Positions 1-35,232 of a stretch of DNA of 35,232 bases are shown here, piece by piece. The stretch is from the IMG/VR virus record IMGVR_UViG_2541047821_000009; one strand, 5' to 3'. The position numbers and the translations under genes are program-made. The stretch comes from a virus. Lineage: Duplodnaviria; Heunggongvirae; Uroviricota; Caudoviricetes. Each line of letters opens with the position of its first letter. Position 1 is the first letter of the stretch. The notes under the pieces are model-generated. The model ran no database searches, was not told the DNA's origin, and saw nothing but the letters and a program-made list of their open reading frames with translations.

Positions 1-1011
1 TTATAACGTCACTCCGCCTTTTAGTGGATTCAGAGTGACGGCGTTCTGCAGGTAGTCAGGCGCAAGGTGCGCATAGGTCATTGTCTGCTGAATGCTCGCA
101 TGCCCCAGAATCTGTTGCAGTGCAATTATGTTGCCCCCATTCATCATGAAATGGCTTGCGAATGTATGCCGCAGAATGTGGGTTGCCTGATTGGGAGGTA
201 TATCAGGTTTCACTCTGCGTAAAATCCCGCAAAACTTCTCATAATCTACCTTGAACAATTTGGCGCTGGCCTCCTCTTTAACTTTTTTCTCCAGTTCCTC
301 AGAAATCGGCACTGTTCGCTTTTTACCGTTTTTGGTTTTCAGGAAGGTAACCCTGCAACTTGTAATCTGTGCTGGTTTTAGCGTGGCAACTTCCGTCCAT
401 CTTCCTCCAGTGCTCAGACATAAAAGCGCGACAAGTAAGTCATCACCAGTCAAAACATTTAGCAGTTTTTCGATTTCCGCTTTTTCCAGGAACGTCATTT
501 CAGGGTTAGCCTCCGTCAGTGGCGGCAGTCCGTGAATTGGGTGTTGCCCGGAAAATTCATCCAATTGAATTAATTTTGTGAACATGCCGGATAATCGGTA
601 CATGTCGCGGTTTATCGTTGCAGCACTGATGCCGTCACGTAGTCGCATGGAGCGATAATCCATCAAAGCCCTTTTGTTCATCCGACTCACTGGTATATCA
701 CCTATGCCGCTGATGGTTTTGAGCAGATGATTAAACTCTTTTGTCCCATGCTCGTGGTTTTGCCCGTGGTATTTCCACCAGATGTCGAGCAATTCTGTCA
801 AAGTTCGGCGGTCTGCTCGCTGGCCTCCCCATTCTTTCTGACTGGCATTGGCGATTGTGTATCGCTCAAATGCTAGTGCTTCAGCTTTTCTTTCAAATTT
901 CCTGCGGATGCGTTTTCCGTCGCGACCGCGAGGTCTAATGTCCACTTCATAGCGACCATCATCGAGCTTCTTAATTGCCATAAGAAAGCCCTCCGGCGCT
1001 GTATTCACCAT
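1..1011 (-). CDS. int: Tyrosine recombinase (P2-type integrase)
   Basis: 336-aa ORF; C-terminal box II 'ILRHTFASHF' and catalytic Tyr context 'TMTYAHL'; sits at the prophage end beside the C repressor as in P2; minus-strand stop codon at bases 1-3. Confidence 0.9.
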   Translation of the reverse strand: MVNTAPEGFLMAIKKLDDGRYEVDIRPRGRDGKRIRRKFERKAEALAFERYTIANASQKEWGGQRADRRTLTELLDIWWKYHGQNHEHGTKEFNHLLKTISGIGDIPVSRMNKRALMDYRSMRLRDGISAATINRDMYRLSGMFTKLIQLDEFSGQHPIHGLPPLTEANPEMTFLEKAEIEKLLNVLTGDDLLVALLCLSTGGRWTEVATLKPAQITSCRVTFLKTKNGKKRTVPISEELEKKVKEEASAKLFKVDYEKFCGILRRVKPDIPPNQATHILRHTFASHFMMNGGNIIALQQILGHASIQQTMTYAHLAPDYLQNAVTLNPLKGGVTL

Positions 1012-1050
1012 CTTGGTAGCAAATGGTGAAAATGTAATTTTTATATAGAG

Positions 1051-1344
1051 TTAGCCAATCCTTTTCGCGGAGTGGTCGGATTCTGTTGATTCTGGCCCAA
1101 TGTGCGCGAGAGCCGGTGCGATTTGTCCCGCTTCCGGCGCTGTTTTATCTGTCATGAGCCATAGTGTGTATTTTTGGAACTGAGGTGCATTGGTGACCTG
1201 CAACACAACTTGGATGCCAGGGTCTTGATGGCCTCCTTCGTAATTCTTTAGCGTTCCTAACGCTATGCCGCTGATTTCACTGAATTTTGCTTGAGTTAGC
1301 CCTTCCGATTGTCTTATTGCTCTTAATTTCTGTGCGATATTCAT
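1051..1344 (-). CDS. C: Immunity repressor C (HTH, XRE-like)
   Basis: Internal Met 'MNIAQKLRAIRQSEGLTQAKFSEISGIA' gives a 97-aa product (P2 C is about 99 aa, from memory); helix-turn-helix signature; divergent from cox; the longer 158-aa track ORF is probably an upstream read-through. Confidence 0.75.
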   Translation of the reverse strand: MNIAQKLRAIRQSEGLTQAKFSEISGIALGTLKNYEGGHQDPGIQVVLQVTNAPQFQKYTLWLMTDKTAPEAGQIAPALAHIGPESTESDHSAKRIG

Positions 1345-1374
1345 TTGACATAGTCCTGACTTAATGACTATATT
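1345..1374 (+). promoter_or_regulatory. Candidate early promoter Pe (TTGACA-N18-TATATT)
   Basis: TTGACA at 1345-1350 and TATATT at 1369-1374 with 18-bp spacer, reading rightward toward cox; the -35 directly abuts the C start codon; TGACT direct repeat inside the spacer may be operator half-sites. Confidence 0.4.
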
Positions 1375-1375
1375 C

Positions 1376-1409
1376 CCCGAAAAGGTCATTAATCCAGAAC
1401 CTTTTCGGG
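1376..1409. repeat. Perfect 11-bp inverted repeat (CCCGAAAAGGT-N12-ACCTTTTCGGG) in the C/cox switch region
   Basis: Read directly: cccgaaaaggt (1376-1386) and accttttcggg (1399-1409); lies just downstream of the candidate Pe -10. Confidence 0.5.
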
Positions 1410-1479
1410 CGTGAGTCCAGCGCCGCTTAAACGGTTCCAAGCGGTTTTTAAGGGGCTGGATCCTATGAGGGTAACATAG

Positions 1480-1752
1480 ATGGAAGTTAATGATTATGTG
1501 ATTAAGTACCCGCTTGATGCGGTACATGCGGAAAAGTTTGCAGATTTATTGGGTAAACCAAAAACCGCAGTTACAGAAATGATAAAGGCTAACAAGCTAC
1601 CGGTTATCGAGCTTCGAGATCCAAATAAGCCGAAGGCCCGCGCCGGTGAGAAATGGGTTTTCATTCCAGAGTTTAATCGCGCTGTGCGTGAGGCGTTTTA
1701 TAACCGACCGGTTGAACAGCGTGATGCATGGCTTTTGTGGATGGGGTTGTGA
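1480..1752 (+). CDS. cox: Cox-like excisionase / early-operon regulator
   Basis: 90 aa (P2 Cox is about 91 aa); first gene of the rightward early operon, divergent from C; motif 'KLPVIELRDPNKPKARAGEKWVF'. Confidence 0.7.
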   Translation: MEVNDYVIKYPLDAVHAEKFADLLGKPKTAVTEMIKANKLPVIELRDPNKPKARAGEKWVFIPEFNRAVREAFYNRPVEQRDAWLLWMGL

Positions 1753-1754
1753 TT

Positions 1755-1925
1755 ATGAATGAGCCGCGTTGTATTGCTCAGTTACTGCGTAACGAAAGCC
1801 CCAGGGCGATTGACTTCACCATCACCCACGGGAAGGGACGCAAGGGAATCATTATCCGCACCAAAAAACAGAGTCCGTTAAAAAAGGCTCTGACCTTTCT
1901 GAAAAGCCGGAGGGTATGGAAATGA
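1755..1925 (+). CDS. Small early protein (P2 orf78-like position)
   Basis: ATG at 1755 three bases after the cox stop; fills the cox-B gap; no recognisable domain. Confidence 0.35.
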   Translation: MNEPRCIAQLLRNESPRAIDFTITHGKGRKGIIIRTKKQSPLKKALTFLKSRRVWK

Positions 1926-2422
1926 CAGTGATGACGCTCAATCTCGTTGAAAAACAGCCAGCAACTATGCGCCGGATAATTGGTAAGCATCTTGCCGTCC
2001 CTCGCTGGCAGGATACATGTGATTATTATAATCAGATGATGGAGCGCGAACGGCTAACGGTTTGCTTTCATGCACAGTTAAAACAGCGTCACGCAACGAT
2101 GCGTTTTGAAGAAATGAACGACGTCGAACGTGAACGACTGGTTTGTGCAATTGATGAATTGCGTGGGGCATTCTCAAAACGCCGTCAGGTTGGCGCAAGT
2201 GAGTATGCATATATTAGTTTTTTAACAGTCAGTCAGCGCCGTACTTTATTTATGCACGCACGACTGACAGAAAAAGAATTTAACCAGCCATACTGGCGAA
2301 TTAATGAGGAATCATGTTACTGGCGTGATGCTTTATTCCGTGCATTACGTGAATTATTCAGTCTGTTTGAGTATGCACCGACAATTCTGACGTCGGTAAA
2401 ACCAGAGCAATATCTGCATTAA
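1916..2422 (+). CDS. B: Replication protein B (helicase-loader-like)
   Basis: 168 aa versus about 166 aa for P2 B; position after cox/orf78. Confidence 0.7.
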   Translation: MEMTVMTLNLVEKQPATMRRIIGKHLAVPRWQDTCDYYNQMMERERLTVCFHAQLKQRHATMRFEEMNDVERERLVCAIDELRGAFSKRRQVGASEYAYISFLTVSQRRTLFMHARLTEKEFNQPYWRINEESCYWRDALFRALRELFSLFEYAPTILTSVKPEQYLH

Positions 2423-2485
2423 GTAATTAACCAGAGTTTTTAACGCACTTAATTGTGCGGGGCTTCTTTTTGCCTGGAGAAAGTC

Positions 2486-2710
2486 ATGCATACAGTTTCT
2501 GAAAATCAGTGCGGTAAATACGCATTACTGCTGCAACAGGCCAGAACCGAAGCACAGGCCGACGCAGCGACGCGCTTTTCTTCTCATCTTGACGTCATGA
2601 TTCGCCACATCACAAAGGCGGAGTTATCCCGCGTGGAGATAGTCGAGCTGCTCAGTCAGGAGTCGGAAAAATTTCACAACATCGGATTGTCTCGCGGGGA
2701 GGTGCTTTGA
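2486..2710 (+). CDS. Hypothetical early protein (orf80 position)
   Basis: ORF with GGAGAAAG ribosome-binding site before ATG at 2486; stop overlaps the next start. Confidence 0.5.
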
Positions 2711-3012
2711 TGTCCTGTTCTCGTTCAGTTGTTTTACTGAACAATGCCTTAAAAATCGCCGTTATGAAAAATGGCGATTTGTCTCTTATTCAACTTGGTC
2801 TTGATAAAGAAAAACGCGAAATAACTGAATCTGCTATCGCGATTTATCAGAGTGAATTAAACCTCCTGTCTGATGTGGTCAATTTACTTGTTAAACGCGC
2901 TGTATTTCACAAGCAAATTTCCTCCGTGGATGAACTGACAAAATTAACGACAGAAATCGCCAGCTATTGCGCTGATGAATTTAAGAAACTGAACGACAAA
3001 AGGAGCTGGTAA
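2707..3012 (+). CDS. Hypothetical early protein (orf81 position)
   Basis: 101-aa ORF, translationally coupled on both sides (ATGA overlaps). Confidence 0.5.
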
Positions 3013-3236
3013 TGCCGGACAACGTGGATTTTATTCAGGAACAACAGGCTGAATTACTGGAGCGCCAGATTAACGCGGCAAGGGTAAAGCATTGCGGTGC
3101 TTCTGCGCTGGTTTGCGAAGAGTGTGACGCGCCAATACCTGCTGCCCGTCGTGCGGCTTATCCGTCAGCCACGCGTTGTGTTTCCTGTCAGTCAGTCTTT
3201 GAAGCAAAAAACAAACATTACCGGAGAACGGCATGA
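3012..3236 (+). CDS. TraR/DksA-family C4 zinc-finger protein
   Basis: 74 aa; 'CEECDAPIP...CVSCQ' CxxC-N17-CxxC motif; AGGAG ribosome-binding site. Confidence 0.65.
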   Translation: MPDNVDFIQEQQAELLERQINAARVKHCGASALVCEECDAPIPAARRAAYPSATRCVSCQSVFEAKNKHYRRTA

Positions 3237-3511
3237 GTATTCGTATTGAAATTGGCGAACGTTATGTCGTTACCAGTGACAGCTTTCAGTTTATTCTCCA
3301 CGAGAAAAAGAGAGCGGAAAGCGGTAAAAACGCCGGTCAGGAGTGGCTGGCGGTGGTTGGTTATTACCCGAAATTAAGCCAGCTCGTTTCCGGTCTGATG
3401 CATCACGATATTCTGACCGGAAGCGCAAAGTCTTTTGCTGATTTAAACACGCAGGTTGAGCAGCTCAGCAAGCGTTGTTCAGAGGCGTTCTCCAGAGGAG
3501 CGTCTGAATGA
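3233..3511 (+). CDS. Hypothetical early protein (orf83 position)
   Basis: 92-aa ORF, coupled to neighbours. Confidence 0.5.
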   Translation: MSIRIEIGERYVVTSDSFQFILHEKKRAESGKNAGQEWLAVVGYYPKLSQLVSGLMHHDILTGSAKSFADLNTQVEQLSKRCSEAFSRGASE

Positions 3512-4515
3512 TTACTGATGCTCGTTGCCATACTGAAAATACCATCAATGTTATTTTTGTTTCAGGTGGAAAGGACAGCCTTGCTCAGTGGCTTGTCGCT
3601 ATTGAAGAAAATGTACCCATATTGCCGGTTTTTGCTGATACGGGACATGAACATCCACAGACAATGAAATATCTGGATTATCTGGAAAAACGGCTTGGCC
3701 CAATTAAAAGAGTCAGAGCTGATTTTTCCTGCCGGATTGAATCAAAGCGCAAGTTTATCCAGACCAAATGGCCTGATTTGTTGGTTAACGATTGTGGAAT
3801 GTCGGAAGAAGAAGCGCACCAGCGCATCAGTTGTGCGCTGGAAATTCTCAAACCAACGGGTATCCCGTTTCTTGATTTGTGTCTGTGGAAGGGGCGTTTC
3901 CCATCAACCAAAGCCAGATTTTGCACATTTGAACTGAAACATGAACCCGTGCGTTCTCAGGTAATCCTGCCTTTACTCAATGAATTTGAGGAAGTGATTA
4001 GCTGGCAGGGAGTGCGTGCTCAGGAATCGCCATCACGCGCAGCTTTACCTGTCTGGGAAGAGGATGCAGACAACACACCCGGATTGCATGTATATCGCCC
4101 GATTTTGCACTGGAAGCATGAAGATGTATTTGCAATAGCCAGAAGACATGACATTAAGCCAAATCCGTTATATCAGCAGGGGTGTGGCCGTGTTGGTTGT
4201 ATGCCATGTATTCATGTCCGTAAATCTGAACTGGCAGAAATTTTTCGCCGGTGGCCGGAGGAAATAAAGCGGGTTGCTGAATGGGAACGACTGGTTGCGT
4301 CGTGCTCCCGTCGGGGAAATTCCACTTTTTTCCCATCCACACATGATCCGCTACGCGCAGAACGTCGTATTGAGGTTGTAACAGTCGAGGCATACGGAAT
4401 TGAAACCTACCATGACTGGACAATGACAACGCGTGGGGGTACTCAGTTTGATTTACTGGCTTCGGCGAATGATAAAGCCGTTTGCAGTAGTGTCTATGCC
4501 GGTGTATGTGAATGA
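3508..4515 (+). CDS. PAPS-reductase / DndC-like PP-loop ATP pyrophosphatase family protein
   Basis: 335 aa; N-terminal PP-loop 'VIFVSGGKDS' (SGGxDS); C-terminal Cys cluster 'GCGRVGCMPC'; coupled to A (ATGA overlap). Confidence 0.7.
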   Translation: MITDARCHTENTINVIFVSGGKDSLAQWLVAIEENVPILPVFADTGHEHPQTMKYLDYLEKRLGPIKRVRADFSCRIESKRKFIQTKWPDLLVNDCGMSEEEAHQRISCALEILKPTGIPFLDLCLWKGRFPSTKARFCTFELKHEPVRSQVILPLLNEFEEVISWQGVRAQESPSRAALPVWEEDADNTPGLHVYRPILHWKHEDVFAIARRHDIKPNPLYQQGCGRVGCMPCIHVRKSELAEIFRRWPEEIKRVAEWERLVASCSRRGNSTFFPSTHDPLRAERRIEVVTVEAYGIETYHDWTMTTRGGTQFDLLASANDKAVCSSVYAGVCE

Positions 4516-6803
4516 GTCATTCTTTCCAGGAGCAATACACCTGCGTACCTCCGTCAGCATTTGCCGCAGGCACCGGTAAGACGTTTACCGGTGCTTATGC
4601 ATGGAACGCGCCGCGCGAGGCTGTCGGGCGCGAAAGACCTCTTACACGTGACGAGATGCGTCAGGTGCAAGGTGTTTTATCCACGATTAACCGCCTGCCT
4701 TATTTTTTGCGCTCGCTGTTTACTTCACGCTACGACTACATCCGGCGCACTAAAAGCCCGGTGCACGGGTTTTATTTCCTCACATGCACTTTTCAGCGTC
4801 GTTTATGGCCGCGCATTGAGCGCGTGAATCAGCGCCATGAAATGAACACCGACGCGTCGTTGCTGTTTCTGACAGAGCGTGACCATTATGCGCGTCTGCC
4901 GGGGATGAATGACAAGGAGCTGAAAAAGTTTGCCGCCCGTATTTCATCGCAGCTTTTCATGATGTATGAGGAACTCTGCGATGCATGGGTTGATGCCCAT
5001 GGCGAAAAAGAATCGCTGTTTACGGATGAGGCGCAGGCGCATCTGTATGGTCATGTTGCTGGCGCTGCACGTGCTTTCAATATTTCCCCGCTCTACTGGA
5101 AAAAATACCGTAAAGGACAGATGACCACGAGGCAGGCATATTCTGCCATTGCCCGTCTGTTTAATGATGAGTGGTGGACTCATCAGCTTAAAGGACAGCG
5201 TATGCGCTGGCATGAAGCGTTACTGATAGCTGTCGGGGAGGTTAATAAAGACCGCTCACCTTATGCCAGTAAACACGCCATTCGTGATGTGCGTGCACGC
5301 CGCCAGGCAAATCTGGAATTTCTTAAATCGTGTGACCTTGAAAACAGGGAAACCGGCGAGCGCATCGACCTTATCAGTAAGGTGATGGGCAGTATTTCTA
5401 ATCCAGAAATTCGCCGGATGGAGCTGATGAACACCATCGCCGGTATTGAGCGTTACGCCGCCGCAGAGGGTGATGTGGGGATGTTTATCACGTTGACCGC
5501 ACCGTCAAAGTATCACCCGACACGTCAGGTCGGAAAAGGCGAAAGTAAAACCGTTCAGCTTAATCACGGCTGGAACGATGAGGCATTTAATCCAAAGGAT
5601 GCGCAGCGTTATCTCTGCCGTATCTGGAGCCTGATGCGCACGGCATTCAAGGATAATGATTTACAGGCCTACGGTTTGCGTGTCGTCGAGCCACACCATG
5701 ACGGAACGCCACACTGGCATATGATGCTTTTTTGTAATCCACGCCAGCGTAACCAGATTATCGAAATCATGCGTCGCTATGCGCTCAAAGAGGATGGCGA
5801 CGAAAGAGGAGCCGCGCGAAACCGTTTTCAGGCAAAACATCTTAACCGGGGCGGTGCTGCGGGGTATATCGCGAAATACATCTCAAAAAATATCGACGGC
5901 TATGCACTGGATGGGCAGCTCGATAACGATACCGGCAGACCGCTGAAAGATACTGCCGCGGCTGTTACCGCATGGGCGTCAACGTGGCGCATTCCGCAAT
6001 TTAAAACGGTTGGCCTGCCGACAATGGGGGCTTACCGTGAACTACGCAAATTGCCTCGCGGCGTCAGCATTGCTGATGAGTTTGACGAGCGCGTCGAGGC
6101 TGCACGCGCCGCCGCAGACAGTGGTGATTTTGCGTTGTATATCAGCGCGCAGGGTGGGGCAAATGTCCCGCGCGATTGTCAGACTGTCAGGGTCGCCCGT
6201 AGCCCGTCGGATGACGTTAACGAGTACGAGGAAGAAGTCGAGAGAGTGGTCGGCATTTACGCGCCGCATCTCGGCGCGCGTCATATTCATATCACCAGAA
6301 CGACGGACTGGCGCATTGTACCGAAAGTTCCGGTCGTTGAGCCTTTGACTTTAAAAAGCGGCATCGCCGCGCCTCGGAGTCCTGTCAATAACTGTGGAAA
6401 GCTCACTGGTGGTGATACTTCGTTACCGGCTCCCACACCTTCTGAGCACGCCGCAGCAGTGCTTAATCTGGTTGATGACGGTGTTATTGAATGGAATGAA
6501 CCGGAGGTCGTGAGGGCGCTCAGGGGCGCATTAAAACACGACCTGCGAACGCCAAACCGTCAGCAAAGAAACGGAAGCCCGTTAAAACCACATGAAATTG
6601 CACCATCGGCCAGACTGACCCGGTCGGAAAGAATGCAAATTACCCGTATCCGCGTTGACCTTGCTCAGAACGGTATCAGACCGCAGCGATGGGAGCTTGA
6701 GGCGCTGGCGCGTGGCGCGACCGTAAATTATGACGGGAAAAAATTCACGTATCCGGTCGCTGATGAGTGGCCGGGATTCTCAACAGTAATGGAGTGGAAA
6801 TGA
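4512..6803 (+). CDS. A: Rolling-circle replication initiator endonuclease (gpA)
   Basis: 763 aa (P2 A is about 761 aa); HUH-type metal motif 'HHDGTPHWHMMLF' and catalytic Tyr region 'YIAKYISKNIDGY'. Confidence 0.85.
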   Translation: MSHSFQEQYTCVPPSAFAAGTGKTFTGAYAWNAPREAVGRERPLTRDEMRQVQGVLSTINRLPYFLRSLFTSRYDYIRRTKSPVHGFYFLTCTFQRRLWPRIERVNQRHEMNTDASLLFLTERDHYARLPGMNDKELKKFAARISSQLFMMYEELCDAWVDAHGEKESLFTDEAQAHLYGHVAGAARAFNISPLYWKKYRKGQMTTRQAYSAIARLFNDEWWTHQLKGQRMRWHEALLIAVGEVNKDRSPYASKHAIRDVRARRQANLEFLKSCDLENRETGERIDLISKVMGSISNPEIRRMELMNTIAGIERYAAAEGDVGMFITLTAPSKYHPTRQVGKGESKTVQLNHGWNDEAFNPKDAQRYLCRIWSLMRTAFKDNDLQAYGLRVVEPHHDGTPHWHMMLFCNPRQRNQIIEIMRRYALKEDGDERGAARNRFQAKHLNRGGAAGYIAKYISKNIDGYALDGQLDNDTGRPLKDTAAAVTAWASTWRIPQFKTVGLPTMGAYRELRKLPRGVSIADEFDERVEAARAAADSGDFALYISAQGGANVPRDCQTVRVARSPSDDVNEYEEEVERVVGIYAPHLGARHIHITRTTDWRIVPKVPVVEPLTLKSGIAAPRSPVNNCGKLTGGDTSLPAPTPSEHAAAVLNLVDDGVIEWNEPEVVRALRGALKHDLRTPNRQQRNGSPLKPHEIAPSARLTRSERMQITRIRVDLAQNGIRPQRWELEALARGATVNYDGKKFTYPVADEWPGFSTVMEWK

Positions 6804-7255
6804 TGGCAAAAATTCACGAGGTAAAGCTGCACGCTAAATATTTTGACCTTGTGCTGGAAGGAAAGAAACGCGCAGAGTTTCGGAAAAATGACCGTAATTA
6901 TGAGCGCGGGGACACGTTGATTTTGCATGAATGGGTACAGGGTGTGTATACGGGGCGAAAGGTTGAAGCCCGGATAACAGATGTTACTGACCTGTCAGAC
7001 TGGCTGGAAGATTATGTCTTGCTAAGTATTGAGCTGCTTAATACAGGCGCATATGAGACTGTGAACTGGAAAGAACTTAGTGAGCGTGGTCTGGTATTCA
7101 GAATTAATCATGAAATTATGCATCAGCTCGGCCTTGCTGTTATGTATGAACCAGAGACGGGGATGTCTGGCGGGGCAATGGTTGCCACGGATGGAGCATG
7201 GAACTATTCAGATGAACAGATGGAGCGTGCACAGCAAAACGGGTGGCTTGGATAA
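6800..7255 (+). CDS. ASCH (PUA-like) domain protein
   Basis: 'EGKKRAEFR' matches the ASCH G-K-x-x-E-x-R signature; ATG overlaps the A stop; first gene of the accessory locus. Confidence 0.6.
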   Translation: MMAKIHEVKLHAKYFDLVLEGKKRAEFRKNDRNYERGDTLILHEWVQGVYTGRKVEARITDVTDLSDWLEDYVLLSIELLNTGAYETVNWKELSERGLVFRINHEIMHQLGLAVMYEPETGMSGGAMVATDGAWNYSDEQMERAQQNGWLG

Positions 7256-7467
7256 TGCACAGAATACCAGGCGAGATACCGCACCATAAAACTAAAAATA
7301 TCAAGCTGATGGCTATTGTTCACCGTCTACAGCAGATTATGGTCAACGAAAATTTGACGCCTGATGAGCTAGTCGGGTGTGCCGAAATAGTCCGGGATAA
7401 TTACGGGCGACTTAACTATATCGGTATCGGTCAGTCCAGAGTTGCGCCACCACCACGTAGACGATAG
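7255..7467 (+). CDS. Hypothetical small protein
   Basis: ATG overlaps the ASCH stop (TAATG); 70 aa; no recognisable motif. Confidence 0.35.
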   Translation: MHRIPGEIPHHKTKNIKLMAIVHRLQQIMVNENLTPDELVGCAEIVRDNYGRLNYIGIGQSRVAPPPRRR

Positions 7468-7593
7468 AGAACGCCGCCAGTCGTGAAACTTGTTTTCAGG
7501 GCTGGCGGGGTTGAACAACGAGCGAAGCGAGGCGTTAGTTCAATCGATGATCATAAGCTTATGAGTTAAGCCTCGAGATTTTGTAGAAAGGGT

Positions 7594-7601
7594 TGTATAC
7601 T
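7594..7601 (+). promoter_or_regulatory. Candidate extended -10 element (TGTATACT) upstream of the methyltransferase
   Basis: TG-N-TATACT read directly; GGAG ribosome-binding site at 7617-7620 and ATG at 7626. Confidence 0.3.
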
Positions 7602-7625
7602 GGACATCGTATGGATCTGGAGTGA

Positions 7626-8651
7626 ATGATGATTGTAAAGGTGATAGACCTTTTTTGTGGTGCTGGCGGATTAACTCATGGTTTGCAACTCGCAGGTCTT
7701 GATGTCGTTGCTGGTATTGACCTTGAGGGGGAATGTCGATTTCCCTATGAAAAAAACAATAAATCAAAGTTTATTGAGAAAGATATCGCTAAAGTAACCA
7801 AAGAGGAATTACTGAAGCTATATGGTGATGCGTCTATAAAAGTATTGGCTGGATGTGCACCTTGCCAACCTTTTTCAAAATATACTCAAGGAAAAGATAA
7901 AGCGGAAGATAAAAAATGGCCTCTTCTTTATGAGTTCGAGCGTTTAATTCGCGAGGTATCTCCAGAAATTGTAACAATGGAGAACGTGCCTGATGTAACT
8001 AAACATAAAGTTTATAATGACTTTTATTGTTCGTTGTTAGAACTGGGATATTATGTTTGGGCATCAAAGGTTGATTGTGTCGAATATGGAATTCCACAGA
8101 ACCGTTCTCGTCATGTATTGTTAGCCTCAAAGTTGGGGGAGATTGAGTTAGTAAAACGTAATGATGTTATTTTGAAAACTGTTAGGGATGCAATAGGTGG
8201 CCTTCCACCATTAGAAGATGGTCAAACAGATCCAAATGATATATTGCATAGAGCCAGTAAATTAAACTCGATTAATAAAAAAAGAATTATACACTCTATT
8301 CCAGGTGGTACATGGAAGGACTGGCCGGAAGAACTTATTGCTGCTTGTCATATGAAGTCTAGCGGTAAAGGGTATGCTAGCGTATATGGGAGGATGTCTT
8401 GGGATAAGCCAAGCCCGACAATTACAACTCTTTGTTATGGTTTTGGGAATGGTCGTTTTGGCCACCCAGAACAGAACAGAGCTATTTCTCTTAGAGAAGC
8501 GGCTTTGTTGCAAACATTTCCTATGGATTATGTTTTTGTTGAAGAACAAGAAAAGTTTGTTATAAGAAGTATTGGAAAAATGATAGGTAATGCTGTGCCA
8601 GTTGAGTTAGGAAAAGTCATTGGGCAATCAATAAAAAATCATTTGAAATAA
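7626..8651 (+). CDS. DNA (cytosine-5)-methyltransferase
   Basis: Motif I 'LFCGAGG', motif IV 'GCAPCQPFS', motif VI 'TMENVPD', motif VIII 'QNRSRHVLLA', C-terminal 'GNAVPVELG'; AT-rich codon usage unlike the phage backbone. Confidence 0.85.
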   Translation: MMIVKVIDLFCGAGGLTHGLQLAGLDVVAGIDLEGECRFPYEKNNKSKFIEKDIAKVTKEELLKLYGDASIKVLAGCAPCQPFSKYTQGKDKAEDKKWPLLYEFERLIREVSPEIVTMENVPDVTKHKVYNDFYCSLLELGYYVWASKVDCVEYGIPQNRSRHVLLASKLGEIELVKRNDVILKTVRDAIGGLPPLEDGQTDPNDILHRASKLNSINKKRIIHSIPGGTWKDWPEELIAACHMKSSGKGYASVYGRMSWDKPSPTITTLCYGFGNGRFGHPEQNRAISLREAALLQTFPMDYVFVEEQEKFVIRSIGKMIGNAVPVELGKVIGQSIKNHLK

Positions 8652-8655
8652 TAAA

Positions 8656-8680
8656 ATGGCCTGCTTTGCAGGCCTTGTGA
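8656..8680. terminator. Bidirectional intrinsic terminator between convergent genes
   Basis: Hairpin GGCCTGC-ttt-GCAGGCC (8658-8674) flanked by an A-run upstream and a T-rich tract downstream. Confidence 0.55.
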
Positions 8681-9361
8681 TTATTTCTCTAAGTATTCAT
8701 TATTATTTATATAATGTTCTATATTATTCGCGATTGCATCAAGATAGGCTATTACTTCTAATGAAATATTCTCTAAATCCTGATATGAAACATTTTTCCC
8801 AATCTCAGCAAATGATACATTTCCATGAGATAAATCATTGCGATGTTGTTTAACAGTGGCTAACTTTTCACCATGTTTAGTGTGAGTGTAATCAGAATGG
8901 GTTGAAAATCCATATATTTTCGATTTTTCTTTTATTTCCTCTCTATCAATATTGCCTGAAAATATTTTCTTTTTGTTGAATGTACCATAAGAAATACCAC
9001 AGGATATGCCTTTAGTAAGTCCGTTGATTAAATTATCGATGTTAACAGATTCATTTTTTAATCTTTTTAAAATTTCTGATTTTAGGTTTTTTTTAAGTTT
9101 GTCAAACTCTATGTTTCTATCATAAATAGTCTCATGTATAAGGCAGATAGCCTCTCTCATTGTTGATTCAATAAGGTTGTATAATAGTATATATACTGCA
9201 CCCTTTAGAGTTTTTCGTGATTGAGATGTAATGGTGAACTTATGTTCTTTATTATCGGATGATATTAATTCCGCACCAGCATGCTCAATAAATTTTAAAA
9301 GATCTAAATAGGCCAAGATTTCTCCTGACCTTTCGTCAAAATCCTCACGAAAACGATCCAT
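8681..9361 (-). CDS. HEPN-like protein (putative RNase effector), partner of the DUF262 protein
   Basis: 226 aa; C-terminal 'QHRNDLSHG' fits the HEPN R-x(4-6)-H motif; its start is 1 nt from the stop of the upstream DUF262 gene. Confidence 0.5.
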   Translation of the reverse strand: MDRFREDFDERSGEILAYLDLLKFIEHAGAELISSDNKEHKFTITSQSRKTLKGAVYILLYNLIESTMREAICLIHETIYDRNIEFDKLKKNLKSEILKRLKNESVNIDNLINGLTKGISCGISYGTFNKKKIFSGNIDREEIKEKSKIYGFSTHSDYTHTKHGEKLATVKQHRNDLSHGNVSFAEIGKNVSYQDLENISLEVIAYLDAIANNIEHYINNNEYLEK

Positions 9362-9362
9362 G

Positions 9363-10505
9363 TTAATCCTCTAATAGTTTGTCTCGCACATATTCAATTC
9401 GTTCAATTACCTTCACGCGACTATTTGCTCCGTCGGAGGTGGTTAATTGTTTGAATTCTTCTGAGCTTAGCCAATCTAAGTTTTTGGGGACAAGGTTAGG
9501 CTCTAGACGTAATGCGAGTGCAGCACCAACAGCGAGAGATTCAAATCTAACTCGAGGTGTAGATTTTGCAGTGATAGTTTTCTTAAAGCCTGCTGGGAAA
9601 TGGTTTTCAACGAAAGACAGAACATTCGAAAACTCTTCTTTCATTGAGTTTTGTTCAGCTTCATCTATATTACTCTTTTCCTTCATGTAATCATTCAGAA
9701 AATCACGCACGGAATGATCAAATTTCTTATATTTATCTAAGTAGGCAAAGAATCTCAATGTAAATTCTAACCGTTCATCTCGTTTTTCTTTAGCCTCAGA
9801 TAAAGGTGCTAACTCCTTAAATTTAGATATTGTCGAGCATGGCTTAATAACCTGCGTATATAAATTTGTTGAGCCAAGTTCTGAACCTTTACGAACTTCC
9901 ATATCTTTCAATATGTCACTACCAGAGTTAATTCGCTCAAAAAGATCCCTGCGGGTTTCTTCATTGCATTTAGAACTCAACTCTATAACACGCACAGGAA
10001 TTCTCATGAAACGGCGTTGGCGTGATAATGGTAAATCTTGGAATCTGAAACCATTAAGAGAACTTAAAGATTTCAGATCTTGTAAAACTAATTCATTGTG
10101 GATAAACGCATGTATGGTTCTAACACGCTGTGAGCCATCAACAATTTCAATCCGTCCATCTAAATCGGGATCTTCTGAAAAGACATCAGCTGTAAATATA
10201 TATGGTATAGGGAAGCCCAAAATTAAAGACTCTATTAATCTTGATTGTCTCTTTTCATTCCAAACAAAGTCCCTTTGATAATCAGGAACAAAGAGTTCGT
10301 TGGTATCATCCTCTAACCCGTTATGATACTTATTAACTAATAACTCAACAGTAAATTCTTTGGTCTCAAAGTCAACATCCTTTTGCTCTGCGCGAATTTG
10401 CTCTTCAGCCTCTTGTTTTATAACTTCTAGCTGAGCTAGGAGTTCTGCCCTTTTTTTGGCATTATCTTCATGTTCTAGTTGAGATTTTAACCCAATAATA
10501 TCCAT
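9363..10505 (-). CDS. DUF262 (ParB/Srx-like, GmrS-type N-terminal domain) protein
   Basis: 380 aa; 'VPDYQRDFVW' and 'IVDGSQRVRTI' match the DUF262 signatures; no HNH/DUF1524 nuclease domain seen in the C-terminal half. Confidence 0.7.
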   Translation of the reverse strand: MDIIGLKSQLEHEDNAKKRAELLAQLEVIKQEAEEQIRAEQKDVDFETKEFTVELLVNKYHNGLEDDTNELFVPDYQRDFVWNEKRQSRLIESLILGFPIPYIFTADVFSEDPDLDGRIEIVDGSQRVRTIHAFIHNELVLQDLKSLSSLNGFRFQDLPLSRQRRFMRIPVRVIELSSKCNEETRRDLFERINSGSDILKDMEVRKGSELGSTNLYTQVIKPCSTISKFKELAPLSEAKEKRDERLEFTLRFFAYLDKYKKFDHSVRDFLNDYMKEKSNIDEAEQNSMKEEFSNVLSFVENHFPAGFKKTITAKSTPRVRFESLAVGAALALRLEPNLVPKNLDWLSSEEFKQLTTSDGANSRVKVIERIEYVRDKLLED

Positions 10506-10690
10506 ATCCAGATCCCTTAATGATTGTTATAAATGAAAACAGATAGCATACCGCATAGATCAGGAAAAATGCCATCGCATGCATGAATTTGCATGAGAGA
10601 AAGATTACCATTTGGGATTAGCTTTGCCAGTGCTGATGGGTTTTGGATTTTAATCATGTACTGCATCAAAACCGCCTCATGAAGCGGGCG

Positions 10691-10709
10691 GGCGAGGCGG
10701 GGAAAGCAC
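10691..10709. other. cos: cos site (19-nt cohesive-end sequence GGCGAGGCGGGGAAAGCAC)
   Basis: Exact 19-mer read at 10691-10709; matches the P2 cohesive-end sequence as recalled from memory; position immediately upstream of leftward Q is the P2 position. Confidence 0.55.
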
Positions 10710-10878
10710 TGCGCGCTGGCGGTGGTGCTGATTTTATTTTTTCAGCGTCTGAGCGCGTCGTGATGGCGTTTAGATTGTGCGCCGGGGCGTTGGTGTGTCT
10801 GCGGGGTGTTTTGTGCGGTGGTGAGCGTGTGAGGGCGTGATGACGGGGTGTAAAAAAGCCGCCCACAGGCGGCGATGT

Positions 10879-11913
10879 TCAGTCGTTGTCAGTGTCCAGT
10901 GAGTAGTTTTTAAAGCGGATGACTTCCTGACCGAGCCAGCCGTTTATTTCCCGAATCCTGTCCTGTAGCGGGATAAGCTCATTGCGGACAAAGACCTTTG
11001 CCACTTTCTCAATATCACCCAGCGACCCGACGTTCTCCGGCTTGCCGCCCATCAACTGAAAGGGGATGCGGTGCGCGTCCAGCAGGTCTGCGGCACTGGC
11101 TTTTTTGATATTAAAAAAATCGTCCTTCGTTGCCACTTCACTGAGCGGGATAATTTTAATGCCGTCAGCTTTCCCCTGCGGGGCATAGAGAAACAGATTT
11201 TTAAAGTTGTTGCGGCCTTTCGACTTCACCATGTTTTCGCGAAGCATTTCGATATCGTTGCGATCCTGCACGGCATCGGTGACGTACATGATGTATCCGG
11301 CATGTGCGCCATTTTCGTAATATTTGCGGCGGAACAGCGTGGCCGACTCATTCAGCCAGGCAGAATTAAGGGCGCTGAGATATTCCGGCAGGCCGTACAG
11401 CTCCTGATTAATATCCGGCTCCAGCAGGTGAAACACGGAGCCGGGCGCGAAAGGTGTCGGCTCGTTAAAGGACGGCACCCACCAGTAAACATCCTCTTCC
11501 ACACCACGGCGGGTATATTTTGCCGGTGAGGTTTCCAGCCTGATAACTTTACCGGTGGTGCTGTAACGCTTTTCCAGAAACGCATTACCGAACACCAGAA
11601 AATCCAGCACAAAGCGGCTGAAATCCTGCTGGGAAAGCCACGGGTGCGGAATAAACGTTGAAGCCAGAATATTACGTTTGACGTAAATCGGTGAGCTGTG
11701 ATGTACGGCAGCACGCAGGCTTTTTGCCAGACCGGTAAAGCTGACCGGTGGCTCATACCATCTGCCGTTACTGATGCACTCGACGTAATCCAGAATGTCA
11801 CGGCGGTCGAGTACCGGCACCGGCTCACCAAAGGTGAATGCCTCCATTTTCGGGGCCCTGGCGGTCATTGTTTTCACCGCTGGCTGCGGTGTTTTCCCTT
11901 TTTTCTTGCTCAT
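10879..11913 (-). CDS. Q: Portal protein (gpQ)
   Basis: 344 aa, same as P2 Q; next to cos and the terminase gene. Confidence 0.9.
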   Translation of the reverse strand: MSKKKGKTPQPAVKTMTARAPKMEAFTFGEPVPVLDRRDILDYVECISNGRWYEPPVSFTGLAKSLRAAVHHSSPIYVKRNILASTFIPHPWLSQQDFSRFVLDFLVFGNAFLEKRYSTTGKVIRLETSPAKYTRRGVEEDVYWWVPSFNEPTPFAPGSVFHLLEPDINQELYGLPEYLSALNSAWLNESATLFRRKYYENGAHAGYIMYVTDAVQDRNDIEMLRENMVKSKGRNNFKNLFLYAPQGKADGIKIIPLSEVATKDDFFNIKKASAADLLDAHRIPFQLMGGKPENVGSLGDIEKVAKVFVRNELIPLQDRIREINGWLGQEVIRFKNYSLDTDND

Positions 11914-13685
11914 CAGTAAAACTCCAGAATGGTGGATGTCAGCGGGGTGCTGATACCGGCGGTGAGTGGCTCATTTAACAGGGCGTGCATGGTCGCCCAG
12001 GCGAGGTCGGCGTGGCTGGCTTCCTCGCTGCGGCTGGCCTCATAGGTGGCGCTGCGTCCGCTGCTGGTCATGGTCTTGCGGATAGCCATAAACGAGCTGG
12101 TGATGTCGGTGGCGCTGACGTCATATTCCAGACAGCCACGGCGGATAACGTCTTTTGCCTTGAGCACCATTGCGGTTTTCATTTCCGGCGTGTAGCGGAT
12201 ATCGCGCGCGGCAGGATAGAACGAGCGCACGAGCTGGAACACGCCGACACCGAGGCCGGTGGCATCAATACCGATGTATTCGACGTTGTATTTTTCGGTG
12301 AGTTTGCGGATGGATTCAGCCTGGGTGGCAAAGTCCATGCCTTTCCACTGGTGACGCTCAAGTATTCTGAATTTGCCACCGGCCACCACCGGCGGTGCCA
12401 GTACCACGCATCCGGCGCTGTCGCCACGGTGTGACGGGTCGTAACCAATCCATACCGGGCGGGAGCCGAACGGATTGGCGGCAAACGGCGCATAGTCTTC
12501 CCATTCTTCCAGCGTGTCGACCATGCAGCGTTGCAGCTCCTCGAACGGGAACACCGACGCCTTGTCGTCAACAAATTCACACATGAACAGGTTTTTAAAA
12601 TCGTCGGCGCTGTTTTCACGTTTGAGCTGCTCAATGTCGAACAGCGTGCAGCCACCTTTCAGGGCGTCCTCAATGGTGACAATCTGCCGCCACTGGCCGT
12701 CCGCACAGAGAAGACCTCCGGCAAGGGCGTTATGACTGACGTCGATTTCCACGCGTTCGGCGGCGCTGGCGCGTCCCCGGTTGAACAGTTCACCCGACCA
12801 GAACGGGTAGGCGTCGTGCGCCAGCGTGGACGGGGTGGAGAAATAGGTCGAGCGCAGGTGACTCTGTGAGGCCATACCTGATGCCACCTTACGCAGTACC
12901 TGAAAATTCGGGATCCAGAAAATCTCGTCGACGTACAGGTCGCCGTTATGGCTCTGTGCGGTGTTGGAGTTGGTGCCGAGAAAAATCAGTTTTGCGCCGT
13001 TATTGCCCAGGACAATCGGGTCACCGGTCAGGTCAACGTCAACCAGCCGGGCAAAGGCGATGATGTATTCACGGAACACATACGCCTGCGTTTTACTGGC
13101 CGACAGAAAAATCTGGTTATGGCCGGTTTTCAGGGCGCGCAGCAGCGCCTCGCGGGAAAAATAAAACGTTGCGCCAATCTGGCGGGATTTCAGGATATCG
13201 CGGATGCGGTGCTCAAGCCCGGCGCGATACCAGTGCAACTGATAGTCGAAAGACTGCTCAAAGAAAATCTGCTCCAGCTTTTCGATGGCCTCGTCACTGA
13301 AAAAATTCTTTTTCGGTTTGCGGCGTTCGCCTTTGTTGCGGTTAGCGACGTTCGGATTAAGGTCTGCCTCGTTGCCGGTCTGGCTGTAGCGGTTGACCCG
13401 TGCCAGTCGTTCAATCTGGCGTCCGAGCAGGTCAATTTCCTTGAAGTCACCGCCGGTTTTCTGCGGTTTGATGATGAGCTGGGTCAGCCGCGCTTCCAGA
13501 CTCATTTCGACACGGCTGATGGGGGCAACGCTGTCCCAGCCGTCGCGCTGTTTCCAGCTCTGCACCGTCGGGCGTTTCATCTGCAACATGGCGGCAATCT
13601 GCGGCACGGAAAACCCCTGCCAGTACAGCAGCGCCGCCTGACGACGCGGGTCGTGTAAAAGAGTGGTGTCTGTGGTGATGGTCAT
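11913..13685 (-). CDS. P: Terminase large subunit (gpP)
   Basis: Start at internal Met (MTITTDTT...) gives 590 aa as in P2 P; N-terminal HTH-like region. Confidence 0.85.
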   Translation of the reverse strand: MTITTDTTLLHDPRRQAALLYWQGFSVPQIAAMLQMKRPTVQSWKQRDGWDSVAPISRVEMSLEARLTQLIIKPQKTGGDFKEIDLLGRQIERLARVNRYSQTGNEADLNPNVANRNKGERRKPKKNFFSDEAIEKLEQIFFEQSFDYQLHWYRAGLEHRIRDILKSRQIGATFYFSREALLRALKTGHNQIFLSASKTQAYVFREYIIAFARLVDVDLTGDPIVLGNNGAKLIFLGTNSNTAQSHNGDLYVDEIFWIPNFQVLRKVASGMASQSHLRSTYFSTPSTLAHDAYPFWSGELFNRGRASAAERVEIDVSHNALAGGLLCADGQWRQIVTIEDALKGGCTLFDIEQLKRENSADDFKNLFMCEFVDDKASVFPFEELQRCMVDTLEEWEDYAPFAANPFGSRPVWIGYDPSHRGDSAGCVVLAPPVVAGGKFRILERHQWKGMDFATQAESIRKLTEKYNVEYIGIDATGLGVGVFQLVRSFYPAARDIRYTPEMKTAMVLKAKDVIRRGCLEYDVSATDITSSFMAIRKTMTSSGRSATYEASRSEEASHADLAWATMHALLNEPLTAGISTPLTSTILEFY

Positions 13686-13858
13686 GAATACCTCGCCGTG
13701 ATGAATACACGGCAAGGCTACTGAGTCGCGCCCCGCGATTCGCTAAGGTGCTGTTGTGTCAGTGATAAGCCATCCGGGACTGATGGCGGAGGATGCGCAT
13801 CGTCGGGAAACTGATGCCGACATGTGACTCCTCTAATCACTATTCAGGACTCCTGACA
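13686..13858. promoter_or_regulatory. Divergent late-promoter region between P (leftward) and O (rightward)
   Basis: Only non-coding gap between the divergent P and O operons; by analogy with P2 it should hold Ogr-dependent late promoters; I could not confidently identify the TGT-N12-ACA activator site by eye. Confidence 0.3.
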
Positions 13859-14713
13859 ATGGCAAAAAAAGTCTCAAAATTCTTTCGTATCGGCGTTGAG
13901 GGTGACACCTGTGACGGGCGTGTCATCAGTGCGCAGGATATTCAGGAAATGGCCGAAACCTTTGACCCGCGAGTCTATGGTTGCCGCATTAACCTGGAAC
14001 ATCTGCGCGGCATCCTGCCTGACGGTATTTTTAAGCGTTATGGCGATGTGGTCGAACTGAAGGCCGAAAAGATTGACGATGATTCGGCGCTGAAAGGCAA
14101 ATGGGCGCTGTTTGCGAAAATCACCCCGACCGATGACCTTATCGCGATGAACAAGGCTGCGCAGAAGGTCTACACCTCAATGGAAATTCAGCCGAACTTT
14201 GCCAATACAGGCAAATGTTATCTGGTGGGTCTGGCCGTCACCGATGACCCGGCAAGCCTCGGCACGGAATACCTGGAATTCTGCCGCACGGCAAAACACA
14301 ACCCTCTGAACCGCTTCAAATTAAGCCCTGAAAACCTGATTTCAGTGGCAACGCCTGTTGAGCTGGAATTTGAAGACCTGCCTGAAACTGTGTTCACCGC
14401 CCTGACCGAAAAGGTGAAATCCATTTTTGGCCGCAAACAGGCCAGCGATGACGCCCGTCTGAATGACGTGCATGAAGCGGTGACCGCTGTCGCTGAGCAT
14501 GTGCAGGAAAAACTGAGCGCCACTGAGCAGCGCCTTGCTGAGATGGAAACCGCCTTTTCCGCACTTAAGCAGGATGTGACTGACAGGGCGGATGAAACCA
14601 GTCAGGCATTCACCCGCCTGAAAAACAGTCTCGACCACACCGAAAGTCTGACCCAGCAGCGCCGCAGCAAAGCCACCGGCGGTGGCGGTGACGCCCTGAT
14701 GACGAACTGCTGA
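13859..14713 (+). CDS. O: Capsid scaffolding protein (gpO)
   Basis: Start at internal Met 'MAKKVSKFF' gives 284 aa as in P2 O. Confidence 0.85.
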   Translation: MAKKVSKFFRIGVEGDTCDGRVISAQDIQEMAETFDPRVYGCRINLEHLRGILPDGIFKRYGDVVELKAEKIDDDSALKGKWALFAKITPTDDLIAMNKAAQKVYTSMEIQPNFANTGKCYLVGLAVTDDPASLGTEYLEFCRTAKHNPLNRFKLSPENLISVATPVELEFEDLPETVFTALTEKVKSIFGRKQASDDARLNDVHEAVTAVAEHVQEKLSATEQRLAEMETAFSALKQDVTDRADETSQAFTRLKNSLDHTESLTQQRRSKATGGGGDALMTNC

Positions 14714-14771
14714 CCGGCGTCAGTCAGTCCGGGAAAACCTTCACGATTAACCCTTAATTTCAGGAAAAACT

Positions 14772-15845
14772 ATGCGCCAGGAAACCCGCTTTAAATTTAA
14801 TGCCTACCTGTCCCGTGTTGCCGAACTGAACGGCATCGACGCCGGTGATGTGTCGAAAAAATTCACCGTTGAACCGTCGGTCACCCAGACCCTGATGAAC
14901 ACCATGCAGGAGTCCTCTGACTTTCTGACCCGCATCAACATTGTGCCGGTCAGCGAAATGAAAGGGGAAAAAATTGGTATTGGTGTCACCGGCTCCATCG
15001 CCAGCACCACCGACACCGCCGGTGGCACCGAGCGTCAGCCGAAGGACTTCTCGAAGCTGGCGTCAAACAAGTACGAATGCGACCAGATTAACTTCGATTT
15101 TTATATCCGCTACAAAACGCTGGACCTGTGGGCGCGTTATCAGGATTTCCAGCTCCGTATCCGTAACGCCATTATCAAACGCCAGTCCCTTGATTTCATC
15201 ATGGCCGGTTTTAACGGCGTGAAGCGTGCCGAAACCTCTGACCGCAGCAGCAATCCGATGCTGCAGGATGTGGCGGTCGGCTGGCTGCAGAAATACCGCA
15301 ATGAAGCCCCGGCGCGCGTGATGAGCAAGGTCACTGACGAGGAAGGACACACCACCTCTGAGGTCATCCGCGTGGGTAAGGGCGGTGATTATGCCAGCCT
15401 TGATGCACTGGTGATGGATGCGACCAACAACCTGATTGAGCCGTGGTATCAGGAAGACCCTGACCTTGTGGTAATTGTGGGACGTCAGCTACTGGCGGAC
15501 AAGTATTTTCCCATCGTCAACAAGGAGCAGGACAACAGCGAAATGCTGGCCGCTGACGTCATCATCAGCCAGAAACGCATCGGCAACCTGCCAGCGGTAC
15601 GCGTCCCGTACTTCCCGGCGGATGCGATGCTCATCACGAAGCTGGAAAACCTGTCCATCTACTACATGGATGACAGCCATCGCCGCGTGATTGAGGAAAA
15701 CCCGAAACTCGACCGCGTGGAGAACTACGAGTCAATGAACATTGATTACGTGGTGGAGGACTACGCCGCCGGTTGTCTGGTGGAAAAAATTAAGGTCGGT
15801 GATTTCTCCACACCGGCTAAGGCGACCGCAGAGCCGGGAGCGTAA
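14772..15845 (+). CDS. N: Major capsid protein (gpN)
   Basis: 357 aa as in P2 N; follows O. Confidence 0.9.
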   Translation: MRQETRFKFNAYLSRVAELNGIDAGDVSKKFTVEPSVTQTLMNTMQESSDFLTRINIVPVSEMKGEKIGIGVTGSIASTTDTAGGTERQPKDFSKLASNKYECDQINFDFYIRYKTLDLWARYQDFQLRIRNAIIKRQSLDFIMAGFNGVKRAETSDRSSNPMLQDVAVGWLQKYRNEAPARVMSKVTDEEGHTTSEVIRVGKGGDYASLDALVMDATNNLIEPWYQEDPDLVVIVGRQLLADKYFPIVNKEQDNSEMLAADVIISQKRIGNLPAVRVPYFPADAMLITKLENLSIYYMDDSHRRVIEENPKLDRVENYESMNIDYVVEDYAAGCLVEKIKVGDFSTPAKATAEPGA

Positions 15846-15848
15846 CCG

Positions 15849-16592
15849 ATGACGAGTCCCGCACAGCGCCACATGATGCGGGTCTCGGCAGCGATGACCG
15901 CGCAGCGGGACGCCGCCCCGCTGCGACATGCAACTGTCTATGAGCAGATGCTGGTTAAGCTGGCCGCAGACCAGCGCACACTGAAAGCGATTTATTCAAA
16001 AGAGCTGAAGGCCGCAAAAAAACGCGAACTGCTGCCGTTCTGGTTGCCGTGGGTGAACGGCGTGCTGGAGCAGGGCAAAGGTGCACAGGATGACATTCTG
16101 ATGACGGTCATGCTGTGGCGTCTGGATACCGGCGATATTGCCGGTGCGCTGGAGATTGCCCGTTATGCCCTGAAGTACGGTCTGACCATGCCGGGTAAAC
16201 ACCGCCGTACCCCGCCGTACATGTTCACCGAGGAGGTGGCGCTTGCGGCCATGCGCGCTCACGCTGCCGGTGAGTCTGTGGATACCCGCCTGCTGACGGA
16301 CACCCTTGAACTGACCGCCACGGCTGACATGCCTGATGAAGTGCGCGCAAAGCTGCACAAAATCACCGGTCTGTTTCTGCGTGACACCGGTGATGCCGCC
16401 GGTGCGCTGGCGCACCTGCAACGTGCGACACAGCTCGACTGTCAGGCAGGCGTCAAAAAAGAGATTGAACGACTGGAGCGGGAGCTGAAACCGAAGCCGG
16501 AGCCGCAGCCCAAAGCGGCCACCCGCGCCCCGCGTAAGACACGGAGCGTGACACCGGCAAAACGTGGACGCCCGAAAAAGAAAGCCAGTTAA
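15849..16592 (+). CDS. M: Terminase small subunit (gpM)
   Basis: 247 aa as in P2 M; basic Lys/Arg/Pro-rich C-terminal tail. Confidence 0.85.
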   Translation: MTSPAQRHMMRVSAAMTAQRDAAPLRHATVYEQMLVKLAADQRTLKAIYSKELKAAKKRELLPFWLPWVNGVLEQGKGAQDDILMTVMLWRLDTGDIAGALEIARYALKYGLTMPGKHRRTPPYMFTEEVALAAMRAHAAGESVDTRLLTDTLELTATADMPDEVRAKLHKITGLFLRDTGDAAGALAHLQRATQLDCQAGVKKEIERLERELKPKPEPQPKAATRAPRKTRSVTPAKRGRPKKKAS

Positions 16593-16691
16593 CAACCGAA
16601 TGCGCCCCGCGCCAGGGCGGCACGCCGGTCAGTGACGGTGAATCACCTGACACTGCACCGGCGTCCACCGCCCGACTTTTCAGAGGTAGTC

Positions 16692-17201
16692 ATGATGACG
16701 CTGATTATTCCGCGAAAGGAGGCTCCCGTGTCCGGTGAGGGTACGGTGGTCATCCCGCAACCGGCAGGCGACGAGCCGGTGATTAAAAACACGTTCTTTT
16801 TTCCCGATATCGACCCGAAGCGCGTCCGGGAACGTATGCGCCTTGAGCAGACCGTCGCCCCCGCCCGTCTGCGTGAGGCCATCAAGTCAGGCATGGCGGA
16901 AACGAATGCGGAGCTGTACGAGTACCGCGAACAGAAAATTGCTGCCGGTTTTACGCGTCTGGCGGACGTCCCGGCGGACGACATCGACGGTGAAAGCATC
17001 AAAGTTTTTTACTACGAGCGCGCCGTGTGTGCGATGGCGACCGCGTCGCTTTATGAGCGTTATCGCGGCGTGGATGCCAGTGCGAAAGGCGACAAAAAGG
17101 CCGACAGCATTGACAGCACCATTGATGAACTGTGGCGGGATATGCGCTGGGCGGTGGCGCGTATCCAGGACAAGCCGCGCTGCATCGTGAGTCAAATCTG
17201 A
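16692..17201 (+). CDS. L: Head completion / stabilisation protein (gpL)
   Basis: Start at 'MMTLIIP' gives 169 aa as in P2 L. Confidence 0.8.
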   Translation: MMTLIIPRKEAPVSGEGTVVIPQPAGDEPVIKNTFFFPDIDPKRVRERMRLEQTVAPARLREAIKSGMAETNAELYEYREQKIAAGFTRLADVPADDIDGESIKVFYYERAVCAMATASLYERYRGVDASAKGDKKADSIDSTIDELWRDMRWAVARIQDKPRCIVSQI

Positions 17202-17404
17202 TGAAGACCTTTGCGCTACAGGGCGACACGCTCGACGCCATTTGTGTCCGGTATTACGGGCGCACTGAGGGCGTGGTTGAAACCGTGCTCGCCGCAAATC
17301 CGGGACTGGCTGAACTGGGTGCGGTGCTGCCACACGGCACCGCCGTCGAACTGCCCGACGTTCAGACCGCGCCCGTGGCTGAAACTGTCAATCTGTGGGA
17401 GTAA
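17201..17404 (+). CDS. X: Tail protein X (LysM-like)
   Basis: Start at 'MKTFALQGDTL' gives 67 aa as in P2 X; the ATG overlaps the L stop. Confidence 0.75.
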   Translation: MKTFALQGDTLDAICVRYYGRTEGVVETVLAANPGLAELGAVLPHGTAVELPDVQTAPVAETVNLWE

Positions 17405-17407
17405 CGC

Positions 17408-17689
17408 ATGACAGCAGAAGAAAAAAGCGTCCTGTCGCTTTTCATGATTGGGGTGCTGATTGTTGTCGGCAAGGTGCTTGCCGGTGGTGAACCCATCACC
17501 CCGCGTCTGTTTATCGGGCGCATGTTGCTCGGTGGTTTTGTCTCGATGGTTGCCGGTGTTGTTCTGGTGCAGTTTCCTGACCTGTCACTGCCTGCGGTGT
17601 GCGGCATCGGCTCCATGCTGGGTATCGCCGGTTATCAGGTGATTGAGATTGCCATTCAGCGCCGTTTTAAGGGCAGGGGGAAACCGTAA
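17408..17689 (+). CDS. Y: Holin (gpY)
   Basis: 93 aa with hydrophobic helices (LSLFMIGVLIVVG, GGFVSMVAGVVLV) and a charged C-terminus; position before the endolysin. Confidence 0.75.
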   Translation: MTAEEKSVLSLFMIGVLIVVGKVLAGGEPITPRLFIGRMLLGGFVSMVAGVVLVQFPDLSLPAVCGIGSMLGIAGYQVIEIAIQRRFKGRGKP

Positions 17690-18186
17690 TGCCGGTAATT
17701 AACACGCATCAGAATATCGCCGCCTTTCTCGACATGCTGGCCGTGTCCGAAGGGACGGCGAACCATCCGCTGACGAAAAACCGGGGCTATGACGTGATAG
17801 TCACCGGACTGGACGGGAAGCCGGAAATTTTCACCGACTACAGTGACCACCCGTTCGCACATGGCCGACCGGCGAAGGTGTTTAACCGTCGCGGTGAAAA
17901 ATCCACGGCCTCCGGTCGCTATCAGCAGCTTTACCTGTTCTGGCCGCATTACCGCAAACAGCTTGCCCTGCCGGATTTCAGTCCGTTGTCACAGGACAGG
18001 CTCGCCATTCAGTTGATCCGCGAACGCGGTGCACTGGATGACATCCGGGCGGGACGCATTGAGCGCGCCATTTCACGCTGTCGCAATATCTGGGCATCCC
18101 TGCCGGGTGCCGGTTACGGTCAGCGTGAGCATTCACTGGAAAAACTGGTCACCGTCTGGCGTACCGCTGGCGGCGTACAGGCTTAA
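17689..18186 (+). CDS. K: Endolysin (gpK)
   Basis: 165 aa as in P2 K; coupled to the holin. Confidence 0.85.
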   Translation: MPVINTHQNIAAFLDMLAVSEGTANHPLTKNRGYDVIVTGLDGKPEIFTDYSDHPFAHGRPAKVFNRRGEKSTASGRYQQLYLFWPHYRKQLALPDFSPLSQDRLAIQLIRERGALDDIRAGRIERAISRCRNIWASLPGAGYGQREHSLEKLVTVWRTAGGVQA

Positions 18187-18200
18187 ACGGAGTAAACACC

Positions 18201-18626
18201 ATGAAGAAATTATCCCTTTCACTGATGCTGAACGTGTCGCTGGCGCTGATGCTGGCACTGTCCCTGATTTACCCGCAGAGCGTGGCCGTCAGTTTTGTCG
18301 CTGCCTGGGCGATTCCGGCGACGGTTATCTGTGTGGTTGCCGGTGGTGTCGGCGTGTATGCCACTGAGTATGTGCTGGAACGCTACGGGCGGGAGCTGCC
18401 GCCGGAATCGCTGGCCGTGAAGATTGTCACGTCGCTGTTTTTGCAGCCGGTGCCGTGGCGCAGACGGGCGGCGGCTCTGGTGGTGATGGTGACGACGTTT
18501 ATCTCGCTGGTCGCTGCCGGGTGGATTTTTACCGCGCTGATTTATCTCGTGGCGTCGCTGTTCTTCCGGCTGATACGTACGGCCTGCCGTCAGCGTTTTG
18601 AGGGGCGGGAACCATGTCAAAGCTGA
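18201..18626 (+). CDS. lysA: Lysis accessory protein LysA (membrane)
   Basis: 141 aa, multiple transmembrane segments; P2 LysA position. Confidence 0.65.
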   Translation: MKKLSLSLMLNVSLALMLALSLIYPQSVAVSFVAAWAIPATVICVVAGGVGVYATEYVLERYGRELPPESLAVKIVTSLFLQPVPWRRRAAALVVMVTTFISLVAAGWIFTALIYLVASLFFRLIRTACRQRFEGREPCQS

Positions 18627-19039
18627 TGACTGTGCTGGTCGTGTTGTTATCGCTGGCGGTGGCCGGTCTGTTTCTGGTGAAACATAAAAATGCCAGCCTG
18701 CGCGCCTCGCTGGACAGGGCGAACAATGTCGCCAGCGGGCAGCAGACGACCATCACCATGCTGAAAAACCAGCTTCATGTTGCCCTTACCAGGGCAGACA
18801 AAAACGAGCTGGCGCAGGTGGCACTGCGTCAGGAACTGGAGAACGCCGCGAAACGTGAAGCACAGCGCGAGAAAACCATCACGAGGTTACTCAATGAAAA
18901 CGAAGATTTTCGCCGCTGGTACGGCGCTGACCTGCCTGATGCTGTGCGCCGGTTGCACCAGCGTCCGGCCTGCACCGACGCCAGTGATTGTCCACAACGC
19001 CTGCCCGAAAGTGAGCCTTTGCCCGATGCCGGGCAGTGA
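18614..19039 (+). CDS. lysB: LysB (Rz-like inner-membrane spanin)
   Basis: 141 aa; N-terminal transmembrane helix then coiled-coil-like region. Confidence 0.65.
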   Translation: MSKLMTVLVVLLSLAVAGLFLVKHKNASLRASLDRANNVASGQQTTITMLKNQLHVALTRADKNELAQVALRQELENAAKREAQREKTITRLLNENEDFRRWYGADLPDAVRRLHQRPACTDASDCPQRLPESEPLPDAGQ

Positions 19040-19184
19040 CCCGGAGACGAACGGCGATTTAAGTGCCGATATCCGGCAGCTTGAGAACGCGCTGGCACGC
19101 TGTGCCAGCCAGGTAAAAATGATTAAACACTGTCAGGACGAAAACGATGCTCAAACCCGACAGCCTGCGCAGGGCGCTGACTGA
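18894..19184 (+). CDS. lysC: LysC (Rz1-like outer-membrane lipoprotein spanin), largely embedded in lysB in another frame
   Basis: Internal Met 'MKTKIFAAGTALTCLMLCAGCTS' with a lipobox-like LCAGC; 96 aa as in P2 LysC; overlaps the lysB 3' end and the R 5' end. Confidence 0.55.
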   Translation: MKTKIFAAGTALTCLMLCAGCTSVRPAPTPVIVHNACPKVSLCPMPGSDPETNGDLSADIRQLENALARCASQVKMIKHCQDENDAQTRQPAQGAD

Positions 19185-19614
19185 TGCCGTCACGGTGCTG
19201 AAAACAAGCCCCGAGATGCTGCGGATATTCGTGGATAACGGGAGTATTGCCTCCACACTGGCGACGTCGCTGTCATTCGAAAAGCGTTACACGCTCAATG
19301 TCATTGTGACCGACTTTACCGGTGATTTTGACCTGCTCATCGTGCCGGTGCTGGCGTGGCTGCGGGAAAATCAGCCCGACATCATGACCACCGACGAAGG
19401 CCAGAAAAAGGGCTTCACGTTTTATGCAGACATCAACAATGACAGCAGCTTTGATATCAGCATCAGCCTGATGCTGACCGAGCGCACGCTGGTCAGTGAG
19501 GTGGACGGCGCGCTGCATGTGAAGAATATCCCGGAACCCACGCCGCCGGAGCCGGTCACCCGCCCGATGGAGCTTTATATCAATGGCGAACTGGTGAGCA
19601 AGTGGGATGAATGA
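19147..19614 (+). CDS. R: Tail completion protein (gpR)
   Basis: 155 aa as in P2 R. Confidence 0.8.
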   Translation: MLKPDSLRRALTDAVTVLKTSPEMLRIFVDNGSIASTLATSLSFEKRYTLNVIVTDFTGDFDLLIVPVLAWLRENQPDIMTTDEGQKKGFTFYADINNDSSFDISISLMLTERTLVSEVDGALHVKNIPEPTPPEPVTRPMELYINGELVSKWDE

Positions 19615-20059
19615 GTTTAAGCGTTTTGAAGACCGGCTGACCGGACTGACTGAATCGCTGTCACCGTCTGGGCGTCGGCGACTGAGTGCAGAACTGGCGA
19701 AGCGCCTGCGGCAGAGTCAGCAGCGCCGGGTGATGGCACAGAAAGCCCCGGACGGCACACCCTACGCGCCACGCCAGCAGCAGAGCGCCAGAAAAAAGAC
19801 TGGTCGTGTTAAGCGAAAAATGTTTGCGAAACTTATCACCAGTCGTTTTTTGCATATCCGCGCCAGCCCGGAACAGGCATCAATGGAGTTTTACGGCGGG
19901 AAGTCGCCGAAAATTGCCAGTGTGCATCAGTTCGGTCTGTCGGAAGAAAACCGGAAAGACGGTAAGAAAATTGATTATCCGGCGCGTCCTCTGCTCGGCT
20001 TTACCGGTGAGGATGTGCAGATGATTGAAGAGATTATCCTGGCTCACCTCGACCGTTAG
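19607..20059 (+). CDS. S: Tail completion protein (gpS)
   Basis: 150 aa as in P2 S. Confidence 0.8.
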   Translation: MNEFKRFEDRLTGLTESLSPSGRRRLSAELAKRLRQSQQRRVMAQKAPDGTPYAPRQQQSARKKTGRVKRKMFAKLITSRFLHIRASPEQASMEFYGGKSPKIASVHQFGLSEENRKDGKKIDYPARPLLGFTGEDVQMIEEIILAHLDR

Positions 20060-20125
20060 TTGTGCCATTCCCGACACCTCATCGTCACATTGCCGCCGGT
20101 ATGACCCGGCGGCATCCTTCCCGTT

Positions 20126-20761
20126 ATGAACACTCTCGCAAATATTCAGGAACTCGCGCGCGCACTGCGCAACATGATACGCCCTGGCATTATCGTCGAA
20201 ACCGACCTTAACGCCGGTCGCTGCCGTGTGCAGACCGGCGGCATGTGCACTGACTGGCTGCAGTGGCTGACCCATCGCGCCGGGCGTTCGCGCACATGGT
20301 GGGCACCTTCCGTGGGGGAGCAGGTGCTGATTCTGGCCGTGGGTGGTGAACTCGACACGGCGTTCGTTCTGCCGGGGATTTATTCCGGCGATAACCCTGC
20401 GCCGTCTGCGTCGGCGGATGCCCTGCATATCCGTTTCCCTGACGGGGCGGTGATTGAGTATGAACCTGAAACCAGTGCACTCACGGTAAGCGGAATTAAA
20501 ACGGCCAGCGTGACGGCTTCTGATTCTGTTACTGCCACGGTGCCGGTGGTCATGGTGAAAGCGTCAACCCGCATCACCCTGGACACACCGGAGGTGGTCT
20601 GCACCAACAGGCTGATTACCGGCACGCTGGAAGTGCAGAAGGGCGGGACGATGCGCGGCAACATTGAACACACCGGCGGTGAACTCTCATCAAACGGTAA
20701 GGTACTGCATACCCATAAACACCCCGGCGACAGCGGCGGCACAACCGGGGGACCTCTATGA
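20126..20761 (+). CDS. V: Baseplate spike / central fibre (gpV)
   Basis: 211 aa as in P2 V. Confidence 0.85.
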   Translation: MNTLANIQELARALRNMIRPGIIVETDLNAGRCRVQTGGMCTDWLQWLTHRAGRSRTWWAPSVGEQVLILAVGGELDTAFVLPGIYSGDNPAPSASADALHIRFPDGAVIEYEPETSALTVSGIKTASVTASDSVTATVPVVMVKASTRITLDTPEVVCTNRLITGTLEVQKGGTMRGNIEHTGGELSSNGKVLHTHKHPGDSGGTTGGPL

Positions 20762-21105
20762 CTGCGCGTTATCTCGGAATGAATCGCAGTGATGGCCTGA
20801 CTGTCACTGACCTTGAGCATATCAGCCAGAGTATCGGCGATATCCTGCGCACACCGGTCGGCTCGCGGGTGATGCGTCGTGATTACGGCTCGTTGCTGGC
20901 GTCAATGATTGACCAGCCGCAGACTCCGGCGCTTGAGTTGCAGATTAAGGTCGCCTGTTACATGGCGGTGCTGAAATGGGAACCTCGCGTCACCCTGTCA
21001 TCCGTCATCACTGAGCGCAGTTTTGACGGGCGAATGACGGTCACGTTAACCGGCCAGCACAACGACACCGGCCAGCCACTTTCGTTAACCATCCCTGTGA
21101 GTTGA
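20758..21105 (+). CDS. W: Baseplate wedge protein (gpW, gp25-like)
   Basis: 115 aa as in P2 W. Confidence 0.85.
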   Translation: MTARYLGMNRSDGLTVTDLEHISQSIGDILRTPVGSRVMRRDYGSLLASMIDQPQTPALELQIKVACYMAVLKWEPRVTLSSVITERSFDGRMTVTLTGQHNDTGQPLSLTIPVS

Positions 21106-21109
21106 AACC

Positions 21110-22018
21110 ATGCCGATTATCGACCTGAACCAGCTACCCGCACCGGATGTGGTCGAGGAGCTGGACTTTGAAACCATTCTTGCTGAACGCAAGGCGACAC
21201 TGATTTCCCTTTACCCGGAGGACCAGCAGGAGGCGGTCGCCCGTACCCTGACGCTGGAATCTGAGCCTCTCGTTAAACTGCTGGAGGAAAATGCTTATCG
21301 TGAGCTTATCTGGCGTCAGCGTGTGAATGAGGCCGCACGGGCGGTGATGCTGGCCTGTGCAGCCGGTAATGACCTTGATGTGATTGGTGCCAATTACAAC
21401 ACCACGCGCCTGACTATCACCCCGGCAGATGATTCGACCATTCCGCCGACACCGGCAGTGATGGAGTCTGACACCGATTATCGTCTGCGTATTCAGCAGG
21501 CGTTTGAGGGCTTAAGCGTCGCCGGGTCGGTGGGTGCCTATCAGTATCATGGTCGCAGTGCCGACGGGCGCGTCGCGGATATCTCTGTCACCAGTCCGTC
21601 TCCGGCCTGCGTCACCATCTCTGTGCTGTCACGTGAAAATAACGGTGTCGCATCCGAAGACCTGCTGGCCGTGGTGCGTAACGCCCTTAATGGTGAGGAC
21701 GTCAGGCCGGTGGCCGACCGCGTGACCGTGCAGTCTGCCGCCATCGTTGAATACCAGATAAACGCCACGCTTTACCTTTACCCTGGTCCCGAAAGCGAAC
21801 CCATCCGCGCTGCTGCCGTGAAAAAACTGGAAGCGTACATCACGGCACAGCACCGGCTGGGGCGTGACATCCGTCTGTCTGCCATTTATGCCGCTTTGCA
21901 TGTGGAAGGCGTGCAGCGTGTCGAACTGGCTGCACCACTGGCCGACATCGTGCTCAACAGTACGCAGGCGTCTTTCTGTACCGAATACCGCGTCGTGACC
22001 GGAGGCTCGGATGAGTGA
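21110..22018 (+). CDS. J: Baseplate protein (gpJ)
   Basis: 302 aa as in P2 J. Confidence 0.85.
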   Translation: MPIIDLNQLPAPDVVEELDFETILAERKATLISLYPEDQQEAVARTLTLESEPLVKLLEENAYRELIWRQRVNEAARAVMLACAAGNDLDVIGANYNTTRLTITPADDSTIPPTPAVMESDTDYRLRIQQAFEGLSVAGSVGAYQYHGRSADGRVADISVTSPSPACVTISVLSRENNGVASEDLLAVVRNALNGEDVRPVADRVTVQSAAIVEYQINATLYLYPGPESEPIRAAAVKKLEAYITAQHRLGRDIRLSAIYAALHVEGVQRVELAAPLADIVLNSTQASFCTEYRVVTGGSDE

Positions 22019-22541
22019 TTCGCGACTGCTGCCGACCGGCTCATCACCGCTTGAAGTTGCTGCCGCAAAAGCCTGTGCGGAAATTGAAAAAACGCCGGTC
22101 AGGATTCGTGAGCTGTGGAACCCGGACACCTGCCCGGCAAATTTGCTGCCGTGGCTGGCGTGGGCGTTTTCGGTCGACAGGTGGGATGAAAAGTGGCCGG
22201 AAGCGACAAAACGCGCCGTTATTCGTGATGCCTATTTCATCCACTGTCATAAAGGCACTATAGGCGCAATCCGGCGTGTGGTGGAGCCGCTCGGCTATCT
22301 CATTAACGTAAAGGAATGGTGGGAGACAAACGACCCGCCCGGAACCTTCCGCCTTGATATCGGCGTACTGGAAAGCGGCATCACGGAGGAGATGTATCTG
22401 GAAATGGAACGGCTTATTGCCGATGCCAAACCCGCAAGTCGCCACCTTATCGGTCTGAACATTATCCAGGACATTCCCGGCTGTCTGTATACAGGCGGTG
22501 TGGTCTGTGATGGTGATGTTATTACTGTTTATCCCGGATAA
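22011..22541 (+). CDS. I: Baseplate / tail-fibre attachment protein (gpI)
   Basis: 176 aa as in P2 I. Confidence 0.85.
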   Translation: MSDSRLLPTGSSPLEVAAAKACAEIEKTPVRIRELWNPDTCPANLLPWLAWAFSVDRWDEKWPEATKRAVIRDAYFIHCHKGTIGAIRRVVEPLGYLINVKEWWETNDPPGTFRLDIGVLESGITEEMYLEMERLIADAKPASRHLIGLNIIQDIPGCLYTGGVVCDGDVITVYPG

Positions 22542-22551
22542 GTGAGAAACA

Positions 22552-25305
22552 ATGAGCACGAAATTTAAAACCGTTATCACTACTGCCGGAGCCGCGAAGC
22601 TGGCAGCCGCCACTGTTCCCGGCGGGAAAAAAGTAAACCTGTCTGCAATGGCCGTGGGTGACGGTAATGGCAAATTGCCGGTGCCGGATGCCGGTCAGAC
22701 GAAACTGGTGCATGAGGTCTGGCGTCATGCCCTGAATAAAGTCAGCGTGGATAACAAGAATAAAAACTATATCGTGGCTGAACTGGTTGTACCGCCCGAA
22801 GTGGGCGGCTTCTGGATGCGTGAGCTTGGTCTGTATGACGATGCCGGAACACTGATTGCGGTATCCAACATGGCAGAAAGCTATAAGCCAGAACTGGCTG
22901 AAGGCTCCGGACGTGCGCAGACCTGCCGCATGGTTATTATTCTCAGCAACGTGGCGTCCGTTGAGCTGAGTATTGATGCCAGCACAGTGATGGCGACGCA
23001 GGATTACGTCGATGACAAAATCGCAGAGCATGAGCAGTCCCGCCGCCATCCTGACGCCACGCTGACAGAAAAAGGTTTTACTCAGTTAAGCAGTGCAACA
23101 AACAGCACCAGTGAAAAGCTGGCGGCAACGCCAAAAGCGGTCAAGGCAGCAAATGACAACGCAAATTCACGTCTGGCGAAAAATCAGAACGGTGCAGATA
23201 TCCAGGATAAATCAGCTTTTCTGGACAATATTGGTGTTACCAGCCTGACGTTTATGAAAAACAACGGCGAAATGCCGGTTGATGCTGATCTGAATACGTT
23301 TGGTCCTGTTAAAGCTTATTCAGGTATCTGGTCTAAAGCAACATCCACCAACGCAACACTGGAGAAAAACTTCCCTGAAGATAATGCTGTCGGTGTGCTT
23401 GAGGTTTTTACTGGCGGCAATTTTGCAGGCACGCAACGCTATACCACACGTGACGGAAATTTGTATATCCGCAAACTCATTGGAACATGGAATGGTAATG
23501 ATGGACCATGGGGAACATGGCGCCATGTTCAGGCTGTAACGCGGGCTCTAAGTAAGACCATTGACCTTAACTCTCTCGGTGGCGCAGAACATTTAGGTCT
23601 ATGGAGAAACAGCAGTTCAGCAATAGCTTCTTTTGAACGACATTACCCCGAGCAGGGAGGAGACGCGCAGGGCATTCTGGAAATTTTCGAAGGTGGGCTA
23701 TATGGACGCACACAGCGTTATACAACCCGTAACGGGACTATGTATATTCGCGGCCTGACAGCCAAATGGGATGCAGAAAATCCACAGTGGGAAGACTGGA
23801 TCCAAATTGGTTATCAGACCAGTAGTACCTTCTATGAGGATGACCTGGATGATTTGATGTCTCCGGGTATTTACAGTGTGACAGGCAAAGCGACCCACGC
23901 CCCAATCCAGGGGCAGTCTGGTTTTCTGGAAGTCATCAGGCGCAAGGATGGTGTCTATGTTTTGCAACGTTACACGACCACAGGAACCAGCGCAGCTACA
24001 AAAGACCGTTTATATGAGCGAGTGTTTCTTGGTGGCTCATTTAACGCGTGGGGGGAGTGGCGACAGATTTATAACTCAAACTCTTTGCCGTTAGAGTTGG
24101 GTATCGGTGGCGCAGTGGCAAAACTCACCAGCCTGGACTGGCAGACATACGATTTTGTGCCGGGCAGTCTGATAACCGTTCGGCTGGATAACATGACCAA
24201 TATTCCCGACGGTATGGACTGGGGCGTCATTGATGGCAACCTGATAAACATCTCAGTCGGTCCGAGTGATGATTCTGGTTCGGGACGCTCAATGCATGTA
24301 TGGCGCAGCACTGTAAGTAAAGCCAACTACCGCTTTTTTATGGTGCGTATTTCAGGAAATCCGGGAAGCCGCACGATTACAGCAAGACGAGTACCAATCA
24401 TTGACGAAGCCCAGACATGGGGCGCGAAACAGACATTCAGTGCTGGCCTTTCTGGTGAACTGTCCGGCAATGCGGCGACAGCAACAAAGCTGAAAACAGC
24501 CCGTAAAATTAATAACGTTTCGTTTGATGGAACATCAGATATTAACCTGACGCCGAAAAATATTGGTGCATTTGCTTCAGGAAAAACAGGAGACACCGTT
24601 GCGAATGATAAAGCCGTTGGGTGGAACTGGAGTAGCGGAGCCTATAACGCAACTACTGGTGGGGCATCAACGTTAATTCTTCATTTTAATATCGGTGAAG
24701 GAAGTTGTCCCGCCGCCCAGTTCCGCGTTAATTATAAGAACGGCGGTATTTTTTATCGTTCTGCTCGTGACGGTTACGGATTCGAGGCTGACTGGTCTGA
24801 GTTTTATACCACAACGCGAAAACCTACAGCGGGAGATGTCGGTGCACTGCCGTTATCTGGTGGTCAATTGAATGGTGCTCTGGGTATAGGAACATCCAGT
24901 GCTCTTGGCGGTAATTCGATTGTTTTGGGTGATAATGACACGGGCTTTAAACAAAATGGTGATGGTAATCTGGATGTTTATGCTAATAGCGTCCATGTTA
25001 TGCGCTTTGTCTCGGGAAGTATTCAAAGTAATAAAACCATAAATATTACGGGGCGTGTTAATCCCTCGGATTACGGTAACTTTGATTCCCGCTATGTCCG
25101 GGATATCCGGCTTGGTGGTGCTGCCACATACAAACCTGCGAACAATGGCATGACATGGACACATCAGGCACCGTCCGGGTGTGTATATTCCGGCATTATT
25201 GTTCAGGATACCGGCTCAAACTCTGCCGATAACATTGGTGGTGTATATTACAGACCGGTTCAGAAATACATTAACGGGACATGGTATAACGTGGCGCAGG
25301 TATAA
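22552..25305 (+). CDS. H: Tail fibre protein (gpH) with expanded variable C-terminal region
   Basis: 917 aa, longer than P2 H (about 669 aa); three tandem ~45-aa repeats of a 'TQRYTTR(D/N)G..YIR...W...W' motif in the middle; Gly-rich distal region. Confidence 0.85.
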   Translation: MSTKFKTVITTAGAAKLAAATVPGGKKVNLSAMAVGDGNGKLPVPDAGQTKLVHEVWRHALNKVSVDNKNKNYIVAELVVPPEVGGFWMRELGLYDDAGTLIAVSNMAESYKPELAEGSGRAQTCRMVIILSNVASVELSIDASTVMATQDYVDDKIAEHEQSRRHPDATLTEKGFTQLSSATNSTSEKLAATPKAVKAANDNANSRLAKNQNGADIQDKSAFLDNIGVTSLTFMKNNGEMPVDADLNTFGPVKAYSGIWSKATSTNATLEKNFPEDNAVGVLEVFTGGNFAGTQRYTTRDGNLYIRKLIGTWNGNDGPWGTWRHVQAVTRALSKTIDLNSLGGAEHLGLWRNSSSAIASFERHYPEQGGDAQGILEIFEGGLYGRTQRYTTRNGTMYIRGLTAKWDAENPQWEDWIQIGYQTSSTFYEDDLDDLMSPGIYSVTGKATHAPIQGQSGFLEVIRRKDGVYVLQRYTTTGTSAATKDRLYERVFLGGSFNAWGEWRQIYNSNSLPLELGIGGAVAKLTSLDWQTYDFVPGSLITVRLDNMTNIPDGMDWGVIDGNLINISVGPSDDSGSGRSMHVWRSTVSKANYRFFMVRISGNPGSRTITARRVPIIDEAQTWGAKQTFSAGLSGELSGNAATATKLKTARKINNVSFDGTSDINLTPKNIGAFASGKTGDTVANDKAVGWNWSSGAYNATTGGASTLILHFNIGEGSCPAAQFRVNYKNGGIFYRSARDGYGFEADWSEFYTTTRKPTAGDVGALPLSGGQLNGALGIGTSSALGGNSIVLGDNDTGFKQNGDGNLDVYANSVHVMRFVSGSIQSNKTINITGRVNPSDYGNFDSRYVRDIRLGGAATYKPANNGMTWTHQAPSGCVYSGIIVQDTGSNSADNIGGVYYRPVQKYINGTWYNVAQV

Positions 25306-25308
25306 TTT

Positions 25309-25836
25309 ATGCAGCATTTAAAAAATATTACGGCGGGTAATCCAAAAACGGTTGAACAATATCAATTGACAAAAGACTTTGATGTTGTCTGGTTTTTTTC
25401 AGAAGATGGTAAGAACTGGTACGAAGAACAAAAGTATTTTGCTGATGACACGCTAAAAATAGCGTACGACAAAGATAATATCATCCGCTATGTGGAAAAG
25501 GATGTGACAGCTATCAGACCGGATGGATTAAGTGTTGTTGAAGTGGCGGATATTACTGCTAACCGACGGGCGGACATTTCAGGGAACTGGATGTTTAAGG
25601 ACGGCAAAGTGATTAAACGCATTTATACGGCAGAGGAATTGCTGCAGCAGGCAGAAAACCGGAAAGCCAGACTTCTTGCAGATGCTGAATCCGTGATTTT
25701 GCCGCTGGAGCGCGCGGTCAGACTGAACATGGCAACAGATGAGGAGCGTAGCCGACTGGATGCATGGGAGCGTTACAGCGTTCTGGTCAGTCGTGTGGAT
25801 CCTGCAAATCCTGAATGGCCGGAAATGCCGCAATAA
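25309..25836 (+). CDS. G: Tail fibre assembly chaperone (gpG)
   Basis: 175 aa as in P2 G; immediately after H. Confidence 0.75.
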
Positions 25837-26057
25837 GTTGTATGATCTCTGGAGTGAGCAAACATATCTATGGCACAGAGTAAAGCCTAATCTGACAGGC
25901 CGCTCTGTGTCTGGAGTAGATTTTAGTAAAGCATTATTTTATTAGTGCAAATTCTAATCAATACATTTTATGTATATGATATCCTGCAGACTTTAATGAC
26001 TTGGTTTAGGCTAACCAGATAACACTGAAGGAATATTTTTGATAATTAAGGTGCGGT

Positions 26058-26651
26058 ATGTTTACTAAGCGACGATTAAAAAATATTAACTGGGAGGCAA
26101 GTTCAGTGATTCTTGCTATGGTTCTCTTTGTTGGAAATATATTTTATACAAATCATCGTGATGATATAACTATGGAGGCTGAGAGGGACAGTATCAGAAC
26201 AATGTTTGCATATGAAATCGCTAATAACCATCGCGCTCTCACTTTTCTTGATAAAACGAGATATATTGGCTTTGACGAAAATTCGGAGCATTTTGTTGGC
26301 GAGCCTTTTGCCATTAATGTCAAATCATTAGGGGGGCCTCGCTTACAGATTGCATTAAACCAGACTGATAAAGTGTTTAAATCCTACTTCAGCGAATTAA
26401 GTAAGCTTGATAAAGAGGATGTTACTCTTCTTATGGACTATTACCATGAGCAAAGCATCCTGCTGGAGCGTGTAAAATCTACGTTACAGAAGATGAAAAG
26501 TGGTAATGATATTAAAGTTGATATTGATGGTTACTTATTAGAAGAACACTTCATGAATGAGCTTAATCTTTCTAATATTTTGCTTAAACGCTATAGCCAT
26601 TTGTTGTCACAACACGCCAAAGAACATAAAACAAAAGATTTACATAATTGA
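26058..26651 (+). CDS. Membrane-anchored hypothetical protein at the Z/fun-equivalent locus
   Basis: 197 aa; AAGGTG ribosome-binding site; N-terminal transmembrane helix 'SSVILAMVLFVGNIFY'; strongly AT-rich; no recognisable domain. Confidence 0.6.
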   Translation: MFTKRRLKNINWEASSVILAMVLFVGNIFYTNHRDDITMEAERDSIRTMFAYEIANNHRALTFLDKTRYIGFDENSEHFVGEPFAINVKSLGGPRLQIALNQTDKVFKSYFSELSKLDKEDVTLLMDYYHEQSILLERVKSTLQKMKSGNDIKVDIDGYLLEEHFMNELNLSNILLKRYSHLLSQHAKEHKTKDLHN

Positions 26652-26857
26652 TAATCTGCTAATGGTTATTCATGGGGTAACTATGTTTTATATGTAATCC
26701 AACTCAGATGAATTATTGATTCTGGATAATAACCGCAGAGCGGTATATACCATGACAGGCAAATGTCCGCTTCTTGTTCAAAGCAGACCGTCAGATTTGA
26801 TAACTTTTGGGCTATGTAAATTGTCAGTCGGAAAATGAGTGAGTTCAAATCAGGACA

Positions 26858-26884
26858 GGCGGGCGAATTGCCCGCCTTTTCTTT
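26858..26884 (+). terminator. Intrinsic terminator upstream of FI
   Basis: Hairpin GGCGGGC-gaatt-GCCCGCC followed by TTTTCTTTAT. Confidence 0.55.
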
Positions 26885-26980
26885 ATCTGTTGTTTCATCC
26901 ACTGACCAGCCAGGTCAAATAGCGTCTCATGCTCTGCACAACAGAAAATAGTTGCACCCATTAACCACGGAGTTAAACGG

Positions 26981-28171
26981 ATGAGTGACTATCATCATGG
27001 CGTGCAGGTGCTGGAGATTAACGACGGCACCCGCGTCATTTCCACCGTATCCACTGCCATTGTCGGCATGGTCTGCACGGCCAGCGATGCGGATGCGGAA
27101 ACCTTCCCCCTCAATAAACCTGTGCTGATTACCAATGCCCAGAGCGCAATTGCAAAGGCCGGTAAAAAAGGCACGCTGGCGGCATCGTTACAGGCCATCG
27201 CCGACCAGTCAAAACCGGTCACCGTTGTCGTGCGTGTGGAAGACGGCACCGGCGACGACGAAGAAACGAAACTCGCGCAGACCGTTTCCAATATCATCGG
27301 CACCACCGACGAAAACGGTCAGTACACCGGACTGAAAGCCCTGCTGGCGGCGGAGTCGGTAACCGGTGTTAAACCGCGTATTCTCGGCGTGCCGGGACTG
27401 GACACCAAAGAGGTGGCTGTTGCACTGGCATCAGTCTGTCAGAAGCTGCGCGCTTTCGGGTATATCAGCGCATGGGGCTGTAAAACCATTTCCGAGGTGA
27501 AAGCCTACCGTCAGAATTTCAGCCAGCGTGAGCTGATGGTCATCTGGCCGGATTTCCTCGCATGGGATACGGTCACCAGTACCACCGCCACCGCGTATGC
27601 CACCGCCCGTGCGCTGGGTCTGCGTGCTAAAATCGACCAGGTGCAGGGCTGGCATAAAACGCTGTCCAACGTCGGGGTGAACGGTGTTACCGGCATCAGC
27701 GCATCTGTATTCTGGGATTTGCAGGAGTCCGGCACCGATGCTGACCTGCTGAACGAGGCAGGCGTCACTACGCTGATTCGCCGCGACGGTTTCCGCTTCT
27801 GGGGTAACCGTACCTGCTCTGATGACCCGCTTTTCCTCTTTGAAAACTACACCCGCACCGCGCAGGTGCTGGCCGATACGATGGCTGAGGCGCACATGTG
27901 GGCGGTGGACAAGCCCATCACCGCAACGCTGATTCGCGACATCGTTGACGGCATCAATGCCAAATTTCGTGAGCTGAAAACAAACGGCTATATCGTGGAT
28001 GCGACCTGCTGGTTCAGCGAAGAATCCAACGATGCGGAAACCCTTAAGGCCGGAAAACTGTATATCGACTACGACTATACCCCGGTGCCTCCTCTTGAAA
28101 ACCTGACCCTGCGCCAGCGTATTACCGATAAATACCTGGCAAATCTGGTCACCTCGGTTAACAGCAATTAA
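26981..28171 (+). CDS. FI: Tail sheath protein (gpFI)
   Basis: 396 aa as in P2 FI; GGAG ribosome-binding site. Confidence 0.9.
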   Translation: MSDYHHGVQVLEINDGTRVISTVSTAIVGMVCTASDADAETFPLNKPVLITNAQSAIAKAGKKGTLAASLQAIADQSKPVTVVVRVEDGTGDDEETKLAQTVSNIIGTTDENGQYTGLKALLAAESVTGVKPRILGVPGLDTKEVAVALASVCQKLRAFGYISAWGCKTISEVKAYRQNFSQRELMVIWPDFLAWDTVTSTTATAYATARALGLRAKIDQVQGWHKTLSNVGVNGVTGISASVFWDLQESGTDADLLNEAGVTTLIRRDGFRFWGNRTCSDDPLFLFENYTRTAQVLADTMAEAHMWAVDKPITATLIRDIVDGINAKFRELKTNGYIVDATCWFSEESNDAETLKAGKLYIDYDYTPVPPLENLTLRQRITDKYLANLVTSVNSN

Positions 28172-28183
28172 GGAGCCTGACCG

Positions 28184-28702
28184 ATGGCAATGCCGCGCAA
28201 ACTCAAGTTAATGAACGTCTTTCTGAACGGATACAGCTATCAGGGCGTTGCAAAGTCCGTCACGCTGCCAAAACTGACCCGTAAGCTCGAAAACTATCGC
28301 GGTGCGGGGATGAACGGCAGCGCACCGGTAGACCTCGGCCTTGATGACGATGCGCTGTCAATGGAGTGGTCGCTCGGGGGCTTCCCGGATTCGGTTATCT
28401 GGGAGCTTTACGCCGCAACCGGTGTGGATGCCGTGCCGATTCGTTTTGCAGGCTCTTACCAGCGTGACGATACCGGCGAAACGGTGGCCGTCGAGGTGGT
28501 CATGCGTGGCCGTCAGAAAGAAATCGACACCGGCGAGGGTAAACAGGGAGAAGACACCGAGTCGAAAATCTCCGTGGTCTGCACCTATTTCCGGCTGACG
28601 ATGGACGGTAAGGAGCTGGTCGAAATTGACACCATCAACATGATTGAGAAGGTGAACGGCGTCGACCGGCTGGAGCAACACCGCCGCAATATCGGCCTGT
28701 GA
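28184..28702 (+). CDS. FII: Tail tube protein (gpFII)
   Basis: 172 aa as in P2 FII; AGGAG ribosome-binding site. Confidence 0.9.
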   Translation: MAMPRKLKLMNVFLNGYSYQGVAKSVTLPKLTRKLENYRGAGMNGSAPVDLGLDDDALSMEWSLGGFPDSVIWELYAATGVDAVPIRFAGSYQRDDTGETVAVEVVMRGRQKEIDTGEGKQGEDTESKISVVCTYFRLTMDGKELVEIDTINMIEKVNGVDRLEQHRRNIGL

Positions 28703-28759
28703 TTTTCATCCGGTCAGCCAGGCTGACCGGTTAACCCCCGATTCAGAAGTGAGAAAACC

Positions 28760-29035
28760 ATGAACAAAGAAAATGTGATTACCCTGGACAATCCGGTCAA
28801 GCGTGGTGAGCAGGTCATCGAACAGGTCACGCTGATGAAACCCAATGCCGGGACGCTGCGCGGTGTCAGTCTGGCAGCGGTCGCAAACTCCGAAGTCGAT
28901 GCACTGATTAAGGTGTTGCCGCGCATGACGGCACCGATGCTGACCGAGCAGGAAGTTGCCGCACTGGAACTGCCTGACCTTGTGGCGCTGGCCGGTAAGG
29001 TGGTCGGTTTTTTGTCGCCGAACTCGGTGCAGTGA
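28760..29035 (+). CDS. E: Tail assembly chaperone (gpE)
   Basis: 91 aa as in P2 E; precedes the tape measure gene. Confidence 0.8.
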   Translation: MNKENVITLDNPVKRGEQVIEQVTLMKPNAGTLRGVSLAAVANSEVDALIKVLPRMTAPMLTEQEVAALELPDLVALAGKVVGFLSPNSVQ

Positions 29036-29187
29036 CATTTCCGAAAAATCTCTCGGTCGATGACCTGATGGCGGATGTGGCAGTGATATTTCACTGGCCG
29101 CCATCAGAACTGTATCCCATGAGCCTGACCGAACTCATCACATGGCGCGAAAAGGCGCTCCGGCGAAGCGGAAACACGAATGAGTAA
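29008..29187 (+). other. Programmed -1 frameshift site (T_TTT_TTG) and E' extension giving the E+E' fusion
   Basis: Slippery heptamer T_TTT_TTG at 29008-29014 in the E frame, 7 codons before the E stop; the -1 frame stays open to TAA at 29185-29187, which overlaps the T start at 29180. Confidence 0.65.
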
Positions 29188-31627
29188 CAATGTAAAATTA
29201 CAGGTATTGCTCAGGGCTGTTGACCAGGCATCCCGCCCGTTTAAATCCATCCGTACAGCGAGTAAGTCGCTGTCGGGGGATATCCGGGACACACAAAAAT
29301 CACTGCGCGAGCTGAACGGTCAGGCATCCCGTATTGAGGGATTTCGCAAGACCAGTGCACAGCTCGCCGTGACTGGTCAGGAACTGAAAAAAGCCAGACA
29401 GGAAGCCGCAGCACTGGCTGTCCAGTTTAAAAATACTGAACGACCGACAAATGCACAGGCAAAGGCAATGGAAGCCGCGCGTAAAAATGCGTCTGAGTTA
29501 CAGGCGAAATATAACAGCCTGAGATTGTCGGTACAGCGCCAGCGTCAGGAATTGAGTCAGGCGGGTATTAATACCCGTAATCTGGCGCATGATGAACGAG
29601 GGCTGAAAAACCGTATCAGTGAAACCACCGCACAGCTTAACCGGCAGCGTGACGCGCTGGCGCGTGTCAGTGCGCAACAGGCAAAACTTAACGCAGTCAA
29701 ACAGCGTTATCAGGCAGGCAAGGAACTGGCCGGAAATATGGCCTCGGTGGGCGCTGCCGGTGTGGGGATTGCGGCGGCGGGAACGATGGCCGGAGTTAAG
29801 CTGCTGATGCCCGGTTATGAGTTTGCGCAGAAAAACTCAGAATTGCAGGCCGTGCTCGGTGTGGCAAAAGATTCCGCCGAAATGGCAGCGCTACGCAAAC
29901 AGGCGCGCCAGCTCGGCGACAACACAGCCGCCTCGGCGGATGATGCAGCAGCAGCTCAAATCATCGTGGCTAAATCAGGAGCGGATAAAAATGGCATCTT
30001 GGCACAAACACCGGCCATTTTGAATATGTCACTGGCAAACAAGAAAACGATGGAGGAAAACGCCACTTTACTTATTGGGACAAAATCGGCATTCGGGCTT
30101 GCTGATGATAAGGCTTCCCATATTGCTGATGTTATTTCAATGACGATGAATAAATCGCAAGCCACATTCGAGGGACTAAGTGATTCACTTACCTATGTCG
30201 GGCCAGTGGCAAAAGATGCAGGTGTCAGCCTGGAAGAAACAGCAGCAATGTTAGGTGCATTACATGATGCAAATATCAGTGGGTCTATGGCTGGCACAGG
30301 AAGTCGAGCAGTACTGAGTCGTTTGCAGGCACCAACCGGGAAAGCGTATGACGCTATTAAAGAGCTTGGCGTAAAGACAACTGACAGCAAAGGTAATACG
30401 CGACCTGTCTTTTCAATTCTGAAAGAAATTCAGCGGAGTTTTGAAAAAAATAAACTAGGAACAGGGCAGCGCGCTGAATACATGAAAACAATATTCGGCG
30501 AAGAGGCCAGCTCATCAGCAAGTGTATTAATGACAGCAGCAGCCAGCGGCAAGCTGGATAATCTGACCAGGTTGATTAAAGAATCTGACGGTAAAACAGA
30601 AGAACTGGTTAAGGTTATGCAGGATAACCTCGGCGGCGACTTTAAATCGTTTCAGTCAGCGTATCAGGCTGTTGGCACTGACCTGTTTGACCAGCAGGAA
30701 GGCGCACTGCGTAATCTCACGCAGACGGCCACAAAGTATGTGTTAAAACTCGACGGCTGGATCCAGAAAAACAAATCACTGGCGTCAACCATCGGCCTCA
30801 TTGTCGGTGGTGCACTGGCGCTGATTGGTGTCATCGGTGCCATTGGCCTCGTAGCCTGGCCGGTTATCACCGGCATCAATGCCATTATCGCAGCAGCAAG
30901 TGCAATGGGGGCAATCTTCACGACGGTTGGCAGTGCCGTTATGACGGCTATCGGGGCGATTAGCTGGCCGGTAGTGGCCGTGGTGGCTGCAATTGTCGCC
31001 GGGGCGTTGCTTATCCGTAAATACTGGGAGCCTGTCAGCGCATTCTTTGGCGGTGTGGTGGAAGGGCTGAAAGCGGCATTTGCGCCGGTGGGGGAGCTGT
31101 TCACGCCACTGAAGCCGGTGTTTGACTGGCTGGGCGAAAAGTTACAGGCCGCGTGGCAGTGGTTTACAAACCTGATTGCCCCGGTCAAAGCCACCCAGGA
31201 CACCCTGAACCGTTGCCGTGATACGGGTGTCATGTTCGGGCAGGCACTGGCTGACGCGCTGATGCTGCCGCTTAATGCGTTCAACAAACTGCGCAGCGGT
31301 ATTGACTGGGTACTGGAAAAACTCGGTGTCATCAACAAAGAGTCAGACACACTTGACCAGACCGCCGCCAGAACTCAAGCCGCCACGTATGGCAGCGGTG
31401 GTTATATTCCGGCGACCAGCTCTTATGCAGGTTATCAGGCTTATCAGCCGGTCACGGCACCGGCTGGCCGCTCTTATGTGGACCAGAGTAAAAACGAATA
31501 TCACATCAGCCTGACGGGTGGTACTGCGCCGGGGACACAGCTCGACCGCCAGTTACAGGATGCGCTCGAAAAATACGAACGGGATAAACGTGCGCGCGCC
31601 CGTGCCAGCATGATGCATGACGGTTAA
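29180..31627 (+). CDS. T: Tail tape measure protein (gpT)
   Basis: 815 aa as in P2 T; coiled-coil N-terminal part, Gly/Ala-rich hydrophobic middle. Confidence 0.85.
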   Translation: MSNNVKLQVLLRAVDQASRPFKSIRTASKSLSGDIRDTQKSLRELNGQASRIEGFRKTSAQLAVTGQELKKARQEAAALAVQFKNTERPTNAQAKAMEAARKNASELQAKYNSLRLSVQRQRQELSQAGINTRNLAHDERGLKNRISETTAQLNRQRDALARVSAQQAKLNAVKQRYQAGKELAGNMASVGAAGVGIAAAGTMAGVKLLMPGYEFAQKNSELQAVLGVAKDSAEMAALRKQARQLGDNTAASADDAAAAQIIVAKSGADKNGILAQTPAILNMSLANKKTMEENATLLIGTKSAFGLADDKASHIADVISMTMNKSQATFEGLSDSLTYVGPVAKDAGVSLEETAAMLGALHDANISGSMAGTGSRAVLSRLQAPTGKAYDAIKELGVKTTDSKGNTRPVFSILKEIQRSFEKNKLGTGQRAEYMKTIFGEEASSSASVLMTAAASGKLDNLTRLIKESDGKTEELVKVMQDNLGGDFKSFQSAYQAVGTDLFDQQEGALRNLTQTATKYVLKLDGWIQKNKSLASTIGLIVGGALALIGVIGAIGLVAWPVITGINAIIAAASAMGAIFTTVGSAVMTAIGAISWPVVAVVAAIVAGALLIRKYWEPVSAFFGGVVEGLKAAFAPVGELFTPLKPVFDWLGEKLQAAWQWFTNLIAPVKATQDTLNRCRDTGVMFGQALADALMLPLNAFNKLRSGIDWVLEKLGVINKESDTLDQTAARTQAATYGSGGYIPATSSYAGYQAYQPVTAPAGRSYVDQSKNEYHISLTGGTAPGTQLDRQLQDALEKYERDKRARARASMMHDG

Positions 31628-31641
31628 GGAGGTGACGAAAA

Positions 31642-32121
31642 ATGATGCTCGCGTTAGGTATGTTTGTTTTTATGCGCCAGACGTTGCCACACCAGACCAT
31701 GCAGCGTGAATCAGATTATCGCTGGCCGTCAAATTCCCGTATCGGTAAACGGGATGCCTTTCAGTTTCTCGGTGTGGGTGAGGAAAACATCACGCTTGCC
31801 GGTGTGCTTTATCCCGAACTGACCGGCGGCAAGCTGACGATGACCACGCTCAGACTGATGGCAGAGGAAGGCCGGGCGTGGCCGTTGCTGGATGGCACCG
31901 GCATGATTTACGGCATGTATGTCATCAGCAGGGTGAGTGAAACAGGGAGTATTTTTTTTGCAGACGGCACACCCCGGAAAATTGATTTTACGCTGTCGCT
32001 CACCCGCGTTGATGAATCACTGGCCGCGCTTTATGGCGATATCGGTAAACAGGCGGAATCGCTCATCGGTAAGGCTGGCAGTATGGCAACTAAATTCACG
32101 GGTATGACGGGGGCGGGATAA
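31642..32121 (+). CDS. U: Tail protein (gpU)
   Basis: 159 aa as in P2 U. Confidence 0.85.
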   Translation: MMLALGMFVFMRQTLPHQTMQRESDYRWPSNSRIGKRDAFQFLGVGEENITLAGVLYPELTGGKLTMTTLRLMAEEGRAWPLLDGTGMIYGMYVISRVSETGSIFFADGTPRKIDFTLSLTRVDESLAALYGDIGKQAESLIGKAGSMATKFTGMTGAG

Positions 32122-33284
32122 TGCTGGATGCGCTGACATTTGATGCAGGCAGTACGCTGACACCGGATTACATGCTGATGCTCGACAGCAGGGATATTAC
32201 CGGCAATATCAGTGACCGTCTGATGAGCATGACCCTGACGGATAACCGGGGCTTTGAGGCTGACCAGCTTGATATTGAACTGAACGATGCCGACGGGCAG
32301 GTCGGGCTGCCGGTTCGTGGCGCTGTCCTGACGGTGTATATCGGCTGGAAAGGTTTTGCCCTGGTATGCAAAGGGAAATTCACCGTTGATGAGGTTGAAC
32401 ACCGGGGCGCGCCGGATGTGGTCACCATCCGCGCCCGGAGTGCAGATTTCCGCGGGACGCTCAATTCCCGCCGTGAAGGCTCCTGGCATGACACCACGCT
32501 CGGTGCGATTGTTGAGGCGATAGCCTCCCGTAACAAGCTGGAAGCCAGTGTCGCTCCGTCACTGGCCGGAATTAAAATCCCGCACATCGACCAGTCGCAG
32601 GAGTCTGATGCGAAATTCCTGACCCGTCTTGCAGAACGCAACGGCGGTGAGGTGTCGGTAAAAATGGGAAAACTGTTGTTTCTCAAAGCGGGGCAGGGGG
32701 TGACGGCCAGCGGTAAAAAAATCCCGCAGATTACCATCGCCCGCAGTGACGGCGACCGCCATCATTTTGCGATTGCTGACCGTGGAGCCTATACCGGCGT
32801 AACAGCAAAGTGGTTACACACCAAAGACCCGAAACCGCAAAAGCAGAAGGTAAAACTGAAACGCAAAAAGAAAGAAAAACACCTGCGCGCACTGGAGCAC
32901 CCGAAAGCGAAACCGGTCAGGCAGAAGAAAGCGCCAAAAGTACCGGAAGCACGCGAAGGTGAATACATGGCCGGTGAGGCTGACAACGTTTTTGCCCTGA
33001 CCACGGTATATGCCACGAAAGCGCAGGCCATGCGCGCCGCTCAGGCGAAGTGGGATAAACTGCAACGGGGCGTTGCGGAGTTCTCCATCAGCCTGGCTAC
33101 CGGTCGGGCAGATATTTACACGGAAACACCGGTTAAAGTGTCAGGCTTTAAGCGCGTCATAGACGAGCAGGACTGGACAATCACTAAGGTGACACATTTT
33201 CTGAATAATAGCGGCTTCACGACGTCCTTAGAGCTTGAGGTCAGGCTTTCTGATGTGGAGTACGAAACAGAAGATGATGAGTGA
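32121..33284 (+). CDS. D: Late-control tail protein (gpD)
   Basis: 387 aa as in P2 D; the ATG overlaps the U stop. Confidence 0.85.
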   Translation: MLDALTFDAGSTLTPDYMLMLDSRDITGNISDRLMSMTLTDNRGFEADQLDIELNDADGQVGLPVRGAVLTVYIGWKGFALVCKGKFTVDEVEHRGAPDVVTIRARSADFRGTLNSRREGSWHDTTLGAIVEAIASRNKLEASVAPSLAGIKIPHIDQSQESDAKFLTRLAERNGGEVSVKMGKLLFLKAGQGVTASGKKIPQITIARSDGDRHHFAIADRGAYTGVTAKWLHTKDPKPQKQKVKLKRKKKEKHLRALEHPKAKPVRQKKAPKVPEAREGEYMAGEADNVFALTTVYATKAQAMRAAQAKWDKLQRGVAEFSISLATGRADIYTETPVKVSGFKRVIDEQDWTITKVTHFLNNSGFTTSLELEVRLSDVEYETEDDE

Positions 33285-33365
33285 TATGTTTTATTTATCT
33301 GTTTGTTTTATAAGGATAAATTAACTAAAATGGCACCATCAACAAAACCGGAAGAGGTGCTCGCG

Positions 33366-33584
33366 ATGTTTCATTGTCCTTTATGCCAGCATGCCGCACA
33401 TGCGCGTACAAGCCGCTATATCACTGACACGACAAAAGAGCGTTATCACCAGTGCCAGAACGTGAATTGCAGCGCCACGTTCATCACCTATGAGTCGGTA
33501 CAGCGATACATCGTGAAGCCGGGAGAAGTCCACGCCGTAAGGCCGCACCCGTTGCCGTCAGGGCAGCAAATTATGTGGATGTAA
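33366..33584 (+). CDS. ogr: Late-gene transcriptional activator Ogr (zinc finger)
   Basis: Internal Met 'MFHCPLCQHAAHARTSRYI...HQCQNVNCSATF' gives 72 aa with a C2C2 zinc-binding motif, as in P2 Ogr. Confidence 0.8.
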   Translation: MFHCPLCQHAAHARTSRYITDTTKERYHQCQNVNCSATFITYESVQRYIVKPGEVHAVRPHPLPSGQQIMWM

Positions 33585-33596
33585 TTACAAACAGAA

Positions 33597-33625
33597 AGCC
33601 CCTCAGTCGAGGGGCTTTATCTTAT
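33597..33625. terminator. Intrinsic terminator after ogr (possibly bidirectional)
   Basis: Perfect hairpin AGCCCCTC-agtc-GAGGGGCT followed by TTATCTTATTT; the stop of the minus-strand gene lies 10 bp beyond. Confidence 0.6.
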
Positions 33626-33634
33626 TTGAGCTAT

Positions 33635-34042
33635 TTACTTACCTGTGTAGGTATGAGTTTTGGATAACACCACTGTTTGTGCAGGTTTTTCCATTAACGG
33701 AGCGATTTCATTGCATGTGGTCAATGGGTCTTCAAAGGTATATCCAATAGACTTATATTGGTTAACTATATTGATTTCACTTACATTTTTTAAAAATGAA
33801 GAAGGAGCGTCATGTGTCCAGAGTGGGGTGCATACACCGGACATAATTAAATGATTATAGGCTTCTGATGTGATTTTTTTAGCAGGGAGAACAACGGTAA
33901 GAGAGCTATCTTTTGTTGTGATTTCCAGTGGTTGCCATGGTTTCAGTTGTTTTTGAAGAGTTTTAATGTCATTCGTGTTTGCGTATGCATTGAGTGAAAT
34001 TATTAAGGTGGTTATTGCCATTATTGATTTAAGAGTTGCCAT
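33635..34042 (-). CDS. Secreted hypothetical protein (signal peptide)
   Basis: 135 aa; N-terminal signal peptide 'MATLKSIMAITTLIISLNAYA' with an AYA-N cleavage-like site; strongly AT-rich. Confidence 0.5.
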   Translation of the reverse strand: MATLKSIMAITTLIISLNAYANTNDIKTLQKQLKPWQPLEITTKDSSLTVVLPAKKITSEAYNHLIMSGVCTPLWTHDAPSSFLKNVSEINIVNQYKSIGYTFEDPLTTCNEIAPLMEKPAQTVVLSKTHTYTGK

Positions 34043-34093
34043 AGAAAATCCTTAATAAACATTTGGTTGAGTAAATGTTATACATCTAAAAAA

Positions 34094-34117
34094 AGAAAAA
34101 AATAAAGCCCCATATGC
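34094..34117 (-). terminator. Hairpin AAAGCCCC-N8-GGGGCTTT beside an A-run (terminator-like on the minus strand; possible att-core relic)
   Basis: Perfect 8-bp stem read directly; the preceding AAAAAGAAAAAAATAA gives a U-run for the minus strand only. Confidence 0.3.
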
Positions 34118-34221
34118 TTGGGGCTTTCGGTAATCGATGTGGACGCTATGTGGACAGCGTTTGATATAAATCCATTTATATCATCAGGTTAGGTGCTTTT
34201 TTGTGACACCATCCCTGTCTT

Positions 34222-34248
34222 CCCCCACATGATGTGGGGGTTTTTTTT
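34222..34248 (+). terminator. Intrinsic terminator (plus strand) upstream of fieF
   Basis: CCCCCACA-tga-TGTGGGGG hairpin followed by TTTTTTTT. Confidence 0.6.
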
Positions 34249-34329
34249 ATCCTCAATTTGCCTGCTGCTTAATGCATTGCAGATGATTTGCTTCCGTTAT
34301 ACTAGCGTCAGTTGATAGCGGGAGTATTT

Positions 34330-35232
34330 ATGAATCAATCTTATGGACGGCTGGTCAGTCGGGCGGCGATTGCTGCAACGGCGATGGCTTCACTGCTATT
34401 GCTGATTAAAATTTTTGCATGGTGGTATACCGGGTCGGTGAGTATTCTCGCCGCGCTGGTGGATTCGCTGGTGGATATCGGCGCGTCGTTGACGAATTTA
34501 CTGGTGGTGCGATATTCCCTGCAACCTGCCGACGATAATCACTCGTTTGGTCACGGTAAAGCTGAGTCCCTCGCGGCGCTGGCGCAAAGTATGTTTATCT
34601 CCGGTTCGGCACTATTCCTCTTTTTGACGGGTATTCAACATCTGATATCTCCAACACCGATGACAGATCCAGGCGTCGGGGTTATCGTGACAATTGTGGC
34701 GCTAATTTGTACGATTATCCTTGTCTCGTTTCAGCGGTGGGTGGTGCGCCGGACGCAAAGCCAGGCGGTGCGGGCTGATATGCTACATTACCAGTCTGAT
34801 GTTATGATGAACGGCGCAATTCTGCTGGCGCTGGGGTTGTCCTGGTACGGCTGGCATCGCGCCGATGCTCTGTTTGCATTGGGAATCGGCATCTATATTT
34901 TATATAGCGCGTTACGCATGGGATATGAGGCGGTACAGTCATTACTGGATCGCGCATTACCTGATGAGGAACGGCAAGAAATTATTGATATCGTGACTTC
35001 CTGGCCGGGTGTTAGCGGCGCTCACGATCTTCGCACGCGGCAGTCAGGGCCGACCCGCTTTATTCAGATTCATTTGGAAATGGAAGACTCTCTGCCTTTG
35101 GTTCAGGCACATATGGTGGCGGATCAGGTAGAGCAGGCTATTTTACGGCGTTTTCCGGGATCGGATGTGATTATCCATCAGGACCCCTGTTCCGTCGTAC
35201 CCAGGGAGGGTAAACGGTCTATGCTTTCATAA
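34330..35232 (+). CDS. fieF: Cation diffusion facilitator family ferrous-iron/zinc efflux transporter FieF (YiiP)
   Basis: Start at '[20 protein letters not shown]' gives 300 aa; multiple transmembrane helices and a cytoplasmic C-terminal domain; recognised as enterobacterial FieF; host gene. Confidence 0.85.

What the first reader, a model, noticed from the sequence alone, without database searches (positions are those of the whole stretch)
33585..34330. Right prophage/host junction: AT-rich secreted-protein gene between ogr and host fieF, with terminator hairpins and a P2-att-like A-rich/GCCC element
After the ogr terminator there is a minus-strand, AT-rich gene for a 135-aa signal-peptide protein (33635..34042), then two hairpins and the start of fieF. 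In P2 the attachment site directly follows ogr, so a gene here is unexpected: it is either a moron inside the prophage or a remnant of another element. The sequence AAAAAATAAAGCCCC at about 34086..34101 resembles the start of the P2 att core as I recall it, so attR may lie near 34080..34120.
Basis: partly seen in the sequence, partly recalled or inferred. Interest (0 to 1): 0.5.

Follow-up and report, generated by a model that had tools for sequence, protein, structure and literature searches.

The report
Phage cargo gene beside attR
The small AT-rich gene between ogr and fieF is an add-on gene carried inside a WΦ-type P2-like prophage; the true phage/host junction lies about 100 bp further right than guessed, in the tail of the cpxP/CpxQ transcript; this layout is ordinary, and only the exported protein's function is unknown.

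Summary
The proposed attR position is wrong.

- **Where attR is.** A three-way comparison of attL, the empty cpxP-fieF site and attR gives a 47-bp core at 34205..34251. This core is the terminator-proximal part of the cpxP 3'UTR, which encodes the sRNA CpxQ.
- **What lies left of the core.** The region is colinear with the annotated attP of phage P2. It has two ATGTGGAC integrase arm repeats (34137..34155) and an IHF-like segment (34160..34193).
- **Known site.** Phage WΦ has the same core and arms, and its integrase is 97% identical. This is therefore the known WΦ/L-413C attachment site.
- **The insert.** Relative to WΦ and P2, about 515 bp (33619..34133, 35% GC) is inserted between the ogr terminator and the P arm. 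It carries the 135-aa ORF, a conserved -10 element and Shine-Dalgarno sequence, and its own hairpin.
- **Proof it is phage cargo.** The packaged Yersinia phage P37 genome carries an identical gene in the order int-attP-ORF-ogr.
It lies at 34097..34111 and is just the A-tract and stem of that hairpin.
- **The protein.** It belongs to PHROG 3807, which has no known function. It has a signal peptide, two near-invariant cysteines and dN/dS of 0.08-0.19, and a confident AlphaFold2 model finds no known fold relative. In distant P2-like prophages it sits downstream of the repressor, in the slot that K139 gives to its periplasmic exclusion protein Glo.
- **Function.** My best guess is a periplasmic protein made in lysogens that acts at the cell envelope, possibly in exclusion. 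This is inferred, not shown.

The parts
33366..33584 (+). ogr, the late-gene activator and last conserved gene of the P2-type backbone
   Evidence: Annotated as ogrK in the near-identical record NZ_CP080233. Its 3' end aligns with P2 and WΦ ogr.
33595..33618 (.). Bidirectional intrinsic terminator hairpin. It ends ogr on the + strand and ORF135 on the - strand.
   Evidence: Terminator-like on both strands. Folding energy is -18.2 and -18.0 kcal/mol, z -4.3 and -4.4. The sequence is identical to the annotated P2 ogr terminator.
33619..34133 (.). Moron insert of about 515 bp at 35% GC. It is absent from P2, WΦ and the NZRM4169 prophage.
   Evidence: Alignments. Most Peduovirus genomes stop matching at window 33618. 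GC is 0.348 against 0.511 for the prophage.
33635..34042 (-). ORF135, an exported protein of the PHROG 3807 family. The mature part is about 114 aa with Cys71 and Cys110.
   Evidence: ORF listing. phrog_3807 match at E 2e-60 over the full length. 100% identical to P37 gp16. dN/dS is 0.08 and 0.19. The family has 192 cluster representatives. AlphaFold2 pLDDT is 90.8.
33980..34042 (-). Codons 1-21, a predicted Sec signal peptide: MATLKSIMAITTLIISLNAYA|N. There is no lipobox.
   Evidence: Hydropathy. The N-terminus is variable but always hydrophobic, and Ala at -1 is nearly invariant across the family. pLDDT is low over residues 1-21. No signal-peptide predictor was available, so this is inferred.
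34049..34082 (-). Putative expression signals of the moron: -10 TATAAC at 34082..34077 and Shine-Dalgarno AAGGA at 34053..34049
   Evidence: Read from the sequence. TATAA(C/A) and AAGGA are kept at identical spacing in Salmonella phage FSL SP-004, while the bases around them differ. The consensus scan did not call a promoter here because the -35 is weak. This is inferred.
34085..34127 (-). Hairpin (34104..34127) followed by a long T-run on the minus strand. It is terminator-like, and in the circular phage it would shield ORF135 from transcription coming from C-int across attP.
Evidence: minus strand, 9 pairs. Folding energy -14.8 kcal/mol, z -3.5. The stem is conserved and the loop differs in FSL SP-004.
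34137..34155 (+). Integrase arm-type sites of the P arm: ATGTGGAC twice, 11 bp apart
   Evidence: Exact repeats. They align with the annotated Int P-arm site of P2. The published consensus is tgTGGaCa (PMC3448106). They are identical in WΦ and P37.
34160..34193 (+). IHF-site-like segment (ATAAATCCATTTATATCA) between the arm sites and the core
   Evidence: It aligns with the annotated IHF site of P2 attP. Binding was not tested.
34205..34251 (+). attR core, 47 bp shared by attL, attB, attR and attP: GACACCATCCCTGTCTTCCCCCACATGATGTGGGGGTTTTTTTTATC. It equals the 3' part of the cpxP 3'UTR / CpxQ, including its terminator (34222..34248).
   Evidence: Three-way and five-way alignments. Identical in WΦ. 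Nearly all E. coli genomes match the window only from 34205 rightward. In the empty site the cpxP stop lies 24 nt before the core. CpxQ is about 60 nt and spans nearly the whole 3'UTR (PMC9438474).
34252..34329 (+). Unaltered host DNA upstream of fieF
   Evidence: Identical to the empty site.
34330..35232 (+). Host gene fieF
   Evidence: Annotation.

Best explanation
The window ends with the right arm of a WΦ-type Peduovirus (P2-like) prophage integrated between cpxP and fieF.

**Integration.** Recombination happens inside a 47-bp core at 34205..34251. This core duplicates the terminator-proximal part of the cpxP 3'UTR (sRNA CpxQ). cpxP/CpxQ therefore stays intact at attL, and a promoterless copy with a substituted 5' end is left at attR, in front of an untouched fieF.

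**attP anatomy.** Left of the core lies the normal P2-type P arm: an IHF-like segment and two integrase arm repeats.

**The insert.** Between that arm and the ogr terminator this phage lineage has gained a self-contained, AT-rich cassette of about 515 bp, a classic moron. It has its own weak sigma-70-type promoter and Shine-Dalgarno sequence, one gene on the opposite strand to ogr, and terminator hairpins on both sides.

**The product.** The gene encodes a 135-aa pre-protein. It is exported by the Sec pathway and cleaved after AYA, and it probably forms one disulfide (Cys71-Cys110) in the periplasm.

**Inferred, not shown.** The protein is made in lysogens and acts at the cell envelope. The most likely role is to block superinfecting phage at or after adsorption, as the non-homologous periplasmic Glo protein of the P2-like vibriophage K139 does. 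Protection of the envelope in some other way is also possible.

The confidence value of 0.85 refers to the anatomy: moron inside the prophage, and core at 34205..34251. The exclusion function alone I put at about 0.3.
For: **Core and junction (shown)**
- Alignments of attL, attB and attR, plus the attP sites of P37 and FSL SP-004.
- Almost every one of 5425 E. coli genomes matches the window only from 34205 (empty sites) or from 34134 (other prophages at this site).
- WΦ has an identical core and arms, and its Int is 97% identical.
- Published work places WΦ and L-413C at this locus, and lists prophage Wphi1 at cpxP-fieF in E. coli W.
- The region is colinear with the annotated Int, IHF and core sites of P2.

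**Cargo status (shown)**
- P37 virion DNA carries the identical gene between attP and ogr.
- P2, WΦ and NZRM4169 lack it, and the homology break falls exactly at 33618/33619.
- GC is 35% against 51%.

**A real gene (shown)**
- Match to PHROG 3807 and 192 cluster representatives.
- dN/dS of 0.08 and 0.19.
- pLDDT of 90.8.

**Export (inferred from sequence)**
- The hydrophobic N-terminus and the -1 Ala are conserved, and two Cys are nearly invariant.

**Expression in lysogens and an envelope role (inferred from context)**
- In three distant P2-like prophages the homologue lies directly downstream of the HTH repressor and on the same strand.
- In two of them the order is repressor, BRCT-like protein, homologue. 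K139 has cI, orf2 (BRCT), glo, and Glo is annotated as periplasmic and involved in phage exclusion.
- No Ogr-type late promoter lies upstream of the gene, by my reading of the sequence.
- The same slot holds alleles at 100%, 69%, 68% and 44% aa identity.
- The family also occurs on plasmids.
Against: - Glo is not homologous beyond the signal peptide, so the exclusion idea rests on position and cellular compartment only.
- Two family members sit in chromosomal surroundings with no sign of a phage.
- Rare fusions to pentapeptide-repeat, bPH and VasI domains point in no single direction.
- The promoter is weak by consensus and the scan did not call it. Expression in lysogens was not measured.
- The exact 5' end of CpxQ could not be checked. 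Rfam has no model for it, and no paper in the library gives the sequence.
Confidence: 0.85

Rival explanations
1. attR lies at about 34080..34120, at the A-rich/GCCCC element. Everything to its right would then be host DNA.
For: AAAAAATAAAGCCCC (34097..34111) resembles the first 14 nt of the P2 core, AAAAAATAAGCCCG. The P2 core sequence was confirmed from the P2 record.
Against: - Empty sites share nothing with the window to the left of 34205.
- 34134..34204 is phage DNA. It is present in P37, FSL SP-004 and WΦ attP, and it carries the Int arm repeats.
- The full P2 core has no match with up to 3 mismatches. The 14-mer resemblance is one of 12 in the window.
- The integrase is WΦ-type, not P2-type.
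Confidence: 0.01
2. The 135-aa gene is flanking host or island DNA, or a remnant of another mobile element. attR would then lie directly after ogr at 33590..33630.
For: In P2 and WΦ the att region follows the ogr terminator directly. The segment's AT-richness marks it as foreign to the phage backbone.
Against: - The gene lies on the phage side of the arm sites and the core.
- It is packaged in P37 and FSL SP-004 virion genomes between attP and ogr.
- No E. coli genome has it at an unoccupied cpxP-fieF site. It is found in only 43 of 5426 genomes, one copy each. The two right ends I inspected (NZ_CP080233 and 20KM0223N) have it next to ogr and fieF.
Confidence: 0.02
3. ORF135 is a moron whose periplasmic product serves the host rather than phage competition. 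It might be an inhibitor or immunity protein against envelope-targeting enzymes (lysozymes, colicins, T6SS effectors), a stress or virulence factor, or a modulator of the nearby Cpx envelope-stress circuit.
For: - The protein is small, exported and disulfide-bonded, like the lysozyme inhibitors and periplasmic immunity proteins I know of.
- Family members occur on plasmids and in chromosomal contexts, not only in phages.
- One family member is fused to a T6SS-associated VasI domain.
- Its location next to cpxP/CpxQ is suggestive, but coincidental in Klebsiella and Burkholderia phages, which integrate elsewhere or do not integrate.
Against: - There is no fold or sequence similarity to Ivy, PliC/MliC, PliG or any solved immunity protein.
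- Most contexts examined are prophage lysogeny/tail junctions: 9 of the first 12, and 10 of 15 once the three plasmid-collection hits are counted.
- No toxin or effector gene is found as a partner.
Confidence: 0.3
4. ORF135 works in the lytic cycle, for example as a periplasmic lysis or release accessory, or as a protein that modifies the receptor after infection. It would not be a lysogenic-conversion gene.
For: It sits next to the late tail operon and ogr in every Enterobacterales example. Expression timing was not measured.
Against: - It is on the opposite strand to the late operon and is boxed in by terminators.
- No TGT-N12-ACA Ogr-type activator site lies at about -55, by my reading of the sequence.
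- It is dispensable: P2, WΦ and about 95% of prophages with this integrase lack it (43 carriers against 789 integrase matches).
- In distant relatives it is co-oriented with the repressor.
Confidence: 0.1

Closest known systems
Coliphage WΦ (NC_005056) and its attachment site at cpxP-fieF; also used by L-413C and by prophage Wphi1 of E. coli W
   Same: - The 47-bp core is identical, and so are the P-arm and P'-arm TGTGGAC repeats.
- The integrase is 97% identical.
- The order ogr, terminator, P arm, core, P' arm, int is the same.
- The same chromosomal locus is reported in the literature.
   Different: WΦ has no gene between the ogr terminator and the P arm. The window carries the 515-bp ORF135 cassette there.
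Yersinia phage P37 (NC_070907, Peduovirus P37), gp16
   Same: - The ORF is identical (0 of 408 nt differ).
- The promoter region, hairpin and attP are identical.
- The gene order int, attP, ORF, ogr, D is the same in a packaged genome.
   Different: P37 is a free phage record and the gene is annotated only as hypothetical. The window is the integrated form in an E. coli-type chromosome.
Phage P2 attP (NC_001895), as annotated
   Same: - The ogr terminator is identical.
- The Int arm repeats and IHF segment are homologous and equally spaced.
- The overall attP architecture is the same.
   Different: The core is different: 27 bp, AAAAAATAAGCCCGTGTAAGGGAGATT, which is absent from the window. Int is only 52% identical. 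P2 has no cargo gene at this position.
Glo of Vibrio phage K139, a periplasmic protein involved in phage exclusion
   Same: - Glo is also a small exported protein (137 aa) of a P2-like temperate phage, encoded in the lysogeny and integration region.
- In distant relatives the ORF135 family takes the same slot: repressor, BRCT-like ORF, then the exported protein.
   Different: - There is no sequence homology beyond the signal peptide.
- In the window the gene is not in the C-int operon. It is a separate unit on the far side of attP.
- A role in exclusion has not been tested for ORF135.
Morons, as defined for lambdoid phages by Hendrix and colleagues (from my own knowledge), and cargo next to att in P2-like phages, such as ctx of ΦCTX (from my own knowledge)
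   Same: - It is an independent transcription unit of deviant base composition.
- It is inserted between two backbone elements and flanked by terminators.
- It is absent from close relatives.
   Different: The slot between ogr and the P arm is not one of the two P2 cargo hotspots usually described, the tin/old region and the Z/fun region (from my own knowledge; not checked in a paper here).

Membership tests
WΦ-type P2-like (Peduovirus) attachment site | A core sequence shared by attL, attR, attB and attP | tested here: met
   A 47-bp identical core appears in attL (strain 4/4), the empty site, the window's attR, and the attP of P37, FSL SP-004 and WΦ.
WΦ-type P2-like (Peduovirus) attachment site | P2-type arm sites (direct repeats, consensus tgTGGaCa) on both sides of the core | tested here: met
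   ATGTGGAC occurs twice at 34137..34155. GTGTGGACACTATGTGGACAC lies next to the int stop in attL and attP. The consensus comes from PMC3448106.
WΦ-type P2-like (Peduovirus) attachment site | A cognate tyrosine integrase of the WΦ specificity class | tested here: met
   The window Int (1..981/1011, minus strand) is 97% identical to WΦ Int and 52% to P2 Int.
WΦ-type P2-like (Peduovirus) attachment site | Int, IHF and Cox actually bind, and the crossover falls within the core | not testable with these tools
   Only homology to the annotated P2 sites is available.
P2 att core (locI type) | Presence of the 27-bp core AAAAAATAAGCCCGTGTAAGGGAGATT at the junction | tested here: not met
   There are no matches with up to 3 mismatches anywhere in the window. 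The 14-mer resemblance at 34097..34111 has 3 mismatches and is not unique.
Moron (autonomous cargo unit in a phage genome) | Present in some closely related phages and absent in others, at a precise insertion point | tested here: met
   It is absent from P2, WΦ and NZRM4169, and present in the window, P37 and FSL SP-004. The break falls at 33618/33619 and about 34133.
Moron (autonomous cargo unit in a phage genome) | Base composition that deviates from the backbone | tested here: met
   34.8% GC against 51.1%.
Moron (autonomous cargo unit in a phage genome) | Own promoter and terminator, and expression from the repressed prophage | tested here: inconclusive
   Terminator hairpins lie on both sides. 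A conserved -10 and Shine-Dalgarno sequence are present, but the -35 is weak and the scan did not call a promoter. Expression was not measurable here.
PHROG 3807 (phage protein family of unknown function) | A full-length, significant match to the family profile | tested here: met
   E 2e-60, residues 1-135 against profile positions 1-135.
Periplasmic superinfection-exclusion proteins (K139 Glo type) | Sequence or fold homology to Glo | tested here: not met
   hhalign aligns only 14 signal-peptide residues, probability 44%.
Periplasmic superinfection-exclusion proteins (K139 Glo type) | Export to the periplasm | tested here: inconclusive
   Signal-peptide features are conserved across 71 homologues. 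No dedicated predictor or experiment was available.
Periplasmic superinfection-exclusion proteins (K139 Glo type) | Reduces infection by the same or other phages when expressed | not testable with these tools
   This needs plating and DNA-entry assays.
Known anti-phage defence systems (PADLOC) | A match to any defence-system protein model | tested here: not met
   No PADLOC families match at E up to 10.

The most novel reading that the evidence does not exclude
PHROG 3807 would be a new, widespread family of small disulfide-bonded periplasmic proteins with no known fold relative. It has about 190 clusters at 50% identity. Temperate P2-like phages, and some plasmids, would express it from the lysogeny side of the genome to block entry of competing phages or other envelope attack. 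The highly diverged alleles found in the same ogr-att slot would then reflect different specificities.
Probability: 0.3. Interest if true: 0.5.

Novelty: already known. Interest (0 to 1): 0.22.

Why it matters
**Annotation.** The result fixes the right boundary of a common E. coli prophage type. About 789 of 5426 complete genomes carry this integrase. The boundary is at 34251, and the 47-bp repeat belongs to the cpxP/CpxQ 3' end. The sRNA therefore survives at attL, and fieF keeps its own upstream region.

**Biology.** The one open item is the cargo protein. It is a conserved, confidently folded, exported protein with no known relatives, and it recurs at the tail/lysogeny junction of P2-like phages from Escherichia to Burkholderia. 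If it proves to be an exclusion or envelope-protection factor, it would add a third cargo slot to the P2 family and a new protein family to the list of prophage-encoded envelope factors. Otherwise the locus is an ordinary prophage end.

Tried and rejected
- **Rfam.** A search of the empty site and attL at gathering thresholds found nothing, because CpxQ has no model. An E-value search of the window's right end gave only weak, below-threshold hits caused by the terminator hairpins: Hrs1, rimP leader and isrJ.
- **Literature.** A full-text search for the core sequence, to pin down the 5' end of CpxQ, found no paper. Karlsson et al. 2006 (PMC1482927), which maps the WΦ site, is not held.
- **First structure model.** A model built from 8 close homologues was poor (pLDDT 59.7). 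I replaced it with a 71-sequence model.
- **Family libraries.** Pfam, NCBIfam and PADLOC gave nothing for the protein, nor did Pfam for the 71 family members.
- **Fusion partners.** The longer family members are fused to inconsistent domains: pentapeptide repeats, bPH and VasI.
- **K139 Glo.** I tested it as a possible homologue and rejected it.
- **Ogr-dependent promoter.** I looked for a TGT-N12-ACA late promoter upstream of ORF135. The only such dyad-like string is the integrase arm repeat itself, at the wrong distance and beyond a terminator, so I rejected it.
- **Promoter for a hybrid CpxQ at attR.** I looked for a promoter in the P arm that could drive it, and the scan found none.
- **Positive selection.** I tested for it between the two E. 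coli alleles. The result was purifying selection (omega 0.15-0.19) with a mosaic breakpoint instead.
Full report
**What is in the sequence**

ogr ends at 33584. A perfect 10-bp-stem hairpin follows at 33595..33618 and reads as a terminator on both strands. A 135-codon ORF runs on the minus strand from 34042 to 33635. It is 36% GC, against 51% for the rest of the prophage and 52% for fieF.

Upstream of the ORF on the minus strand there is an AAGGA Shine-Dalgarno sequence 6 nt before the ATG and a TATAAC hexamer at 34082..34077. Next comes a second hairpin at 34104..34127 whose minus-strand form is followed by a long T-run. A third hairpin at 34222..34240, with eight T's after it, precedes fieF, which starts at 34330.

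It is simply the A-tract and left stem of the second hairpin.

**Where the prophage ends**

A megablast of 33560..34340 against 5426 complete E. coli genomes gave three classes:
- Nearly all genomes match only from 34205 rightward.
- Several hundred match from 34134 rightward.
- 43 genomes match throughout.

An unoccupied site (cpxP-fieF, L002) and a left junction from a genome carrying a 99.4%-identical integrase (strain 4/4, L005: cpxP, then int) were aligned with the window. The three share exactly 47 bp, GACACCATCCCTGTCTTCCCCCACATGATGTGGGGGTTTTTTTTATC, which is window 34205..34251. To the left of this core, attR diverges from attB. To the right of it, attL diverges from attB. This is the att core.

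In the empty site the cpxP stop codon lies 24 nt before the core, and the core contains the cpxP terminator. The sRNA CpxQ is described as about 60 nt and as spanning almost the whole cpxP 3'UTR (PMC9438474). The core therefore corresponds to roughly the 3' three-quarters of CpxQ. I could not verify the sRNA's exact 5' end, because Rfam has no model and no paper in the library holds the sequence.

Integration thus leaves cpxP/CpxQ intact at attL. It places a promoterless copy with a substituted 5' end in front of fieF, whose own upstream region is unchanged.

**The attP anatomy confirms this**

The P2 record annotates the order ogr, terminator, Int P arm, IHF, core, Cox, Int P' arm. The window is colinear with it:
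- The ogr terminator is identical to P2's.
- 34137..34155 carries two ATGTGGAC repeats 11 bp apart, aligned with the P2 P-arm site.
- 34160..34193 aligns with the P2 IHF site.

The published arm consensus for P2-type integrases is tgTGGaCa (PMC3448106).

Phage WΦ has the same arms and the same 47-bp core, and its integrase is 97% identical to the window's. P2 Int is only 52% identical. WΦ and L-413C are reported to integrate at this E. coli locus, and prophage Wphi1 of E. coli W is listed at cpxP-fieF.

The P2 27-bp core does not occur in the window, even with 3 mismatches. The attR guess of 34080..34120 is therefore wrong by about 100 bp.

**The gene is phage cargo**

- Relative to P2, WΦ and an E. 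coli prophage at the same site (NZRM4169, L003), the window has about 515 extra bases (33619..34133). They lie between the ogr terminator and the P arm.
- Most sequenced Peduoviruses match the window at about 96% identity up to 33618 and then stop.
- The packaged genome of Yersinia phage P37 carries the ORF with 0 differences in 408 nt, in the order int, attP, ORF, ogr, D. Its attP equals the left half of the window's attR, plus the core, plus the right half of attL.
- Salmonella phage FSL SP-004 has a 69%-identical homologue in the same place.

The cassette is bracketed by hairpins. The left one doubles as the ogr terminator. In the circular phage, the right one would stop C-int transcription that crosses attP. 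Its stem is conserved and its loop differs in FSL SP-004.

**The protein**

- It matches PHROG 3807 (unknown function) over its full length at E 2e-60. Pfam, NCBIfam and PADLOC give nothing.
- An exhaustive profile search found 192 representatives of 50%-identity clusters, mostly 120-135 aa.
- Across 71 of them the N-terminus varies in sequence but is always hydrophobic.
- Ala21 (the -1 position of AYA|N), Pro38, Thr58, Tyr62, Cys71, Asn94, Gly100, Cys110 and Thr129 are at least 90% conserved. There is no lipobox.
- dN/dS is 0.08 against FSL SP-004. It is 0.19 against a second E. coli allele that shares the promoter and signal-peptide region almost exactly but is only about 70% identical at the nucleotide level in the mature part. 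That allele is a recombinant mosaic.
- AlphaFold2 with the 71-sequence alignment gives pLDDT 90.8 for a compact alpha/beta domain.

This is a real, constrained, exported protein of unknown fold class and unknown function.

**Clues to function**

- The family keeps one genomic neighbourhood across Peduoviridae. It lies next to gpD and ogr at the tail/lysogeny boundary in E. coli/Yersinia, Salmonella, Klebsiella and Burkholderia phages; a homologue is also encoded by Serratia phage KSP20, whose context I did not examine.
- In three distant P2-like prophages it lies immediately downstream of the HTH repressor and on the same strand.
- In two of those, a BRCT-like ORF sits in between. That is the order cI, orf2 (BRCT), glo in vibriophage K139, and Glo is annotated as a periplasmic protein involved in phage exclusion.
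- Glo itself is not homologous.
- Other members lie next to a prophage integrase, on small and large plasmids, and occasionally in plain chromosomal contexts.
- The same ogr-att slot holds alleles at 100%, 69%, 68% and 44% aa identity.
- Only 43 of 5426 E. coli genomes carry the gene, against 789 with this integrase. It is therefore optional cargo.

Taken together, the most likely role is an envelope-acting protein made in lysogens, possibly for superinfection exclusion. This is inference from position and compartment only, and I put it at about 0.3. An inhibitor or immunity role against envelope-damaging enzymes is about equally possible.

**Verdict**

The locus is an ordinary, already-described kind of prophage end. 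The att site is the known WΦ site, and the gene already sits in GenBank phage records as a hypothetical protein. What remains of interest is the uncharacterised exported protein family.

Noticed in passing
window 7626..10505: The variable slot between replication gene A and portal gene Q is P2's tin/old position. Here it holds three genes: a C5 cytosine methylase (7626..8651, +), a MAE_28990-type HEPN protein (8681..9361, -) and a DUF262/GmrSD_N protein (9363..10505, -). The last one hits PADLOC NsnA (3e-55) and PD-T4-2_A (7e-35). This looks like anti-phage defence cargo in a known P2 hotspot. Window 9300..10660 is not shared with the best-matching Peduoviruses.
   Followed up: partly
window 34205..34251 (and L002 2001..2047, L005 attL): The WΦ-type att core is the 3' part of the cpxP 3'UTR, that is, of the Hfq-dependent sRNA CpxQ including its terminator. 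attL keeps CpxQ intact. attR leaves a copy whose first roughly 15 nt are replaced by phage sequence (GGTTAGGTGCTTTTTTGT), and the scan found no promoter for it. No paper found in the library links CpxQ to this phage attachment site.
   Followed up: partly
L021 840..1241 (E. coli 20KM0223N) against window 33635..34133: A second E. coli allele of ORF135 occurs in 27 genomes. It is nearly identical in the promoter, 5'UTR and signal-peptide codons, but only about 70% identical at the nucleotide level in the mature domain. This points to a recombination breakpoint inside the gene. The allele also lacks two signal-peptide codons (AY).
   Followed up: partly
L024 (NZ_CP051374, Salmonella Newport 'plasmid' p20723-1) 3812..6917: This record is filed as a 194-kb linear plasmid, yet it carries fieF, pfkA and sbp next to a P2-like prophage end with a 44%-identical ORF135 homologue. 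It looks like a chromosomal fragment mislabelled as a plasmid. It also shows that the same att site and cargo slot are used in Salmonella.
   Followed up: no
L010 7036..8652, L018 1241..2795, L011 7639..8638: In distant P2-like prophages with 186/CI-type switch regions, the ORF135 homologue sits in an apparent lysogenic operon: HTH repressor, sometimes a 159-aa BRCT-like protein, the homologue, then an 83-92-aa ORF. This mirrors cI-orf2-glo of K139. In L011 a umuDC-like pair follows.
   Followed up: partly
window 1..1011: The window begins exactly at the stop codon of the integrase gene, so attL and cpxP lie just outside it. The longest int ORF (336 aa) extends 10 codons upstream of the start used in WΦ and in RefSeq annotations (326 aa, MAIKKLDDG...).
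   Followed up: no
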